Shown one piece after another: positions 1 through 64,000 of a stretch of 64,000 nt of DNA. How positions within the stretch are numbered: position 1 is the stretch's first letter; each line of letters begins with the position of its first letter. The DNA lies in contig CAWIKF010000002.1 in assembly GCA_963836755.1 (NCBI GenBank), forward strand, positions 960,001 through 1,024,000, in the 5' to 3' direction. The position numbers and the translations under genes were made by a program. Source of the DNA: an uncultured Verrucomicrobiae bacterium (GTDB lineage: Bacteria; Verrucomicrobiota; Verrucomicrobiia; Chthoniobacterales; Chthoniobacteraceae). The notes beneath the pieces are model-generated. The model saw only the letters and a program-made list of their open reading frames with translations, did not search any database and was not told where the DNA came from.

Positions 1-151
1 CTGGGTTGTGAAACCAGAGGAAGGCACGCCCGTGCCCGAGCGTCCGGAGCGTGAACGTCGCGGTGGACGCAGCGAGCGCCCACAAGCGCCGCGTGAATCA
101 GAACCGGCTCCCGCGCCCGCCGCGGCTGAACCGGAAGTAGCAACTGCGTAA
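1..151 (+). CDS. rpsC: 30S ribosomal protein S3, 3' end (partial)
   Basis: Frame from base 2 reads WVVKPEEGTPVPERPERERRGGRSERPQAP...EVATA*; lies directly upstream of rplP, where rpsC sits in the S10 operon. Confidence 0.8.
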   Translation, partial: WVVKPEEGTPVPERPERERRGGRSERPQAPRESEPAPAPAAAEPEVATA

Positions 152-172
152 TTTTTTTCGAGGAGAAAAGCC

Positions 173-598
173 ATGCCATTAATGCCCAAAAGAGTGAAGT
201 ATCGCAAAACCCAGCGGGGCAGCCGCAAGGGTTTCGCTTCACGCAGCATCCACATCGATTTCGGCGAATACGGTTTGCAAACGCTCGAGCGCGCCTGGAT
301 CACGAACATCCAGATCGAAGCCGCGCGCGTGGCGCTGACGCGCAACATGAAGCGCAAAGGCAAACTTTGGATCCGCATTTTTCCCGACAAATCCGTAACC
401 GCGCGTCCGCCCGAAACCCGCATGGGCAAAGGCAAAGGCCAGCCCGAGCATTGGGTCGCGACGGTGCGGCCAGGCAATATTTTGTTTGAGCTCGACGGCG
501 TGCCGGAGTCGGTCGCGCGCGAATCGCTGCGCCTCGCGGCGACGAAGCTGCCGATCCGCACGAAGTTCATCACACGTCACCACGCGATCGCGGCCTAG
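173..598 (+). CDS. rplP: 50S ribosomal protein L16
   Basis: [22 protein letters not shown] motifs. Confidence 0.98.
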
Positions 599-601
599 TT
601 T

Positions 602-814
602 ATGAAGACGAAAGAAATCCGTGAGTTGAGCATTCAGGAATTGCAGGCGCGCAAACGCGAACTGCGCCAGGAAACTTTTCATCTGAAGCTGCAACAGCAA
701 TCTGGACAATTGGAAAAGCCGAGCCGAATTCGTGAGCTGCGCCGCGAGGTCGCGCGCATTGAAACATTTCTCACGCAGAAAAACCGCGCAGCCGAAGGAG
801 TGTCCAAATCATGA
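602..814 (+). CDS. rpmC: 50S ribosomal protein L29
   Basis: 70 aa, GQLEKPSRIRELRREVARIET; operon position. Confidence 0.96.
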   Translation: MKTKEIRELSIQELQARKRELRQETFHLKLQQQSGQLEKPSRIRELRREVARIETFLTQKNRAAEGVSKS

Positions 815-1092
815 GCGAACAAGTCACCATTACCGCCGAGGCGCCCGAGCGCGGCTTGCGCAAAACCCGCGTCGGCGAAGTCGTCTCGACAAAGATGAAC
901 AAAACCGCGGTCGTCAAAACGATCACGCGCGTGCCGCACGCGAAGTTTGGCAAAATCACCAAGCAGGTAAAAAAGTTTTACGTGCACGATGAGGAAAGCA
1001 AAGCGCAGGTCGGCGACACTGTCCGCATCGCCGAGACGCGTCCGCTCAGCAAATTAAAACGCTGGCGTTTGGTTGAAATCGTCAAGCATTAG
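811..1092 (+). CDS. rpsQ: 30S ribosomal protein S17
   Basis: GEVVSTKMNKT, VGDTVRIAETRPLSKLKRW. Confidence 0.97.
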   Translation: MSEQVTITAEAPERGLRKTRVGEVVSTKMNKTAVVKTITRVPHAKFGKITKQVKKFYVHDEESKAQVGDTVRIAETRPLSKLKRWRLVEIVKH

Positions 1093-1119
1093 CATTACAC
1101 TCCGCACCCTTTTCCCGTT

Positions 1120-1485
1120 ATGCTCCAAGTTCGTTCCAGATTAGACGTTGCAGACAACACCGGCGCCCGCATGGCCAAAATGATTGGCGTCATCGGCAAG
1201 GCGACGCTGTTCGCGCAGATCGGCGACGTCATCACCGCTCACGTCCGCGAGGCTTCGTCCGGCGGCACCGTGAAAAAAGGCGAGGTTGTCCGTGCCGTCG
1301 TCGTCCGCACGCGGCAATCGATTAAGCGCGAGGATGGGTCGTCGCTAAAGTTTGACCGCAACGCCATCGTCATCATCGACAAAGATCTAAATCCCCGCGG
1401 CACCCGCATTTTCGGACCGGTCGCGCGGGAGTTGCGCGAGAAGAATTTCATGAAGATCGTGTCACTCGCGCCGGAGGTATTATAA
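1120..1485 (+). CDS. rplN: 50S ribosomal protein L14
   Basis: [32 protein letters not shown]. Confidence 0.98.
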
Positions 1486-1778
1486 TGGCCAATCGTCCGA
1501 AATTTCATGTGAAAAAAGGCGATGAGGTTGTCGTCATTTCCGGCAACCACAAAGGTTCGTCGGGCAAAGTTTTGCAGGTGCTCGCCGCGAAGGAGCGCGT
1601 GCTCGTGGAGGGCGTGCGCATCATTAAAAAGCACGAGCGCAAATCTCAGGATAACCCGCAAGGGCGTATCGCGGAGCGCGAGGGGCCGATTCATATTTCC
1701 AATGTGAAGCTGGTGGAAGCGCCTGCGGAAAAATCGAAAAAACCGAAGGCGGAGAAGCCGAAGAAAAAGGCGGCTTAG
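1485..1778 (+). CDS. rplX: 50S ribosomal protein L24
   Basis: [14 protein letters not shown] motif, EGPIHISNV; Lys-rich tail. Confidence 0.96.
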
Positions 1779-1784
1779 CAGATT

Positions 1785-2357
1785 ATGGCAGCAGAACTTT
1801 ACGAATTTTACAAAAAGAGCGTCGTCCCGACGTTGCAGCAGCAGCGCGGCTACAAGAACGTGCACCAAGTGCCGCACGTCGAAAAAGTCGTCGTGAATAC
1901 CTGCATCGCATCCCAGCAGGATGTTAAACAAGCGCTCGAAGATGCAAAAGCGGAGCTGAGCCTGATTACCGGTCAGAAACCGGCGGAGACGCGATCGAAA
2001 AAGAGCATCGCCAACTTCAAGCTGCGCAAGGACCAGCCAATCGGCGCGAAGGTGACGCTGCGCGGCGCGCGGATGTATGAGTTTTTGGAACGGCTGATCA
2101 AAGCCGCACTGCCGCGCATCCGCGATTTTCGCGGAGTTTCGACGCGCGCGTTTGATGGGAACGGGAATTACACGCTCGGCGTTTCGGACCAGTCCATTTT
2201 CCCGGAAGTCGAGCTCGACAAAATCAAGCGCAACATTGGATTTGACGTGACCATTGTGACGAGCGCGAAAAACAACGATGAAGCCAAAGCGTTGTTGATG
2301 GAGCTTGGCATGCCTTTCAGCGACAAGGCGAAAAAACCGACGGCGAAAGCTGCTTAA
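1785..2357 (+). CDS. rplE: 50S ribosomal protein L5
   Basis: ITGQKP, KVTLRG, LPRIRDFRG, FDGNGNYTLG. Confidence 0.98.
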   Translation: MAAELYEFYKKSVVPTLQQQRGYKNVHQVPHVEKVVVNTCIASQQDVKQALEDAKAELSLITGQKPAETRSKKSIANFKLRKDQPIGAKVTLRGARMYEFLERLIKAALPRIRDFRGVSTRAFDGNGNYTLGVSDQSIFPEVELDKIKRNIGFDVTIVTSAKNNDEAKALLMELGMPFSDKAKKPTAKAA

Positions 2358-2361
2358 TTTT

Positions 2362-2760
2362 ATGAGTCAAATGTCTGATCCCATCGCCGATTTTCTCACG
2401 CGCTTGCGCAACGGCGGCAACGCATTGAAGCCCGAAGTGCTCGCTCCTTACTCGAAAATCAAGGTCGAGATCGCCCGTATTTTAAAACAAGAGGGCTACA
2501 TTTCGGGCTACGAAGTCGATACCGATGACGCGCATCCGCAGATCAAGGTGAAGACGAAGCTCGCGAATCGCGGCTCGGCGATCACTGGGTTGAAACGCGT
2601 GAGCAAACCAGGTCTTCGCCGTTACGTCGGCGCGCAGGAAGTGCCGCGCGTGCTCGGCGGCATGGGCGTCGCGATTCTTTCTACGCCTCGCGGGTTGATG
2701 ACCGGCCGCGAAGCGAAAAAGCAAAATGTCGGCGGCGAGCTGCTCGCTTACGTTTGGTAA
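2362..2760 (+). CDS. rpsH: 30S ribosomal protein S8
   Basis: DPIADFLTRLRN, RVSKPGLRRY, GGELLAYVW; start set to ATG 2362 (2371 also possible). Confidence 0.97.
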   Translation: MSQMSDPIADFLTRLRNGGNALKPEVLAPYSKIKVEIARILKQEGYISGYEVDTDDAHPQIKVKTKLANRGSAITGLKRVSKPGLRRYVGAQEVPRVLGGMGVAILSTPRGLMTGREAKKQNVGGELLAYVW

Positions 2761-2773
2761 CAAAGTTTTAAAC

Positions 2774-3313
2774 ATGTCACGAATCGGAAAAAAACCCATT
2801 GAGCTGCCGGACAAGGTGAAGCTGAACATTTCCGGCGACGGCGCGATCAACGTCGAAGGCCCGAAAGGCAAGCTCGCGTGGACGCTGCCGAAGCAGATCA
2901 AAGCGCGCATGGATGGCAAAAATGTGGTGTTCGAGCGGAGTGACGAAACACGTCAGGTGCGAGCGTTGCACGGCTTGTCGCGCGCCTTAATCTCGAACAT
3001 GGTGACGGGCGTCTCGGCCGGTTTCGTCAAGGATCTCGAAATTCAAGGCGTCGGTTTCAAAGCCGCCGTGCAGGGCAAAGTTCTCAACCTGAGCCTCGGT
3101 TTTTCGCATCCGATTTTGTTCCCGATTCCCGAGGGATTGAAAATCACCGTCACAGACAACACGAAAATCAAAGTCGAAGGCATCGACAAACATCTCGTCG
3201 GCCAGGCTGCCGCGGACATTCGCGCGTATTATCCGCCGGAGCCTTACAAGGGCAAAGGCGTCCGCTACGCCGGCGAGCAAATCATTCGCAAGGAAGGCAA
3301 AACCGTCCAGTAG
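2774..3313 (+). CDS. rplF: 50S ribosomal protein L6
   Basis: [21 protein letters not shown]; start set to ATG 2774. Confidence 0.98.
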
Positions 3314-3315
3314 CC

Positions 3316-3675
3316 ATGTCCAAAAAACTCGACTCCACCAAACTCCGGCACACGCGGCTGCGCAAACGCATCAGCGGCACGACCGAGCGCCCTCGTCTCG
3401 CGGTGCATTTCTCCGGCAAAAACATTTACGCGCAGGTCATCGACGACCTTTCCGGCGTCACACTCGCGGCGGCGAACACGACGGAGAAGGATTTCAAAAA
3501 TGCAAAGACGACGCGCGCGAACAAAGCGACTGCCGAGCAAATCGGCAAGACCGTGGCCGAGCGCGCGAAAGCGAAGAGCATCACCAAGGTGGTCTTCGAC
3601 CGCGGCGGGTTTTTGTATCACGGAAAAGTGAAAGCGCTGGCCGATGCGGCGCGCGCAGGCGGACTCGACTTTTAA
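3316..3675 (+). CDS. rplR: 50S ribosomal protein L18
   Basis: [28 protein letters not shown]. Confidence 0.98.
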
Positions 3676-3678
3676 ATT

Positions 3679-4230
3679 ATGGCTGACAATCAACAACGCA
3701 ACCGCGGTCCTCGCAGAGATCGCAACGCCGAAGCCGCCGACAAATCGGGGCTCACGGAGAAAGTCGTTTTCATCAATCGTTGCGCAAAAGTCGTCAAGGG
3801 CGGCCGCCGTTTCAGCTTCAGTGCCTTGATCGTAACGGGCGACAAGGACGGCAAAGTCGGCTGTGGTTTTGGCAAGGCGAATGAAGTCTCTGAGGCGATT
3901 CGCAAGGCTTCGGAATCGGCGAAAAAAGCGATGACGAAAGTCGCGCGCCGCGAGAACACGATTCCGCACGAAGTCATTGGTGAGTTTGGTGGTGGGCGTG
4001 TTTTGTTGAAGCCGGCATCGCCCGGCACCGGCGTCATCGCGGGCGGCGGCGTTCGGGCCGTGGTGGAAGCGGCGGGCATTCGCGACGTGCTCGCGAAATC
4101 GCTCGGCTCGAGCAACCACGCGAACGTAGTCAAGGCGACGATCGCGGCTTTGCTGCAACTGCGTCAGCGCGATGAAATTTACAAACTTCGCGGACAGGCG
4201 ATTCCCGCGAAATTTGTGCAGGAAGTTTAA
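3679..4230 (+). CDS. rpsE: 30S ribosomal protein S5
   Basis: [23 protein letters not shown]. Confidence 0.98.
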
Positions 4231-4232
4231 AT

Positions 4233-4691
4233 ATGAATTTGCACACACTCAAACCGCGCCCCGGCGCGAAGCACCGCACGAAACGGCTCGGCCAAGGCGA
4301 GAGTTCTGGCAAGGGCAAGACCAGCGGCAAAGGCCACAAGGGCCAGAAAGCACGCTCGGGCGGCAGCATTCGCCTCGGTTTTGAAGGTGGTCAGATGCCG
4401 CTTATCCGGCGGTTGCCGAAGCGCGGTTTTAACAACGCGCGATTCAAGAAACATTACGCGATTGTGAACTTGAGCGACCTCAATCGGTTCGATGATGGCG
4501 CGACCATCGACGAATCTTCGCTGCTCGAAGCGAAGCTCATTCGCGGAAAATATGTCGGCGTGAAAATTCTCGGCACCGGTGAGTTGACGAAAAAGTTGAC
4601 GATCTCGGCGGACCAGGTGAGTGCGGGTGCGCGCGAAAAAATCGAGAAAGCCGGCGGCACGATTTCGATCCCTGCAGCAGAGCAGAAGTAA
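4233..4691 (+). CDS. rplO: 50S ribosomal protein L15
   Basis: GKTSGKGHKGQKARSG, GFEGGQMPL. Confidence 0.98.
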   Translation: MNLHTLKPRPGAKHRTKRLGQGESSGKGKTSGKGHKGQKARSGGSIRLGFEGGQMPLIRRLPKRGFNNARFKKHYAIVNLSDLNRFDDGATIDESSLLEAKLIRGKYVGVKILGTGELTKKLTISADQVSAGAREKIEKAGGTISIPAAEQK

Positions 4692-4707
4692 TCGATTCGC
4701 GCCCTCG

Positions 4708-6213
4708 ATGATCTCGGCTTTTACGAATACATTCAAAATTCCGGAGCTCCGGAATCGTGTTCTTTTCACGCTCATAATGCTTGTGGTAGTGCGCGTCGGC
4801 GCGGCGATCACCTGCCCGGGCGTTAACGCGCTCGTGCTGCGCGAGTGGTTCATGAAAGAGGTCAACACGCAGACCGGCGGCGGCGTCGCGGCGCTTTTTA
4901 ATTTGTTCAGCGGCGGCGCGCTCGAAAACTGCGCGGTCTTTTCGCTCGGCGTGATGCCTTACATTAGCGCGTCGATCATGTTGCAATTGCTAACTGCGGT
5001 GATTCCGCAGCTCGGCAAGCTCGCCAAGGAAGACGGCGGCCGGCAAAAGATCATGCAATACACGCGCTACGCGACGATCGCGCTGTGTCTGTTTCAGGGT
5101 TATTTGCTCGCGAAGTCGTTTGAGTATCCAAAGCAGAATCCGTTTTTGCAGGGGATCGATTTGACGATCGCGCGGCTTGGCATTCCGCTGGTGGCGACGC
5201 CCGGCCTCGGCTTCGAAATTTTGACCGTGCTCACGCTGACGACCGGCACGTTGTTTCTCATGTGGATCGGCGATCAAATCACCGACCGCGGCATCGGCAA
5301 CGGCATGTCACTCATCATCACCGTCGGTATCGTCGCTCGGCTGCCCGCGGCGCTGATTCAGGCGTGGAAAACTTTTGTCCCATCCGCCGGACAGAGCAGC
5401 CAGGTGAACCCAATGGTGCTCGTGATCATGATCGCATTTTTAGTGCTCGTGATCGCAGCCGTCATATGCGTGACGCAGGCACAGCGAAAGATTTCGGTGC
5501 AATACGCGAAGCGCGTCGTCGGCCGAAAAGTCTACGGCGGACAGACGCAATACATGCCACTGAAGGTGAATTACGCGGGCGTCATGCCGATTATTTTTGC
5601 GCAGGCACTGCTGATTTTTCCTTCAACAATTGTGAACATGGCGTTCAAACAATCGCCAACGGCGCAGAATATTGCCGCGATGCTGACGCAAGGCTGGCTC
5701 CATTACACAGTTTATGGCGCGATGATTTTTTTCTTCAGCTATTTCTGGGTTGCGACGCAGTTTCAGCCGGCTCAAATCGCCGACGACTTGAAAAAATATG
5801 GTGGCTACATTCCCGGCGTGCGGCCAGGAAAGCCGACGGCGGATTTTCTAGACTTCACGATGACGCGGCTCACTTTTGCCGGCGCGATTTTTTTAACGAT
5901 CATCGCGATTTTGCCGCAGATGCTTTCGCACCAGCTCTCCGTGCCTTACATCACTGCGCAGTTTTTCGGCGGCACTAGTTTGCTCATCATCGTCGGCGTA
6001 ATGCTCGACACCATGCGGCAAGTCGAGACGCATCTCATCCAGCGGCATTACGACGGATTTTTGCGCAAGGGCCGGCTGCGTGGGCGTTTTGACCGCACGC
6101 CAGCGGGCCGTGGCGAGGCGGTGCAGCAGGGCGCGCTCATCTGGGCTTACGTCGGCATCGCGCTGCTGGTCGTCGCAGGCGTAAGTATTTTCATCGCCAG
6201 CCACCTGCGCTAA
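4708..6213 (+). CDS. secY: Preprotein translocase subunit SecY
   Basis: LGVMPYISASI, ITDRGIGNGMSLII, YIPGVRPG, GGTSLLIIVGV; start set to ATG 4708. Confidence 0.98.
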   Translation: MISAFTNTFKIPELRNRVLFTLIMLVVVRVGAAITCPGVNALVLREWFMKEVNTQTGGGVAALFNLFSGGALENCAVFSLGVMPYISASIMLQLLTAVIPQLGKLAKEDGGRQKIMQYTRYATIALCLFQGYLLAKSFEYPKQNPFLQGIDLTIARLGIPLVATPGLGFEILTVLTLTTGTLFLMWIGDQITDRGIGNGMSLIITVGIVARLPAALIQAWKTFVPSAGQSSQVNPMVLVIMIAFLVLVIAAVICVTQAQRKISVQYAKRVVGRKVYGGQTQYMPLKVNYAGVMPIIFAQALLIFPSTIVNMAFKQSPTAQNIAAMLTQGWLHYTVYGAMIFFFSYFWVATQFQPAQIADDLKKYGGYIPGVRPGKPTADFLDFTMTRLTFAGAIFLTIIAILPQMLSHQLSVPYITAQFFGGTSLLIIVGVMLDTMRQVETHLIQRHYDGFLRKGRLRGRFDRTPAGRGEAVQQGALIWAYVGIALLVVAGVSIFIASHLR

Positions 6214-6216
6214 GCG

Positions 6217-6864
6217 GTGAAAAAGCGGATCGTGCTGTTGGGGCCGCCGGCGTCGGGCAAAGGGACGCAGGCCGAAATGATTCGCGCGAAACATAAAATC
6301 GAAACGCCGTCGGTCGGCGCGATTTTGCGGGAGCAGGCCGCGGCTGGCACACCGATTGGACTCGAGGCGGAAAAGTTCACGCGCGATGGTTTGCTAGTGC
6401 CCGACGCGATCATCGTCGCACTCGTGGAATCGTGGCTGGTGAAACACGATGGGTCCGTGGTTTTTGATGGATTTCCGCGCACAGTCGGGCAGGCCGAGGC
6501 GCTCGAACAAATGCTAAACAGCCGCCAAACACCGTTAGACATTGCGCTTTTTTTCGAACTGAACATTGAGGCGATTGAAGACCGGGTCGCGCGCAGATTG
6601 GTTTGCTCGAAATGCGATTTCATCGTCAGCGTCGGTTGGCAGGTCGAGAGCGTCGATTCGCCATGCCCGCGCTGCGGCGGCGCGCTGCATCGGCGGAAGG
6701 ACGACACGCTCGAGGCGTTGCAACGCCGGATGATTGAATATCGCGAAAAAACCGAGCCGCTGATCGGCTTTTACAAAAAGCGCGGCATCCTGCGGCTCAT
6801 CACCGCGCACGAAAGATCGGGAGTTGTTTTTGAAAAAGTTTGTGCTGCGTTGGAGAGCCAATGA
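6217..6864 (+). CDS. adk: Adenylate kinase with zinc-type LID
   Basis: GPPASGKGT P-loop, DGFPRT, CSKC...CPRC lid. Confidence 0.95.
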   Translation: MKKRIVLLGPPASGKGTQAEMIRAKHKIETPSVGAILREQAAAGTPIGLEAEKFTRDGLLVPDAIIVALVESWLVKHDGSVVFDGFPRTVGQAEALEQMLNSRQTPLDIALFFELNIEAIEDRVARRLVCSKCDFIVSVGWQVESVDSPCPRCGGALHRRKDDTLEALQRRMIEYREKTEPLIGFYKKRGILRLITAHERSGVVFEKVCAALESQ

Positions 6865-7625
6865 TCCCGATTAAAACAGCGCGCGAGATTGAAAAAATGC
6901 GCATCGCCTGCCGGCGCGCTAGCGAAGTGCTCGAGCATGTTTCCGCGGTCGTGCGGCCGGGCATCACGACCGGCGAAGTCGATCGCGCGGCCGCGGATTT
7001 CATCGCCGATGCGCACTGCAAAAGCGCCTTCCTCGGATATCGCGGATTTCCCGGGAACATCTGCATTTCGCTCAATGAGGAAGTCGTCCACGGAATTGGC
7101 GGCCCGCGCAAAATCCAATATGGCGATATCGTGAAACTCGACATTGGCGTCATCGTGGACGGCTGGGTTGGCGACACCGCCACCACCGTGCCGGTGGGCA
7201 TCATCGAAAATGCGACCCAGCGGCTACTGAGCGTGACCGAGGAGACGCTCCACCTCGCGATTCCGTATGCGGTGGACGGCAGACCGCTCGGGGATTTGTG
7301 CGCCGCGATCGAGGAAGAAATCGTCGCCCACGGTTACAGCGTCGTGCGCGAATTTGTCGGCCACGGAGTCGGGCGAAAATTGCACGAGGAGCCGCAAGTG
7401 CCCAATTTTGGGCGCAAGGGAAGCGGTCCGAAATTGAAAGCGGGGATGACGCTTGCCATCGAGCCGATGGTTAACCTCGGAAAAGGCAGCGTGAAAATTT
7501 TGGCCGACAACTGGACGGTCGTGACGGCGGATCGGAAGCCCTCCGCGCATTTCGAGCACACGGTTCTTGTCACGAAAAAGGAACCTGAGATATTGACCTT
7601 GCGCGAAAAAACTCTCACGCAATGA
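6861..7625 (+). CDS. map: Type I methionine aminopeptidase
   Basis: SLNEEVVHG, GHGVG, AIEPMVN, SAHFEHT; ATGA overlap with the adk stop. Confidence 0.97.
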   Translation: MIPIKTAREIEKMRIACRRASEVLEHVSAVVRPGITTGEVDRAAADFIADAHCKSAFLGYRGFPGNICISLNEEVVHGIGGPRKIQYGDIVKLDIGVIVDGWVGDTATTVPVGIIENATQRLLSVTEETLHLAIPYAVDGRPLGDLCAAIEEEIVAHGYSVVREFVGHGVGRKLHEEPQVPNFGRKGSGPKLKAGMTLAIEPMVNLGKGSVKILADNWTVVTADRKPSAHFEHTVLVTKKEPEILTLREKTLTQ

Positions 7626-7669
7626 AGGCAAAGTTGCTCCAAAAAAATGCGACGGTCTTCATTAGCGGC

Positions 7670-7697
7670 TTGCCACGCAGAAATGTTGTGGTAGAAA
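7670..7697 (+). promoter_or_regulatory. Candidate sigma70-type promoter for rpmJ-rpsM-rpsK-rpsD
   Basis: TTGCCA-16 bp-TAGAAA with TG just upstream of the -10, in the 188-bp map-rpmJ gap. Confidence 0.4.
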
Positions 7698-7744
7698 TAG
7701 CGTTCTTTCGACTGCCGGAGGCGTAAACGCCCTTGGCCGAAATT

Positions 7745-7790
7745 GAGATCGCTCTGGAAAGAGTCCGGTTTTTTCCAGAGCGATTTTTGT
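7745..7790 (+). promoter_or_regulatory. Terminator-like hairpin in the rpmJ leader
   Basis: ATCGCTCTGGAAA (7748-7760) pairs perfectly with TTTCCAGAGCGAT (7772-7784), followed by TTTTGT. Confidence 0.55.
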
Positions 7791-7813
7791 CCCTAAATGC
7801 AATTGTTAAACAA

Positions 7814-7927
7814 ATGAAAGTCAGAGCATCAGTCAAACGGTTGTGCGAAGCGTGTAAAATCGTGAAGCGCAAAAATGTCTTGCGTGTGATTTGCAAAAAT
7901 CCGCGGCACAAGCAGCGTCAGGGTTAG
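7814..7927 (+). CDS. rpmJ: 50S ribosomal protein L36 (zinc-binding C+ type)
   Basis: [37 protein letters not shown], 37 aa. Confidence 0.98.
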
Positions 7928-7939
7928 CCTTTTAAAAAT

Positions 7940-8335
7940 ATGCCACGTTTACTTGGAGTAGAAATTCCCGGCGACAAACGCATCGAAGCGTCGTTGACCT
8001 ACATTTACGGCATCGGGCCGAGCACCTCGAAAAAAATTCTCGAGCAGGTCAACATTGACCCGAGCATCCGCGCGAAAAATCTCTCGCCGGAGCAGCTCAA
8101 TCAAATCATTCAAGCGATCACCGGGAGCAAACTCTCGATCGAGGGCGATCTGCGCCGCGAGCTCCAGAGCAACTTGAAGCGTCTGCAGGCGATCAATTGC
8201 TACCGCGGAATCCGGCATCGGCGCAGCTTGCCCGTTCGCGGTCAGCGCACGAGCACGAACGCGCGCACGCGCAAGGGCCCACGCAAAACCGTAGGCGTGA
8301 TTCGCAACAAAGACGCCAAGGCAGGCAAAGTTTAA
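7940..8335 (+). CDS. rpsM: 30S ribosomal protein S13
   Basis: [34 protein letters not shown]. Confidence 0.98.
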
Positions 8336-8347
8336 AGGAATCCAAGT

Positions 8348-8992
8348 ATGGCCGACGAAAAAAAACCGAAAGCTCCCAAGGCAAAAAAAGAAGCGACGCC
8401 AGAGGCTGCTGCACCTGCGGACGAAACTCCCCATGCCGCTGCGCCTGCGACGGGTGAAACTCCTCAAGCGGCAGCGCCCGCTGCCGAGGCGCCTGCTGCT
8501 CCGGCTGAGGCGAAACCGGCAAAGGCTCCGAAGAAAACAAAAAAAGAAGCAGCGGCTCCGGCAGCAGAAGCTCCGAAGGAAAATTTCTCGCTCGATCCGA
8601 ATGCCGTTGAGCCGGTCAAAATCATCAAGGCGAAGGGGAGCAAAAACGTCCACACGGGCGTCGCGCATGTGCTCGCCACTTTCAATAACACCATCGTGAC
8701 GATCACTGATCAAAGCGGCGCCGTCATCGGCTGGTCGAGTGCCGGCAAAGTTGGGTTCAAAGGCTCGCGCAAAAGCACCGCTTACGCCGCGCAGATGGTC
8801 GCGCAGGATGCCTGCCGCCAGGCGATGGGTCACGGATTGAAAGAAGTCGAAGTTCGCGTCAAAGGCCCGGGCGCCGGTCGGGAATCCGCAGTCCGCGCGA
8901 TGCAGGCCATCGGGCTCGAAATTACGGTCATTCGTGATGTCACTCCGATTCCGCACAACGGCTGCCGGCCGCCCAAACAGCGTCGCGTCTGA
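8348..8992 (+). CDS. rpsK: 30S ribosomal protein S11 with long Ala/Pro/Lys/Glu N-terminal extension
   Basis: [34 protein letters not shown]. Confidence 0.97.
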
Positions 8993-9018
8993 GTTTACCA
9001 AAGTTTAACACATAGAAA

Positions 9019-9630
9019 ATGGCACGTTACACAGGTCCCAAAACCAGAATCAGCCGCCGCTTCGGCGTCGCAATCTTCGGTCCGTCAAAAGCGCTCGAGC
9101 GCAAAAATTACGGCCCCGGCATTCACGGCCCGAAAGGCTCGCGTCGCAAGCAGTCGGAATACGCCGTCGCGCTCGCCGAAAAGCAAAAACTGCGTTATCA
9201 ATATGGTCTGCTCGAGCGGCAGTTCCGCCGGTATTTCCAGACTGCGCTGACGCGCCGCGGCGTGACGGGCGAGATCCTTTTGCAACTTCTCGAGACGAGG
9301 CTCGACAATGTCGTTTACCGTCTTGGATTCGCCAACTCGCGCAATGCCGCGCGCCAGATGGTTTCGCACGGGCACGTCGCCGTGAATGGCAGGAAGGTCG
9401 ACGTCTCCTCGTTCAATGTGAAACCGAACGACACGATCACCGTGAAGGACAAACCTGGCTCGCGTCGTCTCGCAGCGAAAAATATTGAGCTGACGCAGAT
9501 CGCGCCGGTGCCGGATTGGCTCGTCGCGGACAAGGAAAATTTCAGCGGCAAAGTTTCCCGCATTCCGACTCGCGAGGAGATCGCGCCGATCGTGAACGAG
9601 CAGCTCATCGTCGAGCTTTACTCGCGCTAA
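9019..9630 (+). CDS. rpsD: 30S ribosomal protein S4
   Basis: MARYTGP, LETRLDNVVYRLG, ARQMVSHGH, LIVELYSR. Confidence 0.98.
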   Translation: MARYTGPKTRISRRFGVAIFGPSKALERKNYGPGIHGPKGSRRKQSEYAVALAEKQKLRYQYGLLERQFRRYFQTALTRRGVTGEILLQLLETRLDNVVYRLGFANSRNAARQMVSHGHVAVNGRKVDVSSFNVKPNDTITVKDKPGSRRLAAKNIELTQIAPVPDWLVADKENFSGKVSRIPTREEIAPIVNEQLIVELYSR

Positions 9631-9649
9631 AACAGCGCGGCAAATTTAC

Positions 9650-9686
9650 AAAAGCGGCGACTTTCGGGTCGCCGCTTTTTTATTTT
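9650..9686. terminator. Intrinsic, probably bidirectional, terminator after rpsD
   Basis: AAAAGCGGCGAC-TTTCGG-GTCGCCGCTTTTTTATTTT, between convergent genes. Confidence 0.85.
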
Positions 9687-9919
9687 GTCTCGAGAAACTC
9701 GAGCGCTTTGTCGTAGCTGCAACGCTCCAGAAAATGCCGCAGCCGCGGATTTGCATCGCTCGGAAGATTGGCTTCGAGTTCTGCGATTTTTTCCGACACG
9801 GCCTTCAATCTGTCGAGATGAGCGGCGGCGTCGCGTTCACGAAATTCGCGATCGGCGATGATGCTCAAGCGCTCGCGGAGCGCGGCGGCGAGCTGTTCGT
9901 GCAGGGGATCGGACTTCAT
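9680..9919 (-). CDS. Hypothetical helical protein, 79 aa
   Basis: Fills the gap after the GH26 gene on the same strand; protein-like composition, ends LRHFLERCSYDKALEFL. Confidence 0.65.
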   Translation of the reverse strand: MKSDPLHEQLAAALRERLSIIADREFRERDAAAHLDRLKAVSEKIAELEANLPSDANPRLRHFLERCSYDKALEFLETK

Positions 9920-9969
9920 TGGCGAAACAAAGTCGATGATGTGACGGGACGTGTCTAGCGGATCAAAGT

Positions 9970-11046
9970 TCAGCGCGGCTTCAAAATCGGTGAGCCGAGC
10001 CAGAACGGATCTGCGACGCCGCGCCGATAGGCATCGAGCGCCTCGGGCGTGGAATTGACGCGCAGGTTGCTGTAGGTGTCGTCTTCATTCTGCCAGCGTT
10101 CGTGCCAGAAAATCGCCGCTTTCAAGCGCGGATATTTTTTCATCGATTCGAAGGCTTCGTTGATGAAATTCGACTTGCTGCCAAACTTCGAGAATTCGCC
10201 GATGCCCCATTCTGCGAGCATGATCGGCTTCGTCGGATCGAGCTGCGCGAGCTCTTTGTAAGGCCAATCGAGCAACGGCGGAAACGGCGACCAGCGATCC
10301 TCGAAGTATTGCTGCCCGTAAACGCTCAGTCCCATCCAGTCGACATAATCGGGCCCCGGATAATAGCTCGCGGCGTAATTCCAACTGTCCTGCGGATAGG
10401 AATAATTCATCATGTGAAACACCCAGAGCACATTGTGAGCGCCACGCGCGCGAACGCGATCGACGACGTGGCGGTAGGCTTTTTTGTATGTTTCCGGCCC
10501 CTCGTATTGCTGCGGGTTCGTATTCGGAATCAAAGTTTTCGCACCGTAGAAATGGCCGGACCACGGGAACCATGTGCCGTTGGCTTCATTGGCAAACGAA
10601 ACAAAAAAGGGTTGTTTGAATGCGGCGGCGGCGTCGCCCCACTTGTCGATGTAGGCGTCCCATTTTCCCGCGATGATGCTCGTCAGCGAAAATTTGTCGG
10701 GACCTTTGTCCTCTTCGTAGGGCTGATCCCATGGCGACCAGAAGACAAGGGGAACTGAGCCGTGACGCCAGATGAGCTGGAGGTTCGCTGTGGGAAAAGT
10801 TTGCTGACCCCAGTAGCTCGACGAAGCGACGATCGCCTGGTGTTTGCCGACGAGTTTTTCAAAATCCTCGATTTGCTCGATCGTCACATCGTCTTCGGTG
10901 TCGCCGAAATCCACGTAGGCGCCGGTGTAGGCGCCTTTGTCGGGAACGATGAGTTGCTGCGGCGTGTTTGGATCGGCCGGCGGCGGGGCAACTTTTTCGC
11001 ACGCGCCGAGGGCGCCGAGAAGGATGACGGCGAGAAAGCGTTTCAT
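9970..11046 (-). CDS. Glycoside hydrolase family 26 (beta-mannanase-like) lipoprotein
   Basis: Lipobox LGAC; FANEANGTWFPW (acid/base), YYPGPDYVDWMGLS, KPIMLAEWG (nucleophile). Confidence 0.8.
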   Translation of the reverse strand: MKRFLAVILLGALGACEKVAPPPADPNTPQQLIVPDKGAYTGAYVDFGDTEDDVTIEQIEDFEKLVGKHQAIVASSSYWGQQTFPTANLQLIWRHGSVPLVFWSPWDQPYEEDKGPDKFSLTSIIAGKWDAYIDKWGDAAAAFKQPFFVSFANEANGTWFPWSGHFYGAKTLIPNTNPQQYEGPETYKKAYRHVVDRVRARGAHNVLWVFHMMNYSYPQDSWNYAASYYPGPDYVDWMGLSVYGQQYFEDRWSPFPPLLDWPYKELAQLDPTKPIMLAEWGIGEFSKFGSKSNFINEAFESMKKYPRLKAAIFWHERWQNEDDTYSNLRVNSTPEALDAYRRGVADPFWLGSPILKPR

Positions 11047-11050
11047 TTTT

Positions 11051-14000
11051 TCAAGCACGCACGGGCAGGGAAGCGGTCCGCTCGAGTTTGCCCCACGTGA
11101 CCCACGCGCCTTTGATCGCCTTATAAAGGGCGCGCCAGATGACCCAGCTCAGCAGTGGGCGATAAATCAGGCGCATGGGCAGGATGATCCAGGCTTTGCG
11201 CAGTTTTTCGCCGTCGAGCCAGCACGCCATCAGCGCGAGCAGCAAATCGGTGATGAGGAACGTGACGAAGTAAATCCACATCGCGCCGCCGCCGCCGCTG
11301 GTGAGTGAAAAGATCAGCAGCACATCGACGATCGGAGTGATGGCGACGAGGATGATCTGGAAAAACCAGACGCTCGGGAGGCTGAACCAGCCGAGCGCTT
11401 TGTATTGCGGGTTGAAAAAGAGGTCGCGGTGTTTCCAAAGACATTGCAGCGTGCCGAACGCCCAGCGGAAGCGCTGCTTCGCGAGCGAGAGCATTGATTC
11501 CGGCGCTTCCGTCCATGCATTCGCATCCGACGCATAGGCGATGCGATAGTTTTTTTTGTGCAGGCTCAGCGTCAGGTCAGTGTCCTCCGCGAGCGTGTCC
11601 AGCGAAAAGCCGCCGGCTTCGATGAGCGCTTTTTTGCGCAGCGAACTGACTGCGCCGGGAGCGACGGTGATGCAGTTCCACTGCGCGTAAGCGCGACGGT
11701 CGAGATTAAACCCGCAAATGTATTCGAGCGATTGGCAGCGCGCGATGAATGACCGGAGATTGCCGACTTTTGCGTGACCGGAGACTGCGCCGACTTTTGG
11801 ATCATGCAGCGGCTGCACGAGTTCCCGTAGCGTTGCGCGATCGAAATGCGTGTCGGCATCGAGAAAAACGAGAACCTCGTGTTCGGCCAAATCCGCGCCG
11901 GTGCGGAGCGCTTGCGATTTGCCGCCGTTCGGCTGCTGCACGAGGCGAATGCGCTTGTTGATGAATGCAGCTTTGCGCACCTCATCAGCGGTGGCATCCG
12001 TCGAACCGTCGTCGATCACGAGCACTTCATATTCGCCGGGATAATCGGTATCGGTCACCGAGCGCAACGTTGCCTGGATAACTTTGTCTTCATTGTATGC
12101 GGCCATGATGATGCTGATCGGCGGCGCAAACACCTGCACGGAAGGATCGACTTTTTTGCGGTGATGCCTCGACGCGAGCACTGCCACGAGCAGCGTGCGC
12201 AATGCGATCAAGCCCGTCGCCGCGATCATGAAAGCCCATGTAAATTGCTCGATACCGTGCCAGATACGAAAGCCGACGCCGGTAACGAAGCGCGTGAGCG
12301 GATCAGCATCGCGTTTAACAACTGGCATCAGATCGTCATGCGGGATATTCAGCAGCTCGCTCAGCGAAACAATGCGATCGCCGCGAGTTTGCAACCAGTC
12401 GATGATCTTCGGCAAAGCTTCCACGGTCTGCTGCCGATTCCCGCCGGCGTCGTGCAAAAGCAAAATGCTTCCGTCGCGCCTCAGCTCCTTCACGCGGTCC
12501 ACGATCACGTCCGTGCCCGGCCGCGCCCAATCTTCCGGGTCGATTTTTTCGAGCACGATCAAATAGCCGAGTTCATCCTGCACGAGCTTGAGCGGCTCCA
12601 ATTCCTCGAGTGTGCTCGGCGTCGAATCCGCGTTGTAAGGCGGGCGAAAAAGCGTCGTCGAATGGCCAGTGATGCTTTCGATCAGCCGCTGCGTCGCGTT
12701 GAGCTCGATGCGGATTTGCTGCTCGCTGATCTCCGCGAGATTGGAATGCGTGTAGGTGTGGTTGCCAATTTCATGCCCCTCCGCGACGATGCGCCGCACG
12801 AGATTCGGATATTGCTCCGCTTGCGTGCCGAGCAAAAAGAACGCCGCCTTCACTCCGCGCGCCTTTAGGATATCGAGGATCTTCGGCGTCCACGTCGGAT
12901 CTGGTCCGTCATCAAAAGTCAGCGCGACTTCGTGCTCACCGCCGGCGCCTTGGTGATACAAAATCGGATACGTCGGAAAGCCACGGTTCGGATCGGGATC
13001 GTTTGGATAACTCTCGATGAAGCGGCCGCCTTTTTTCTCCGGCTGAATGTCCCGCACACCGTTGTTGTGCGTGTCGTCGACAGTAACGATTTCACCTTCG
13101 CCGACGTTCGTCACCGTGTCGGAGCTCGACATGTGATCGAGCTGCTGAAGATTCGCGGCCGAAACTTGATCGAGATTTTTCCACGAGAGCACGTCCCAAA
13201 TTTGTGGATCTTCCGTGCCGAGCCGGCCGATCGCGACGCCGCCAAGTTGCGCCCAGCGCACCGCGCGGAGCTGATTTAAAAAAGTCGCGGCATCGAGAAA
13301 CCAGACGCTGTGGTCGCCCTGCGGCTCTTGATAGAAGTAAAACGGATTATAACTAGGTGTTTTCGCGTCAACTTGTTGCAAACCCGCATAACTCGCGCGG
13401 CTCATCGCATCGCAAAACGAAATCGTCTCCGCTTTTTTTCGCGAGCTGAGCCAATCATAGCCATACGCGCCGATCGCGCCGATCCATTGGTCGGATTCGC
13501 CGTAGGCGTTGATGACCTGCAACCAGCCCTCGAACCAATCCTGCGACGCGAGCGGTCCGGGCGAATCCTCCTCCGAAGTTTCGTCGTAAAGCATCGCTAC
13601 GAAATGGTCGACATGATCCGTCAGCGCCTCGAGATCGTAGACTTCAAACTCATCGCCCATCGGCACCTCGAGCCAAAGTTCCTTGTCGACCGCATGCAGC
13701 GCGTCCGAAATTTTCGAAAGCAGAAGCGTAAACTGTTTTTGATACGCGGGATCAAGCTGCTCCCAATCGATCACGACGCCGCCGGCCTTCGCCTCGGTCA
13801 GCGCTTTGAGCAGATCGACGATGAATTTTTCGCGCCGCTCGGGCGGGCCGTTTGCGAGATTTTCCACCGCTTCCGGCTGCCAAATGCTTTCGCGCAGATT
13901 GTTTAACAACGGCATGAGCACCAATCCCTTCGCTGCCGCGAGCCTCGCCACGCGGACATCTTCCTCGATGTGCAGCGTGCCGGCGCCATCCACGAGCGAC

Positions 14001-14434
14001 ATCCACTCCGGACAAACGTGCGTGAGTTGGCTCGCGTGCGCCTCGAGCGAATTGTAGCTGTTCGGATCCCAATCCACATAAAAGCCCATGCGGATTTCCG
14101 AGAACTTTCGCGGCTTTGGATGCAGTTGCGCGCGCAGTTTCGCCATCCGTTCCTGCGCCAGTGTCTTCGGGTAAAACTTCTGCCACGTCACGTCCTTCGC
14201 GGGAGAGGCCGATGCCACCGGAGCCTGTTGCTGAAAGGCTTTCAGCTGACCTTTCAATTTCCGCACCGACGCCGGCAGCCGCAATTCCGGCCGCACAAAA
14301 AGCGCCTCGACGAAGCAGACGACGGCGATGAAAAGCAGGACGCCGCCGAGCAGCAGCGCGAGCCGGAGACGCGGCCAGCGCTTCCCATTCGGATCGAGAA
14401 AAATGAACGGAGTTCCGCGATCGCCGGGGTCCAT
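11051..14434 (-). CDS. GH18-like + polysaccharide deacetylase (CE4) + processive GT2 fusion
   Basis: N-terminal TM; GVVIDWE and MLYDE (GH18-like); TFDDGP, HTYTH, FRPPY, LLHD (CE4); DDGSTD, DADT, AEDTD, QRFRW (GT2). Confidence 0.9.
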   Translation of the reverse strand: MDPGDRGTPFIFLDPNGKRWPRLRLALLLGGVLLFIAVVCFVEALFVRPELRLPASVRKLKGQLKAFQQQAPVASASPAKDVTWQKFYPKTLAQERMAKLRAQLHPKPRKFSEIRMGFYVDWDPNSYNSLEAHASQLTHVCPEWMSLVDGAGTLHIEEDVRVARLAAAKGLVLMPLLNNLRESIWQPEAVENLANGPPERREKFIVDLLKALTEAKAGGVVIDWEQLDPAYQKQFTLLLSKISDALHAVDKELWLEVPMGDEFEVYDLEALTDHVDHFVAMLYDETSEEDSPGPLASQDWFEGWLQVINAYGESDQWIGAIGAYGYDWLSSRKKAETISFCDAMSRASYAGLQQVDAKTPSYNPFYFYQEPQGDHSVWFLDAATFLNQLRAVRWAQLGGVAIGRLGTEDPQIWDVLSWKNLDQVSAANLQQLDHMSSSDTVTNVGEGEIVTVDDTHNNGVRDIQPEKKGGRFIESYPNDPDPNRGFPTYPILYHQGAGGEHEVALTFDDGPDPTWTPKILDILKARGVKAAFFLLGTQAEQYPNLVRRIVAEGHEIGNHTYTHSNLAEISEQQIRIELNATQRLIESITGHSTTLFRPPYNADSTPSTLEELEPLKLVQDELGYLIVLEKIDPEDWARPGTDVIVDRVKELRRDGSILLLHDAGGNRQQTVEALPKIIDWLQTRGDRIVSLSELLNIPHDDLMPVVKRDADPLTRFVTGVGFRIWHGIEQFTWAFMIAATGLIALRTLLVAVLASRHHRKKVDPSVQVFAPPISIIMAAYNEDKVIQATLRSVTDTDYPGEYEVLVIDDGSTDATADEVRKAAFINKRIRLVQQPNGGKSQALRTGADLAEHEVLVFLDADTHFDRATLRELVQPLHDPKVGAVSGHAKVGNLRSFIARCQSLEYICGFNLDRRAYAQWNCITVAPGAVSSLRKKALIEAGGFSLDTLAEDTDLTLSLHKKNYRIAYASDANAWTEAPESMLSLAKQRFRWAFGTLQCLWKHRDLFFNPQYKALGWFSLPSVWFFQIILVAITPIVDVLLIFSLTSGGGGAMWIYFVTFLITDLLLALMACWLDGEKLRKAWIILPMRLIYRPLLSWVIWRALYKAIKGAWVTWGKLERTASLPVRA

Positions 14435-14440
14435 CGTTCT

Positions 14441-15304
14441 CTACGCCGCGCGGTCGAAGTGGAAAAACTCGTGCGCGTTTCGGGTCGTCTGTTGCGCGAT
14501 TTGGTCGAGCGTCACGCCACGCAGCGCGGCAATTTTTTCCGCGACCTGCCGCGTGTGCGCCGGCTCGCACCGCTGGCTGCGAAAAGGCACCGGCGCAAGA
14601 TACGGGCAATCGGTCTCGACCATGAAATCGCTCGCGCCCACCTGCGCCGCGCACGCCTGCACGATCGGCGCGTTTTTAAAAGTGACGATCCCGGTGAAAG
14701 AAACCATGTGTCCGAGACGGATCACCCGCTGCGCTTGTTCAAACGTATTGCCGAAGCAGTGAAAAACTCCGCGCACTTTGCCGGTGTATTTTTCCAAAAT
14801 CGCCAGCGTCTCGTCCCACGCCGCGCGCTGGTGAATCACGACGTTCAAACCGAGCTCCGCCGCGAGATCGAGCTGCTGCTCGAAGAGCGCCGCCTGCGCC
14901 GATTTGTAAGCGCCGTCGCGGATTTCCGCCGCGATTTGACGCGGGTCGTTCAACGGCATTTCCGCCAGCCACGCCGGCTTTGGGTTTAAAATTACCGCGC
15001 TCGGCAGCCGATGAAAGTCGAGCCCCGTCTCGCCGATCGCCACGACGCGGGGGCTTTGCGCCAATTCCCGCAAAGGCGTCAGCACATCGGCGGCCGCTTC
15101 CTCCGCCGAAGTCGGATGAACGCCAATCACCGCAAAAATATTCGGATGCGCCTCTGCCAGCGCGACCGCGCGGCGGCTGCTTTCCACCGAAGTGCCGATT
15201 GTCACGACCCGCTCCACGCCCGCGGCGTGCGCCCGTGCGAGCACCTCGGAAAAATCTGCGGCAAAATCCGGATAATCGAGATGAGCGTGCGTGTCGATGA
15301 TCAC
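14441..15304 (-). CDS. tatD: TatD family hydrolase
   Basis: IDTHAHL, GVHP, AIGETGLD, VFHCF, ETDCPYLAP. Confidence 0.93.
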   Translation of the reverse strand: MIIDTHAHLDYPDFAADFSEVLARAHAAGVERVVTIGTSVESSRRAVALAEAHPNIFAVIGVHPTSAEEAAADVLTPLRELAQSPRVVAIGETGLDFHRLPSAVILNPKPAWLAEMPLNDPRQIAAEIRDGAYKSAQAALFEQQLDLAAELGLNVVIHQRAAWDETLAILEKYTGKVRGVFHCFGNTFEQAQRVIRLGHMVSFTGIVTFKNAPIVQACAAQVGASDFMVETDCPYLAPVPFRSQRCEPAHTRQVAEKIAALRGVTLDQIAQQTTRNAHEFFHFDRAA

Positions 15305-15308
15305 ACGC

Positions 15309-15539
15309 CTACCCCAAATCCTGCGCGGTCACCGACGTCTGCTCCCGGCTGGCGAGCAATCGCGCCTGCGAGATCACGCGCGGCGTATCGTCGTCAAAAC
15401 GGTAGCCGTAGCAGTTCGGGCACATCGCCACGCGCTCGGAGACAATCGACTCACACCCTTCGCAAATCTTGAAGTCTTGCGCCTTGGCGATGATCTTTTC
15501 CGCGCGCGCGACGCGGTCGGCAAAAGGAGGAATTTCCAT
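15309..15539 (-). CDS. Small zinc-ribbon protein, 76 aa
   Basis: CEGC-x10-CPNC; ends 4 bp before the tatD start; start set to ATG 15539. Confidence 0.7.
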   Translation of the reverse strand: MEIPPFADRVARAEKIIAKAQDFKICEGCESIVSERVAMCPNCYGYRFDDDTPRVISQARLLASREQTSVTAQDLG

Positions 15540-15657
15540 GGAAGCGGATGCGCACTCTACCACACGCCGCGACACTAGCAAGGTTGCAGCTTTGGCAGAA
15601 AGCCGCGCGGATTTCGCTGGCGCGTGCGGGTTCGCACGGCGATGGTGCGCGTTCCCA

Positions 15658-15852
15658 ATGCGCGCCCTCTTTTGTCTCGGGATTTTTTTTCTGGCGGGCT
15701 GTGCCACACATCAGCGGCAGCCGAAGTTTGACACCAACGATTCGGCGGCGGAGGACCGGAAGTTTTTTTGGGGCGAATGGTGGCACTCTGCGCCGTCGGA
15801 GGATGACGCGGAAGACAAGCGCTTTTTCTACGGCGGCTCGCAATTCCACTGA
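15658..15852 (+). CDS. Small lipoprotein, 64 aa
   Basis: MRALFCLGIFFLAGC lipobox; internal repeat AEDRKFFWG / AEDKRFFYG. Confidence 0.6.
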   Translation: MRALFCLGIFFLAGCATHQRQPKFDTNDSAAEDRKFFWGEWWHSAPSEDDAEDKRFFYGGSQFH

Positions 15853-15951
15853 CGACAAAGTCTGCGAAGGATCCCGCGCTGCACGATCAAGCGCGCGCAA
15901 CGACTGCGGAAAATGCGCATCCGTTTTTTGCAAAACGCCGTATCATTCACG

Positions 15952-16575
15952 ATGAAAATTTTGCTCGCGGCGGTGGCGGCTTTCGCCACGATGCTGACGA
16001 CTGCCTGCTCCGAGGATCACGCCATGAATGACAAGCCCGCTCCCATGCCAAAAGTGCCGCCGGGCGCGGAGGTCGCGACGCTCGCCGCCGGTTGTTTCTG
16101 GTGCACCGAGGCGGTCTTTCAGCAAATTCCCGGCGTGATTTCTGTGACCTCGGGCTACACGGGCGGCTCGGTCCCGAATCCAAGTTACGAGCAGGTGTGC
16201 AACGGCGACACCGGGTTTGCGGAGGCTGCGGAGATTGTGTTCGATCCGAAGAAACTTTCGTTCGGGAAATTGCTCGAGACTTTTTGGAAAATGCACGACC
16301 CGACCACGCTCAACCGCCAGGGCGCCGACAGCGGCACGCAATATCGCTCAGCGATTTTTTACCACAGCGATGCGCAAAAGGCCGAGGCTGAGAAATCGAA
16401 GGCTGAGGCGCAGCCGGATTTCAATAGCCCAATCGTCACGGAGATCACAAAGGCAGGCTCCTTTTATCCGGCGGAAAACTACCACCAGGATTATTACAAG
16501 CAGAACAAGAACCGGAATCCGTATTGCCGGATGGTGATTCAGCCGAAGCTCGAGAAGCTCGGGCTGGAGCACTAG
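15952..16575 (+). CDS. msrA: Peptide-methionine (S)-S-oxide reductase with lipoprotein signal
   Basis: GCFWC, SGYTGG, HDPTTLNRQG, FYPAENYHQDY; signal ending LTTAC. Confidence 0.93.
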   Translation: MKILLAAVAAFATMLTTACSEDHAMNDKPAPMPKVPPGAEVATLAAGCFWCTEAVFQQIPGVISVTSGYTGGSVPNPSYEQVCNGDTGFAEAAEIVFDPKKLSFGKLLETFWKMHDPTTLNRQGADSGTQYRSAIFYHSDAQKAEAEKSKAEAQPDFNSPIVTEITKAGSFYPAENYHQDYYKQNKNRNPYCRMVIQPKLEKLGLEH

Positions 16576-16593
16576 CGGAACTTCTTCGGGCGG

Positions 16594-19500
16594 CTACGCG
16601 CGCTCTTTGTGAAAAATCCGCGTCGCAGCGCTGGCGATGGCAAATCCCGCGCCGGCCAAAAGCGCGATTTCGAGCGGCTTTAAGCCGGTCGGCTGATCTT
16701 CAGTAAAGTTCTGCTCGGGGAAATTTCCGGACGGGCCATTCGGGCCAGTTTCGCGCGCCATTTTCAAAATTTGCGCAGTGTGGAGAGCGCGCCGGTTGGT
16801 GAGTTGTTCAATCTGCTCGCGGCAGGAAAATCCATCGGCGATGATGAGCGTATCTTTGCCCGCTTCGCGCACCGCCGGCAGCAGCACGCGCTCGCCGCAC
16901 GCCTTTGAAACTTCGTATTTGTCGGCCTCGAATCCGAACGAGCCAGCCATGCCGCAGCAGCCCGTGTCGGGCATCTCGCAGTCGAGCCCGATCTGGTCGA
17001 GCAGCTTTTCCTCGCACGCCATCTTCATCACCGCTTTGTGATGGCAGTGGCCGTGCACGACCGCTTTGCGCAGAAGCCGCGGCGGATGATAATCGGGCGC
17101 TTTTTTCTCCAAAAATTCGCTGAGCATGTAGGTCTGTTCCTTGAGCCGTTTCGCGTCGATGTCGTGTGGGAAAAGGTTGCAGAGCTCGTCGCGGAAAACG
17201 GCCACACAGCTTGGTTCCAAGCCGACGACCGGCGTGCCGGCGCGGATTTCCTCGCGCAAGGCGCCGAGGATTTGCTTGAGCAATTTTTCCGCGAGATCGA
17301 GAAAACCGAAATCGTAAAGCGGGCGTCCGCAGCAGAGGGATTCGCGCGGGACGATGACGTGAAATCCGGCGTCTTCGAGCACCTCGCACGCGTCTTTCGC
17401 GGCGGCGGGCAGCAGGTAGTTGTTGAACGTGTCGGCCCAAAGAATCACGCGCGGTTTGTCGTTCGCGGGGCGTTGCGGTCGTTTGAAAAACCAAGCCTTA
17501 AAAGTCTCGGTCGCAAATCGCGGCATGTGCCGCTCCTGCGCGATTCCGCCGAGCGCTTTCGCGACGGTCGCTAACGGCTCAGTTTGCGTAAAAAAGTTGA
17601 CGATGTTTGGAATGCGCGACGCGACGCGCGCCCACCAGTAAATCAGCCCCATCGAATACGCCGGCCTCGGCCGCAGCCGACCTTCGTAGTAGTGCGACAA
17701 AAACTCAGCCTTGTAGGTCGCCATGTCCACATTCACCGGGCAATCGGCCTTGCAGCCTTTGCACGCGAGGCAGAGATCGAGCGCGTCTTTGACCGCATCA
17801 TCGTGCCAGCCATTTTTGCCGATGACCTCGCCGCGGAGCATTTCAAAAAGCAGCCGCTCACGTCCGCGTGTCGTATCTTTTTCCTCGCGTGTGACCATGA
17901 AGCTCGGGCACATCGTGCCGCCTTCGAGCCGCCGGCATTTGCCCACGCCGACGCAACGCAGAGCCGCACGTGCGAAGCTGCCTTGATCGTCGGGATAGCT
18001 GAAATGCGTCTTCGGCTCGCGCGGATTGTAATCGGTGCCGAGGCGGAGATTTTCGAGGATCGGATAAGCCTCGATCACTTTACCGGGATTCATTTTCCAC
18101 TGCGGATCCCAAATGGTTTTAAATTCGCGGAACGCCTGCATGATTTCCGCGCCATACATTTTCGGCAGCAGCTCGGCGCGCGATTGGCCGTCGCCATGCT
18201 CGCCGGAAAGTGTGCCGCCAAAACTCAGCACGAGATCGGCGGCCTCGGAGACGAACTCTCGATATTTCACGAGCCCTTTTTCCGTCTGCAAATCGAACGG
18301 AATGCGGCAGTGAATGCAACCCTGCCCGAAGTGTCCGTAGAGCGAAGCCTTGTAATCAAATTTGAGGAAGAGATCGCGCAGTTTGCGCAGATACGGGCCG
18401 ACTTGTGTCGGCGGCACCGCGCTGTCTTCCCAGCCCGGCCACGCGTCCGGCAGGCCCGGCACGAAAGCCGTCGCGCCGAGTCCTGATTCGCGGATTTCCC
18501 ACAGCTTGTCCTCGTGTTCCTTGTCGTCAAAAAGTTTCATGCTCGGCGCATTCGGCTTGCCTTTTAAAATGGCCATCACCTCTCGCGCTTTCGCATCCGA
18601 TTCCTCCTTCGTGTCGCCGCCAAATTCGACCAGCAGCCAGCCTTTTCCTTCGGGCAGCAACTGGATGTCGCCCGGATGCAAGCCGGTTTTTTTCATGTAG
18701 CCGATGAGCGTGTCGTCGAGGCCTTCGAGGCCCGTCGGCTTGTGCTCGAAAATCTCCGGCGCATGATCGCCCGCCTCATAGACATCCTTGTAGCCAAGCA
18801 CGAGCAGGCTGCGCGCTTTTGGATTGTGAATCAGATGCATCGTCGCCTCGAGCACGGTGACGAGCGTCCCTTCGCTGCCGACCAAAGCGCGCGCGACGTT
18901 GAAGCCGTTTTCGGGTAAAAGATCGGGAAGGTTGTAGCCCGAGACGCGGCGTGGAATGTCGGGGAATTTTTCGCGAATCATCGGCGCGTATTTGTCGCGC
19001 AGCGCTTTCATTTTTCCGTAAATCTCGCCGCGACGTCCGCCCTCGCGGATGATGCTTTCGAGCTCCTCCTCGCTCGTCGGGCCGACGCGTATTTGCAATC
19101 CATCGTAGGTCAAAATTTCCAGCTCGTGCGTGTTGTCGGAAGTGCGCGCGCCGGGGCCGAGGAACTGCGCCATCACGGAATGCACGCCGCACGAATTGTT
19201 GCCGATCATCCCGCCGAGCGTGCAGTGCGAATGCGTGGAAGGATCGGGGCCAAACGTCAGCCCATATTGATTGGCGGCCGCTTTCAGTTGATCGCAAATG
19301 CAACCCGGCTCGACGCGCCCGAGCTTCCGCGCCGCGTCAATCTCGATCACCTTGTTGAAATATTTCGACATGTCGATGATGACCGAAACGTTGCAACATT
19401 GACCCGCAAGACTGGTCCCGCAGCCGCGCCCGGTGATCGGCGCGCCAAAACTCCGCGCGACCTCGATCGCGCCGATCACATCGTCCTTGCTGCGCGGCAC

Positions 19501-19716
19501 CACGACGCCAATCGGCGTCTGGCGATAGTTCGAGCCGTCCGTCGCATAAAGCGCGCGGCTGCCGTCATCGAAACGGACTTCGCCGGAGATGCGTTTTCGC
19601 ATTTCCATCGGCAGCGTCCACGCGTCGGCGTGGGAAAGATCGGCCGCTCCCGGCGGTCGCATCGTGGTGTTCTCCGGCAAAACTTTTCCACCGGCTTCCA
19701 TCGTTGCTGGTTTCAT
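16594..19716 (-). CDS. FAD-linked, 4Fe-4S oxidoreductase (GlcD-like + GlcF/GlpC-like CCG domains)
   Basis: GTSLAGQ, TLGGMIGNNSCG, LSGEHGDG, CVGVGKC, CLACKGCKADCP, two CCG motifs; start set to ATG 19716. Confidence 0.9.
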   Translation of the reverse strand: MKPATMEAGGKVLPENTTMRPPGAADLSHADAWTLPMEMRKRISGEVRFDDGSRALYATDGSNYRQTPIGVVVPRSKDDVIGAIEVARSFGAPITGRGCGTSLAGQCCNVSVIIDMSKYFNKVIEIDAARKLGRVEPGCICDQLKAAANQYGLTFGPDPSTHSHCTLGGMIGNNSCGVHSVMAQFLGPGARTSDNTHELEILTYDGLQIRVGPTSEEELESIIREGGRRGEIYGKMKALRDKYAPMIREKFPDIPRRVSGYNLPDLLPENGFNVARALVGSEGTLVTVLEATMHLIHNPKARSLLVLGYKDVYEAGDHAPEIFEHKPTGLEGLDDTLIGYMKKTGLHPGDIQLLPEGKGWLLVEFGGDTKEESDAKAREVMAILKGKPNAPSMKLFDDKEHEDKLWEIRESGLGATAFVPGLPDAWPGWEDSAVPPTQVGPYLRKLRDLFLKFDYKASLYGHFGQGCIHCRIPFDLQTEKGLVKYREFVSEAADLVLSFGGTLSGEHGDGQSRAELLPKMYGAEIMQAFREFKTIWDPQWKMNPGKVIEAYPILENLRLGTDYNPREPKTHFSYPDDQGSFARAALRCVGVGKCRRLEGGTMCPSFMVTREEKDTTRGRERLLFEMLRGEVIGKNGWHDDAVKDALDLCLACKGCKADCPVNVDMATYKAEFLSHYYEGRLRPRPAYSMGLIYWWARVASRIPNIVNFFTQTEPLATVAKALGGIAQERHMPRFATETFKAWFFKRPQRPANDKPRVILWADTFNNYLLPAAAKDACEVLEDAGFHVIVPRESLCCGRPLYDFGFLDLAEKLLKQILGALREEIRAGTPVVGLEPSCVAVFRDELCNLFPHDIDAKRLKEQTYMLSEFLEKKAPDYHPPRLLRKAVVHGHCHHKAVMKMACEEKLLDQIGLDCEMPDTGCCGMAGSFGFEADKYEVSKACGERVLLPAVREAGKDTLIIADGFSCREQIEQLTNRRALHTAQILKMARETGPNGPSGNFPEQNFTEDQPTGLKPLEIALLAGAGFAIASAATRIFHKERA

Positions 19717-19729
19717 AAAGTGCGGATCG

Positions 19730-19966
19730 TTATTCTTCGATTTCGTGGAGCGCGAGCCAGAGCCCGAACGCCACTTCGGCGATCGCGCAAACCCGCGTCG
19801 CCTCGCGGTGCTCGGCAAAAAATTTCACAATTTCGCGATGGAATTTCGGGCCGACATTCCAAAAGCGCGCGTAACGCGTCGGCCGCAGCAGGCCGACAAC
19901 TCCTTCGCCGATCAGGAAAAGCGCGAGGATTTCCAAGCCGCGACTGGTGATGGTGTGTGTTTTCAT
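19730..19966 (-). CDS. Small two-TM membrane protein
   Basis: Two hydrophobic segments; 4-bp overlap with the upstream gene. Confidence 0.7.
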   Translation of the reverse strand: MKTHTITSRGLEILALFLIGEGVVGLLRPTRYARFWNVGPKFHREIVKFFAEHREATRVCAIAEVAFGLWLALHEIEE

Positions 19967-21114
19967 ATTTTGATGCGATAACGCTCGGCGTCGGCGCGTT
20001 TGAATTCGATGCCGAGTCCGGGACGCGACGGATCGGGATACATCGCGCCGCTGCGCGGCTCGAGGAAGCCGTCAAAAAACATTCGCTCGATGCGCGCGTG
20101 ATCGTGAAAAAATTCCCCGTGCCGCAGATTCGGAGCTGCGCAACCGACGTGCGCCGTTTGTGTCGGCGCGCAATGCGCAGAGACGGGAATTTCAAATGCG
20201 TCACACACCGCGCTCGCCGCGAGAAATCCGGTGATGCCGCCGCAGCGCGTCGTGTCGGGCATTGCCACATCCACTGCGCCGGCTTCGAGCATCGCGCGAA
20301 AATACGCGGGCTCGTAGCCATATTCGCCATCGGCCACATCCATCGCCGCCGGGCCGCGTTCGCGCAGCCAGCGCATGCCCGCGCGATCCTCGGACGCGAG
20401 CGGTTGCTCCATCCAGATCGCGTCAAAATCTTCCGCGAAAATTTCCATGAAATGCAGCGCCTGCTTCCGGTCGTAAGCGCTGTTCGCATCGACAAAAAGT
20501 TCGGTCTCCGCACCGATCGCTTCGCGCGCCGCGCGGACGCGCTCGATGTCGCGCGCGGGCTCGCGTCCGACTTTCATTTTCACGCGCGGAATTCCCTCTT
20601 CGACCCAGCCGCTCAATTGCTCGCGAAGTTTTTCATCCGAATAACTTGTGAAACCGCCGCTGCCGTAAATCGGATATTCATCGCGCACCGCGCCGAGCAA
20701 TTTGAAAAGCGGCATGTCGAGCAACTTTGCCTTCAAATCCCACAGCGCGTTATCGACCGCCGAAATCGCCATCGCGCAAATTCCCGCGCGGCCGAGATTG
20801 CGCACTTCACGCACCATCGCCGAGTGCAAGCGCGCAATGTCGAGCGCGTCGGAATTTTTCACCAAGGGCGCGAGGATGCTCGTGATCACGCCCGCTGTCG
20901 CCGCATCGGCGTAGCTGTAGCCGATGCCAGTTTTTCCCGCGGTGGAAATTTCCACCAGCACCATCGTCGTCTTGTCCCACGCGACGGTGCCATCCGACTC
21001 CGGCTGATCCGTTGGGACCGTGTATCCCGAAACGTCCACTCGTTTGATTCTGGCCGAACGTCTCGCTTGATTCTGCCGCTCGTCGCCTACAGTGACGTGC
21101 GGAGAAGCGCTCAT
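19963..21114 (-). CDS. Mandelate racemase/muconate lactonizing enzyme (enolase superfamily) protein
   Basis: AISAVDNALWDLKAK, KMKVG, VDAN, EQP, DGE; ATG 21114 overlaps the upstream stop. Confidence 0.9.
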   Translation of the reverse strand: MSASPHVTVGDERQNQARRSARIKRVDVSGYTVPTDQPESDGTVAWDKTTMVLVEISTAGKTGIGYSYADAATAGVITSILAPLVKNSDALDIARLHSAMVREVRNLGRAGICAMAISAVDNALWDLKAKLLDMPLFKLLGAVRDEYPIYGSGGFTSYSDEKLREQLSGWVEEGIPRVKMKVGREPARDIERVRAAREAIGAETELFVDANSAYDRKQALHFMEIFAEDFDAIWMEQPLASEDRAGMRWLRERGPAAMDVADGEYGYEPAYFRAMLEAGAVDVAMPDTTRCGGITGFLAASAVCDAFEIPVSAHCAPTQTAHVGCAAPNLRHGEFFHDHARIERMFFDGFLEPRSGAMYPDPSRPGLGIEFKRADAERYRIKI

Positions 21115-22899
21115 TTCGAATGCGGCAAAAAGCTTTGCAGCAGATCTTTCATCGAGCCGCGCAACATCGCCGCCGAATCCGGATCGGACATCAACGCAAT
21201 GTTGAAATTCGCAGCCTGCTTCAACGTGATATGTGGCGGCAGCGTTGGCACTTCCGGATCGGTCATCGCTTCGACCACGACCGGTCGCCGCGCCGCCAAA
21301 GCCTGTTCCCATGCGGGCGCGACCTCTTCGGGCTTTTCAACTTTGATGCCGATAAGCCCCAGCGATTCCGCATAGCGAGCGAACGGAAAATCGGGCACGA
21401 CTTGCGATGTCTCGTATTTCGGATCGCCCGACATCACGCGCTGCTCCCACGTCACTTGATTGAGATCGTGGTTCGCGAGCACGAGCACGATGAGCTGCGG
21501 ATTGCTCCATTCTTTCCAATAATGCGCGATCGTGATGAGGCAGTTGATGCCGTTCATCAACATCGCCCCATCGCCGACCAACGCGATCACCGGCCGATCG
21601 GGAAAAGCAAACTTTGCTCCCACCGAATACGGGACGCCCGGTCCCATCGTCGCGAGATTTCCCGAGAGCGACGCCATCATGCCGCGCCGCACCTTCAGGT
21701 CGCGCGCGAACCAATTCGCCGCCGAGCCGGAGTCGCTCGTGAGAATGCAGCGGTCGGGCAACCGCGGTGAAAGCTCCCAAAAAACGTATTGGGGATTGAT
21801 CGGATTCGCCGACTGCTTCGCACGCGCCTCGAGCACTTCCCACCAGTCTTTGATGTTCGCCTCGATCGACTTTCGCCACGTGCGGTCTTCCTTTCGCTGG
21901 AGCATCGGGATGAGGGCGCGCAACGTTTCGACGCTGTCGCCGACAAGGTTGATTTCCATCGGGTAACGGATGCCGATCATTTTTCCGTCGATGTCGATTT
22001 GCACGCCGCGAGCCTGACCTTCTTTCGGCAAAAACTCCGAATACGGAAAGCTCGATCCGACCATCAACAATGTGTCGCACTCCGTCATCATGTCATAGCT
22101 CGGTTTGCTGCCGAGCAATCCCGATGGGACCGGTGCAGCCCGGCGCTTCGTCCGGCACGGCCGCTTTGCCGAGCAATGCTTTCGCGATGCCCGCGCCGAG
22201 CAGTTCAGCGACTTGCATCACCTCGTCAGTCGCGCTGAGTGCGCCCGCGCCGACGAGCATCGCCACTTTTTTTCCTGCGTTCAAAATGTCTGCGGCTTTG
22301 CGCAAATCACTCTCGGTCGGGACAACGCGCGGCGTGCAAATGCCGACGCCCGAATGCACCGTGCCGTGCGCGCGCGGCGGTTCCACGACCGCAGGCATTT
22401 CCTGAATATCGTTTGGAATGATGAGGCAGGTCACCGTGCGTTCGACCTTCGCGATGCGGATTGCGCGATCGACGAGATGCCGGATCTGCACCGGCGACGA
22501 CGCCATGTGAACGTAATCGCCGGCGACATCTTTGAAGAGTGAAACGAGATCGACCTCCTGCTGATAATTGCCGCCGAGTGCCGCGCGCGCTTGCTGGCCG
22601 ACGATCGCGACCACCGGCTGGTGATCCATTTTTGCGTCGTAAAGTCCGTTCAGCAGATGAATCGCGCCGGGCCCGCTGGTCGCGAGACAGACGCCGACTT
22701 CGCCGGTGAACTTTGCGTGCGCGCATGCCATGAACGCCGACAGTTCCTCGTGGCGCACTTGCACATATTCGATTTTGTCACCCGCGCGATCGATCGCGCC
22801 GATGATGCCGTTGATGCCATCTCCGGGAAAGCCGAAGATCCGTTTGATGCCCCATTCATTGATGCGACGGAGCAAAAAGTCGCTTGTAGTTTCGCTCAT
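21111..22899 (-). pseudogene. ThDP-dependent pyruvate oxidase/PoxB-like enzyme, frameshifted near 22120
   Basis: N-half FGFPGDGIN, VRHEE, TSGPGAIHL; C-half GDGA...NH; removing one G from ATC GGG A TTG restores ...IGLLGSKPS. Confidence 0.85.
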
Positions 22900-23219
22900 A
22901 AAAAACGTCGTCCTGCGACGGGAAGGCCACAAAGTATCGCGGACGGTCGCGCGATCGGGCGCATTCGTTTAGTCCCTAGATCGGCATCAGCCTTTTCCCG
23001 TGTGGCAGAAAAAACGCGCGAGAAAATCTTGTGAACGAAAACAAAGTTGTCGGGTCGTGAAGCTGCGCAGCGAGAGGCGCGGTTGCCTTTCTGCTGTCCG
23101 CGCATATCGTGCCTTCCAGTGATCTCCCGCTTCCGATTTCCCGTCTGCGCGGTGTTTGGAATCGTGGGCGGATTTTTTCAAATCGCACGTTCGCGAGGAC
23201 AAAATGCGGGCACGGTTTT

Positions 23220-26200
23220 ATGAATATTTCCGAGCCGTTCATCCGTCGGCCGGTGGGAACTTTGTTGCTCTCCGCGGGTTTGTTTTTGCTCGGCTGCGTC
23301 GCGTATTATTTCTTGCCGGTCGCGCCGCTGCCGCACGTCGATTTTCCGATGGTCTCAGTGAATGCGTCGCTGCCTGGCGCGGATCCGGAAACCGTCGCGT
23401 CGTCACTCGCTGCGCCGCTGGAGCGGCGGATCAGCCAGATCTCCGGCGTGTCGGAATTGACTTCCGTGAGCTCGCTCGGCGGCTGCTCTATCAACGTCCA
23501 GTTTGATTTGAACCGAGACGTGAACGGCGCGGCGCGCGATGTGCAGGCTGCGATCAACGCGGCCGCGAGTGAGCTGCCGATCAATCTTCCCGCGCCGCCG
23601 ACTTATCGCAAAGTGAATCCGGCGGATGCGCCGATCATGGTGCTCGCGATGACGAGCGACACGCGTGCGCCGACGGAAGTTTTTCAATATGCGGATGAGA
23701 TCATCGGACAGCGCTTGAGCCAGGTCGAGGGCGTGAGCCAGGTCATCATCAACGGCGCGGAAAAATCCGCGGTGCGTGTGCAGATGAATCCCGCGGCGCT
23801 CGCTTCGGCCAATCTCAGCCTCGAAGATGTGCGCACTTTTTTGAGCCAGGTGAATGTCGATTTGCCGAAAGGCAGCGTCGATGGCGACCAGGCCAGTTAC
23901 GCGATCTACTCGAACGATCAGCTCAGCAGCGCCGCGCAATATCAGCATCTAATCTTGGCGCAAAAAAAAGGGACGCCAATGATGCTGAGCTCGTTCGGCC
24001 ACATCATCGAGGGCGTGGAGAATACGCGACTGGCCGGCTGGGCTGGGACGAAGCCGGCGGTGCTGCTGATCGTGTTTAAACAACCAAATGCGAATGTCAT
24101 CGCCACGGTCGATCGCATCCGCGCGGCGCTCCCGCAGACGGAAAAATGGTTGCCGCCCAGCGTCAAAGTTTCGCTCATCAGCGACCGCACAATCACGATC
24201 CGCTCGTCGGTTGAAGAAGTGCAATTTTCGCTGCTGCTCTCCATCGCGCTGGTCGTGATGGTGATCTTCCTTTTTTTGCGCCGCTTCTGGCCGACTTTGA
24301 TCGCGAGCGTGACGGTGCCGCTCTCGCTCGCCGGGACATTCGGCGTGATGTATCTGTGCGGCTACACCCTCGATAATCTTTCGCTGATGGCGGTGACGAT
24401 TTCCGTCGGCTTCGTCGTGGATGACGCGATTGTCGTAATCGAAAACGTTTTTCGCTTCGTTGAACAAGGTGATACGTCGATGGAAGCCGCGTTGAAAGGT
24501 GCGCGGCAGATCGGTTTTACGATCGTCTCAATCAGTCTGTCGCTCGTCGCGGTCTTCATCCCGCTGCTCTTGATGGGCGGATTGATCGGCCGGCTTTTTC
24601 ACGAATTTGCCGTGACGCTGAGCGCCGCGATTCTCGTCTCCGGCGTGATCTCGCTCACGCTCACGCCGATGATGTGCTCGCACTTTTTGAAACCGGAAAA
24701 AGCGCACGCGCGCAAAAAACAAGGGATCGTGCAGCGGCTGAGCGAGCGGGGATTTGACTGGCTGCTCGGCCATTATGAAACGTGCTTGAGATGGGTGCTG
24801 CGGCACCAGGCGTTCATGCTGCTGGTCGCGCTGCTCACGCTGTTCGCGACGCTCTGGATGTATCGCGTGGTGCCGAAAGGATTTTTTCCGCAGCAGGACA
24901 CGGGAATGATGATGGGGATCACCGAGGCGTCGCAGGATATTTCATTTGCCGCGATGGAAAAACTGCAGAGCGAGGTCGCGCAAATCGTGCTGTCGGATCC
25001 GGCGGTGCAGACGCTCGGCTCGTTCATCGGAAGCGGCAACGGAAGCTCGACCGTGAACAACGGCCGGATGTTCATTTCGCTAAAGCCTTTGTCTGAGCGG
25101 GATGTAAAAGCCGACGAAGTGATCGCGCGGCTTCGGCGCAAACTCGCGCACGTGCAGGGCATTAGCCTTTTTCTGCAAGCGATGCAGGACATCCGTGTCG
25201 GCGGGCGCATGAGCAAAGCGCAGTTCCAATACGCGCTGCAAAGTGGAAATCTCGACGAGCTGAATCAATGGACGCCGAAGCTCGTGGATCGGCTGCGGCA
25301 AATTCCGCAGCTCAAGGATGTGACGAGCGACCAGCAGACAAGCGGATTGCAGACGAACGTGGTCGTTGATCGCGACGCCGCAGCGCGGCTCGGCCTTTCA
25401 CCGACGGATGTGGACAACACGATTTACGACGCCTTTGGACAGCGCCAGGTCTCGACGATTTACGAGCGCTACAATCAGCACCACGTGATCCTCGAGGTCG
25501 ATCCGGCGTATCAGCGGACGCCGTCGTCGCTGGAGAAAATTTTTGTTCGCACGAGCAATAACACGCAAGTGCCGCTCGCGGCGGTCGCGCATTTTCAAAC
25601 GTCAAATGCATTTCTTTCCGTGAACCACCAGGGACAATTTCCGGCGGTCACCGTTTCCTTTAATCTGGCACCCGGCGTTTCGCTTGGCGAAGCCACCGCT
25701 CTCGTCGAAGAGGCAAAGCGTGAAATCCACATGCCGGGCGAGATCCTCGGCAGCTTCCAAGGGACCGCGCAGGTTTTCCAGTCGTCGCTCGCGAGCACGC
25801 CGCTGCTCATCATCGCCGCGCTGGTCACCGTCTACGTCGTGCTCGGGATGCTTTACGAAAGCCTCATCCATCCGATCACGATTCTCTCCACGCTGCCCAG
25901 CGCCGGCCTCGGCGCACTGCTCGCGCTGATGCTTTGCGGCACAGATTTGTCGCTCGTCTCATTCATCGGAATCATTCTGCTCATGGGCATCGTGAAGAAG
26001 AACGCGATCATGATGATCGACTTCGCGCTCGAGGCGGAGCGGATCGAAAAGCTGACTCCAGAGGAGGCGATCTACAAAGCGTGCGTCATCCGTTTTCGCC
26101 CGATCATGATGACCACACTCGCTGCTATGTTTGGTGCGATCCCGCTGGCGCTCGGTCTTGGCGCCGGTGCGGAATTGCGCCAGCCGCTCGGCATCGCCGT

Positions 26201-26339
26201 CGTCGGCGGACTCGTTGTTTCACAAGTTCTCACACTTTTTACAACGCCGGTGATCTATCTTGCCTTTGAACATCTGCACGTGAAGTTCAGGACAGTTTTC
26301 CCCTCTCTCGCGAAAAATCCGCGCCCTGTTTTCGCGTAG
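23220..26339 (+). CDS. RND efflux permease, MdtB/MdtC type
   Basis: MNISEPFIRRPV, GFVVDDAIVV, GIVKKNAIMMIDFA, RFRPIMMTT; start set to ATG 23220. Confidence 0.93.
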   Translation: MNISEPFIRRPVGTLLLSAGLFLLGCVAYYFLPVAPLPHVDFPMVSVNASLPGADPETVASSLAAPLERRISQISGVSELTSVSSLGGCSINVQFDLNRDVNGAARDVQAAINAAASELPINLPAPPTYRKVNPADAPIMVLAMTSDTRAPTEVFQYADEIIGQRLSQVEGVSQVIINGAEKSAVRVQMNPAALASANLSLEDVRTFLSQVNVDLPKGSVDGDQASYAIYSNDQLSSAAQYQHLILAQKKGTPMMLSSFGHIIEGVENTRLAGWAGTKPAVLLIVFKQPNANVIATVDRIRAALPQTEKWLPPSVKVSLISDRTITIRSSVEEVQFSLLLSIALVVMVIFLFLRRFWPTLIASVTVPLSLAGTFGVMYLCGYTLDNLSLMAVTISVGFVVDDAIVVIENVFRFVEQGDTSMEAALKGARQIGFTIVSISLSLVAVFIPLLLMGGLIGRLFHEFAVTLSAAILVSGVISLTLTPMMCSHFLKPEKAHARKKQGIVQRLSERGFDWLLGHYETCLRWVLRHQAFMLLVALLTLFATLWMYRVVPKGFFPQQDTGMMMGITEASQDISFAAMEKLQSEVAQIVLSDPAVQTLGSFIGSGNGSSTVNNGRMFISLKPLSERDVKADEVIARLRRKLAHVQGISLFLQAMQDIRVGGRMSKAQFQYALQSGNLDELNQWTPKLVDRLRQIPQLKDVTSDQQTSGLQTNVVVDRDAAARLGLSPTDVDNTIYDAFGQRQVSTIYERYNQHHVILEVDPAYQRTPSSLEKIFVRTSNNTQVPLAAVAHFQTSNAFLSVNHQGQFPAVTVSFNLAPGVSLGEATALVEEAKREIHMPGEILGSFQGTAQVFQSSLASTPLLIIAALVTVYVVLGMLYESLIHPITILSTLPSAGLGALLALMLCGTDLSLVSFIGIILLMGIVKKNAIMMIDFALEAERIEKLTPEEAIYKACVIRFRPIMMTTLAAMFGAIPLALGLGAGAELRQPLGIAVVGGLVVSQVLTLFTTPVIYLAFEHLHVKFRTVFPSLAKNPRPVFA

Positions 26340-26347
26340 CTCCTTGG

Positions 26348-27370
26348 TTACCGCTGCACGCGGCCCGATGCGTCACCTGCGACCAAAGTTTCGACTTCCT
26401 TGAGACTCACGAGATTGTAGTCGCCAGAGATCGAGTGCTTCAGACAGCTGGCGGCTGCTGCAAATTCCACAGCGGCCTGTGCATCCCCGCCAGTCGCCAA
26501 GCCATAAATCAATCCAGCCGCAAAGGAATCTCCTCCGCCGACGCGATCGATGATTTGAATGTCGTAACGCCGACTAAAGTGCGCCGCGCCATTGGTGAAA
26601 AAGAGAGCCGACCAACCATTGCGAGAAGCCGAATAACTTTCACGTAAAGTAATCGCGACACCCTTGAACCCAAACCGCTCGGTAAGTTTTTGCGCAACTT
26701 CGATGTAGCGTTCCTTGTCAATCTCGCCTGCTTCCACGTGAGCGCCCGCGGCCTTGATTCCGAAAACCTTTTCCGCGTCCTCTTCGTTGGCGATGCAGTA
26801 ATCCACATTCGGCGCGATCTTGCTCATGACCGCGTTCGCTTTTTCAGAGGACCAAAGCTTTTTGCGAAAGTTCAAATCGCAACTGACATTCAATCCCATC
26901 TCACGCGCCTTTGCTGCAGCTTCGAGAGTCGCGTCGGCAGCCGAATCCGACAGCGCAGGAGTGATGCCAGTGAAATGAAACCAGCCGGCATCGGTGAAAA
27001 CTTCGCTCCAGGGAACTTCGCCTGGTTTGATCTGCGAGATCGCGCTGTGGGCGCGGTCGTAAAGGACATTGGAAGCGCGTTGCGACGCGCCCGACTCTAA
27101 AAAGTAGATGCCAATCCGGTCACCGCCACGAAGGATTTTCGAGGTATCCACGCCTAACCCACGAAGACCATTGATGGCATCCTGACCAAGTTCATTCTTT
27201 GGAAGCCGAGTTACAAATCTTGCCGGCAGCCCGAACTGTGAAAGAGAAACAGCGACGTTTGCCTCGCCACCTCCATAGGTCTTTTCAAGGAAGGGAGCTT
27301 GCGCGAAACGAAGTTGCCGCGGAGTAGCAAGCCGGAGCATGACTTCGCCAAAGGTGACAATAGTTTTCAT
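26348..27370 (-). CDS. kdgK: 2-dehydro-3-deoxygluconokinase (PfkB family)
   Basis: FGEVMLRL, GGGEANVA, DLNFRKKLW, DRVGGGDSF; adjacent to eda. Confidence 0.85.
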   Translation of the reverse strand: MKTIVTFGEVMLRLATPRQLRFAQAPFLEKTYGGGEANVAVSLSQFGLPARFVTRLPKNELGQDAINGLRGLGVDTSKILRGGDRIGIYFLESGASQRASNVLYDRAHSAISQIKPGEVPWSEVFTDAGWFHFTGITPALSDSAADATLEAAAKAREMGLNVSCDLNFRKKLWSSEKANAVMSKIAPNVDYCIANEEDAEKVFGIKAAGAHVEAGEIDKERYIEVAQKLTERFGFKGVAITLRESYSASRNGWSALFFTNGAAHFSRRYDIQIIDRVGGGDSFAAGLIYGLATGGDAQAAVEFAAAASCLKHSISGDYNLVSLKEVETLVAGDASGRVQR

Positions 27371-27382
27371 GAGATTTGAGAG

Positions 27383-28054
27383 TTAGTTCCGCGTGGTATT
27401 GCGAGTTGCGCGAATAGTTTGCACAGCTTCGGATGCAAGCTTCGTGATCTTTGACCAGTCCTTCTTCTGAATAAGCTCTCGCGGCGCAAGCCATGAACCG
27501 CCCAGCGCGCTGATCAAAGGATCGGCTAGATACGAACCCATGTTGCCTGCATTGATTCCGCCCAGCGGGACAAATTTGACGCCAAGGTGCAGATACGGCG
27601 CCGCAGCAGCTTTGAGATAAGACAAGCCTCCGCTCGGCTCAGCAGGAAAAAACTTGAGCAGCTTGCAGCCATGTTCCAACGCAACTTCCATGTCCGTGGG
27701 AGTGACCACGCCTGGACCAAACGATAGCCCGGCTTCGCGCGCTGCAGCCAGGATGCGCGGATTAACTCCGGGCGAGACGCCGAAGGCCGCTCCGGCCTCA
27801 ATCGCTTGTTTGAGTTGATCAATGGTAAGTATTGTTCCTACTCCCGCAATCATGTCGGGAACTTCAGAGCGGATGCGCATGAGCGCACCGAGTGCAGCTT
27901 CGGTGCGCAGCGTGAGTTCCATGATGTTGACACCTCCAGCCAGCAATGCTCTCGCAAGCGGCACGGAGTCCTCTTCGTTGTCGATGATCAGCACGGCGAT
28001 GATGCCGCATGCCTCGATGCGCGCGGAGAGATTGGGATCGAAAGCAGGAGTCAT
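27383..28054 (-). CDS. eda: KHG/KDPG aldolase
   Basis: ELTLRT, GVGT, VSPG, KFFPAE, PLGGI; start set to ATG 28054. Confidence 0.92.
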   Translation of the reverse strand: MTPAFDPNLSARIEACGIIAVLIIDNEEDSVPLARALLAGGVNIMELTLRTEAALGALMRIRSEVPDMIAGVGTILTIDQLKQAIEAGAAFGVSPGVNPRILAAAREAGLSFGPGVVTPTDMEVALEHGCKLLKFFPAEPSGGLSYLKAAAAPYLHLGVKFVPLGGINAGNMGSYLADPLISALGGSWLAPRELIQKKDWSKITKLASEAVQTIRATRNTTRN

Positions 28055-28055
28055 G

Positions 28056-29207
28056 TCAGGCTGCAAGCGGGGGAAGGTCGAGCCAGCGCCGTTCTTCGCT
28101 GCTTTTCAAGCCGTATTCAGCGAGCTGCACTCCTTTAGCGCCTTCGAGTAAACTCCATCGAAACGGAGTATCGAGCACCACATGCTTCAAGAACAACTCC
28201 CACTGAATCTTAAAGGCATTGTCATAATGTTCCTGCTCCGGAAGTTTCGACCAGCCCTCGTAGAAGTTGATCGGCTGAGGCACGTCCGGATTCCAAGTAG
28301 GCCTCGGAGTATTTCCATAATGCTGAATCCAGACATCTCGCAGCCCCACAATCGCCGAACCTTTAGTCCCATCCACTTGCAAGGTCAGCAAATCATCACG
28401 ACGCACGCGCACATTCCATGAAGAGTTAAAGTGACAGATGATTCCGTTTTCCAATTCAAAGGTGGAGTAGGCGGAGTCATCGGCCGTGCAACGATAAGGC
28501 CTGCCTTCTTCATCGATGCGCTCCGATATGTGTGTCGCAGCCAAACAGGATACTGCTTTTACCGGACCAAAAAGATTGTCCATCACATAACGCCAGTGAC
28601 AAAGCATATCGACCACCATCCCGCCGCCATCTTCACGGCGATAGTTCCAGGAAGGACGTTGCGGTGGGATCGTATGTCCTTCAAAGACCCAGTATCCAAA
28701 CTCTCCTCGAACGGAAATGATGTCGCCAAAGAACCCATTTTCCTTAAGTCGCATGAATTTCAGGATACCGGGCAACCAAAGCTTATCCTGGACAACGCCG
28801 TTCTTAACGCCGGCGTCGCGGCAGACCTGGTAAAGCTTGTAAGCATCTTCTGTGGTGATCGCCGTCGGCTTTTCGCAGTAGACATGCTTGCCTACCTTCG
28901 CGGCTTGTTGCACGGCTTCGAATCGACGCAGCGTGCTTTGCGAATCAAAGTAGATGGTGTAAGCCGGATCACTCATGACGCTATCTAGGTCCGTGGAGTA
29001 TTTCGTCACACTCGTGCGCGAGATCAGTTCCTTGAGCTTGGTTTTGTTGCGCCCGATCAAAACCGGGTCCGGCATAATGGTCTCACTCTCGCTAATCTTG
29101 ACGCCTCCCTGTTTGATGATGGCATCGATGGAGCGAAGTAGGTGCTGATTGGTGCCCATGCGCCCGGTGACACCATTCATAATCACGCCGACTGTGTGTG
29201 TTTTCAT
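28056..29207 (-). CDS. Gfo/Idh/MocA family oxidoreductase
   Basis: NGVTGRMG, KHVYCEKP, DMLCHW; start set to ATG 29207. Confidence 0.88.
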   Translation of the reverse strand: MKTHTVGVIMNGVTGRMGTNQHLLRSIDAIIKQGGVKISESETIMPDPVLIGRNKTKLKELISRTSVTKYSTDLDSVMSDPAYTIYFDSQSTLRRFEAVQQAAKVGKHVYCEKPTAITTEDAYKLYQVCRDAGVKNGVVQDKLWLPGILKFMRLKENGFFGDIISVRGEFGYWVFEGHTIPPQRPSWNYRREDGGGMVVDMLCHWRYVMDNLFGPVKAVSCLAATHISERIDEEGRPYRCTADDSAYSTFELENGIICHFNSSWNVRVRRDDLLTLQVDGTKGSAIVGLRDVWIQHYGNTPRPTWNPDVPQPINFYEGWSKLPEQEHYDNAFKIQWELFLKHVVLDTPFRWSLLEGAKGVQLAEYGLKSSEERRWLDLPPLAA

Positions 29208-29226
29208 AAGTATAGTAGGAAGATGA

Positions 29227-29673
29227 CTAGGAAGGTTTTGCCGTGCATTGTGGTTGAGCGTCCGCAGGAAGCGGAGGTGCGTCGATTCCGGCCTTGGGTA
29301 ACGTGCCGTCCAACTCCTGTCGCCAATGCGCGACATCACCTGCAGGCCCATAGCAATAAATCATGCGCAGCGGAGTATCTCCGATGTTCGTAAGCTGATG
29401 GAAAACGCCGGAGGGAATGTAGACTGCCTGACCGGTAGTCAGCGTTTGACGTTCGTCTCCGAGGCACATTTCGCCTGTGCCCTCGACTACGAAGTAGATT
29501 TCTTCCTGTTCCTGATTGTGCCATGGAACCTGGCCGCCGTTTGGGTCTAGAGTAACGTTACCCATCGAGAAGTTTTGCGCCTGAACGGGAGCTACTCCTC
29601 CAATGAGGTTCTGTGTCAGCCGGCGAGCTGGGTAGCGACGGCCTTCAAGTTTGTTGAGATCGGAAATGATCAT
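29227..29673 (-). CDS. Cupin domain protein
   Basis: PWHNQEQEEIYFVVEG and YIPSGVFHQLTN cupin motifs. Confidence 0.85.
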   Translation of the reverse strand: MIISDLNKLEGRRYPARRLTQNLIGGVAPVQAQNFSMGNVTLDPNGGQVPWHNQEQEEIYFVVEGTGEMCLGDERQTLTTGQAVYIPSGVFHQLTNIGDTPLRMIYCYGPAGDVAHWRQELDGTLPKAGIDAPPLPADAQPQCTAKPS

Positions 29674-29676
29674 AGC

Positions 29677-31068
29677 TTATGAGTTGGAACTTTCGTGAAA
29701 GAACGTGTGATAACTCTTTCCATCGATAAATCTTTGCAAGTAGGTAGCGGCTTCCCGCGCATGATAATCACCCCACATGCTAGACTCACCGCAAGGAATT
29801 TTCTGGTCCGCCGGTATATAATCCCAGCCGTTCGGCCGATGATAGATGGAGTGAAGGATCAAGCCTTGATGATTTTCGTCCGTGCTGAGGTAAGGATCAT
29901 CGAAAAGAGAATTTAGAACAGTCAATCCGGCTTGAAAGTAGCGTTTTCCATTCGTCTGCTCTCCATGTTGATCAAGATAGTGCCCAAGTCGCAGGAGACC
30001 TTGAGCCGCTATGGCTGCGGCCGAGCTATCCACCGGTTCGTAGTCATTGTAAGGTTCTGCGGGAAGATCCAGATAGTTTCCCAACCTATGAAGAGATGGA
30101 GCGCCAGTGTCCCAATAAGGAATGCCATCTGCGGGAGTATGTTCGAGATAGAAATTGCAAGAGGCCAGAGCGGGTTTTAGCAGCATCGCTTCGATTTTTT
30201 CGCGGCCGCCGAATTCGTCCAACTCCGCGTCCTTCAAGTCGGCGATGAACTCAAGTTCTTCAGCGTAGCCGCACATGATCCATGCCAGGCCTCTAGTCCA
30301 TGTGCTGAAAGGGGAGTAGCCTTGTTGTGAGTTTGGCGCGCGATAGCTTCCATCATTCGGATTGAACAGGCTTTCATGCGCGACTCTGCCGCGGAGATCG
30401 TAGTAATCACGAGCTTCTCCATAGTAGACTGCGAAGTCTGCTGTAGTCCGCGCATGCTCCAACAAGCGTCGTAACAGCGAGATTTTAGCATCCTTTTCTC
30501 CCATGAGCAGATGGCCTAGCTTGTGCGAAAGAGCGAGTGATCGAAGTGAGCGAATAGTATCCGCGAACAAAGATTGCGGTCCGTTGAAGGAATAGATGTA
30601 ACCTTCTCCGTTTGAGATCTTCGTCCAGCGGGTTGCCTGCACGGCGCCAGAGCACTTTAACGCCAGTTCGTAGCAGTTCCGCTGCCACTCGTTTTCGGGG
30701 ATGCGGCCTTCGTTCATCATGCGCCATAGGTTGCCATAGGTGCTGACGTTGTTGAAGCCATGGTCGTGCACGCCGACGTGGGTGAGATGATGCGCCATCC
30801 GCGTGATGGTGCGGTCGCGTCCCAGCTTTAGAAAAGCCTCGTCGCCCGTGGCTTCGAATTGCAGGAGCGCTGAGCCGTAGACAAAGCCTTGTGTCCATTC
30901 GGTCCAGCCGCGTGCCGTATATTTTCCCTCCACGGTATACACAGGTGTCGCTTGTCCAGGCTTATCGGTCTTATCGATGGAGAGTATCTTCGGAGCGGAT
31001 ACTTCCCAGAGCCGGCGAATTTTTTTTGCCAGGTCACCAGGTTGTAGTGCGAAATCGATCTTGATCAT
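29677..31068 (-). CDS. GH88-like unsaturated glucuronyl hydrolase
   Basis: WTQGF, HDHGF, WTRGLAW, IPYWD, DSSAAAI, WGDY. Confidence 0.75.
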   Translation of the reverse strand: MIKIDFALQPGDLAKKIRRLWEVSAPKILSIDKTDKPGQATPVYTVEGKYTARGWTEWTQGFVYGSALLQFEATGDEAFLKLGRDRTITRMAHHLTHVGVHDHGFNNVSTYGNLWRMMNEGRIPENEWQRNCYELALKCSGAVQATRWTKISNGEGYIYSFNGPQSLFADTIRSLRSLALSHKLGHLLMGEKDAKISLLRRLLEHARTTADFAVYYGEARDYYDLRGRVAHESLFNPNDGSYRAPNSQQGYSPFSTWTRGLAWIMCGYAEELEFIADLKDAELDEFGGREKIEAMLLKPALASCNFYLEHTPADGIPYWDTGAPSLHRLGNYLDLPAEPYNDYEPVDSSAAAIAAQGLLRLGHYLDQHGEQTNGKRYFQAGLTVLNSLFDDPYLSTDENHQGLILHSIYHRPNGWDYIPADQKIPCGESSMWGDYHAREAATYLQRFIDGKSYHTFFHESSNS

Positions 31069-31076
31069 GAGACCAG

Positions 31077-31868
31077 CTATAAACTGCGGAGGTGAAAGCC
31101 TCCGTCGATGTTAATGATGTCGCCGGTAGAAAAAGGAAAGTGTCCGGAGATGATGGCTTCGACAGCCTTGCTGAGATCATCAGGAGCGCCCCAGCGTCTC
31201 TGCGGGACCAACCCGGCCTTTATCAACGCATCGTATTTATCTTTGACGCCGGAAGTCATATCGGTGGCCATGATGCCCGGACGCAGTTCCATGACTTGAA
31301 TGCCTTCCGCCGCGAGCCTGTTCGCCCATAGCTGTGTTGCCATGGCGAGGCCTGCCTTTGAGATACAATATTCGCCGCGGTTGAGCGATGGGACTGCCGC
31401 GGAGAGCGATGAGACAAAGATGAGCTTGTAGCCAGCCGGGAGTAGACTTTGACCCGGATGTTTCAGCCAATGGCGCGCGACGAGTTGGGAAAGGAAGTAA
31501 GGTCCTTTCAAGTTCACATCGATGACTTCATCGAAGACCGTTTCGTTCGCTTCCGTAATATCGGCGCGCTCGCGAGGGGCAATGCCGGCGTTGTTGATGA
31601 GCGCGTCGATGCGGCCGAGCGCGGCGAGCGTTTTTTTAAAAACCTCGCGCCGCCCTTCGTCAGTGCCGATGTTGCCGGAAACTGTGGGAAAACGCTGCGC
31701 AGTATCGATCGCCTGCCCGGCACACGCAGCTGCAGTTTCCTCGGCAGCTTTTTCATTGGAAGCAAAGTGGATGGCGACGCTGATGCCGAGCCGCGCGAGA
31801 CCTTCCGCGATGCCGCGTCCCAAACCCCGGCTCGCGCCTGTGACCAATGCGACACTCTCCGGTTTCAT
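31077..31868 (-). CDS. Short-chain dehydrogenase/reductase
   Basis: TGASRGLG, NNAG, YCISK. Confidence 0.9.
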   Translation of the reverse strand: MKPESVALVTGASRGLGRGIAEGLARLGISVAIHFASNEKAAEETAAACAGQAIDTAQRFPTVSGNIGTDEGRREVFKKTLAALGRIDALINNAGIAPRERADITEANETVFDEVIDVNLKGPYFLSQLVARHWLKHPGQSLLPAGYKLIFVSSLSAAVPSLNRGEYCISKAGLAMATQLWANRLAAEGIQVMELRPGIMATDMTSGVKDKYDALIKAGLVPQRRWGAPDDLSKAVEAIISGHFPFSTGDIINIDGGFHLRSL

Positions 31869-31993
31869 TGCGGCGATGAAGATTTACGAAAGCTTGAAAG
31901 ACCGAAGTAGTATGCCACGGGGAGGCGCATCATGCCCGGACGCCTTTTTATTTCAAGAAAATTAGACCGCGCGCAGAGTTATGGCGTCAAGGT

Positions 31994-33247
31994 TCAAGCG
32001 GTCATGCGCCCGAGGACGATGCAGGAGTTAATCCCGCCAAAGCCGAACGCATTGCTCATGATGTAGTTGAGCCGTTGTGTGCGTCCGTAATTTGGCACGA
32101 CATCGAGGTCGCACGCCGGATCCGCGTTTTTCCAATGCAACGTCGGCGGGATGAAATCGTGCTCCAACGCCAGCGCGCAAAGCACCGCCTCGATTGCGCC
32201 GGTCGCTCCGAGCGGATGCGCGGTGTAGGCCTTTGTGCCGCTGATTGCGAGCCGGCTCGAGCAGCCATTGAAGACTTCCTTGATGCATGCGCACTCGTTT
32301 GAATCATTCAGCTGCGTCGAGCTCGCGTGCGCGTTGATGTAATCGATTTGCTCCGGCGCGAGCTGCGCGTCGGCGAGCGTGTCACGCATGCATTGCGCGA
32401 CTGCCTCTCCGCTCGGGAGCGGCGAAGTCATGTGATACGCCTCATTGTTTAACGCGTAGCCGAGCACCTCGGCGTAAATGTGCGCGCCGCGTTTTAGCGC
32501 ATGTTCGAGTTCCTCGACAACCAAACTCGCGGCGCCTTCCCCCATCACGAACCCGTCGCGCGCCGCATCGAACGGACGGCACGCGCAGCCCGGTTCATCG
32601 CCCGAGTAGCGGCTCATCGTCTTGATGAAATCAAACGCGCGGTATGTCAGCGGGCTCAGCGGCGCCTCGGCCGCGCCGGCGACCATCACATCCGCCATCC
32701 CATCGCGAATGTAACGCAGCGCTTCGCCGACCGACACCGTGCCGCTCGCGCAGGAGTTGGAATTCGTCGTGCCGGTGCCGCGAAAGCCGCACTCGATCGC
32801 AATATTCGAATGCGCCGAACCTCCGAAAACTTGCAACGCCAGGGTTGGATTCACACCGCGCGCGCCTTTTTTTAAAAAACTTTGATGCTCGGCCTCGGCG
32901 TTTGCGATTCCGCCGAGCGCCGTTCCGAAACTGACGCCAATCCTTTGCTGAGGCTGTTCGCGGGACCATGGCAGCTTCGCGTCCTCCAGCGCAAAGAGCG
33001 CCGATGCGACCGAAAATTGCGCGTAACGATCGAGCCGCTTCAACCGATGCGGAGGGAAAATCTGCGTTGGATCCCAATCGCGAATTTCCCCGCCGCAACG
33101 CGCTTTCAACTCGCTCGTGTCAAAACCCGTGATGCGCGAGATGCCACTTTTTTGCGCCAAGATTCCGCGCCAAAACGCATCTTTACCGATGCCGATGCAC
33201 GTGATCGGGCCGAGGCCGGTGATGACTGCTCGGCGTTTAGCGGCCAT
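31994..33247 (-). CDS. Beta-ketoacyl-ACP synthase II-like ketosynthase
   Basis: Cys (NSCASG), His (INAHASST), His (TAHPLGA) triad; SNAFGFGG. Confidence 0.9.
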   Translation of the reverse strand: MAAKRRAVITGLGPITCIGIGKDAFWRGILAQKSGISRITGFDTSELKARCGGEIRDWDPTQIFPPHRLKRLDRYAQFSVASALFALEDAKLPWSREQPQQRIGVSFGTALGGIANAEAEHQSFLKKGARGVNPTLALQVFGGSAHSNIAIECGFRGTGTTNSNSCASGTVSVGEALRYIRDGMADVMVAGAAEAPLSPLTYRAFDFIKTMSRYSGDEPGCACRPFDAARDGFVMGEGAASLVVEELEHALKRGAHIYAEVLGYALNNEAYHMTSPLPSGEAVAQCMRDTLADAQLAPEQIDYINAHASSTQLNDSNECACIKEVFNGCSSRLAISGTKAYTAHPLGATGAIEAVLCALALEHDFIPPTLHWKNADPACDLDVVPNYGRTQRLNYIMSNAFGFGGINSCIVLGRMTA

Positions 33248-33677
33248 TTTCGAGATGCGCTTTCATGCAGCGCAGCGTCTCGGCCGCGACGTGATGGATG
33301 AAAAAATCGCCGATGATTTTGTCCGCGATGGGAGCCAGAAACGGCAGGCGAAACTTTAGGTCGTGCAGGATTTCAACCAGCACGCCGTCTGGCGTATCGG
33401 TAAAAGTCCAGACCACGTCCATTCCTTTTGTAAAAGCTCGCAGATGATGAAATCGCACTTCGAGTTTTACGTGGTCGATGACCTGCTCGGATGTCCACGC
33501 GATCGGAATCCCAGAACGCGTCGCCGCCATTTTCACAAGGTTCCGATTCGGTCCGCGCTCATAATAATGGATGTAACGATAGTGCGGAAGAATCTCCGGC
33601 CAGCGCGCGAGGTCCGCCGCCGTCTCGAAGATCTGCTGCTTCGGCGCGCGAATGAGAATGGAATTTCCGGTGTGCAT
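33237..33677 (-). CDS. SRPBCC/START-fold polyketide cyclase/dehydrase-like protein
   Basis: IRAP...AADLARWPEILPH, WTS, GMDVVWTF; overlaps the ketosynthase start; start set to ATG 33677. Confidence 0.8.
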   Translation of the reverse strand: MHTGNSILIRAPKQQIFETAADLARWPEILPHYRYIHYYERGPNRNLVKMAATRSGIPIAWTSEQVIDHVKLEVRFHHLRAFTKGMDVVWTFTDTPDGVLVEILHDLKFRLPFLAPIADKIIGDFFIHHVAAETLRCMKAHLENGR

Positions 33678-33824
33678 GAAAGTGTTAACGGGTTGTGGTA
33701 AGGCGACGCGGGGCCGGACTCTCGCGCATGCTCCACGTGCGCGCAAACATTGGGGTCAACTCCCGATATTTTAGGCATGCGAAATTTATTGCTTTCATAA
33801 AATCGGCGTCAGAACATTTCGCAC

Positions 33825-34250
33825 ATGGATGTTCAACTTTCCGCCCTGTGCGATTCCGCAGTCGATTATGCCGGCAAACTTATTGTCATCGGCACTTTCG
33901 ACACCATTTCCGCTCCGCAACTTCCGTTCGCGCTCGCGTCGTGCTCCGTCGCGCTGCGCCTGGTTTTTCGCGAGGGAAGTGAGAAAAAAGAGCAGCACTC
34001 GCTGCGCGTCGATCTCGCTGATGAAGCCGGAAACTTTGTCGTCCAGCCGCTCGAGGGCACGTTCGAAATGAAGCTCGAGCCCGGCACGCCGTTCATCTCG
34101 AACAACTTTGTCTTCAACTTTTTCCGCATTCAGTTTGAGCGCGCCGGGATGTATGACTTTCACGTCACGATCGACGGCCGCAAACGCGCGAGCCTGCCGC
34201 TGCGCGTGATGCATCGCACGCAGGAAACTGCCGCCGCGCCGAAACTTTAG
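33825..34250 (+). CDS. Conserved hypothetical protein (DUF6941-like)
   Basis: LCDSA..GKLIVIGTFDTI, F..AGMYDF beta-sandwich pattern. Confidence 0.65.
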   Translation: MDVQLSALCDSAVDYAGKLIVIGTFDTISAPQLPFALASCSVALRLVFREGSEKKEQHSLRVDLADEAGNFVVQPLEGTFEMKLEPGTPFISNNFVFNFFRIQFERAGMYDFHVTIDGRKRASLPLRVMHRTQETAAAPKL

Positions 34251-34984
34251 ACGCGATTTTTCGCGCGCCGGACACGGTAGCGCAGGAAACATTCGTCCCC
34301 TTCGATTTTCATTTCCGCGAGATCGCATGCGATCGTGCGCGGAAGAAAATCGTGCGGAATTCCTGTAAGCGTTGGTGCATTCTCGCCACCGAAAAGTCGG
34401 GGGCAGATCGTAAGATTGATCTCGTCGACAAAGCCGCGCTCGAGCAGCGAGCGGAGCAACATCGGCCCGCCCTCGCAAACAATTCGGTTAATTTTGTAAA
34501 CGCTGCGCAAGTCGCGGAGCATCGCTTCGAGATCGACGCTTTGCGCGTCATCCAAATGCAGAATCGTCGATGACTCCAGTGCGCGCCGTGTGCGCGTGGG
34601 CATTCGCTTCGTGGAATAAATCAGGACCGGCGCGACGTCGTGTTGAAAAACTTTCAGCGCAGTTTTGATGCAGCCGGAATTGCTGACGATGACGCGCAGC
34701 GGCCATTCCGTCTGCTTCCGCCGGACGCGCGCGGCGCGCAGATCGGCGGCCGGCAATCCCATCGACATATTTTCCTTTTCCAGCGTTCCTTTGCCGACGA
34801 GCACCGCGTCGCCGCTCGCGCGGATTTCCAGCAGCCGGCGCTTGTCGCGCGGCGATGAAAAATCGGACGGCGTGAAATTTCGCGTCGAAATTTTGCCGTC
34901 AAATGTCTGCGCAAAATTGACGCTGACAAACGGCCGCGGAAACTTTGACGCCGAAGCCTCTGTCTTCGGAATGCGTTTACCCAT
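34247..34984 (-). CDS. RibD C-terminal / dihydrofolate reductase-like protein
   Basis: RPFVSVNFAQTFDGKI, DAVLVG, CEGG, VDEINLTICP; start set to ATG 34984. Confidence 0.85.
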   Translation of the reverse strand: MGKRIPKTEASASKFPRPFVSVNFAQTFDGKISTRNFTPSDFSSPRDKRRLLEIRASGDAVLVGKGTLEKENMSMGLPAADLRAARVRRKQTEWPLRVIVSNSGCIKTALKVFQHDVAPVLIYSTKRMPTRTRRALESSTILHLDDAQSVDLEAMLRDLRSVYKINRIVCEGGPMLLRSLLERGFVDEINLTICPRLFGGENAPTLTGIPHDFLPRTIACDLAEMKIEGDECFLRYRVRRAKNRV

Positions 34985-34995
34985 GCGACCCGCGA

Positions 34996-36087
34996 TCAAT
35001 CCGACTCGGCGATCTGGTGCTCGATCGCGTGCACTTCCTTCTCGATTTCGCTGAGATTCGCGTGCTCGCTCGGCCGATAGAAAAGATAAATCACGCCGCC
35101 GATCACGCCCCAGAAAAGGATCAGCACGAAACCGGTGAGCGAGATCGCGACGGACTGGCCGGGATTGATGCCGCACAGTTCGTTCAACAATGTCTGGAAC
35201 ATTCCTTCGCGCGGGCCGGTGCCGCCGACGCTGATCGGCAGCGACGAAAGCGTGTTGATGATCGGCATCACCGAAGCGAGATCCCAAAACGAAACGGCCG
35301 CAGCGAGCGAGCGCGCGGCGCAAAAGAAAACTGTGAATGACGCCATATGCACGCCGAAGGAAAGGAAGATCGCGGCGACCGACGATTTCCACGCGCGTGC
35401 GTAGGCGTTGTAGGCGAGCGCGAGATCGACAAAAATGTCGCGTTTTGGAAAATGCTGCGGAAGCTTTTGGACAAGTCCAAAACCGGTGATGATGAAGGAA
35501 GTGGCGATGCCGAGAACGCTCGCGCCGAGCACCACGAGCAAAATATAAAGCAGCTTTGTGGTGTCGGGGATTTGCCCGAGCCAATTTTTCATGTCCGCCG
35601 GCGAGAAAAGCCACGAGGCGGAAAAGTGTGGAATCGGCTGGCCCTGCGTGAGCCAATCCCAGCGCCAGATGATCAAGGCGCTCGCGACAAAGATCAGCCC
35701 GACCAGGCCGATGAGGCGGTCGATCAGCGCGGCCAGCACGGCCTGCGGTTTTTTGCCCGGCGTTTCTTTCAACAGGTAATAGATTTTGACGACATCGCCG
35801 CCGGTGCCGCCGGGCATGAATTGATTGAAGAAAATCCCGATCATGAGCAGCCCGCAAAGCCGGAAGGAACTGACGTGCACGCCTTGCACGCGGAGCAAAA
35901 TCTGCCATCGCGCGGCGGCGAGAAGCTCGACGAGCCCATAAGCCGCGATGCCGGCGACAAGCCATGCGATGCTCGCGTTTTTGACGGAATTCCACATTTG
36001 GTCGCGCTTCGTTTTGTCGTGAAAGATCCAGATCAAAATGCCGACCGTGACGACGACCTGGAGCGTGGTGAGAATGATCTTTTTCAT
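34996..36087 (-). CDS. Lysylphosphatidylglycerol synthase TM-domain (flippase-like) membrane protein
   Basis: RWQILL, FFNQFMPGGTGGD, DRLIGL, LPISVGGTGPRE. Confidence 0.85.
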   Translation of the reverse strand: MKKIILTTLQVVVTVGILIWIFHDKTKRDQMWNSVKNASIAWLVAGIAAYGLVELLAAARWQILLRVQGVHVSSFRLCGLLMIGIFFNQFMPGGTGGDVVKIYYLLKETPGKKPQAVLAALIDRLIGLVGLIFVASALIIWRWDWLTQGQPIPHFSASWLFSPADMKNWLGQIPDTTKLLYILLVVLGASVLGIATSFIITGFGLVQKLPQHFPKRDIFVDLALAYNAYARAWKSSVAAIFLSFGVHMASFTVFFCAARSLAAAVSFWDLASVMPIINTLSSLPISVGGTGPREGMFQTLLNELCGINPGQSVAISLTGFVLILFWGVIGGVIYLFYRPSEHANLSEIEKEVHAIEHQIAESD

Positions 36088-36998
36088 TCGCCGAACCGCT
36101 CTTTCCACTTGTTTAGCGACGTGCGAATTTCGTCGGCTTTGCGGCGGGGACTCATCTCCCAGACAAACAAACAGTTTTTCGGCGTGAGGGGAACGAGTTT
36201 GTCGTAATCGATCGTGCCGGTGAACGGTGCGCGATGGTCATTCGCAGGCCATTCGACATCGTGCAAATGTGCGCCGAGCATGCGCGGGCTGATGTAGCCG
36301 AGCCATTGCGCGTGGTCGGCGAAGCCGAGATTTTCCTTCACTTGGATGTGGCCGAAATCGTGCCAGTAGCCGAAAACTTCAGGCGCGTTCAGTTCGTCGA
36401 GCAAAGGCGCGAGCTCGTTTTCATTGGGAATTTCCTCGTAGCCGAAACGCCCCTCGATGCCGAGTTTGATTCTTTTTCCCGCGGCGTGCTCGGCGACTCG
36501 CAGCAGACATTCCTTTGCGCGGCGCACGTAGAACGGCCCTTTTTTTTCGCGCTCCTTCACGGCCTTGATTTTCATTTTCACGTATTCGCGCGAAAGATGT
36601 TTGCCTTCCTGCGCGAGAGTGATGAGTGGATCGCTGATGGGAGCCATCGGCACACGGCCGAGATGCATGACCACGAGCGGCGCGCCGAGTCGTGCGGCAA
36701 AATCGATCGTTTGCAGCGTGAGCTTGATCGCGCGCTCGCGCTCCGGCTCGCGATGCGAGGAAAATTCGTAGCAATCGGGCGCGGAATGCGTGATCTCGAT
36801 CGGCAGCGGACAGAAATTGTGCAGGCTCGAAAATTGCAATTTACCGTCGTCGTAAAAGCGTTGCGCGCCTTCCATGAGCGAGAGCCGGATGCCATGCCCG
36901 AGCTCGACGCGCTCGAATCCGAGGTCGAGAATTTCCTGCAGCATTGTGTCGCCCTGCGTGTGGCGGCCGGAATTCCAACAAGTTGAGCAGGAGAGCAT
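36084..36998 (-). CDS. Sugar phosphate isomerase/epimerase TIM-barrel protein
   Basis: SLHNFCP, LGIE, HDFGH, HLHD, WEMSP. Confidence 0.8.
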   Translation of the reverse strand: MLSCSTCWNSGRHTQGDTMLQEILDLGFERVELGHGIRLSLMEGAQRFYDDGKLQFSSLHNFCPLPIEITHSAPDCYEFSSHREPERERAIKLTLQTIDFAARLGAPLVVMHLGRVPMAPISDPLITLAQEGKHLSREYVKMKIKAVKEREKKGPFYVRRAKECLLRVAEHAAGKRIKLGIEGRFGYEEIPNENELAPLLDELNAPEVFGYWHDFGHIQVKENLGFADHAQWLGYISPRMLGAHLHDVEWPANDHRAPFTGTIDYDKLVPLTPKNCLFVWEMSPRRKADEIRTSLNKWKERFGE

Positions 36999-37074
36999 GC
37001 GGGCGGCCGAAAAAATTAAACGGCCATGCGCAAAGCTTTCAGCGGAAAGCCAGCCATCTGCAATCGGCGAAACT

Positions 37075-39645
37075 CTATCGCGCCCACGTGATCAGCCGCA
37101 ACTCGTGCCCCTGCGAGAGCGCTGGATGCGTGGGAATGACGCGGACGTTGAAGCCGTAGGCGCCGCTTTCACCGGCGGGAATGGCGCCGCGATAAATGTA
37201 ATCGCCGTTGCTGAGTTTCTCGCCGTTTTCCAGATCCGCGACCGTCGCCTTCGAGATCGTGCTGTCGCTGGTTTCGCCGAAATACGCCTGCACGCGGACA
37301 AATTTCGGATTGATCTTGCCGAGATGCACGTGCGCGGTGATCGGCAGCGAATCGCCCACGAGCACGCTCGTGCGATCCGCCATCGGATTCTGCACCTGCG
37401 TGATGCGAATCGCGGGCCAGACCTCGCGCATCTCATTTTTCCATTTGCTGATATCTGCGGCCTTTGCCGCCTTGTCGCCCGCCAGTTCCGTCTGGCGCGC
37501 CGCGGCCGGTTCGTAAAGTCGCTCGGCGTATTCCTTCACCATGCGATGAGTGTTGAACACAGGTGTAACGCTGCGGATCGATTCTCGCATGAGCTGCAGC
37601 CACGCGATCGGCAGCCGGCCATCCGGCTTCGCATAATAAAGAGGCACCACCTGCGTCTCGAGCGCGTGGAAAAGGCTCGCGCTATCGACCTCGTTTTGGA
37701 ACTCGACTGACAAGTCCGGGTCCAGCGGATCGAGGATTTCCGCGCCGATCGCCCAGCCGTTTTTGCCGTTGAACCCTTCGCACCACCAGCCGTCGAGCAC
37801 GCTCAGGTTCAGTCCACCGTTGGGCGGGAGTTTCATTCCGCTCGTGCCGCTGGCTTCGAGCGGACGGATTGGATTGTTTAACCAAAGGTCAACACCCTGC
37901 GTGAGCCGCCGCGCGATGTAGGTATCGTAATCCTCGACGAAAACGATGCGGTTCTCGAACTCGGGCTCGCGCGAAATTTTGTAAACTTCCTGGATGAACT
38001 TTTTGCCGCCTTCGTCCTTCGGATGCGCCTTGCCGGCAAAAATGAACTGCACCGGCTGGTTTGGATTTTTCAAAATCCGCCGCAGCCGCTCGATGTCGGA
38101 AAAAAGAAGATTGCCGCGCTTGTAGGTCGCAAAGCGGCGTGCGAAGCCGATCGTCAGGATTTCCGGGTCGAGCAGCCGGTTCGCCTTGCGGATATTTTCT
38201 GGCGACTCGCCGAGCCGCTCGCGCTGGCGTCGCGCGCGCTCGCGAACAAAGTTGATCAGCCGCGCCTTGAGCATCTGGTGCGTTTCCCAGAGCGCCTCGT
38301 CGGGAATGTCGATGACGCCGCGCCAGAAATCCTCGTCGAGCAAATTTTCCTCCCAATCGCCCATGTATTTTTCGTAAAGCGCGGAAAATTCCGGCGCCAT
38401 CCAGGTCTTCGTGTGGACGCCGTTCGTGATGCTCGTGATCGGCACTTCCTCCTGCGGCACACCGCTCCAGACATCTTTCCACAAGCCGCGGCTTACTGCG
38501 CCATGCAGCTCGCTCACGCCATTCGCGTGGCGGCTCGTGCGCAAAGCGAGGATCGTCATGCTGAAGGCCTCGGCGGGATTTACGCTCGTCTGGCCGAAGC
38601 CGAAAAATCGATCGAAATCGATGCCGACCTGCTCGGGATATTTTCCAAAATACATGCGCATCAGCTCGCGCGGGAACGCGTCGTTTCCGGCCGGAACCGG
38701 CGTGTGCGTCGTGAAAATATTGCCCGCGGCGACGAGCTGTAGTGCGCTGTAAAAATCGAGCTTCTGCTCCGCGACATATCGCCGGATCAACTCCAGCGAA
38801 AGGAAGGCCGCGTGTCCTTCATTCATGTGATAGACCTGCGGGTCTATGCCCATTTCGCGCAGCGCCCGAGCGCCGCCGATGCCGAGCACGATCTCTTGCC
38901 GGATGCGCATTTCCAAGTCGCCGCCGTAAAGATGCGCGGTGATCAAGCGGTCTTCGGCACTGTTCTCCGGCACGTCCGTGTCGAGCATGTAAAGATTGAT
39001 GCGGCCGATCGCGAGCTGCCACACTTTCGCCGAAACGTTGCGCCCGAGCAGATCGACGGTCACGAGCAGCGGCTTTTCGGCCACGCGCACTTCTGTGATC
39101 GGCAGATGATGGAAATTTTGATTCAGCGAAACGCTTTCCTGAACGCCGTCTTTATTAACCTGCTGGCGGAAATATCCGTGCCGATAAAGCAGCGTCACTG
39201 CGGAAAAATTCAGATCAAGGTCGCTCGCCGATTTGCAATGATCGCCGGACAAAATGCCGAGACCGCCGGAATAATTTGGCACGCTTTCATGAAAGCCGAA
39301 TTCCGCGGAGAAGTAGGCGACGGGCCGTTTCAGCGGACTTTCCTTGCGCATTTTCCCGTAGGTGTCCGGGCGAGCCATGTAGTCTTTGAATTTCTGGTGC
39401 ACCGCGCGCAGCTCACGCACGAAATCCTCATCGCGCGCCACTTCGAGCAGGCGCGCCTGCCGCGAAAGCTGCAGCATCCGCAGCGGATTGTGGTTCGTGC
39501 GATTCCAAAGATCGGGATCGAGATGGCGAAAAACTTTTCGCGCGGCCGGCTCCCACGTCCACCAAAGATTGTAAACAATCTCGCGCAACGGCTCGAGCTC
39601 TGCCGGCAGTTTTGGGACGACGTTGTAAGTAAATAATGGCTGCAT
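37075..39645 (-). CDS. glgP: Alpha-glucan phosphorylase
   Basis: YSGGLGILSGD, NEGH, ARRFATYKR, EASGTSGMK; AAGGAG SD upstream. Confidence 0.96.
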   Translation of the reverse strand: MQPLFTYNVVPKLPAELEPLREIVYNLWWTWEPAARKVFRHLDPDLWNRTNHNPLRMLQLSRQARLLEVARDEDFVRELRAVHQKFKDYMARPDTYGKMRKESPLKRPVAYFSAEFGFHESVPNYSGGLGILSGDHCKSASDLDLNFSAVTLLYRHGYFRQQVNKDGVQESVSLNQNFHHLPITEVRVAEKPLLVTVDLLGRNVSAKVWQLAIGRINLYMLDTDVPENSAEDRLITAHLYGGDLEMRIRQEIVLGIGGARALREMGIDPQVYHMNEGHAAFLSLELIRRYVAEQKLDFYSALQLVAAGNIFTTHTPVPAGNDAFPRELMRMYFGKYPEQVGIDFDRFFGFGQTSVNPAEAFSMTILALRTSRHANGVSELHGAVSRGLWKDVWSGVPQEEVPITSITNGVHTKTWMAPEFSALYEKYMGDWEENLLDEDFWRGVIDIPDEALWETHQMLKARLINFVRERARRQRERLGESPENIRKANRLLDPEILTIGFARRFATYKRGNLLFSDIERLRRILKNPNQPVQFIFAGKAHPKDEGGKKFIQEVYKISREPEFENRIVFVEDYDTYIARRLTQGVDLWLNNPIRPLEASGTSGMKLPPNGGLNLSVLDGWWCEGFNGKNGWAIGAEILDPLDPDLSVEFQNEVDSASLFHALETQVVPLYYAKPDGRLPIAWLQLMRESIRSVTPVFNTHRMVKEYAERLYEPAAARQTELAGDKAAKAADISKWKNEMREVWPAIRITQVQNPMADRTSVLVGDSLPITAHVHLGKINPKFVRVQAYFGETSDSTISKATVADLENGEKLSNGDYIYRGAIPAGESGAYGFNVRVIPTHPALSQGHELRLITWAR

Positions 39646-39685
39646 GGTTCTCCTTTTTTTTCGGTTTGCCGGGGGAGAAATGTGA

Positions 39686-39713
39686 AAGCTATCGGGCGCA
39701 AACCACGTGGCAA
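39686..39713 (-). promoter_or_regulatory. Candidate glgP promoter
   Basis: TTGCCA-16 bp-TAGCTT on the minus strand, about 40 nt before the ATG. Confidence 0.4.
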
Positions 39714-39758
39714 GACAAATGCCGCCGCCAACGTCGCGTCATTATTTGCCGCTAAAAA

Positions 39759-40643
39759 TTACGCTGCGGGATTGGACGAAAGGTTGCCGGCGGCTTCTGC
39801 CTGCGCCGCGCAAATGCAACCGCCGAGGATGATGATCGAGCCGGACAAATAAATCCACATCAGCAGCGCGACCACGCCGCCGAATGTGCCGTAAAGCGCG
39901 TTGAAGTGGCCGAAATTTTTTGCGTAGAGAACGAAAAGTGCCTGCAAAATTTGCAGCGAAAGAGTGACGAACGCCGCTGCAGCCCAGACTTCGCTGAAAA
40001 GTGTGCGCCGCCGCGGCGCGAATTTATAAAACATGCTGAAGCCGTAAAAAAGGACGAGCGATGAGATCAGCCAGCTCATAAACCGGAACACGCCGACCAT
40101 GATTTTTGCTCCAAAGCCAAACGCGAGCTGCCAGTAATACCATTCGAGATATTTCACGAACACCGGCACGAGGATGCCGAGCAGCAAAGCGCTGGCGACG
40201 ATTGCGACCATCAGGAAATTTTTGATCGGGATGCGCCACCACGCGTATTCCTTTGTGCCCCACGCGCGATTCACGCCGCGCACGAGCGCTTGGAAAAAAC
40301 GGAGCGCGCTCCATGCCAGCCCGAGGAATGCAATCGCGCCGGCGCTGTTGCGCGTTTTCATCACGCCGTTGATCGTCATGGTCACGATGTTTTCCTCGCC
40401 GACATTCACCGGAATGTAATCGGCGACAAAGTTGATGATCGTCGCAGTCGCGCTCTGCTGGTCGACGAATGTCGAGCCGATCGAGATGAACAAAAGGATC
40501 AGCGGGAACAGCGCGAAAAAGGCGTAATACGCAAACGACGCCGCGCGCTGCTCGCCATCTGTCTCGGAATATTTCCGCAGCGTGAGCCACGTGATTTTTG
40601 CCACGCGCTGCCACCATGAGGTGCGAACTGTCTCGACGTTCAT
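39759..40643 (-). CDS. YihY/BrkB family membrane protein
   Basis: AASFAYYAFFALFP, NRAW, LYGTFGGVVALLMWIYLS; start set to ATG 40643. Confidence 0.9.
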   Translation of the reverse strand: MNVETVRTSWWQRVAKITWLTLRKYSETDGEQRAASFAYYAFFALFPLILLFISIGSTFVDQQSATATIINFVADYIPVNVGEENIVTMTINGVMKTRNSAGAIAFLGLAWSALRFFQALVRGVNRAWGTKEYAWWRIPIKNFLMVAIVASALLLGILVPVFVKYLEWYYWQLAFGFGAKIMVGVFRFMSWLISSLVLFYGFSMFYKFAPRRRTLFSEVWAAAAFVTLSLQILQALFVLYAKNFGHFNALYGTFGGVVALLMWIYLSGSIIILGGCICAAQAEAAGNLSSNPAA

Positions 40644-40722
40644 GAGCGGCGACACTAAAGCCGCGATACCCGCGCAACGCGAGACGTATTGCAGTTCAAA
40701 TATGCATTGATAGCTTCCGCTT

Positions 40723-43700
40723 GTGACCGAGCCAAAATCGGAAAAACCCAGCTCCAAGCCCAAACGCCACTGGCTCCGCCGCATCGGTTACACGCTGCTC
40801 GCGCTGCTTTTTCTCCTCGTCGTCTTTCATCGGATGATTTTGATCTGCGGTCATCCACCTCGTCGCGATCAAAGTCGCCGCGAAACAGCACATCGCTCTG
40901 ACGCTCGACGTCGAGGGAACAGTGCTGACGAATCTGCGGCTGAAAAATATTCACGCGTTGCCGGAGGGAAATTCTCCGACGCCAGTCATCCGGATCAGCA
41001 TCGACGAAGTCAGCGTCCAATACACGCTCATCGGCCTGATCCGCCACGGCGCGCAGGATTTTCTAAAAAGTTACACGCTGCGCAACGCCGACATCCAGGT
41101 GCAGCCCGTCGCCGGTTCGCCCGAGCAAAAGCACGACCTCGCCTCAACGCTTCACGGCTTGATCCAGCAGCCCGCGCTCTTCAGCGACCGCGTCGATATT
41201 GAAAATATAAATCTCGTCGCGCATCTGCCCGATGGAGATTTCGCATTGAAAGGCGTCAATCTTTTACTCGATCCCACGCAAGCCGGCGAGCTGCGCATCG
41301 CGCTGTTGCAAGTCCCGCGCGTGCGGACGTGGGAAAATCTCCATGCAACGACGACCTACGCGCGTCGCGATTTGATCATCCGCGACCTGACGCTCGATCC
41401 GCAGATCGTGATCGAAAAATTCGAGCTCGACGCGTCGCAGCGAGCGCAGGGAATCAACCGGCTCGCGGTCGATGGAACATTTTTCGGCGGCTCCGCGGAG
41501 TTTTCGATGTTCATGCAGGAGCTCGGGAAAAATAAAGCGAACGTGAAAATCGAATCGCACCTCAAGGATTTTTCGCTCGAGAAAGTCAGCAAATATTTCA
41601 ACGCGCAGACGCCCGCGCTCGGCAGCATCACAGACTCGAGCATCGAGCTTTCCGGCGACCCGAATGTGCCCGCGTCGTGGACTGGCTCGATCGTTTCCAG
41701 CGCCGGCCCGCTGCACGCGGGAGCTTTTACGCTCGATCAAATCTCAGCGCGCGTGGATGCGAAGGCGGGGACAACGACGTTGAACGTAGCGTTAAACACC
41801 GGTCGCAACACGATCAACGTGCAGGCGCAATGCGCGCTGCCGCAAACGATGGACGGATTTGCCGGCACGAACATTGACGGAACTTTGACCGTGGCCGCCG
41901 ACGAGCTCGCAAAACTTTCCCCGCAGATCACCGGCGGTAACGTCGCGGCGAATGGAAGCTTTGCGCTGAAAAACAAAATGTTAACGGCGAAATTTGACGC
42001 GACCGCTGGCGCGATTGCCGGGAAAAACTTTGGTTTGGACAGTGCGACAGTGCACGTGACCGCAAGCAAGTCGCTCGAGGATAATTCGCAGCAGCCCGCG
42101 CCATTCGATGGCCTGCAAACCGGCATCAATGCAAGCTTCGCGGGCATCCACGCGCAGGATTACGCGATCGATTCCGGCACCCTCGATGTCGCGTCGCATG
42201 ACGCGCGAGTGCAGATCACGCAGCTGAATTTTAACCGCGACAAAAGCACGATCAGCGCGACCGGCGAATATACTTTGCCGCGCGACATGAAGTCGTTCGC
42301 TACTGCGCCCGGCTCGGTAAAATTTTCCGCGAGCGTGCCCAGTCTCGCCGCGTTCCGCACCGTGCCGGACTTGAACCAACCGAACGCGCAGATCGAAGCC
42401 GGCGGCAATCTTTCCAATGGAATCGACGGCTACGGCGGCGACGTGAAATTGACTGTGAGCAACATCACGTATCAGGATTTCTCCGCGAAAAATCTCGCGC
42501 TCGACGTCACGATTTCGCACAGCGTAGCCACGATCGACGCGCTGAACTTTGCTCTCAATGACACCGACGGATTTTCCGGAACGGGCCGCGTGGATCTGCG
42601 CACGCCGTTTGTTTATGACGGAAAATTGCAGGCAAATTTGCACGATTTATCGAAGTTCAACGCGCTCGTGAAAAATATGCAGGGCGGCCTCGCGGGCTCG
42701 CTGTGGCTTGATTGGCAGGGACACGGCCGCGTCGGCGATGTGCAGCATTCCGGCAACGTGCAGTTCATGATGAGCAACGGAAAAGCTGCGGGCGTGCAGG
42801 CGATCAACGCAAAAATCGCGGGCAGTTATTCGCCGGAGCTGATCGATCTGCCGACCTTTTGGATCACGACGAGCAAGGGAAATCTGGCCGCGACGATCGG
42901 CCTGAAAAATAATGTGCTGACGATCGGGCAGATCGCCGTGACGCAAGCAAAGAAGCCGCTTCTGACGGGATCAATCACGCTGCCGCTCGATTTGCGGAAC
43001 CCGAAAAATATCGAGTCGATCATCCCGATGAATGGGCCGGTGTCGGCAAATATTTCATCCGCCGATCTCGCGATCGATTCGTTTTTTCCAAAGGATCAGG
43101 CGCCGGCGCGCGGGACGGCAAAGCTGACGCTGACAGCATCGGGGACGATTGCGCAGCTCGATGCGCGCGTGCAATTGGCTGTGCAAAAGTTGCAGGCTAA
43201 AGCCGCCGCGAGTCTCGCGCCGACGAACATCAACTTTGACGCGCGGCTCGTGCAGGATCAGCTCTCGCTCAAGGGGCGCATCGACCAGCCAGCGATCAAG
43301 TCGATCGAAATCGCGGGCACGCTGCCGCTGCCGGTGCGGCAAATCATCGAGCAGAAAAAGATCGATCAAAATTCGCCGGTGCAGCTTTCGGTGCGGCTCC
43401 CGCAATCGTCTGTCGCTTTTTTAACGAAGGTGACACCGGCGATTCGTTATGTGGAAGGAACGGCGAGCGTGAATGTGGATGTCGCCGGCACAATTGCGCA
43501 TCCCGATTTCGCGGGCTCGGCGCTGCTGAATTTGCCTGCGATTCGCTTTACCAATCAGGATTTGCCGGCGGTCAGCGGATTCCGCGGCGACATCGGTTTT
43601 GCAAAAAACAAGCTGACGGTGAATCGGCTCGGCGGCGATATCTCCGGCGGCTCGGTGAATGTCACCGGCAGCGTTTTGTTTGCGACGTTGGCGAATCCGC

Positions 43701-44602
43701 AGATTGATTTGCGGATGACTTCAAACGAGGCGCTGCTCGTGCGCAACGAGTCGCTGACGGTGCGCGCGGATTCGGATTTGCGCGTGACCGGGCCGCTGGC
43801 CGGCGCGACGGTCGCCGGGACGATCGGCATCACGCACAGCAAATTTTTCCGCGACATCGATATCCTGCCGATCGAGCTGCCAGGCCGTCCCGCGCCGAAA
43901 CCGCCGGAGACGACGGCTGGATTTTCGATCGACAAACCGCCGCTCAGCAATTGGAAATTTGACCTCGCGATCAAGACGAAAGATCCGCTGAAAGTGCGCG
44001 GCAATCTTGCGAACGGCGCGGTCGTCATTGATATGAAAGTGGTCGGCACGGGCCGCGCGCCGGCGCTCGACGGCTCGGTGCGGATCGAGAATTTCATCGC
44101 GTCGCTGCCGTTTTCAAAACTCGAGGTGCGCTACGGCTATGTCTACTTTGCGCCGGACGAACCGTTCGTGCCGAAGCTCGACATCCAAGGGACATCGACG
44201 ATGCGCGACTACAATATCAGCGTTTACATTTTCGGCACCGCGAGTGATCCGCAGACGGTTTTTTCATCGGAGCCGCCGCTGCCGCAGGAGGACATCCTCG
44301 CGCTGCTGGCCACGGGGACAACGGTTTCGGAATTAACCGGCAATGCCGACGTGCTCGCGGGTCGCGCCGCGTCGCTGTTGTTTCAAAAAGTGTATCACAA
44401 GTTTTTCAAATCGAAGGAGCCGTCGGAAAACGAATCGTTCATCAGCCGCTTCAGCGTGGATCTCGGCGGCGTCGATCCGAAAACCGGCCAGCAGGAAGTC
44501 AACACGCGCTTCAAGATCGGCGAAAACTTTTACCTCATCGGCGATCTCGATGTGGGTGGAAATATTCGCGGCGAGGTGAAGTATTTGCTGCGGTTCCGAT
44601 GA
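40723..44602 (+). pseudogene. tamB: TamB-like translocation/assembly protein, frameshift near 40850
   Basis: N-terminal anchor (KRHWLRRIG-hydrophobic) in one frame; beta-taenia body and C-terminal FSSEPPLPQEDILALL in another; next to a TamA/BamA gene. Confidence 0.8.
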
Positions 44603-46713
44603 AGCGCATTCTCTCGCGATGGAAAACTTTTCTGCTCGTGCTTGGCTGCGCGGGTCTCTGCATCGGCCTGCGCGCGGCGGAGCAGCCGAAGAATAATCCG
44701 CCGAAGCTCGAGGAGAATCCCGCAGCGTCGATGCCGCCGACGCCGCCGAAAAAGTCGAACGTGCAGGTGCGGTTTGAGGGCGCATCGCATTTTCCCGAGG
44801 CCACTCTGCGCGCGGCGATCGCAGAGCAGATTACGGTGATCGAGCAGCAATCGCTCACGCCCGCGCTCGCGGACGACACCGCATTTTTTCTCGGCATTTT
44901 CTATCGCAAAAACGGTTACTCTCAGGCCGACGTGAAGTTTCGGATCGATGGTCCGCGCGCGCTTACGCTGACGGTTGCTGCAGGGCCGCTCACGACGCTT
45001 GGCGACATCACGCTCCACGGGAATTCGGGCGAGCCGGATGCGACTTTGCGCGACTACATCATCGGTGCGACGCGCGAACGCTTTCCGCACACGAAGACGG
45101 CGCTGCCGTTCGTGCAGGCGGACGTGGATACAGGCGTGGAGCGGATTCGCGGGCTGTATCGCTCCGAGGGATTTCTCGACGCGGTGGTGGACGACGCGAA
45201 AGTCACCTTCAATCGCGACCACACGCGCGCGGACGTTTTCGTCAATATCCACGAAGGGACGCGCTACCGTTTCGGCAAGATCGATTTCAACGGCGACATC
45301 GTCTTTTTCCACGGCGGCGATACCGACCCGGAGTTGCAGAAGCTCGTCAAGCCATTCGCGGAAAAACCTTACACGCCGCAGCAGGTCACGAACATGCAGC
45401 GCGCGGTCGTTTATTTTTATAAAACCCGCGGCTACTACGACGTCAAAGTAGACGTCGACAGCGACCCGGCCAATGCGCACGACGGCGCGGTGCCGACGAC
45501 ATTCCGCATCGATTCCGGCAACGTCTATCGCTTCGACGGCGTGAGCCAGGAAGGGCTCGATCGGCTGAGCGCAAAGTTTCTGCCGAGCCGTTTCGCGAGC
45601 CTCAGCGGGAAATTCTACAACCCGCAAGTCCTCGACGAAAAGTTCCGCGAAATGATGCGCACCGGCCTCTTCAAGCAGCTCCGCATCGAGCCGCGCCCGC
45701 TGCCGGACCACACCATCGAGCTCCACATGAAAGTCGAGGAAGCGAAGGCGAAAGAACTCGGCTTCCTGCTCGGCTACGGCACTTACGAGGGCGCGATCAT
45801 CGGCGTCTCCGCAGCAGACCGCGACCTCTTCGGAACCGGGCGCCCGCTCACCACGAAGATCGAGCTTTCGCAGCGGTTTCTAAAAGGCGAAATCGTTTAT
45901 GACGATCCCTGGTTTTGGGAAAGCCCATACGAGCTGCGGCTTCGGCTCTACGGCATCGGCGCGAACTTTGACGGCTATAGCAAAATCGAGGAAGGCATTC
46001 GCGCCGAGCTGAGCCGGAAGCTCACAAAGAAGCTCGAGGCCACACTCTTCGTCGGCACCCGGCACGAGAGCATCACCGACGACGGCATCGTGCCGGAAGT
46101 GCTCGGCCCCACCAGCTATCTCGTCAACGCCATCGGCTCCGCCATCACCCTCGACTACCGCGACAGCGCGATCAATCCCACGCGCGGCTCCATCCTGAAC
46201 ACCACCGTCGATTACGCCGGCAGCGTCCTCGGCAGCGACATCGACTTTGTCCGCAGCACAGCGCGGTTCTCTTATTATATCCCGATCAAAAAAACCACGC
46301 TCGCCTTCGGTGCACGCGCTGGCATTCTCGTCCCGACCAGTGGCAGCACCGAGGATATCCCGATCGACGAGCGGTTTTTTAATGGCGGCAGCCGCAGCGT
46401 CCGCAGCTTCAGCGAGCGCGACCTCGGCCCGCACGATCGCCACGGCTATCCGATCGGCGGCGATTCCTTCAGCGTCTTCAATGTCGAATACACCTTCCCG
46501 ATCTGGGGCGATCTGCTTGGGGCGACCTTCGTCGATGCCGGCAGCGTCGGGCGCGACTCCACGTCCTTCGGCGTCATGCGCTACGGCATCGGCGGCGGCA
46601 TCCGGTATCGCACGCCAGTCGGGCCGCTGCGCATCGACTACGGCGTGAACCCATCGCCGCGCAACCACGAACACGCCGGCGCGCTCAATATCTCCTTCGG
46701 CGTCGCCTTTTAG
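44599..46713 (+). CDS. TamA/BamA (Omp85) family outer membrane protein
   Basis: Signal peptide, POTRA-like region, RFFNGGSRSVRSF, TPVGPLRIDYG, C-terminal Phe. Confidence 0.9.
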   Translation: MKRILSRWKTFLLVLGCAGLCIGLRAAEQPKNNPPKLEENPAASMPPTPPKKSNVQVRFEGASHFPEATLRAAIAEQITVIEQQSLTPALADDTAFFLGIFYRKNGYSQADVKFRIDGPRALTLTVAAGPLTTLGDITLHGNSGEPDATLRDYIIGATRERFPHTKTALPFVQADVDTGVERIRGLYRSEGFLDAVVDDAKVTFNRDHTRADVFVNIHEGTRYRFGKIDFNGDIVFFHGGDTDPELQKLVKPFAEKPYTPQQVTNMQRAVVYFYKTRGYYDVKVDVDSDPANAHDGAVPTTFRIDSGNVYRFDGVSQEGLDRLSAKFLPSRFASLSGKFYNPQVLDEKFREMMRTGLFKQLRIEPRPLPDHTIELHMKVEEAKAKELGFLLGYGTYEGAIIGVSAADRDLFGTGRPLTTKIELSQRFLKGEIVYDDPWFWESPYELRLRLYGIGANFDGYSKIEEGIRAELSRKLTKKLEATLFVGTRHESITDDGIVPEVLGPTSYLVNAIGSAITLDYRDSAINPTRGSILNTTVDYAGSVLGSDIDFVRSTARFSYYIPIKKTTLAFGARAGILVPTSGSTEDIPIDERFFNGGSRSVRSFSERDLGPHDRHGYPIGGDSFSVFNVEYTFPIWGDLLGATFVDAGSVGRDSTSFGVMRYGIGGGIRYRTPVGPLRIDYGVNPSPRNHEHAGALNISFGVAF

Positions 46714-47210
46714 CCCTCGGCCTCGGCCATCCGCTTCCGGTTCAGGAAAGCGCGGCACGCGCCTTTGATGCGCGTCAAAATATAATAAACCGTCTGCGAG
46801 CGCACCCGCACGAGCTGCCCGCCCACGATCTTCGGCACGAAATCCGCCGGCACATCGAGGATTTCCTGCAGCGCGCACCCTTCCAGTCCCTTGCACAAAA
46901 TCGTCGCCATCGCTTTCGTCAAAATCTGCACCTTTGGCCCCAGCGACAGCCGCAAGTGCGCTTCGCCGCCCGCATCGACCCGCAGATGCACGCCCACGGT
47001 GTCCGCGCATTCCTCATCCTTGCGCACATCCTCGAGGTCAAACTTTTCGCCATCGCGCGGCCCGCAATTGCGCGCCTGGTCGGCATACGCGATCAAATTC
47101 TCGCGCTTCTCCTCCTCCGGCAGCATCTCGAAAAGCGACACGATCGCCTGCAACTTCCCCGGGTAAACCGACGCCGGATTCTCCTCCGGCTCTGGACAAA
47201 TCTTCTTCAT
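46710..47210 (-). CDS. sufE: SufE family Fe-S assembly protein
   Basis: Conserved Cys (DEECADTV), TKAMATIL, EILDVPADF, VRVRSQ; divergent member. Confidence 0.7.
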   Translation of the reverse strand: MKKICPEPEENPASVYPGKLQAIVSLFEMLPEEEKRENLIAYADQARNCGPRDGEKFDLEDVRKDEECADTVGVHLRVDAGGEAHLRLSLGPKVQILTKAMATILCKGLEGCALQEILDVPADFVPKIVGGQLVRVRSQTVYYILTRIKGACRAFLNRKRMAEAEG

Positions 47211-47280
47211 GAGTAAAAAAAGCCGTCACACGCGGCGAACGGCGCACCGTAATGCGCAAATCCCGGGCTTGCAACGCCAC

Positions 47281-47573
47281 AAACCGGTATCCATCGTCGG
47301 AAACCCATCTCGCATCATCGGAAACCGGTCTTGCATCGTCGGAAACCGGTCTCGCATCGTCGGAAACCGGTCTCGCATCGTCGGAAACCGGTCTCGCATC
47401 GTCGGAAACCGGTCTCGCATCGTCGGAAGCCCGTCTCGCGTCATCGGAAACCGGTCTTGCATCATCGGAAACCAGTCTCGCATCGTCGGAAACCCGTCTC
47501 GCGTCATCGGAAACCGATCTCACATCGTCGGAAACCAGTCTCGCGTCATCGGAAACCGATCTCACATCGTCGG
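47281..47573. repeat. 21-bp tandem array, consensus AAACCGGTCTCGCATCGTCGG; 13 full units plus one degenerate unit
   Basis: Counted directly: units start at 47301, 47322 ... 47553; no unique spacers. Confidence 0.97.
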
Positions 47574-47629
47574 AACGCATCTTTGGTTGCCTATCAACAA
47601 TCATCCAGCTGTATTAGCGCCCCGGAAAC

Positions 47630-48070
47630 ATGAACGCGACCGACCTCCCTCAATACATCCTCGACACTTTCCCGGCGGTGGAAACAGCGGAAAACTTTGG
47701 CTACCAGTTCTTCTTTTATGGCGCCGACCGGATCCGGCCGTTCGCTTCGCTGGCGACCGCGGATGCCGAGTATGACCGCTTTTCCAATCTCGACCGCCCC
47801 GGCGTCTATCGCCTGAACTTCGGGATTCGCAGGGCGAGTTTCGAAGCGCTCTTTGGCACGGACCCGCTCGATCTCGCCGATTACGATTTCACGGCGCTCG
47901 ACCGGATCATGCCGCATCCCGAGTATTCGCCGCAGTTTTTCGTCTGCGTGCTCAACCCGAAGACGACATGGCCGACTGTGGAAAAGCTGCTGGCCGAGGC
48001 GCATGAGATCGCCATGAATCGCCACGCGAGGGCCGAAAAGTCGCGCGATCCGAAAGCCGCAGACGCCTGA
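47630..48070 (+). CDS. DUF6194-like protein
   Basis: FFFYG, SNLDRPGVYRLNFG, DFTALDRIMPHPEY, CVLNP. Confidence 0.75.
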   Translation: MNATDLPQYILDTFPAVETAENFGYQFFFYGADRIRPFASLATADAEYDRFSNLDRPGVYRLNFGIRRASFEALFGTDPLDLADYDFTALDRIMPHPEYSPQFFVCVLNPKTTWPTVEKLLAEAHEIAMNRHARAEKSRDPKAADA

Positions 48071-48074
48071 ACTT

Positions 48075-49064
48075 TTACGGCACCGGCAGGCCGGCAAAGA
48101 TTTTCTCGATGATCGTCTCGCTGGTAATGTTCTCCGCCTCGGCCTCGTAGCTGACGATGATGCGGTGCCGCAGCACGTCGGCGCCGATGCTTTTCACATC
48201 CTGCGGCGTCACGTAACCGCGGCCTTGCAGGAAAGCGCGGGCGCGGGCGGCGAGGGTGAGATTGATCGTCGCGCGCGGGCTGCCGCCGTAGCGGATGAGG
48301 CCGTCGAGCTGCAGGTTGTAGCGCGCCGGTTCGCGCGTGGCCCAGACGACGTCGACGATGTAATCTTTCACGCGGTCGTCGATGTAGATGTCGTTTACAA
48401 TGGCGCGCGCGCGGATGATGTCCTGCACTTGCACGACTGGGTTCACGTCGAGCCGCGGCGAGCTGGTGCCCATCAAGTCGAGGATCTGCCGCTCCTCGAT
48501 TTTCGTTGGGTAGCCGACATTGAGCTTGAGCATGAAGCGATCGACCTGCGCCTCGGGCAGTTGATACGTCCCTTCCTGCTCGATCGGATTTTGCGTGGCC
48601 AAAACGAGGAACGGATCGGGCAATTTATACGTCGCCTCGCCGATCGTGACCTGCCTTTCCTGCATCGCCTCGAGCAGCGCGCTCTGCACTTTCGCGGGCG
48701 CGCGATTGATTTCATCGGCGAGGATGAGATTGGAAAAAAGTGGGCCGTGCTTTGTGGTGAATTCGCCGCTGCGCGGGTTGTAGATCAGTGTGCCGATGAG
48801 GTCGGCGGGAAGAAGGTCGGGCGTGAATTGAATCCGCTGAAACCCGGTCTGGATGCAGGCTGCGAGCGTGCGGACGGTGAGAGTTTTCGCAAGACCCGGC
48901 ACGCCCTCGAGAAGCACGTGGCCGTTGGTCAAAAGTCCGGTGAGCAAGCCTTCGATGAGATATTTCTGACCGATGACGACGCGCGAGATTTCCCGCTGCA
49001 GCGGTTCGATCCATGCGCCTTCCTGCTGGACTTGCTGTGTGATTTCTTGTGTGGATGTCGCCAT
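48075..49064 (-). CDS. moxR: MoxR family AAA+ ATPase
   Basis: GVPGLAKT, RIQFTPDLLPAD, LADEINRAPAKVQSALLEAMQE, ATQNPIEQEGTY. Confidence 0.95.
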   Translation of the reverse strand: MATSTQEITQQVQQEGAWIEPLQREISRVVIGQKYLIEGLLTGLLTNGHVLLEGVPGLAKTLTVRTLAACIQTGFQRIQFTPDLLPADLIGTLIYNPRSGEFTTKHGPLFSNLILADEINRAPAKVQSALLEAMQERQVTIGEATYKLPDPFLVLATQNPIEQEGTYQLPEAQVDRFMLKLNVGYPTKIEERQILDLMGTSSPRLDVNPVVQVQDIIRARAIVNDIYIDDRVKDYIVDVVWATREPARYNLQLDGLIRYGGSPRATINLTLAARARAFLQGRGYVTPQDVKSIGADVLRHRIIVSYEAEAENITSETIIEKIFAGLPVP

Positions 49065-49150
49065 AATTTTTGCCGGCAGGGTGACAATTTAAGACAACGC
49101 CGCGCGCCATTCGTTCGATAACGGCGGTCAATTTCGCAGCGAGGCTCGCG

Positions 49151-49705
49151 CTATTGTTTGCGAAATTCCTCAGTCACCTGCGCGACGATGATGCCAGATT
49201 TTCGGATCGTGTCGCGGTTGATCATCGTGCGGCCGTCGGGCTGCAGATACATCCATTGCGTGAGACGGACGCGGCTGAGCGGATTGCCGGGCGCGAGCGC
49301 GACGGTGAAGCTCCAGCGAAATGCATTGCCATAGGCGACGCCGTGTGCGGTGCCGATGACGTCATTCGCCGTGGCCTCGTAATGATGCGCGTCGAGCCGG
49401 CGCAATCGCCACGAGCGGTGCTGGCGCTTGCCGCTTTCAAACGCGAGATCCTGCTCGAGGTGCAGCACGCTGCCTTCCCAATGTCCCCACGTCTCGGTCG
49501 TGATCCGCTGCGTCGGTGCGCCGCCGCGCGTCTCAAAAATTCCCCACGAGCGCGTGTGGCCGGTGAAAAACTTTTCCGGCTCGAAAAGCGGGCGGCCGTT
49601 TGCGAATGCGTCCGGCTTCATGCTCGCGCAACCTGCGAGCATCGAGAACGCGAGCAAAGGCAGCGAAAGTTTTTTCGCAGCCGTGAAGAAAATTCCAAAG
49701 CGCAT
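49151..49705 (-). CDS. DUF3833-like lipoprotein
   Basis: Lipobox LAGC; FFTG..RSWG, GNAFRWSF, WMYLQPDG. Confidence 0.75.
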   Translation of the reverse strand: MRFGIFFTAAKKLSLPLLAFSMLAGCASMKPDAFANGRPLFEPEKFFTGHTRSWGIFETRGGAPTQRITTETWGHWEGSVLHLEQDLAFESGKRQHRSWRLRRLDAHHYEATANDVIGTAHGVAYGNAFRWSFTVALAPGNPLSRVRLTQWMYLQPDGRTMINRDTIRKSGIIVAQVTEEFRKQ

Positions 49706-49765
49706 GCGCTGGAAAATCGCGCCGGTGCGCGGCTTTGGCCGTGGCGAACAAAGTTCGCGCCTGTT

Positions 49766-50329
49766 TTACAGCTGTAAAAAGTTCTGCAACAACTTTTTGC
49801 CGGCCAGCGTCAGGATCGATTCCGGATGAAACTGCACGCCGTGGATCGGCAGCTCGCGATGCCGCAGGCCCATGATTTCTTTCTCCGCAGTCTCGGCGGT
49901 GATCTCGAGGCACGCCGGCAACGTGTCCCGCTTGACGATGAGCGAGTGGTAACGCGTCGCTTCAAATGGATTCGGCAGCTCCGCGAAAACGCCTTCGTCG
50001 TTATGCAGGATCGGCGAGGTTTTTCCGTGCATGAGCCGCCCAGCGCGGACGACTTCGCCGCCGAAAACATCGCCGATGCATTGATGGCCGAGGCAGACGC
50101 CGAGCAGCGGTAAACTTTTTCCAAAATGCAAAATCACGTCGTTGCTGATGCCCGCTTCTTTCGGCGTGCACGGGCCCGGCGAGATGACGATCCGCTCCGG
50201 TTTCATCGCGGCGATTTCATCGAGCGTGACCTCGTCGTTCCGCTTCACCACAGGCTCCGCGCCGAGTTCGCCGAAATATTGGACGAGGTTGTAGGTGAAC
50301 GAATCGTAGTTATCGATGACGAGCAGCAT
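49766..50329 (-). CDS. trpG: Anthranilate synthase component II (glutamine amidotransferase)
   Basis: [28 protein letters not shown]. Confidence 0.93.
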
Positions 50330-50359
50330 GGGAATCGAGAATTTGAATTTTGACTTTGT

Positions 50360-51874
50360 TTAAACTTTTTTCGCGCGCGAAATCGCCGTCATCATCCCCA
50401 TCGCCTTGTTCACCGTTTCCTGAAATTCGCCCTCGGGCGTCGAATCGGCAACCACGCCGCCGCCCGCCTGCACAAAGGCTTTGCCGTCTTTCAGCACCAC
50501 CGTCCGCAGCGCGATGCACGAGTCGGAATTCCCATCGAATCCGAAATAGCCGACCGCGCCGGCATAGGTGCCGCGTTTACTTTTTTCAAACTGGTTGATG
50601 ATTTGCATCGCGCGCACTTTCGGCGAGCCGCTGACCGTGCCCGCGGGAAATGTGGCGCGCATCACGTCGTAGGCATTTTTGTCCGCACGCAAATCGCCGA
50701 TGACGTTCGAGACGATGTGCATGACGTGACTGTATTTTTCAATCGTCATGAAATCGGTAACGCGCACGCTGCCGAATTCCGCGATGCGGCCGACGTCGTT
50801 GCGCGCGAGATCCACGAGCATCAAATGCTCCGCGCGCTCCTTCGGATCGGCGAGCAATTCGCGCGCGTTCGCCTCGTCCTGCTCCGGCGTCGCGCCGCGC
50901 CGCCGCGTGCCTGCGATCGGGCGGATTTCGACTTTGCCATTGAGCGCGCGCACGTGGACTTCCGGCGAGCTGCCGACGAGCGCGAATCCTTTGCCAGAGC
51001 CGCTTTCAGGTTCATCGGGAAATTTGAAACAGAACATGTAAGGCGATGGATTCACGAAGCGCAGGCTGCGATACAACGTCAGCGCGTCGCCCGCATATTC
51101 CGTCTCGAAACGCTGCGACGGGACGATCTGAAAAATGTCGCCGGCGTGGATGAACTCATGCGCGTCGCGCACCATCTGCTCGTATTCCGCGCGCGTCGTA
51201 TTGGATCGCGGCGTGAGCGATTCGGGCTCGCGGTGAATGTTGATCGCAGGCAGCCGCGCGGGCTCCGCGAGTTTTTTCAAAATCGCGCGAATCGCCGCGC
51301 AAGCGTCGTCAAATGCCCGGCCGGGATCATCGCCGATCTGCGCATTCGCGAGCACGCGGAGGCGTCGCAGTTGATGATCGAAAATCAGCAGCGTGTCCGT
51401 GATGAAAAAAAACGACTCGGGCAAATTCAATTCGTCCGGCGGTGGCGCGCCGATGCTCGGCTCGAAAAAGCGAACGACATCGTATGCGAGATAGCCGACC
51501 GCGCCGCCGACGAAACGCGGCAGGTCCGGCAGGCTGACCGGCTTGAATCGCGCCATCAATTTTTGCAACTCGCTCAACGGATCGTCCGTCGATTCGAACT
51601 CGCGCACCGCGCCATTTTCCACGATGCGAATGGTGCGTCCGTTGCTTTGAAAAATGATGCGCGGATTACTGCCGACGAACGAGTAGCGCCCGCCCTGGTC
51701 GATGTGCTCGGCCGATTCCAGCAGGAACGAATGGCCGCCGCCGTCGATTTTTGAAAACGCCGAAACCGGCGTCTCGGCGTCGGCGATGAGTTCCGTGTAA
51801 ACGGGAATCAGGTTGCCGTTTTTCGCCAGCTCGCAAAATTCCGCGCGTGACGGTTTGAAAATTTCCTCGTCCAT
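50360..51874 (-). CDS. trpE: Anthranilate synthase component I
   Basis: LLES and NPSPYM (Trp feedback sites), EHLMLVDLARND, TFPAGTVSG; start set to ATG 51874. Confidence 0.95.
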   Translation of the reverse strand: MDEEIFKPSRAEFCELAKNGNLIPVYTELIADAETPVSAFSKIDGGGHSFLLESAEHIDQGGRYSFVGSNPRIIFQSNGRTIRIVENGAVREFESTDDPLSELQKLMARFKPVSLPDLPRFVGGAVGYLAYDVVRFFEPSIGAPPPDELNLPESFFFITDTLLIFDHQLRRLRVLANAQIGDDPGRAFDDACAAIRAILKKLAEPARLPAINIHREPESLTPRSNTTRAEYEQMVRDAHEFIHAGDIFQIVPSQRFETEYAGDALTLYRSLRFVNPSPYMFCFKFPDEPESGSGKGFALVGSSPEVHVRALNGKVEIRPIAGTRRRGATPEQDEANARELLADPKERAEHLMLVDLARNDVGRIAEFGSVRVTDFMTIEKYSHVMHIVSNVIGDLRADKNAYDVMRATFPAGTVSGSPKVRAMQIINQFEKSKRGTYAGAVGYFGFDGNSDSCIALRTVVLKDGKAFVQAGGGVVADSTPEGEFQETVNKAMGMMTAISRAKKV

Positions 51875-52251
51875 CAGCGGTAGGTTTTTTCCGCGTCGAA
51901 AACTTTTTCCTCGGCGATCGGCACGGGCGATCCGTCGCGATCGAGCTGCTGGAAAAAACAGCTTTCGTAGCCTGTGTGGCACGCGCCGCTGGTCTGCTCG
52001 ACCTCGAACAGAAGCGTGTCCGCATCGCAATCGACGAACCAGCGGACGAGCCGCTGCGTGTGGCCGCTCGTCTCGCCTTTGATCCAAAGTTTTTTGCGCG
52101 AGCGGCTCCAGTATGTCATCAGACCGCTTTCGCATGTTTTCGCGAGCGATTCGCGGTTCATCCACGCCATCATCAGCACGCGCCGGCTTGCGGCGTCCTG
52201 CACGATCGCGGGGATGAGGCCGTCGGCATTGGTTTTAAAATCGAGATTCAT
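51874..52251 (-). CDS. hisI: Phosphoribosyl-AMP cyclohydrolase
   Basis: [32 protein letters not shown]; stop overlaps the trpE start. Confidence 0.95.
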
Positions 52252-52261
52252 ACGTTTGTTT

Positions 52262-52306
52262 AAAAAAAGAAAAAGCCCGACGATTCATGGGATGGAATCA
52301 TCGGGC
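52262..52306 (-). terminator. Intrinsic terminator, the candidate attenuator 3:4 hairpin
   Basis: GCCCGATGATTC-CATCCCAT-GAATCGTCGGGC-TTTTTCTTTTTTT, ending 10 nt before the hisI ATG. Confidence 0.85.
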
Positions 52307-52361
52307 GAAAAAGTTCGACGCACAGCGCGGCGACCGCGGCAAAAAAGCCGCGAGCCCTTGT

Positions 52362-52388
52362 TTAAATGCGCCAGTGCGAAAAAATCAC
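52362..52388 (-). CDS. Putative attenuator leader peptide MIFSHWRI
   Basis: GTG ATT TTT TCG CAC TGG CGC ATT TAA; the His-Trp-Arg codons pair with 52319-52328. Confidence 0.6.
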   Translation of the reverse strand: MIFSHWRI

Positions 52389-52446
52389 GTGGCGTTCTGT
52401 AACGCCGCGCGCCGGCCGCGGCAAGTGGAAATTTTTCGCGCGAGCG

Positions 52447-53457
52447 CTAGAAAACAAGCGGCTGGCCCTCGGTCATGATCGAGACGCGATCCTCGATTCC
52501 ATGCGCGCGCGCGCAGGCGAGCAGGCGGGCGGGCGGTTCATCGAGCGGCTCGTAGCTCAGCCTAAAAGTTCCGTAATGCATCGGGATGAGCCGCTTTGCT
52601 TTCAGCTCAAAAAACGCGCGCACTGCTTCCTCAGGATTCATGTGGACTTCGCGCCCGCTCGGCGGGTCGTATGCGCCGATCGGCATCAGCGCGAGGTCGA
52701 TCTCGTGCCGCTCGCCGATTTCGTTGAAGCCGTCAAAGTAAGCGGTGTCGCCGCAATGAAAAATCGAGCGCCCGCCCGCCTCGATGACATATCCGCCGAA
52801 GCCGCGATGCGAATCGTGCAGCACGCGCGCGCCCCAATGATGCGCCGGCGTGAGCGTGATTTTCAGCGGCCCGTGCTGATAACTTTGCCAATAATCGAGT
52901 TCATGCACGCTGTGAAAACCGAGGTCGTGCACGAGATTACCGACTTCAAATGGGACGACGATCGGCTGCTGGTCGGCCACTTCGCGCAACGTCTTGCGAT
53001 CGAGATGATCGAAATGCGCGTGCGTCACGAGCACGAGATCGATCTGCGGCAGATCATGCAAATGCAGGCCGGGATGCTTCACGCGCTTGATGACTTTCAG
53101 CCACTTCGCCCAGTTCGGATCGATGAGGATATTCAGCCCGTGCGTTTGCAGAAGGAACGACGCGTGCCCGATCCACGTGAGACAAACCTGGCCGTCATTG
53201 ATCGGCGGAAAAAGCGCTTCCAAATGACTGCCGTGGCGCGGCGTGAAGAGCGATGGAATCAAAACCTGCGTCAAAAAATTCCGCTTGTGCCAGCCCTTCG
53301 CCGGCTTGAGCCCGATCTTTTTTCCGGCGTCGTCGGTCGCGCGCCGCGGCTTGGGCTTCGAGTCGATGGCGCTGTTTTCCGAGCTGCTGTTCCGGGCTTC
53401 CACGGCCAAAAAGTTTAACGCGCCGCTAAAATGGCGCAATGAATTAACGTTTCGCAT
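52447..53457 (-). CDS. MBL-fold metallo-hydrolase (NAPE-PLD/RomA-like)
   Basis: WIGHASFL, THAHFDHLD, GDT, MPIGAY, PMHYGTF; start uncertain (GTG 53403 possible). Confidence 0.9.
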   Translation of the reverse strand: MRNVNSLRHFSGALNFLAVEARNSSSENSAIDSKPKPRRATDDAGKKIGLKPAKGWHKRNFLTQVLIPSLFTPRHGSHLEALFPPINDGQVCLTWIGHASFLLQTHGLNILIDPNWAKWLKVIKRVKHPGLHLHDLPQIDLVLVTHAHFDHLDRKTLREVADQQPIVVPFEVGNLVHDLGFHSVHELDYWQSYQHGPLKITLTPAHHWGARVLHDSHRGFGGYVIEAGGRSIFHCGDTAYFDGFNEIGERHEIDLALMPIGAYDPPSGREVHMNPEEAVRAFFELKAKRLIPMHYGTFRLSYEPLDEPPARLLACARAHGIEDRVSIMTEGQPLVF

Positions 53458-53486
53458 CTATGCCGCGAGTTGCGTTTACTCGTGTG

Positions 53487-54030
53487 ATGATCGGCAAGCC
53501 GGAACTGCGCGGCGCGGTGCGCGAAAAACTGCGCGCAATATCCGTCGGCGAACTCGCGGAAAAATCGGCGAAAATCGCGCGCGCACATCCGCGCATTGCC
53601 GCAGTGGAAATCCGCGCGCATCGTCGCATTTTTCGCCGCACACACCGCCGAGCCCGATCTCGAGGAACTTTGGTCCGCAGCGGCGGGGAAAACAATTTGT
53701 TATCCAAGAGTGAACGGAGTGGAAATCGACTTGATCGCCGTTCCGAGTCCATCCGCGCTCGAAACTTCGCGCTGGCAATTGCGCGAACCGATGCACGACG
53801 AGACGAAAATCATCACTCCGGCGCAGCTCGATTTGATTTTCATTCCCGGCCTCGCCTTCTCGCGAACAGGCGCGCGGCTCGGGCGCGGCGGCGGGTTTTA
53901 CGATCGCCTGCTGGTCCGATGCCCATCCGCATTCAAGGTCGGCATTTGTTTCGAGGCGCAAATTTTTGACGACATCCCGCGCGACCCGCACGATCAGCGC
54001 GCGGACATCGTCACCACCGAATCCGGCTAA
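53487..54030 (+). pseudogene. 5-formyltetrahydrofolate cyclo-ligase, frameshift near 53580
   Basis: KPELRGAVREKL N-terminus in one frame; PGLAF..GARLGRGGGFYDRLL and PHDQRAD in the other. Confidence 0.85.
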
Positions 54031-54404
54031 ACCGGCACGCGCATTTCAAACTGCGGGATGCGCACAACCACGATCTCGCCCGCGTCGCTGATGCCGATGA
54101 ATGCGCCCTCCGCGACGCTGTCGCTGCCGATCGTGTGGTAGCTGTTGTAGGAAAAATGTTCGCCCGGTTCAAGCCGTGGAAACTCGCCGACCACGCCGTC
54201 GCCGAGGAAAACATCCTGCCGTCCGTGCGCGTCGGTCACGATCCATTTGCGGCCGTTGATCGTCACCGTCTCCGCCGATTGGTTGTCGATCGTGATGAAA
54301 TAAACAAACGGATGCGGCTGCTCCGGCGTCGCCTGCAGATGCGGCATGTAAACCACTTTATCGATCCTGACGCGCAAATCCTCGAGCTCGCGAAAATCGG
54401 ACAT
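54027..54404 (-). CDS. apaG: ApaG family protein
   Basis: FVYFITIDN, RKWIVTD, GDGVVGEFPRLEPGE; start set to ATG 54404. Confidence 0.85.
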   Translation of the reverse strand: MSDFRELEDLRVRIDKVVYMPHLQATPEQPHPFVYFITIDNQSAETVTINGRKWIVTDAHGRQDVFLGDGVVGEFPRLEPGEHFSYNSYHTIGSDSVAEGAFIGISDAGEIVVVRIPQFEMRVPV

Positions 54405-54484
54405 CGCCCGCAAAGTAAGCGCCGGCCGGTGCGTTGGCGAGTCTTCGCTGGCAATCGCGCCGCGCATTTCCGAGCATCAAAAGC

Positions 54485-55267
54485 GTGTCATCGCCGCCCG
54501 TAGCTCTCACCATCGCCGGCTCGGACAGCAGCGCGGGAGCCGGAGCGCAGGCGGACTTGAAAACTTTTTCCGCGCTCGGCGTTTACGGATTGACGGCGAT
54601 CACATGCGTCGTCGCGGAAGTGCCCGGCAAAGTCGGCGCGATCCAGCCGATCGACTCCGAGATCGTGGCGGAGCAAATCGCACTTTCATTCTCCGCGTTC
54701 CCCGTCGCAGCGGTGAAAACGGGAATGCTGCATTCGCGCGCGATTGCTGAAGTTGTTTGCGATGCGATGGAAAAAAATCCGCGCCCGCTGGTCGTCGATC
54801 CAGTCATGATCGCGACGAGCGGTGCATCGTTGCTGCAAACGGACGGCAGCGAAATTTTTACAGAGCGATTGTTTAAGCTCGCGGCAGTCGTCACTCCGAA
54901 TCTCGACGAAGCTGGCGCGCTACTCGGCCAGCCCGTGACGACGCTGGAGGAGATGCGCGATGCGGGGCGCGCGCTCGTGGAAAAATTCGGAAGCTCGTGG
55001 TTGTTGAAAGGCGGCCATCTTTCTGGCGCCTGCGCGACCGACCTTCTTTTTTCGGACGGAAAAATCGCCGAGTTTTCCGCGCCATTCGTTCCCGGAATTT
55101 CCACCCACGGCACCGGCTGCACGACCGCTGCGGCCATAGCGGCCGGCCTCGCGCGAGGGCTCGACCTGCGCGACGCCGTCGCTTCGGCAAAGGATTTCGT
55201 CACGCGCGCCATTGCGCAAAATTTGCGCTGGGGCGACACGCACGCGCTCAATCATTTTGCGTTTTAG
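54485..55267 (+). CDS. thiD: Hydroxymethylpyrimidine/phosphomethylpyrimidine kinase
   Basis: TIAGSDSSAGAGAQADLKT, VDPVM, TPNLDEA, KGGH, THGTGCT. Confidence 0.93.
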   Translation: MSSPPVALTIAGSDSSAGAGAQADLKTFSALGVYGLTAITCVVAEVPGKVGAIQPIDSEIVAEQIALSFSAFPVAAVKTGMLHSRAIAEVVCDAMEKNPRPLVVDPVMIATSGASLLQTDGSEIFTERLFKLAAVVTPNLDEAGALLGQPVTTLEEMRDAGRALVEKFGSSWLLKGGHLSGACATDLLFSDGKIAEFSAPFVPGISTHGTGCTTAAAIAAGLARGLDLRDAVASAKDFVTRAIAQNLRWGDTHALNHFAF

Positions 55268-55294
55268 CAGCCGGTTTTTTACGCTGCGCGCCGC

Positions 55295-56566
55295 ATGAAA
55301 ATCCTCGTCCTCGGCAGCGGCGGGCGCGAGCACGCGCTGGCATGGAAAATCCGGCAGTCACCGCGCGTGAAAGAAATGTTTTGCGCGCCCGGCAACGCCG
55401 GCACCGCTCAGATCGCGAAAAATTTGACGATTCCCGTTTCCAATCACGCCGCGCTCGCTGACTTCGCGGTCACGGAAAAAATTGATCTCACTGTCGTCGG
55501 TCCGGACGACGCGCTGGCCGCGGGAATCGTTGATCATTTTCAACGGAAAGGGCTGCGCATTTTCGGCCCGACGCGCGAAGCGGCGCGGCTCGAGTCGTCG
55601 AAGATTTTCGCGAAGGAATTCATGCAGCGCCACGGCATTCCGACGGCGCGGTTTGGTCAATTTTCGTCCAGCGCAGATGCGTATCGCTTTTGTCAAACAA
55701 CGTCGTATCCGGTGGTGATCAAGGCTGACGGCCTCGCGCTTGGCAAAGGGGTGATCATCGCGGAAAATTTCGAAGCCGCTGCGAATGCGATCCATCGCCT
55801 CATGGACGCCGAAGCCTTTGGTGAAGCGGGGCGCCGGGTTGTGATCGAGGAATTTCTGAGCGGTCAGGAATGCTCGCTCCACGCGCTGGTCGACGGCTCG
55901 CATTACGCACTTTTTCCTTCCGCGCAGGATCACAAGCAGGTGTTCGACGGCGATCGCGGCCCGAACACCGGCGGCATGGGCACCTATTCTCCCGCGCCGA
56001 TTTTCACGCCGGAAATCCGCGCGCGTGTCTGCCGGGAAATCATGGAGCCGTTCATGCGCGGGCTCGCGGCGGATGGCATCAATTTTCGTGGCCTGATTTT
56101 TCCGGGGCTGATGCTGACGGCGGACGGGCCGAAGGTGCTCGAATTCAATTGCCGGTTCGGCGATCCGGAGACGCAGGTGCTTTTGCCCCGCTTGAAAAAT
56201 GACCTCGTCGATTTGCTGGACGCGACGATTGACGGGACGCTCGACCGGCAGGCGATGGAGTTCGATGAGCGCGCCGCCGTGTGTGTGGTGATGGCCTCCG
56301 GCGGCTATCCCGAAAAATATGAAACGGGTCTGGAAATCAGCGGACTCGAGCAATTCCTCGGATCGCGCGACGTGATGATTTTTCACGCGGGGACGCGGCA
56401 CGACAGCGATGAAACTTTGACGGCAGGAGGTCGTGTGCTCGGCGTCACGGCGCTGGGCGACGACATCCGCGAGGCGCAGGCGCGCGCGTATGCGGCGGTC
56501 GAGAAGATTCATTTTTCGGGCGCGCATTTCAGGCGCGACATTGCGGCGAAGGCGCTTGCGCAGTAG
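55295..56566 (+). CDS. purD: Phosphoribosylamine-glycine ligase
   Basis: GSGGREHAL, KADGLALGKGV, GPNTGGMG, EFNCRFGDPE. Confidence 0.97.
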   Translation: MKILVLGSGGREHALAWKIRQSPRVKEMFCAPGNAGTAQIAKNLTIPVSNHAALADFAVTEKIDLTVVGPDDALAAGIVDHFQRKGLRIFGPTREAARLESSKIFAKEFMQRHGIPTARFGQFSSSADAYRFCQTTSYPVVIKADGLALGKGVIIAENFEAAANAIHRLMDAEAFGEAGRRVVIEEFLSGQECSLHALVDGSHYALFPSAQDHKQVFDGDRGPNTGGMGTYSPAPIFTPEIRARVCREIMEPFMRGLAADGINFRGLIFPGLMLTADGPKVLEFNCRFGDPETQVLLPRLKNDLVDLLDATIDGTLDRQAMEFDERAAVCVVMASGGYPEKYETGLEISGLEQFLGSRDVMIFHAGTRHDSDETLTAGGRVLGVTALGDDIREAQARAYAAVEKIHFSGAHFRRDIAAKALAQ

Positions 56567-56577
56567 CTTCGCGCCTT

Positions 56578-57747
56578 ATGAAACGGTTCGCGCTTTTGCT
56601 TGCGCTCAGTTCCACCGCGCTTTTTGCGCAATCGCCGGCGCCAACGTTGCCGAGCGGCGGCCTGCCTCCGCCGGAAAAAGCGCCGTCGCAGAGCCCGGCA
56701 CCCGCGCCGAGCGAGACGCCCTCGCACGCTCCAGCGCCGGCCGCGACGCCAAAAAAATCGTCGCCAGCAAAAACCGATTCGCAGAATCCGATTGACGCGC
56801 TCACCGCCGCAGAAGTTCAACAGGCGTTAACGCTGTTGAAATCAAAGTTTGTCCACGCAGATCAGCTCACGGATGACGAGATGGAACGGGCGAAGCTCCA
56901 GGGTTTGATCGCGCGCTTGTCGCCCGGTGCGTCGATTTTAGTGTCAAAGCCGAATCCGGCGCCCAGCGTTTTTCATTCGGAAATGCCGACAAAAAACATC
57001 GGCTATCTGCGCCTCGGCAGTCTTTCCAAAACAAATCTCGATGAACTTTCATCCGCGTTAAAAAATTTGTCGCAAAGTTCCGTGAGCGCCGCGGTGCTCG
57101 ACTTGCGCGCGACGCCCGCGTCCAGCGATTACGAAGACGCGGCGGCGGTGCTCGAACATTTCTGCGCAAAAGGGAAAACGTTTTTTACGCTGGAAAAACC
57201 GGCGGAAAATTCGGCGCAAAAATTTGCCGCGAAAGGTGATCCGGATTTTTCCGGCGTGCTCGTGGTGCTCGTCGATCACGAAACGGCGGGCGCTGCGGAG
57301 GCGATCGCGGCGGTGCTGCGCGCACAAGCGCACGCGCTCATCGTCGGTGAAAAAACGCAGGGACAGGCGCTGGAATTTTCCGATCTGCCGCTGGAGGGCG
57401 GCGAGGTTTTGCGCGTGGCCCTGGCGGAGGTCGCGCTGCCGGACGGCGCGTCATTTTCACGCGAGGGGGTAAAGCCCGACATCACGGCGAGCACGCAATA
57501 TGAGCGCGCGGTTTTGGAGATGGAGCTGCAGCACGGGGTGCTGCCGATGGTCGCGGAAACGGCGCGGCCGCACATGAATGAAGCGGCGCTCGTGGCCGGC
57601 GCAAACCCGGAAATTGACGCCTTCGAAGCGGCGCAGCGCGAGAAGCCGACGCTCAAGCCGATGTTGCGTGACGTGCAGCTGCAGCGCGCGCTCGATCTGT
57701 TGACGACGATTCGCGTTTACGAAAAATCGTCGGCGGAGAAAAAATAA
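56578..57747 (+). CDS. Secreted S41 (tail-specific protease)-fold protein, catalytic residues apparently lost
   Basis: IGYLRL, VLDLR, VLVDHETAGAAE, VGEKTQG, GVKPD, DVQLQRAL. Confidence 0.75.
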   Translation: MKRFALLLALSSTALFAQSPAPTLPSGGLPPPEKAPSQSPAPAPSETPSHAPAPAATPKKSSPAKTDSQNPIDALTAAEVQQALTLLKSKFVHADQLTDDEMERAKLQGLIARLSPGASILVSKPNPAPSVFHSEMPTKNIGYLRLGSLSKTNLDELSSALKNLSQSSVSAAVLDLRATPASSDYEDAAAVLEHFCAKGKTFFTLEKPAENSAQKFAAKGDPDFSGVLVVLVDHETAGAAEAIAAVLRAQAHALIVGEKTQGQALEFSDLPLEGGEVLRVALAEVALPDGASFSREGVKPDITASTQYERAVLEMELQHGVLPMVAETARPHMNEAALVAGANPEIDAFEAAQREKPTLKPMLRDVQLQRALDLLTTIRVYEKSSAEKK

Positions 57748-59095
57748 CTACGGTTTGGCGGAGGGCGATGCGCTGGGACTTCCGGAGGCGGATGGGCTCG
57801 CGGCTGCCGAGGGCGATGCGCTCGGCGATGGCGATGGAATGGGCGTTGGCGTCGGAACGGGCTTCGTCACATCGGCCCATGCGTGGAGCTCGCCCGTGTG
57901 GCCGCCGAGCTCGGTGAGGAGCTGATCGCAGCGCGCGCGCCATTTTTCGAGGTCGGGCGCGGCGAATGGTTTATCCGCGGAACCAGGAAAAACGAGATAG
58001 CTCACTTTGAGCGGACTGACCGGTCGATTGTCGGCGCTCGCGCGCGGGTTGATTTCTTTGCCGAGCCGCAGCGATGCCTCGCCGATTTTGTCGCGCGGGC
58101 CGACGTCGCCGATGACCGCGGGATACAAAACATTTTGATAAATGACGACGCAGTAGTCGCCGATGTGCGGCGCGAATGGCGAGTGATCCGCGCCGAGAAT
58201 CGAGCCGGGCAGCACGATGAATGGGTCGGCCGTGGCCACGAGGAAGCTGTTCGTTTTGAGCTGCCGGATCTCGTAGCGCAGCGCGCCGAGCTGGTCGCGG
58301 ATGTCACGGGTCGGCGATTTTCCAGCGGCGATTTCGAGCTGCTGCAAACGGGCTTCGCGCGCGGCGAGGAAGGGATTTGGCGCGGCGGTTTTCTTCGGCC
58401 ATTTGTAGCTCGTCATCGTCTGGAACGTCGGCGAATCGGCGTCGAGCGGCGCGATGCGGTCGCCATCGGAGCCGTCGGTATCGATGTCCATGTCGGCCTG
58501 GATGAATAGCGCGCGGCGCTGCGTGGTCGTCTGCAAAAGTTCCAGGATCGTCTCACAATCGTAAAAATTGTGTCGCGTGAGCAATTGGTCGAGTCGCGCG
58601 AGGTTTTGGCGCAATGCGGCAAGTTTCAACTGGTAAAAAGTCTCGAAAAACGGCGACACCTTCGCCGCGGAAATCAGCGCGGGGAGCGCGGGCAGCAGCT
58701 CCGGCAGCGCAGGGTTGAGCGCAGCTGATGTCGCTGAAGGCAGTGGTCGCCTTTGGCACGAGGATGCGGAGTTGCAGGTCGAGCTCGTAGCTCGACGGCG
58801 TGTCGCGCTCGGCGGTCGCACTTTTGCCGGGCTCGGTGACGAACGTGCTGCGCATCTGGATGCCGTTGAAAAGTTTTGAGGTCTCGATTCGCTTCTGCGG
58901 CACGTAGATCGACGGCGGCGTGGCGGGCGCGGCGGACGGGGTGGGAGAAGGTTTGGTGGGCGTCGCGCTTGCGGCAGGCGAGGCGGCTGGAGGGGATGGC
59001 GATGGCGACGGCTCCGTATCCACGTGGCGTGGCGGAGAACAGGCTGTTAACGCCGCGCAAACCAATGCCGGCAAAGTGCGCGCGCCGATTTTCAC
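57748..59095 (-). pseudogene. GH75 chitosanase-like lipoprotein, frameshift near 58723
   Basis: Lipobox LTAC and P/S linker in one frame; DMDIDTDG, PFIVLP, GDVGP..KIGEAS in the other. Confidence 0.75.
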
Positions 59096-59149
59096 CGCGA
59101 AAAAAAGAGGAGGGAAGCCGCGCGACTGCCGCCAAAGTTTTTCAAGGCG

Positions 59150-59470
59150 CTATTTTCTTGTCCACGAAATCAGCGTGAGCGCGATGGACGCCGCGCTGAG
59201 AAGCGCCATCAGCCCGCCGGGCACGAGCGCTTTTTTGTGGATGAAATCGGGGATGAATTTTCCGGCGAGCAGCACCGAGACGATGATCGCGAGCAGCATC
59301 CCCGCTACCGGATGCACTCGCATCAGCACGCTCGCGACGATGAGGAGCACGCCGGAGACCGAGCCGGCGATCAGCGACGCGCGGCTCTTGGCGGAGACGA
59401 ATCCCATGACGCCGCCTGCAATCGTGAGCAGGCCGAACACCACGTAAAAGATCGGTAAAAGCTGACTCAT
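59150..59470 (-). CDS. TMEM14 family membrane protein
   Basis: GGVMGFVSAKSRASLIAG, KFI...K..PGGL. Confidence 0.85.
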   Translation of the reverse strand: MSQLLPIFYVVFGLLTIAGGVMGFVSAKSRASLIAGSVSGVLLIVASVLMRVHPVAGMLLAIIVSVLLAGKFIPDFIHKKALVPGGLMALLSAASIALTLISWTRK

Positions 59471-59564
59471 GGCGCTGGAGTTAAATCTAACGCGAGCGCA
59501 GTTACAACTTTTCCGTGGCGTTCCGGCCTGCCGGCGCGGCGCGGTTTTACGAGATCACGCCGGC

Positions 59565-59843
59565 CTACCGCTCTTCAAAATGGCCGGGAATCCAGACGTA
59601 ATGCCACTTGTGCCATTGGTAATGGCCTTCGACCCAGGCTCCGTGCTCATGGTAATCGCGGTCGTGGTGGTCGCGGTCGTGGTCGTGGTCATAGTCATGG
59701 TGATCACGATCATGGTCGTGATCATGGTCGTGATCATGGTCACGGCCGGACTGCACGACGATATCGAGGGCGCGCGCGGCCGACGGCGCGAAGCCGCCCC
59801 ATGCGATGAGTGCGGCTGTGGAGAGGATGAGACAACGTTTCAT
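59565..59843 (-). CDS. Secreted His/Asp-rich peptide with WxxGH[YF] repeats
   Basis: Signal peptide ending ARA; DHDHDH... tract; WVEGHY and WIPGHF. Confidence 0.7.
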   Translation of the reverse strand: MKRCLILSTAALIAWGGFAPSAARALDIVVQSGRDHDHDHDHDHDRDHHDYDHDHDRDHHDRDYHEHGAWVEGHYQWHKWHYVWIPGHFEER

Positions 59844-59925
59844 ACATTGGGAAATCGATCTGCGCACTGCGGTTGCGCGCAGCGAAGCTTTGCATCCGCC
59901 TTTCAAATTTCGTATCCCACGACGC

Positions 59926-60282
59926 ATGATGACCGTGCGAAATCTCGAGGCGCAGACGCCTTTCACCACCGCGGACGGCTCGACGATCCGCAGCATTCTC
60001 GACTCCACGAACGCCCCGGTCGCGCATCAAAGTCTCGCCGAGGCGCGCCTGCCCGCCGGCTCCGCCACACAGCGGCATCATCACAAGGCGAGCGAAGAGT
60101 TTTACTTCATCCTCGAGGGCGAGGGGACGATGGAGCTCGATGGCGAGACGCGTGAGGTCGGCCCGGGCGATGCGATTTTGATCCCACCGGGCGCGTGGCA
60201 CACGATCACCGCGCGCGCCGATCTGCGGCTGCTCTGCTGCTGCGCGCCGCCGTATTCGCACGACGACACGTTTTTTGCCTGA
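59926..60282 (+). CDS. Cupin domain protein
   Basis: HHHKASEEFYFILEG, IPPGAWH. Confidence 0.85.
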   Translation: MMTVRNLEAQTPFTTADGSTIRSILDSTNAPVAHQSLAEARLPAGSATQRHHHKASEEFYFILEGEGTMELDGETREVGPGDAILIPPGAWHTITARADLRLLCCCAPPYSHDDTFFA

Positions 60283-60284
60283 GG

Positions 60285-62471
60285 CTAAAACGCGGGCGCG
60301 GCGGCGGGCTCGGGCGCGGGATCGACCCACTTCCCATGCTCGCGGATCAAGTCCTGGAGCCGATCGACGGCCTCCGCCTGCGGGATGTTGAATTTCACCG
60401 GCGTCTTGCCGACGTAGAGATTGATCTTCCCCGGCGCGCCGCCGACGTAGCCGAAATCGGCGTCAGCCATCTCGCCCGGCCCGTTCACGATGCAGCCCAT
60501 GATCGCGATTTTGACGCCTTTCAAATGCACCGTCGCAGCCTTGATGCGCGCCGTCGTTTCCTGGAGGTTGAAAAGCGTCCGCCCGCAGCTCGGGCAGGCG
60601 ACGTAATCGGTCTTGAAAATGCGCGAGCCGGCGGCCTGCAGGATGTTGTAGGAAAGGCGCAGCGCCTGTCCCGGCGCATCCTCGCCCTGCACCAAAATCG
60701 CGTCGCCGATGCCGTCGCAGAGGAGCGAGCCGATGTTCGTCGCGGCGGTCAGGAGCGTGGTGAGGAAATCCTGTCCGTCCCCTTTCGCGTTTGAAAACGG
60801 GAGCGCGGGCTTCCAGCCTGCTGCGTCCGGCATCCTGCCGGATGCATCTGCGGGCGCAGTCTCGACGGAGGAACCGGGCAGGGATGCCCGGTTCGGCAGG
60901 CTGGAAGCCCGCGCTCCCGGCAGAACATCTTTCAGCAAAATCGGGTGGCGCGCATCGAGCCGCGCGGCGAGCAGGCGGAAGGCGGCGATCACGGGCAGCG
61001 CGGTCGTGTCGGATACGGTGACTAAAAGCTCAGTTTCGCTTTGGTTCAGAGCGGCGAGGGCGGCTTCGTCGCGGGGATCGACTTCGCGGACATCGGCGTT
61101 TTCCACGACGATCTCGGGCTTGTAATCGCCCATTCGGTCGATTTTGTGCGCGATTTTCTCGAATTGCGCCTGCCGGATGAAGACACGGATCAGCTCCTCG
61201 CCGCCGAGCCGGACGCCGCCGCGGTCGAGCGTGGCAGTCGCGCGGCGTGTGTAGGAAAACGGGTCGTAGGAGAGGACGTCGAGCGGAACGGCTGGGTCGT
61301 TGGAAGGAACGGCGGGACCGTTGGAAGGAACGGCGGGACCGTTGGAAGGAACGGCGGGACCGTTGGAAGGAACGGTGGGACCGTTGGAAGGAACGGTGGG
61401 ACCGTTGGAAGGAACGGTGGAACCGTTGGAGGGAACGGTGGGACCGTTGGAGGGAACGGCGGGACCGTTGGAAGGAACGGTGGGACCGTTGGAAGGAACG
61501 GTGGGACCGTTCTCAACAGAGTAATTCGCCGTCTGCGCCTCGCTCGCGGACGCCGCGGGCGACATTTTCCCCTGTGACTGAAGCGCGTTGAACGGCGCGG
61601 CGAGCGCCTGCGCCACGGGAATCTCGTGGACGCTGTCTTCGGTGAGCGAAACGCGGATGGTATCGCCGATGCCGTCGCTGAGCAGTGAGCCGATGCCGAT
61701 GGCGCTTTTGATGCGGGCATCCTCGCCGTCGCCGGCCTCGGTCACGCCGAGATGGATCGGGTAATTCCAGTCCGCGCCTTCGTCATTGAGCCGGGCGACG
61801 AGCAGCCGATACGCCTCGATCATCACCTTCGGGTTGCTCGATTTCATCGAAAAAACAAAGGCGTGAAAGTCGAGGTCGCGCGCGATGCGGGCAAACTCCA
61901 GCGCGCTCTCGACCATGCCGAGCGGGGTGTCGCCGTAGCGGTTCATGATGCGGTCGCTCAGCGAGCCGTGGTTTGTGCCGATGCGCATGGCGACGCGGCG
62001 CGCCTTGCAAAGCTCGACCAGCGGCGTGAAGCGCTCGCGGATGCGGGCGAGCTCGGCGGCGTATTGCTCGTCGGTGTATTCGAGAATCTTGAACTTCTTG
62101 CTGTCGGCGTAATTGCCGGGATTGATGCGGACTTTTTCCACCCACTTCGCGGCTTCCATCGCGGCCTCGGGCTTAAAATGGATGTCGGCGACGAGCGGCA
62201 CGTCGCAGCCTTTTTCCAAAAGCCCGGCCTTGATGTGCTGGAGATTCGCGGCGTCCTTCACCGTCGGCGCGGTGATGCGGACAATCTCGCAGCCGACTTT
62301 CACGAGATCGAGCGTCTGCTGGATCGACGCCGCGGTGTCCATCGTGTCGCAGGTGATCATCGACTGGACGCGGATCGGGTTTTGCCCTCCGACGCCGACT
62401 TTGCCGACGAGCACCTCGCGCGTGGCGCGGCGCTGGTAGGTGAATGGGTTCGCGCAGTAGCTGGCGCTCAT
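60285..62471 (-). CDS. ispG: HMBPP synthase (IspG/GcpE), long form, with two in-frame repeat insertions
   Basis: VQSM, PLVADIHF, RINPGN, HLGVTEAG, GDTIRVSL, CPSCGR, MGCIVNGPGE. Confidence 0.96.
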   Translation of the reverse strand: MSASYCANPFTYQRRATREVLVGKVGVGGQNPIRVQSMITCDTMDTAASIQQTLDLVKVGCEIVRITAPTVKDAANLQHIKAGLLEKGCDVPLVADIHFKPEAAMEAAKWVEKVRINPGNYADSKKFKILEYTDEQYAAELARIRERFTPLVELCKARRVAMRIGTNHGSLSDRIMNRYGDTPLGMVESALEFARIARDLDFHAFVFSMKSSNPKVMIEAYRLLVARLNDEGADWNYPIHLGVTEAGDGEDARIKSAIGIGSLLSDGIGDTIRVSLTEDSVHEIPVAQALAAPFNALQSQGKMSPAASASEAQTANYSVENGPTVPSNGPTVPSNGPAVPSNGPTVPSNGSTVPSNGPTVPSNGPTVPSNGPAVPSNGPAVPSNGPAVPSNDPAVPLDVLSYDPFSYTRRATATLDRGGVRLGGEELIRVFIRQAQFEKIAHKIDRMGDYKPEIVVENADVREVDPRDEAALAALNQSETELLVTVSDTTALPVIAAFRLLAARLDARHPILLKDVLPGARASSLPNRASLPGSSVETAPADASGRMPDAAGWKPALPFSNAKGDGQDFLTTLLTAATNIGSLLCDGIGDAILVQGEDAPGQALRLSYNILQAAGSRIFKTDYVACPSCGRTLFNLQETTARIKAATVHLKGVKIAIMGCIVNGPGEMADADFGYVGGAPGKINLYVGKTPVKFNIPQAEAVDRLQDLIREHGKWVDPAPEPAAAPAF
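60799..60918. mobile_element. 120-bp palindromic REP/REPIN- or MITE-like element inside ispG
   Basis: Perfect 23-bp inverted repeats GGGAGCGCGGGCTTCCAGCCTGC (60799-60821, 60896-60918) enclosing two more hairpins. Confidence 0.8.
61285..61511. repeat. 21-bp tandem array GGAACGGYGGGACCGTTGGAA, about 11 units, inside ispG
   Basis: Counted directly; encodes (NGP[T/A]VPS)n. Confidence 0.97.
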
Positions 62472-62543
62472 TTGCTAAAAAAGTGCGCAGTCATTGGTGC
62501 CGAGAATAACGTGTTGCCGTGCCGAGTGCAACGAGTCCGGACT

Positions 62544-64000
62544 TCAGCGCGGCTGCTCGCTCGCGGCCGGTTTCGTGAATTTCATCGTGTCGCTTTTTCC
62601 TCCGAACAAGTCCTGCACGTCGAAGAACGCGATGTAGAGCATGAAGCCGATGATGAGCATCGCGCAGCCGGTCTGCACGATCTCGAGCACGCGGATATTC
62701 ACCGGGCGGCGGCGCACGGCCTCGACCACGGCGAGCGTGATGTGCCCGCCATCGAGCACGGGGATCGGCAGGAGATTGAGCAGCGCGAGATTGACGTTGA
62801 GCACGACCGAGAACCAAAGCGCCATGCGCCAGCCTTCCTTGCTTTCAAACATCAGATAGTAAATCCGCATCATCATCACGGGCCCTCCCATGTGCTGGAG
62901 TTTCACGTCACTTTTGCGCGAGGCAATGGCGCCGACGGTGCTGAAAATCGAGGTCATGCCCGCCTGGATCTGCTCGAGCGGCGACGGATGCAGCACGTGG
63001 AAGCGGCCGTATGCATCGAGCGAAATGCCGTAATCCATGTCCCACGCGATGCCGATGCGCGGCGTGGTCTCGCCGACGGGAAGCTCGGGAGTAACTTTGG
63101 TCTCAATCGTTTTGCCGTCGCGTAAAAGTGTGAGCGCGATGGTCTGGCCGCGATGCGCCTTGATGTAATCGGTAATGGCGAGCGCGCTCTCCATTTTGTG
63201 CCCATCGACTGCGGCGACGACATCGCCTTTTTGCAAGCCGGCTTTTTCCGCGGGGCTGCCGGCGATGACGGTGTCGATCGCCGCGCCGCCGGGATTGAAT
63301 GTCAGCTGCACCGGCGCGCCGTTGCGCTCGACGGTGAGCGCGAGGCTTTCGCCCTGATGCTGCTCGATGAAAGTCGGCAGTTGATCGATGTGATAAAGCG
63401 GTTGGCCATCGACTTTCGTGATCAGGTCATTCCGCTGCAGCCCGGCAGCGGCGGCGGGCGAATGGGGCTCGACCTTGGCAACCATCGGCGTTTGCGCGGG
63501 CTCGATCTCGATTTGCCGCAGCGCCTTCCGCGACCACGCGCGGGTATCGGGGATGAGCGGCTTCGGGTAAAGCGTAAGCTCTTTTTGCTCGCCGTTGACG
63601 TCGCGCTCAACTTTGACGGGGATCGACGCGCCTTCGCTGCGAACGATGCGCCACGTGACGCTATCCTCGCGCATCCCGCCGAAGCGCGTGACGGGCTGGC
63701 CATCGACGGCGAGAATTTTGTCGCCAGCCTGCAAGCCAGCCTTCGCGGCGGGTGAATCGGGAACGACATAGCCAATCGTCGTGGTCGCTTCCGCTTCGCT
63801 CACCGGCCGGCCAATTGCCCAGACGACGAAAGCAAAAAAGATCGCGAGGCCGAAGCTGAAAACCGGCCCGGCAAATGCGACCAAAATTTTGTCCAAGGCG
63901 CTGATCGGCGGCAGCGCCTCGCGCGGGATATCGACTGCGCCCTCGAGCATTTCCATCGGCGCGAGCTGCGGCAGCGCGACGAAGCCGCCGGCGGGAATGG
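62544..64000 (-). CDS. rseP: RIP metalloprotease RseP with multiple PDZ domains (5' end outside window)
   Basis: PAGGFV, AGP, PDZ repeats, NLLPIPVLDGG; upstream of ispG. Confidence 0.9.
   Translation of the reverse strand, partial: IPAGGFVALPQLAPMEMLEGAVDIPREALPPISALDKILVAFAGPVFSFGLAIFFAFVVWAIGRPVSEAEATTTIGYVVPDSPAAKAGLQAGDKILAVDGQPVTRFGGMREDSVTWRIVRSEGASIPVKVERDVNGEQKELTLYPKPLIPDTRAWSRKALRQIEIEPAQTPMVAKVEPHSPAAAAGLQRNDLITKVDGQPLYHIDQLPTFIEQHQGESLALTVERNGAPVQLTFNPGGAAIDTVIAGSPAEKAGLQKGDVVAAVDGHKMESALAITDYIKAHRGQTIALTLLRDGKTIETKVTPELPVGETTPRIGIAWDMDYGISLDAYGRFHVLHPSPLEQIQAGMTSIFSTVGAIASRKSDVKLQHMGGPVMMMRIYYLMFESKEGWRMALWFSVVLNVNLALLNLLPIPVLDGGHITLAVVEAVRRRPVNIRVLEIVQTGCAMLIIGFMLYIAFFDVQDLFGGKSDTMKFTKPAASEQPR

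Follow-up and report, generated by a model that had tools for sequence, protein, structure and literature searches.

The hisI-trpE-trpG operon of an uncultured Verrucomicrobiae bacterium (family Chthoniobacteraceae) is preceded by a short leader that is probably a ribosome-mediated attenuator sensing both charged tRNA-Trp and charged tRNA-His. Attenuation by Trp is very likely, and His is quite likely to be a second working signal; judged from its leader, the operon is most likely turned on when either amino acid is short. Such a dual reading had been proposed from the locus itself, and comparison with relatives supports it: Trp is encoded in 112 of 112 distinct leaders and His in 111, and the His codon appears to be constrained at the protein level. 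Our analysis computed sequence features, conservation, codon-level constraint and the predicted alternative folds of the leader RNA.

Results and Discussion

Architecture of the leader

The window, by which we mean the whole 64,000-nucleotide stretch of DNA that was analyzed, carries the operon on its minus strand, each gene scoring over its NCBIfam cut-off: hisI (phosphoribosyl-AMP cyclohydrolase, 51874..52251, NF000768, the single match in the genome), trpE (anthranilate synthase component I, 50360..51874, TIGR00564), the ATG of which overlaps the hisI stop codon by one base, and a trpG/pabA-type glutamine amidotransferase gene (49766..50329, TIGR00566). Upstream of hisI, on the same strand, a predicted sigma70-type promoter (52396..52424) has its -35 box at 52424-52419 and, after 17 nt, its -10 box at 52401-52396. 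The GTG at 52388 follows 7 nt later and opens an ORF of 8 codons (52362..52388, the TAA ending at 52362), in which codons 5-7 are His (52376-52374), Trp (52373-52371) and Arg. All of these elements lie where the original prediction had placed them. A strict consensus promoter scan returned no promoter at the leader because the -10 box lacks its last T. A 20-codon ORF from a TTG at 52424, which had been offered as an alternative, was dropped, since that TTG is part of the -35 box itself and its frame is not kept, the distance to the GTG varying between 35 and 38 nt in relatives (17-nt spacer).

In the fold of the free RNA, positions 52378-52368 pair with 52328-52319 across one bulge, extended by 52356-52354 with 52331-52329, to give an anti-antiterminator (1:2) helix (52319..52378) that encloses hairpin A; both had been predicted. 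Hairpin A (52334..52353) is constitutive in that it occurs in both states, and is variable in sequence and length. The 5' strand of the antiterminator, GGGC (52354..52357), lies directly 3' of the stop codon and pairs with GCCC at 52306-52303, and hairpin B (52315..52333, with 52333-52331 pairing with 52317-52315 and 52329-52327 with 52321-52319) forms the second arm of the resulting three-way junction. The intrinsic terminator (52262..52306) is also present as described, with a 12-bp stem (52306-52275) and a U-tract (52274-52262) that ends 10 nt before the hisI ATG. Those 10 A-rich bases (52261-52252) are all that separates the U-tract from the start codon, and they contain no SD-like sequence. 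The leader region as a whole folds with a z-score of -3.84 and is more stable than all 200 shuffles.

Alternative folds and the predicted switch

A stalled ribosome was modeled as a run of unpaired bases that ends 12 nt from the A-site, with the RNA truncated after the 5' arm of the terminator. Under a stall at the His or the Trp codon, the window leader folds into a three-way junction in which GGGC (52357-52354) pairs with GCCC (52306-52303) around hairpins A and B, with a probability of 0.99. The antiterminator originally put forward, CGUCG pairing with CGAUG, reaches only 0.007 under the same stalls; at -16.8 against -25.8 kcal/mol for the alternative, it was rejected. Footprints of 8-18 nt for the His stall and of 8-16 nt for the Trp stall give the GGGC-GCCC antiterminator in the window leader.

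Across the distinct leaders, the antiterminator has a probability above 0.5 in 103 of 111 with the ribosome stalled at the first His and in 107 of 112 at the first Trp, compared with 16 of 112 at codon 2 and 11 of 112 in the free RNA; the 1 of 112 obtained at the stop codon is built into the constraint. The antiterminator forms when the ribosome is stalled at any codon from 3 to 7, all of which lie in the sensitive region, and folding therefore does not set His apart. Covariation, which had been suggested as a check on the stems, is seen in hairpin A, where both partners have changed in 4 of 4 pairs, but not in the antiterminator helix, which it cannot test because this helix of only 4-5 bp is nearly invariant (97.6% of cells paired among 33 sequences, with no change on both sides).

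When full-length RNA was folded, the terminator won at equilibrium in all eight leaders and at every stall tested, and in wider full-length folding one leader alone (L146) kept the antiterminator under a stall. The switch must consequently be kinetic, with the antiterminator forming first, and we regard the 1:2 helix or hairpin A as a candidate RNA polymerase pause that would synchronize transcription with translation.

Proposed mechanism

We infer the start site, the translation of the leader, the timing and the response to starvation as follows. Transcription would start at or next to the GTG, and the leader ORF would be translated as a leaderless message. When neither amino acid is limiting, the ribosome would reach the stop codon and cover the GGGC behind it, and after its release the 1:2 helix would hold the GGGC strand; the 5' arm of the terminator would thereby be left free, the 12-bp hairpin would form and transcription would end before hisI. 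A ribosome stalled at the His or Trp codon would instead melt the 1:2 helix and leave GGGC exposed, to pair with the emerging GCCC and close the three-way junction with hairpins A and B, so that RNA polymerase would read on into hisI. According to the available text of an earlier study (PMC1183508), a single His codon predicts a shallow response. Moreover, inducing hisI alone may add little His flux, since the remaining his genes lie at scattered sites, and a search upstream of them gave no leader of this kind.

The leaderless start is suggested by several observations. The distance from the -10 box to the start codon is 6-9 nt in 101 of 102 leaders, a result that is partly circular because the picking rule allowed 4-10 nt, and SD-like text is found in 2 of 102 leaders, the promoter having been part of the picking rule. 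Throughout the window genome, 51 of 106 gene starts that follow promoter-like motifs do so at 6-11 nt, a peak which suggests that leaderless mRNAs may be common in the lineage; we found no study of leaderless mRNAs in this lineage in the open literature. The region upstream of trpC (C1:82740) was noted beside this peak.

Distribution of the leader

hisI was found in 58 of 61 genomes. From 33 leaders we built a covariance model that has a match in 113 of the 149 genomes of the family, which named records identify as Chthoniobacteraceae; this count includes the genomes used for building, and the best match lies directly before hisI in 112 of the 113, the remaining one being weak (E 0.006) and located elsewhere. 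None of seven weak matches (E > 0.001, including six second matches) lies before hisI. No match was obtained in 36 genomes, among them most of genus g16, all of genus g22 and incomplete assemblies, and by our picking rules some hisI-trpE loci lack a leader (e.g. L021, L031, L041, L042, L045 and L049). Outside the family, the model gave a strong match in family f3 and a weak one in family f5; three other weak matches are unrelated. Members of the family are soil and freshwater Verrucomicrobia, and one carrier, Chthoniobacter flavus Ellin428 (L280), is cultured and named.

A pattern scan of 185,579 species genomes in which His was not required returned 85 stretches. Among the 80 matches listed, 58 lie before hisI, all with Verrucomicrobiota-type labels and mostly from Chthoniobacteraceae; the other 22 listed, which lack hisI, are presumably chance.

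Some leaders depart from the common arrangement. In seven, trpE was unseen within ~900 nt of the leader, and several of these have a gene inserted after hisI. In genus g23 a small gene stands between hisI and trpE behind an intact leader (L140, L141, L173 and L190), and this gene presumably resembles a four-helix-bundle family. Three leaders of genus g16 (L145-L147) have diverged, with a longer ORF and an altered terminator upstream of hisI; in L146 and L147 Cys codons surround Trp, Cys codons being conserved among the relatives of L146, and Tyr takes the place of His in L146. Among 30 hisI loci from another class of the phylum, L074 (genome G108, 808-951; also L292) alone has a terminator before hisI-trpE. 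There a promoter-like site accompanies an ORF of 17 codons, a single His and a single Trp among them; this leader is a singleton, and its folding did not reveal a clean switch.

Codon content

The working set comprises 112 distinct leaders, 111 from the family and 1 from family f3. One further leader that has His and Trp (L189) was left out, as its start could not be placed by the rule; L141 was picked anew, and ten leaders that the rule had missed were entered by position. The mini-ORF is thus conserved upstream of hisI, as the original prediction had anticipated; it has 7-12 codons and starts with GTG in 80 leaders and ATG in 32. The next most widespread residue, Leu, is encoded in 67 of the 112. 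His accounts for 176 of 956 leader codons (18%), whereas its share in the long ORFs of this genome is 2.4%. A His-Trp-Trp consensus emerges for the family, and the codon after it specifies His (55), Arg (24) or Gln (12). One Trp has been lost in the window leader, as in 20 of the 112 overall, and its His-Trp-Arg is accordingly a reduced form of this consensus and not, as had been supposed, a version of Trp-Trp-Arg with His substituted.

His stands immediately 5' of the Trp pair in 107 of 112 leaders, encoded by CAT or CAC and never replaced by CAA or CAG. In four of the five exceptions Trp is immediately followed by His, which is only suggestive given that His occupies that place in 58 of the 112. 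Leader L146 is the single one without His. Among the listed matches of the genome scan, which was blind to His, His precedes Trp-Trp in 56 of the 58 linked to hisI. A metagenome scan gave 115 stretches, 80 of them listed, and 63 of these had hisI or a terminator (57 distinct); among the matches listed, His lies directly before Trp-Trp in 53 of the 57 distinct leaders, and by the terminator rule it lies at most 3 codons away in 55 of 55 distinct leaders, 50 of which are new.

Is the His codon kept for the peptide or for RNA pairing?

The His codon sits inside the 1:2 helix, and pairing could therefore explain its retention. It could accordingly be argued that the leader is a Trp-only attenuator for trpEG with hisI as a passenger, the His codon being kept by RNA pairing, by a peptide context that helps stalling or by inertia. 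Two of the three operon genes are indeed trp genes, no other his gene has such a leader, L146 does without His, and the hisI-trpE adjacency exists without a leader in the other class of the phylum, where trpE follows hisI in 21 of 30 loci, a U-tract precedes hisI in 1 of 30, and a coding gene that, by its motif, we take to be hisF usually lies directly upstream.

The pattern of substitution argues against this explanation. Changes were counted by parsimony on a tree of hisI, one short gene, with 105 tips and 7 short rows left out. The third base of the His codon changed 14 times, always between T and C, whereas, on the same tree, 50 of the 102 changes at third bases of the four flanking codons are transversions (Fisher p 2.5e-4, a rough value as it derives from parsimony counts). 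These figures should be interpreted with some caution, since the partner of the His third base is G in 60 of 105, and pairing with G also permits only T or C; moreover, related genomes are not independent. The partner bases of the His codon themselves change 18-19 times. Opposite its middle A stands a base other than U in 39 of 102 leaders, and the A is kept nonetheless; at the third base, 31 of 105 show a mispair (7 leaders lack the partner motif). The His codon thus changes only synonymously, also where its RNA partner no longer pairs, which supports protein-level constraint that pairing would not explain.

Comparison with other lineages points the same way. In sister family f5, His and Trp are both present in 8 of 8 leaders (L538-L545) in spite of a different downstream RNA. 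In family f11 an ORF with His and Trp occurs at 2 of 2 hisI-trpE loci and at 0 of 7 hisI-like loci without trpE. As a control we used Bacteroidota in which trpE has no adjacent hisI, where a Trp-Trp ORF is found in 17 of 24 loci: His precedes the Trp run in 0 of these 17, occurs somewhere in 5 and within the span of codons considered in 4, and makes up 6 of 267 codons. His after the Trp run is weak evidence, because these Trp-only leaders have it too. Neither Chloroflexota (29 new loci) nor Sphingomonadales (30 loci) yielded convincing Trp leaders, so these groups were unusable as controls. Finally, any His codon retained in the sensitive region, for whatever reason, would stall the ribosome under His starvation. 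Taken with the retention of His where pairing fails, we hold a Trp-only attenuator to be unlikely, and favor dual sensing of His and Trp.

Considerably less probable is that the leader ORF is translated and control is non-classical, by a small-molecule nascent-peptide stall, by general translation speed or by factor-dependent termination. The leaders of f5 have a different conserved hairpin, a weak or missing intrinsic terminator and no clean switch in folding, and control in that family may be translational or factor-dependent; there is also a precedent in the ilvB leader of Streptomyces coelicolor, where, in the sections of PMC1262725 available to us, mutated candidate regulatory codons had no effect. 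In the main family, however, every component of a classical attenuator is conserved, and in a peptide that otherwise varies freely only His and Trp are kept, the end products of the downstream genes. That the hairpin merely terminates the upstream MBL-fold gene, with the short ORF a product of chance, is scarcely credible as a general explanation, although in the window that gene, on the same strand, has its end 25 nt upstream of the predicted promoter and the strict scan finds no promoter, because among the 71 leaders with enough flank (41 being too short) an MBL gene lies upstream in 1, the flanks fall into 39 unrelated groups, and ORF and terminator stay with hisI.

Relation to known attenuators

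The leader shares with trpL-type attenuators an upstream ORF with cognate codons, an intrinsic terminator before the first gene, an antiterminator that in silico depends on the position of the ribosome, and a 1:2 helix over the regulatory codons. As in multivalent attenuators, a second codon type lies within the stall-sensitive region under apparent protein-level constraint. Multivalent leaders, in which any shortage opens the operon, are represented by thrL (Thr and Ile), ilvGMEDA (Leu, Val and Ile) and ilvBN (Leu and Val), and like the hisI leader they carry more than one kind of regulatory codon. Their amino acids belong to one branched pathway, whereas the hisI operon is a mosaic of the His and Trp pathways, which are separate and share only PRPP.

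The leaders trpL (RF00513, Trp_leader) and hisL (RF00514, His_leader) of E. coli and Salmonella are alike in having a short ORF with cognate codons, mutually exclusive 1:2, antiterminator and terminator folds, and an intrinsic terminator before the first gene, the mechanism being that treated in the available parts of PMC1183508 and PMC9413887. By comparison, the hisI leader carries codons for two unrelated amino acids, with one to three His codons and no run, is predicted to be leaderless, and has an antiterminator in the form of a three-way junction closed by 4-5 bp. It also has no Rfam match at the gathering score; RF00513 and RF00514 are not among five weak matches at E up to 10, and no curated Rfam model of a T-box or metabolite riboswitch matched. 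A weak match to Rfam anti-hemB (26.7 bits against a cut-off of 49.5) was set aside as a terminator look-alike.

The available text of PMC4007540 describes leaderless leader peptides in Deinococcus deserti, including that of trpEGD, in which, as here, the ORF starts at the 5' end of the transcript, and that of PMC1262725 describes actinobacterial trp attenuators in which short conserved G/C words are common to antiterminator and terminator, again as in the hisI leader. As far as these texts go, both kinds of leader respond to a single amino acid and come from other phyla, with no hisI-trpE operon. Thus the trpL/hisL mechanism, leaderless leaders and multivalent leaders are known, and what would be new is the combination of two separate pathways in one leader. 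The original prediction had named no described example, and in the open literature, subscription surveys lying outside our scope, we likewise found neither an attenuator for His and Trp nor any attenuator from Verrucomicrobia; none appears in the accessible portions of PMC4007540, PMC4833913, PMC9413887, PMC1183508, PMC1262725 and PMC2965389.

Evolution and significance

On the simplest reading, we infer, the junction between hisI and trpE is old, and the leader with its two types of codon was acquired when these genes came to head their own operon in Chthoniobacterales. More tentatively, and with no better than nearly even confidence, we suggest that one leaderless ORF of 7-12 codons serves as an OR gate for two separate pathways, and that leaders with His and Trp arose repeatedly wherever hisI-trpE-trpG became a separate operon, as in Chthoniobacterales, where there are two RNA designs or more, and perhaps also in one genome of another class. 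If so, codon content would follow operon content, and HisI would be an unrecognized control point of His synthesis in these bacteria.

If dual sensing is true, two separate pathways are joined in one tiny ORF, and the leader is a compact, natural sensor with two inputs, from a phylum in which the open literature gave us no description of an attenuator. With more than 160 natural variants it offers a case for studying the minimum number of regulatory codons needed, and the route by which a leader acquires a second input on operon rearrangement. The cultured C. flavus strain makes direct testing possible.

Genome context

The remaining his and trp genes are dispersed over the window genome; no leader similar to that of hisI was found before them, and no repressor of the TrpR or HisR family scored over cut-off in this genome. 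A strict genome-wide scan for leaderless leader-plus-terminator units returned the hisI unit alone; loose rules gave 17 units, among which, judged by eye, none besides that of hisI has an evident cognate-codon leader.

A clear hisE is absent from the window genome, which is 96% complete; the PRA-PH family gave two weak matches in one 289-aa frame (C1:345161-345727), presumably a MazG-type protein. A second chorismate-binding enzyme, probably PabB, is encoded elsewhere (C1:1079-1840), and the trpG of the operon may serve both this enzyme and that encoded by trpE. Tandem 21-nt repeats occur twice in the window, at 47226-47507 in a region without a clear gene, and at about 61250-61480 as an in-frame insertion in a gene (60285-62471) that we take to be ispG-like.
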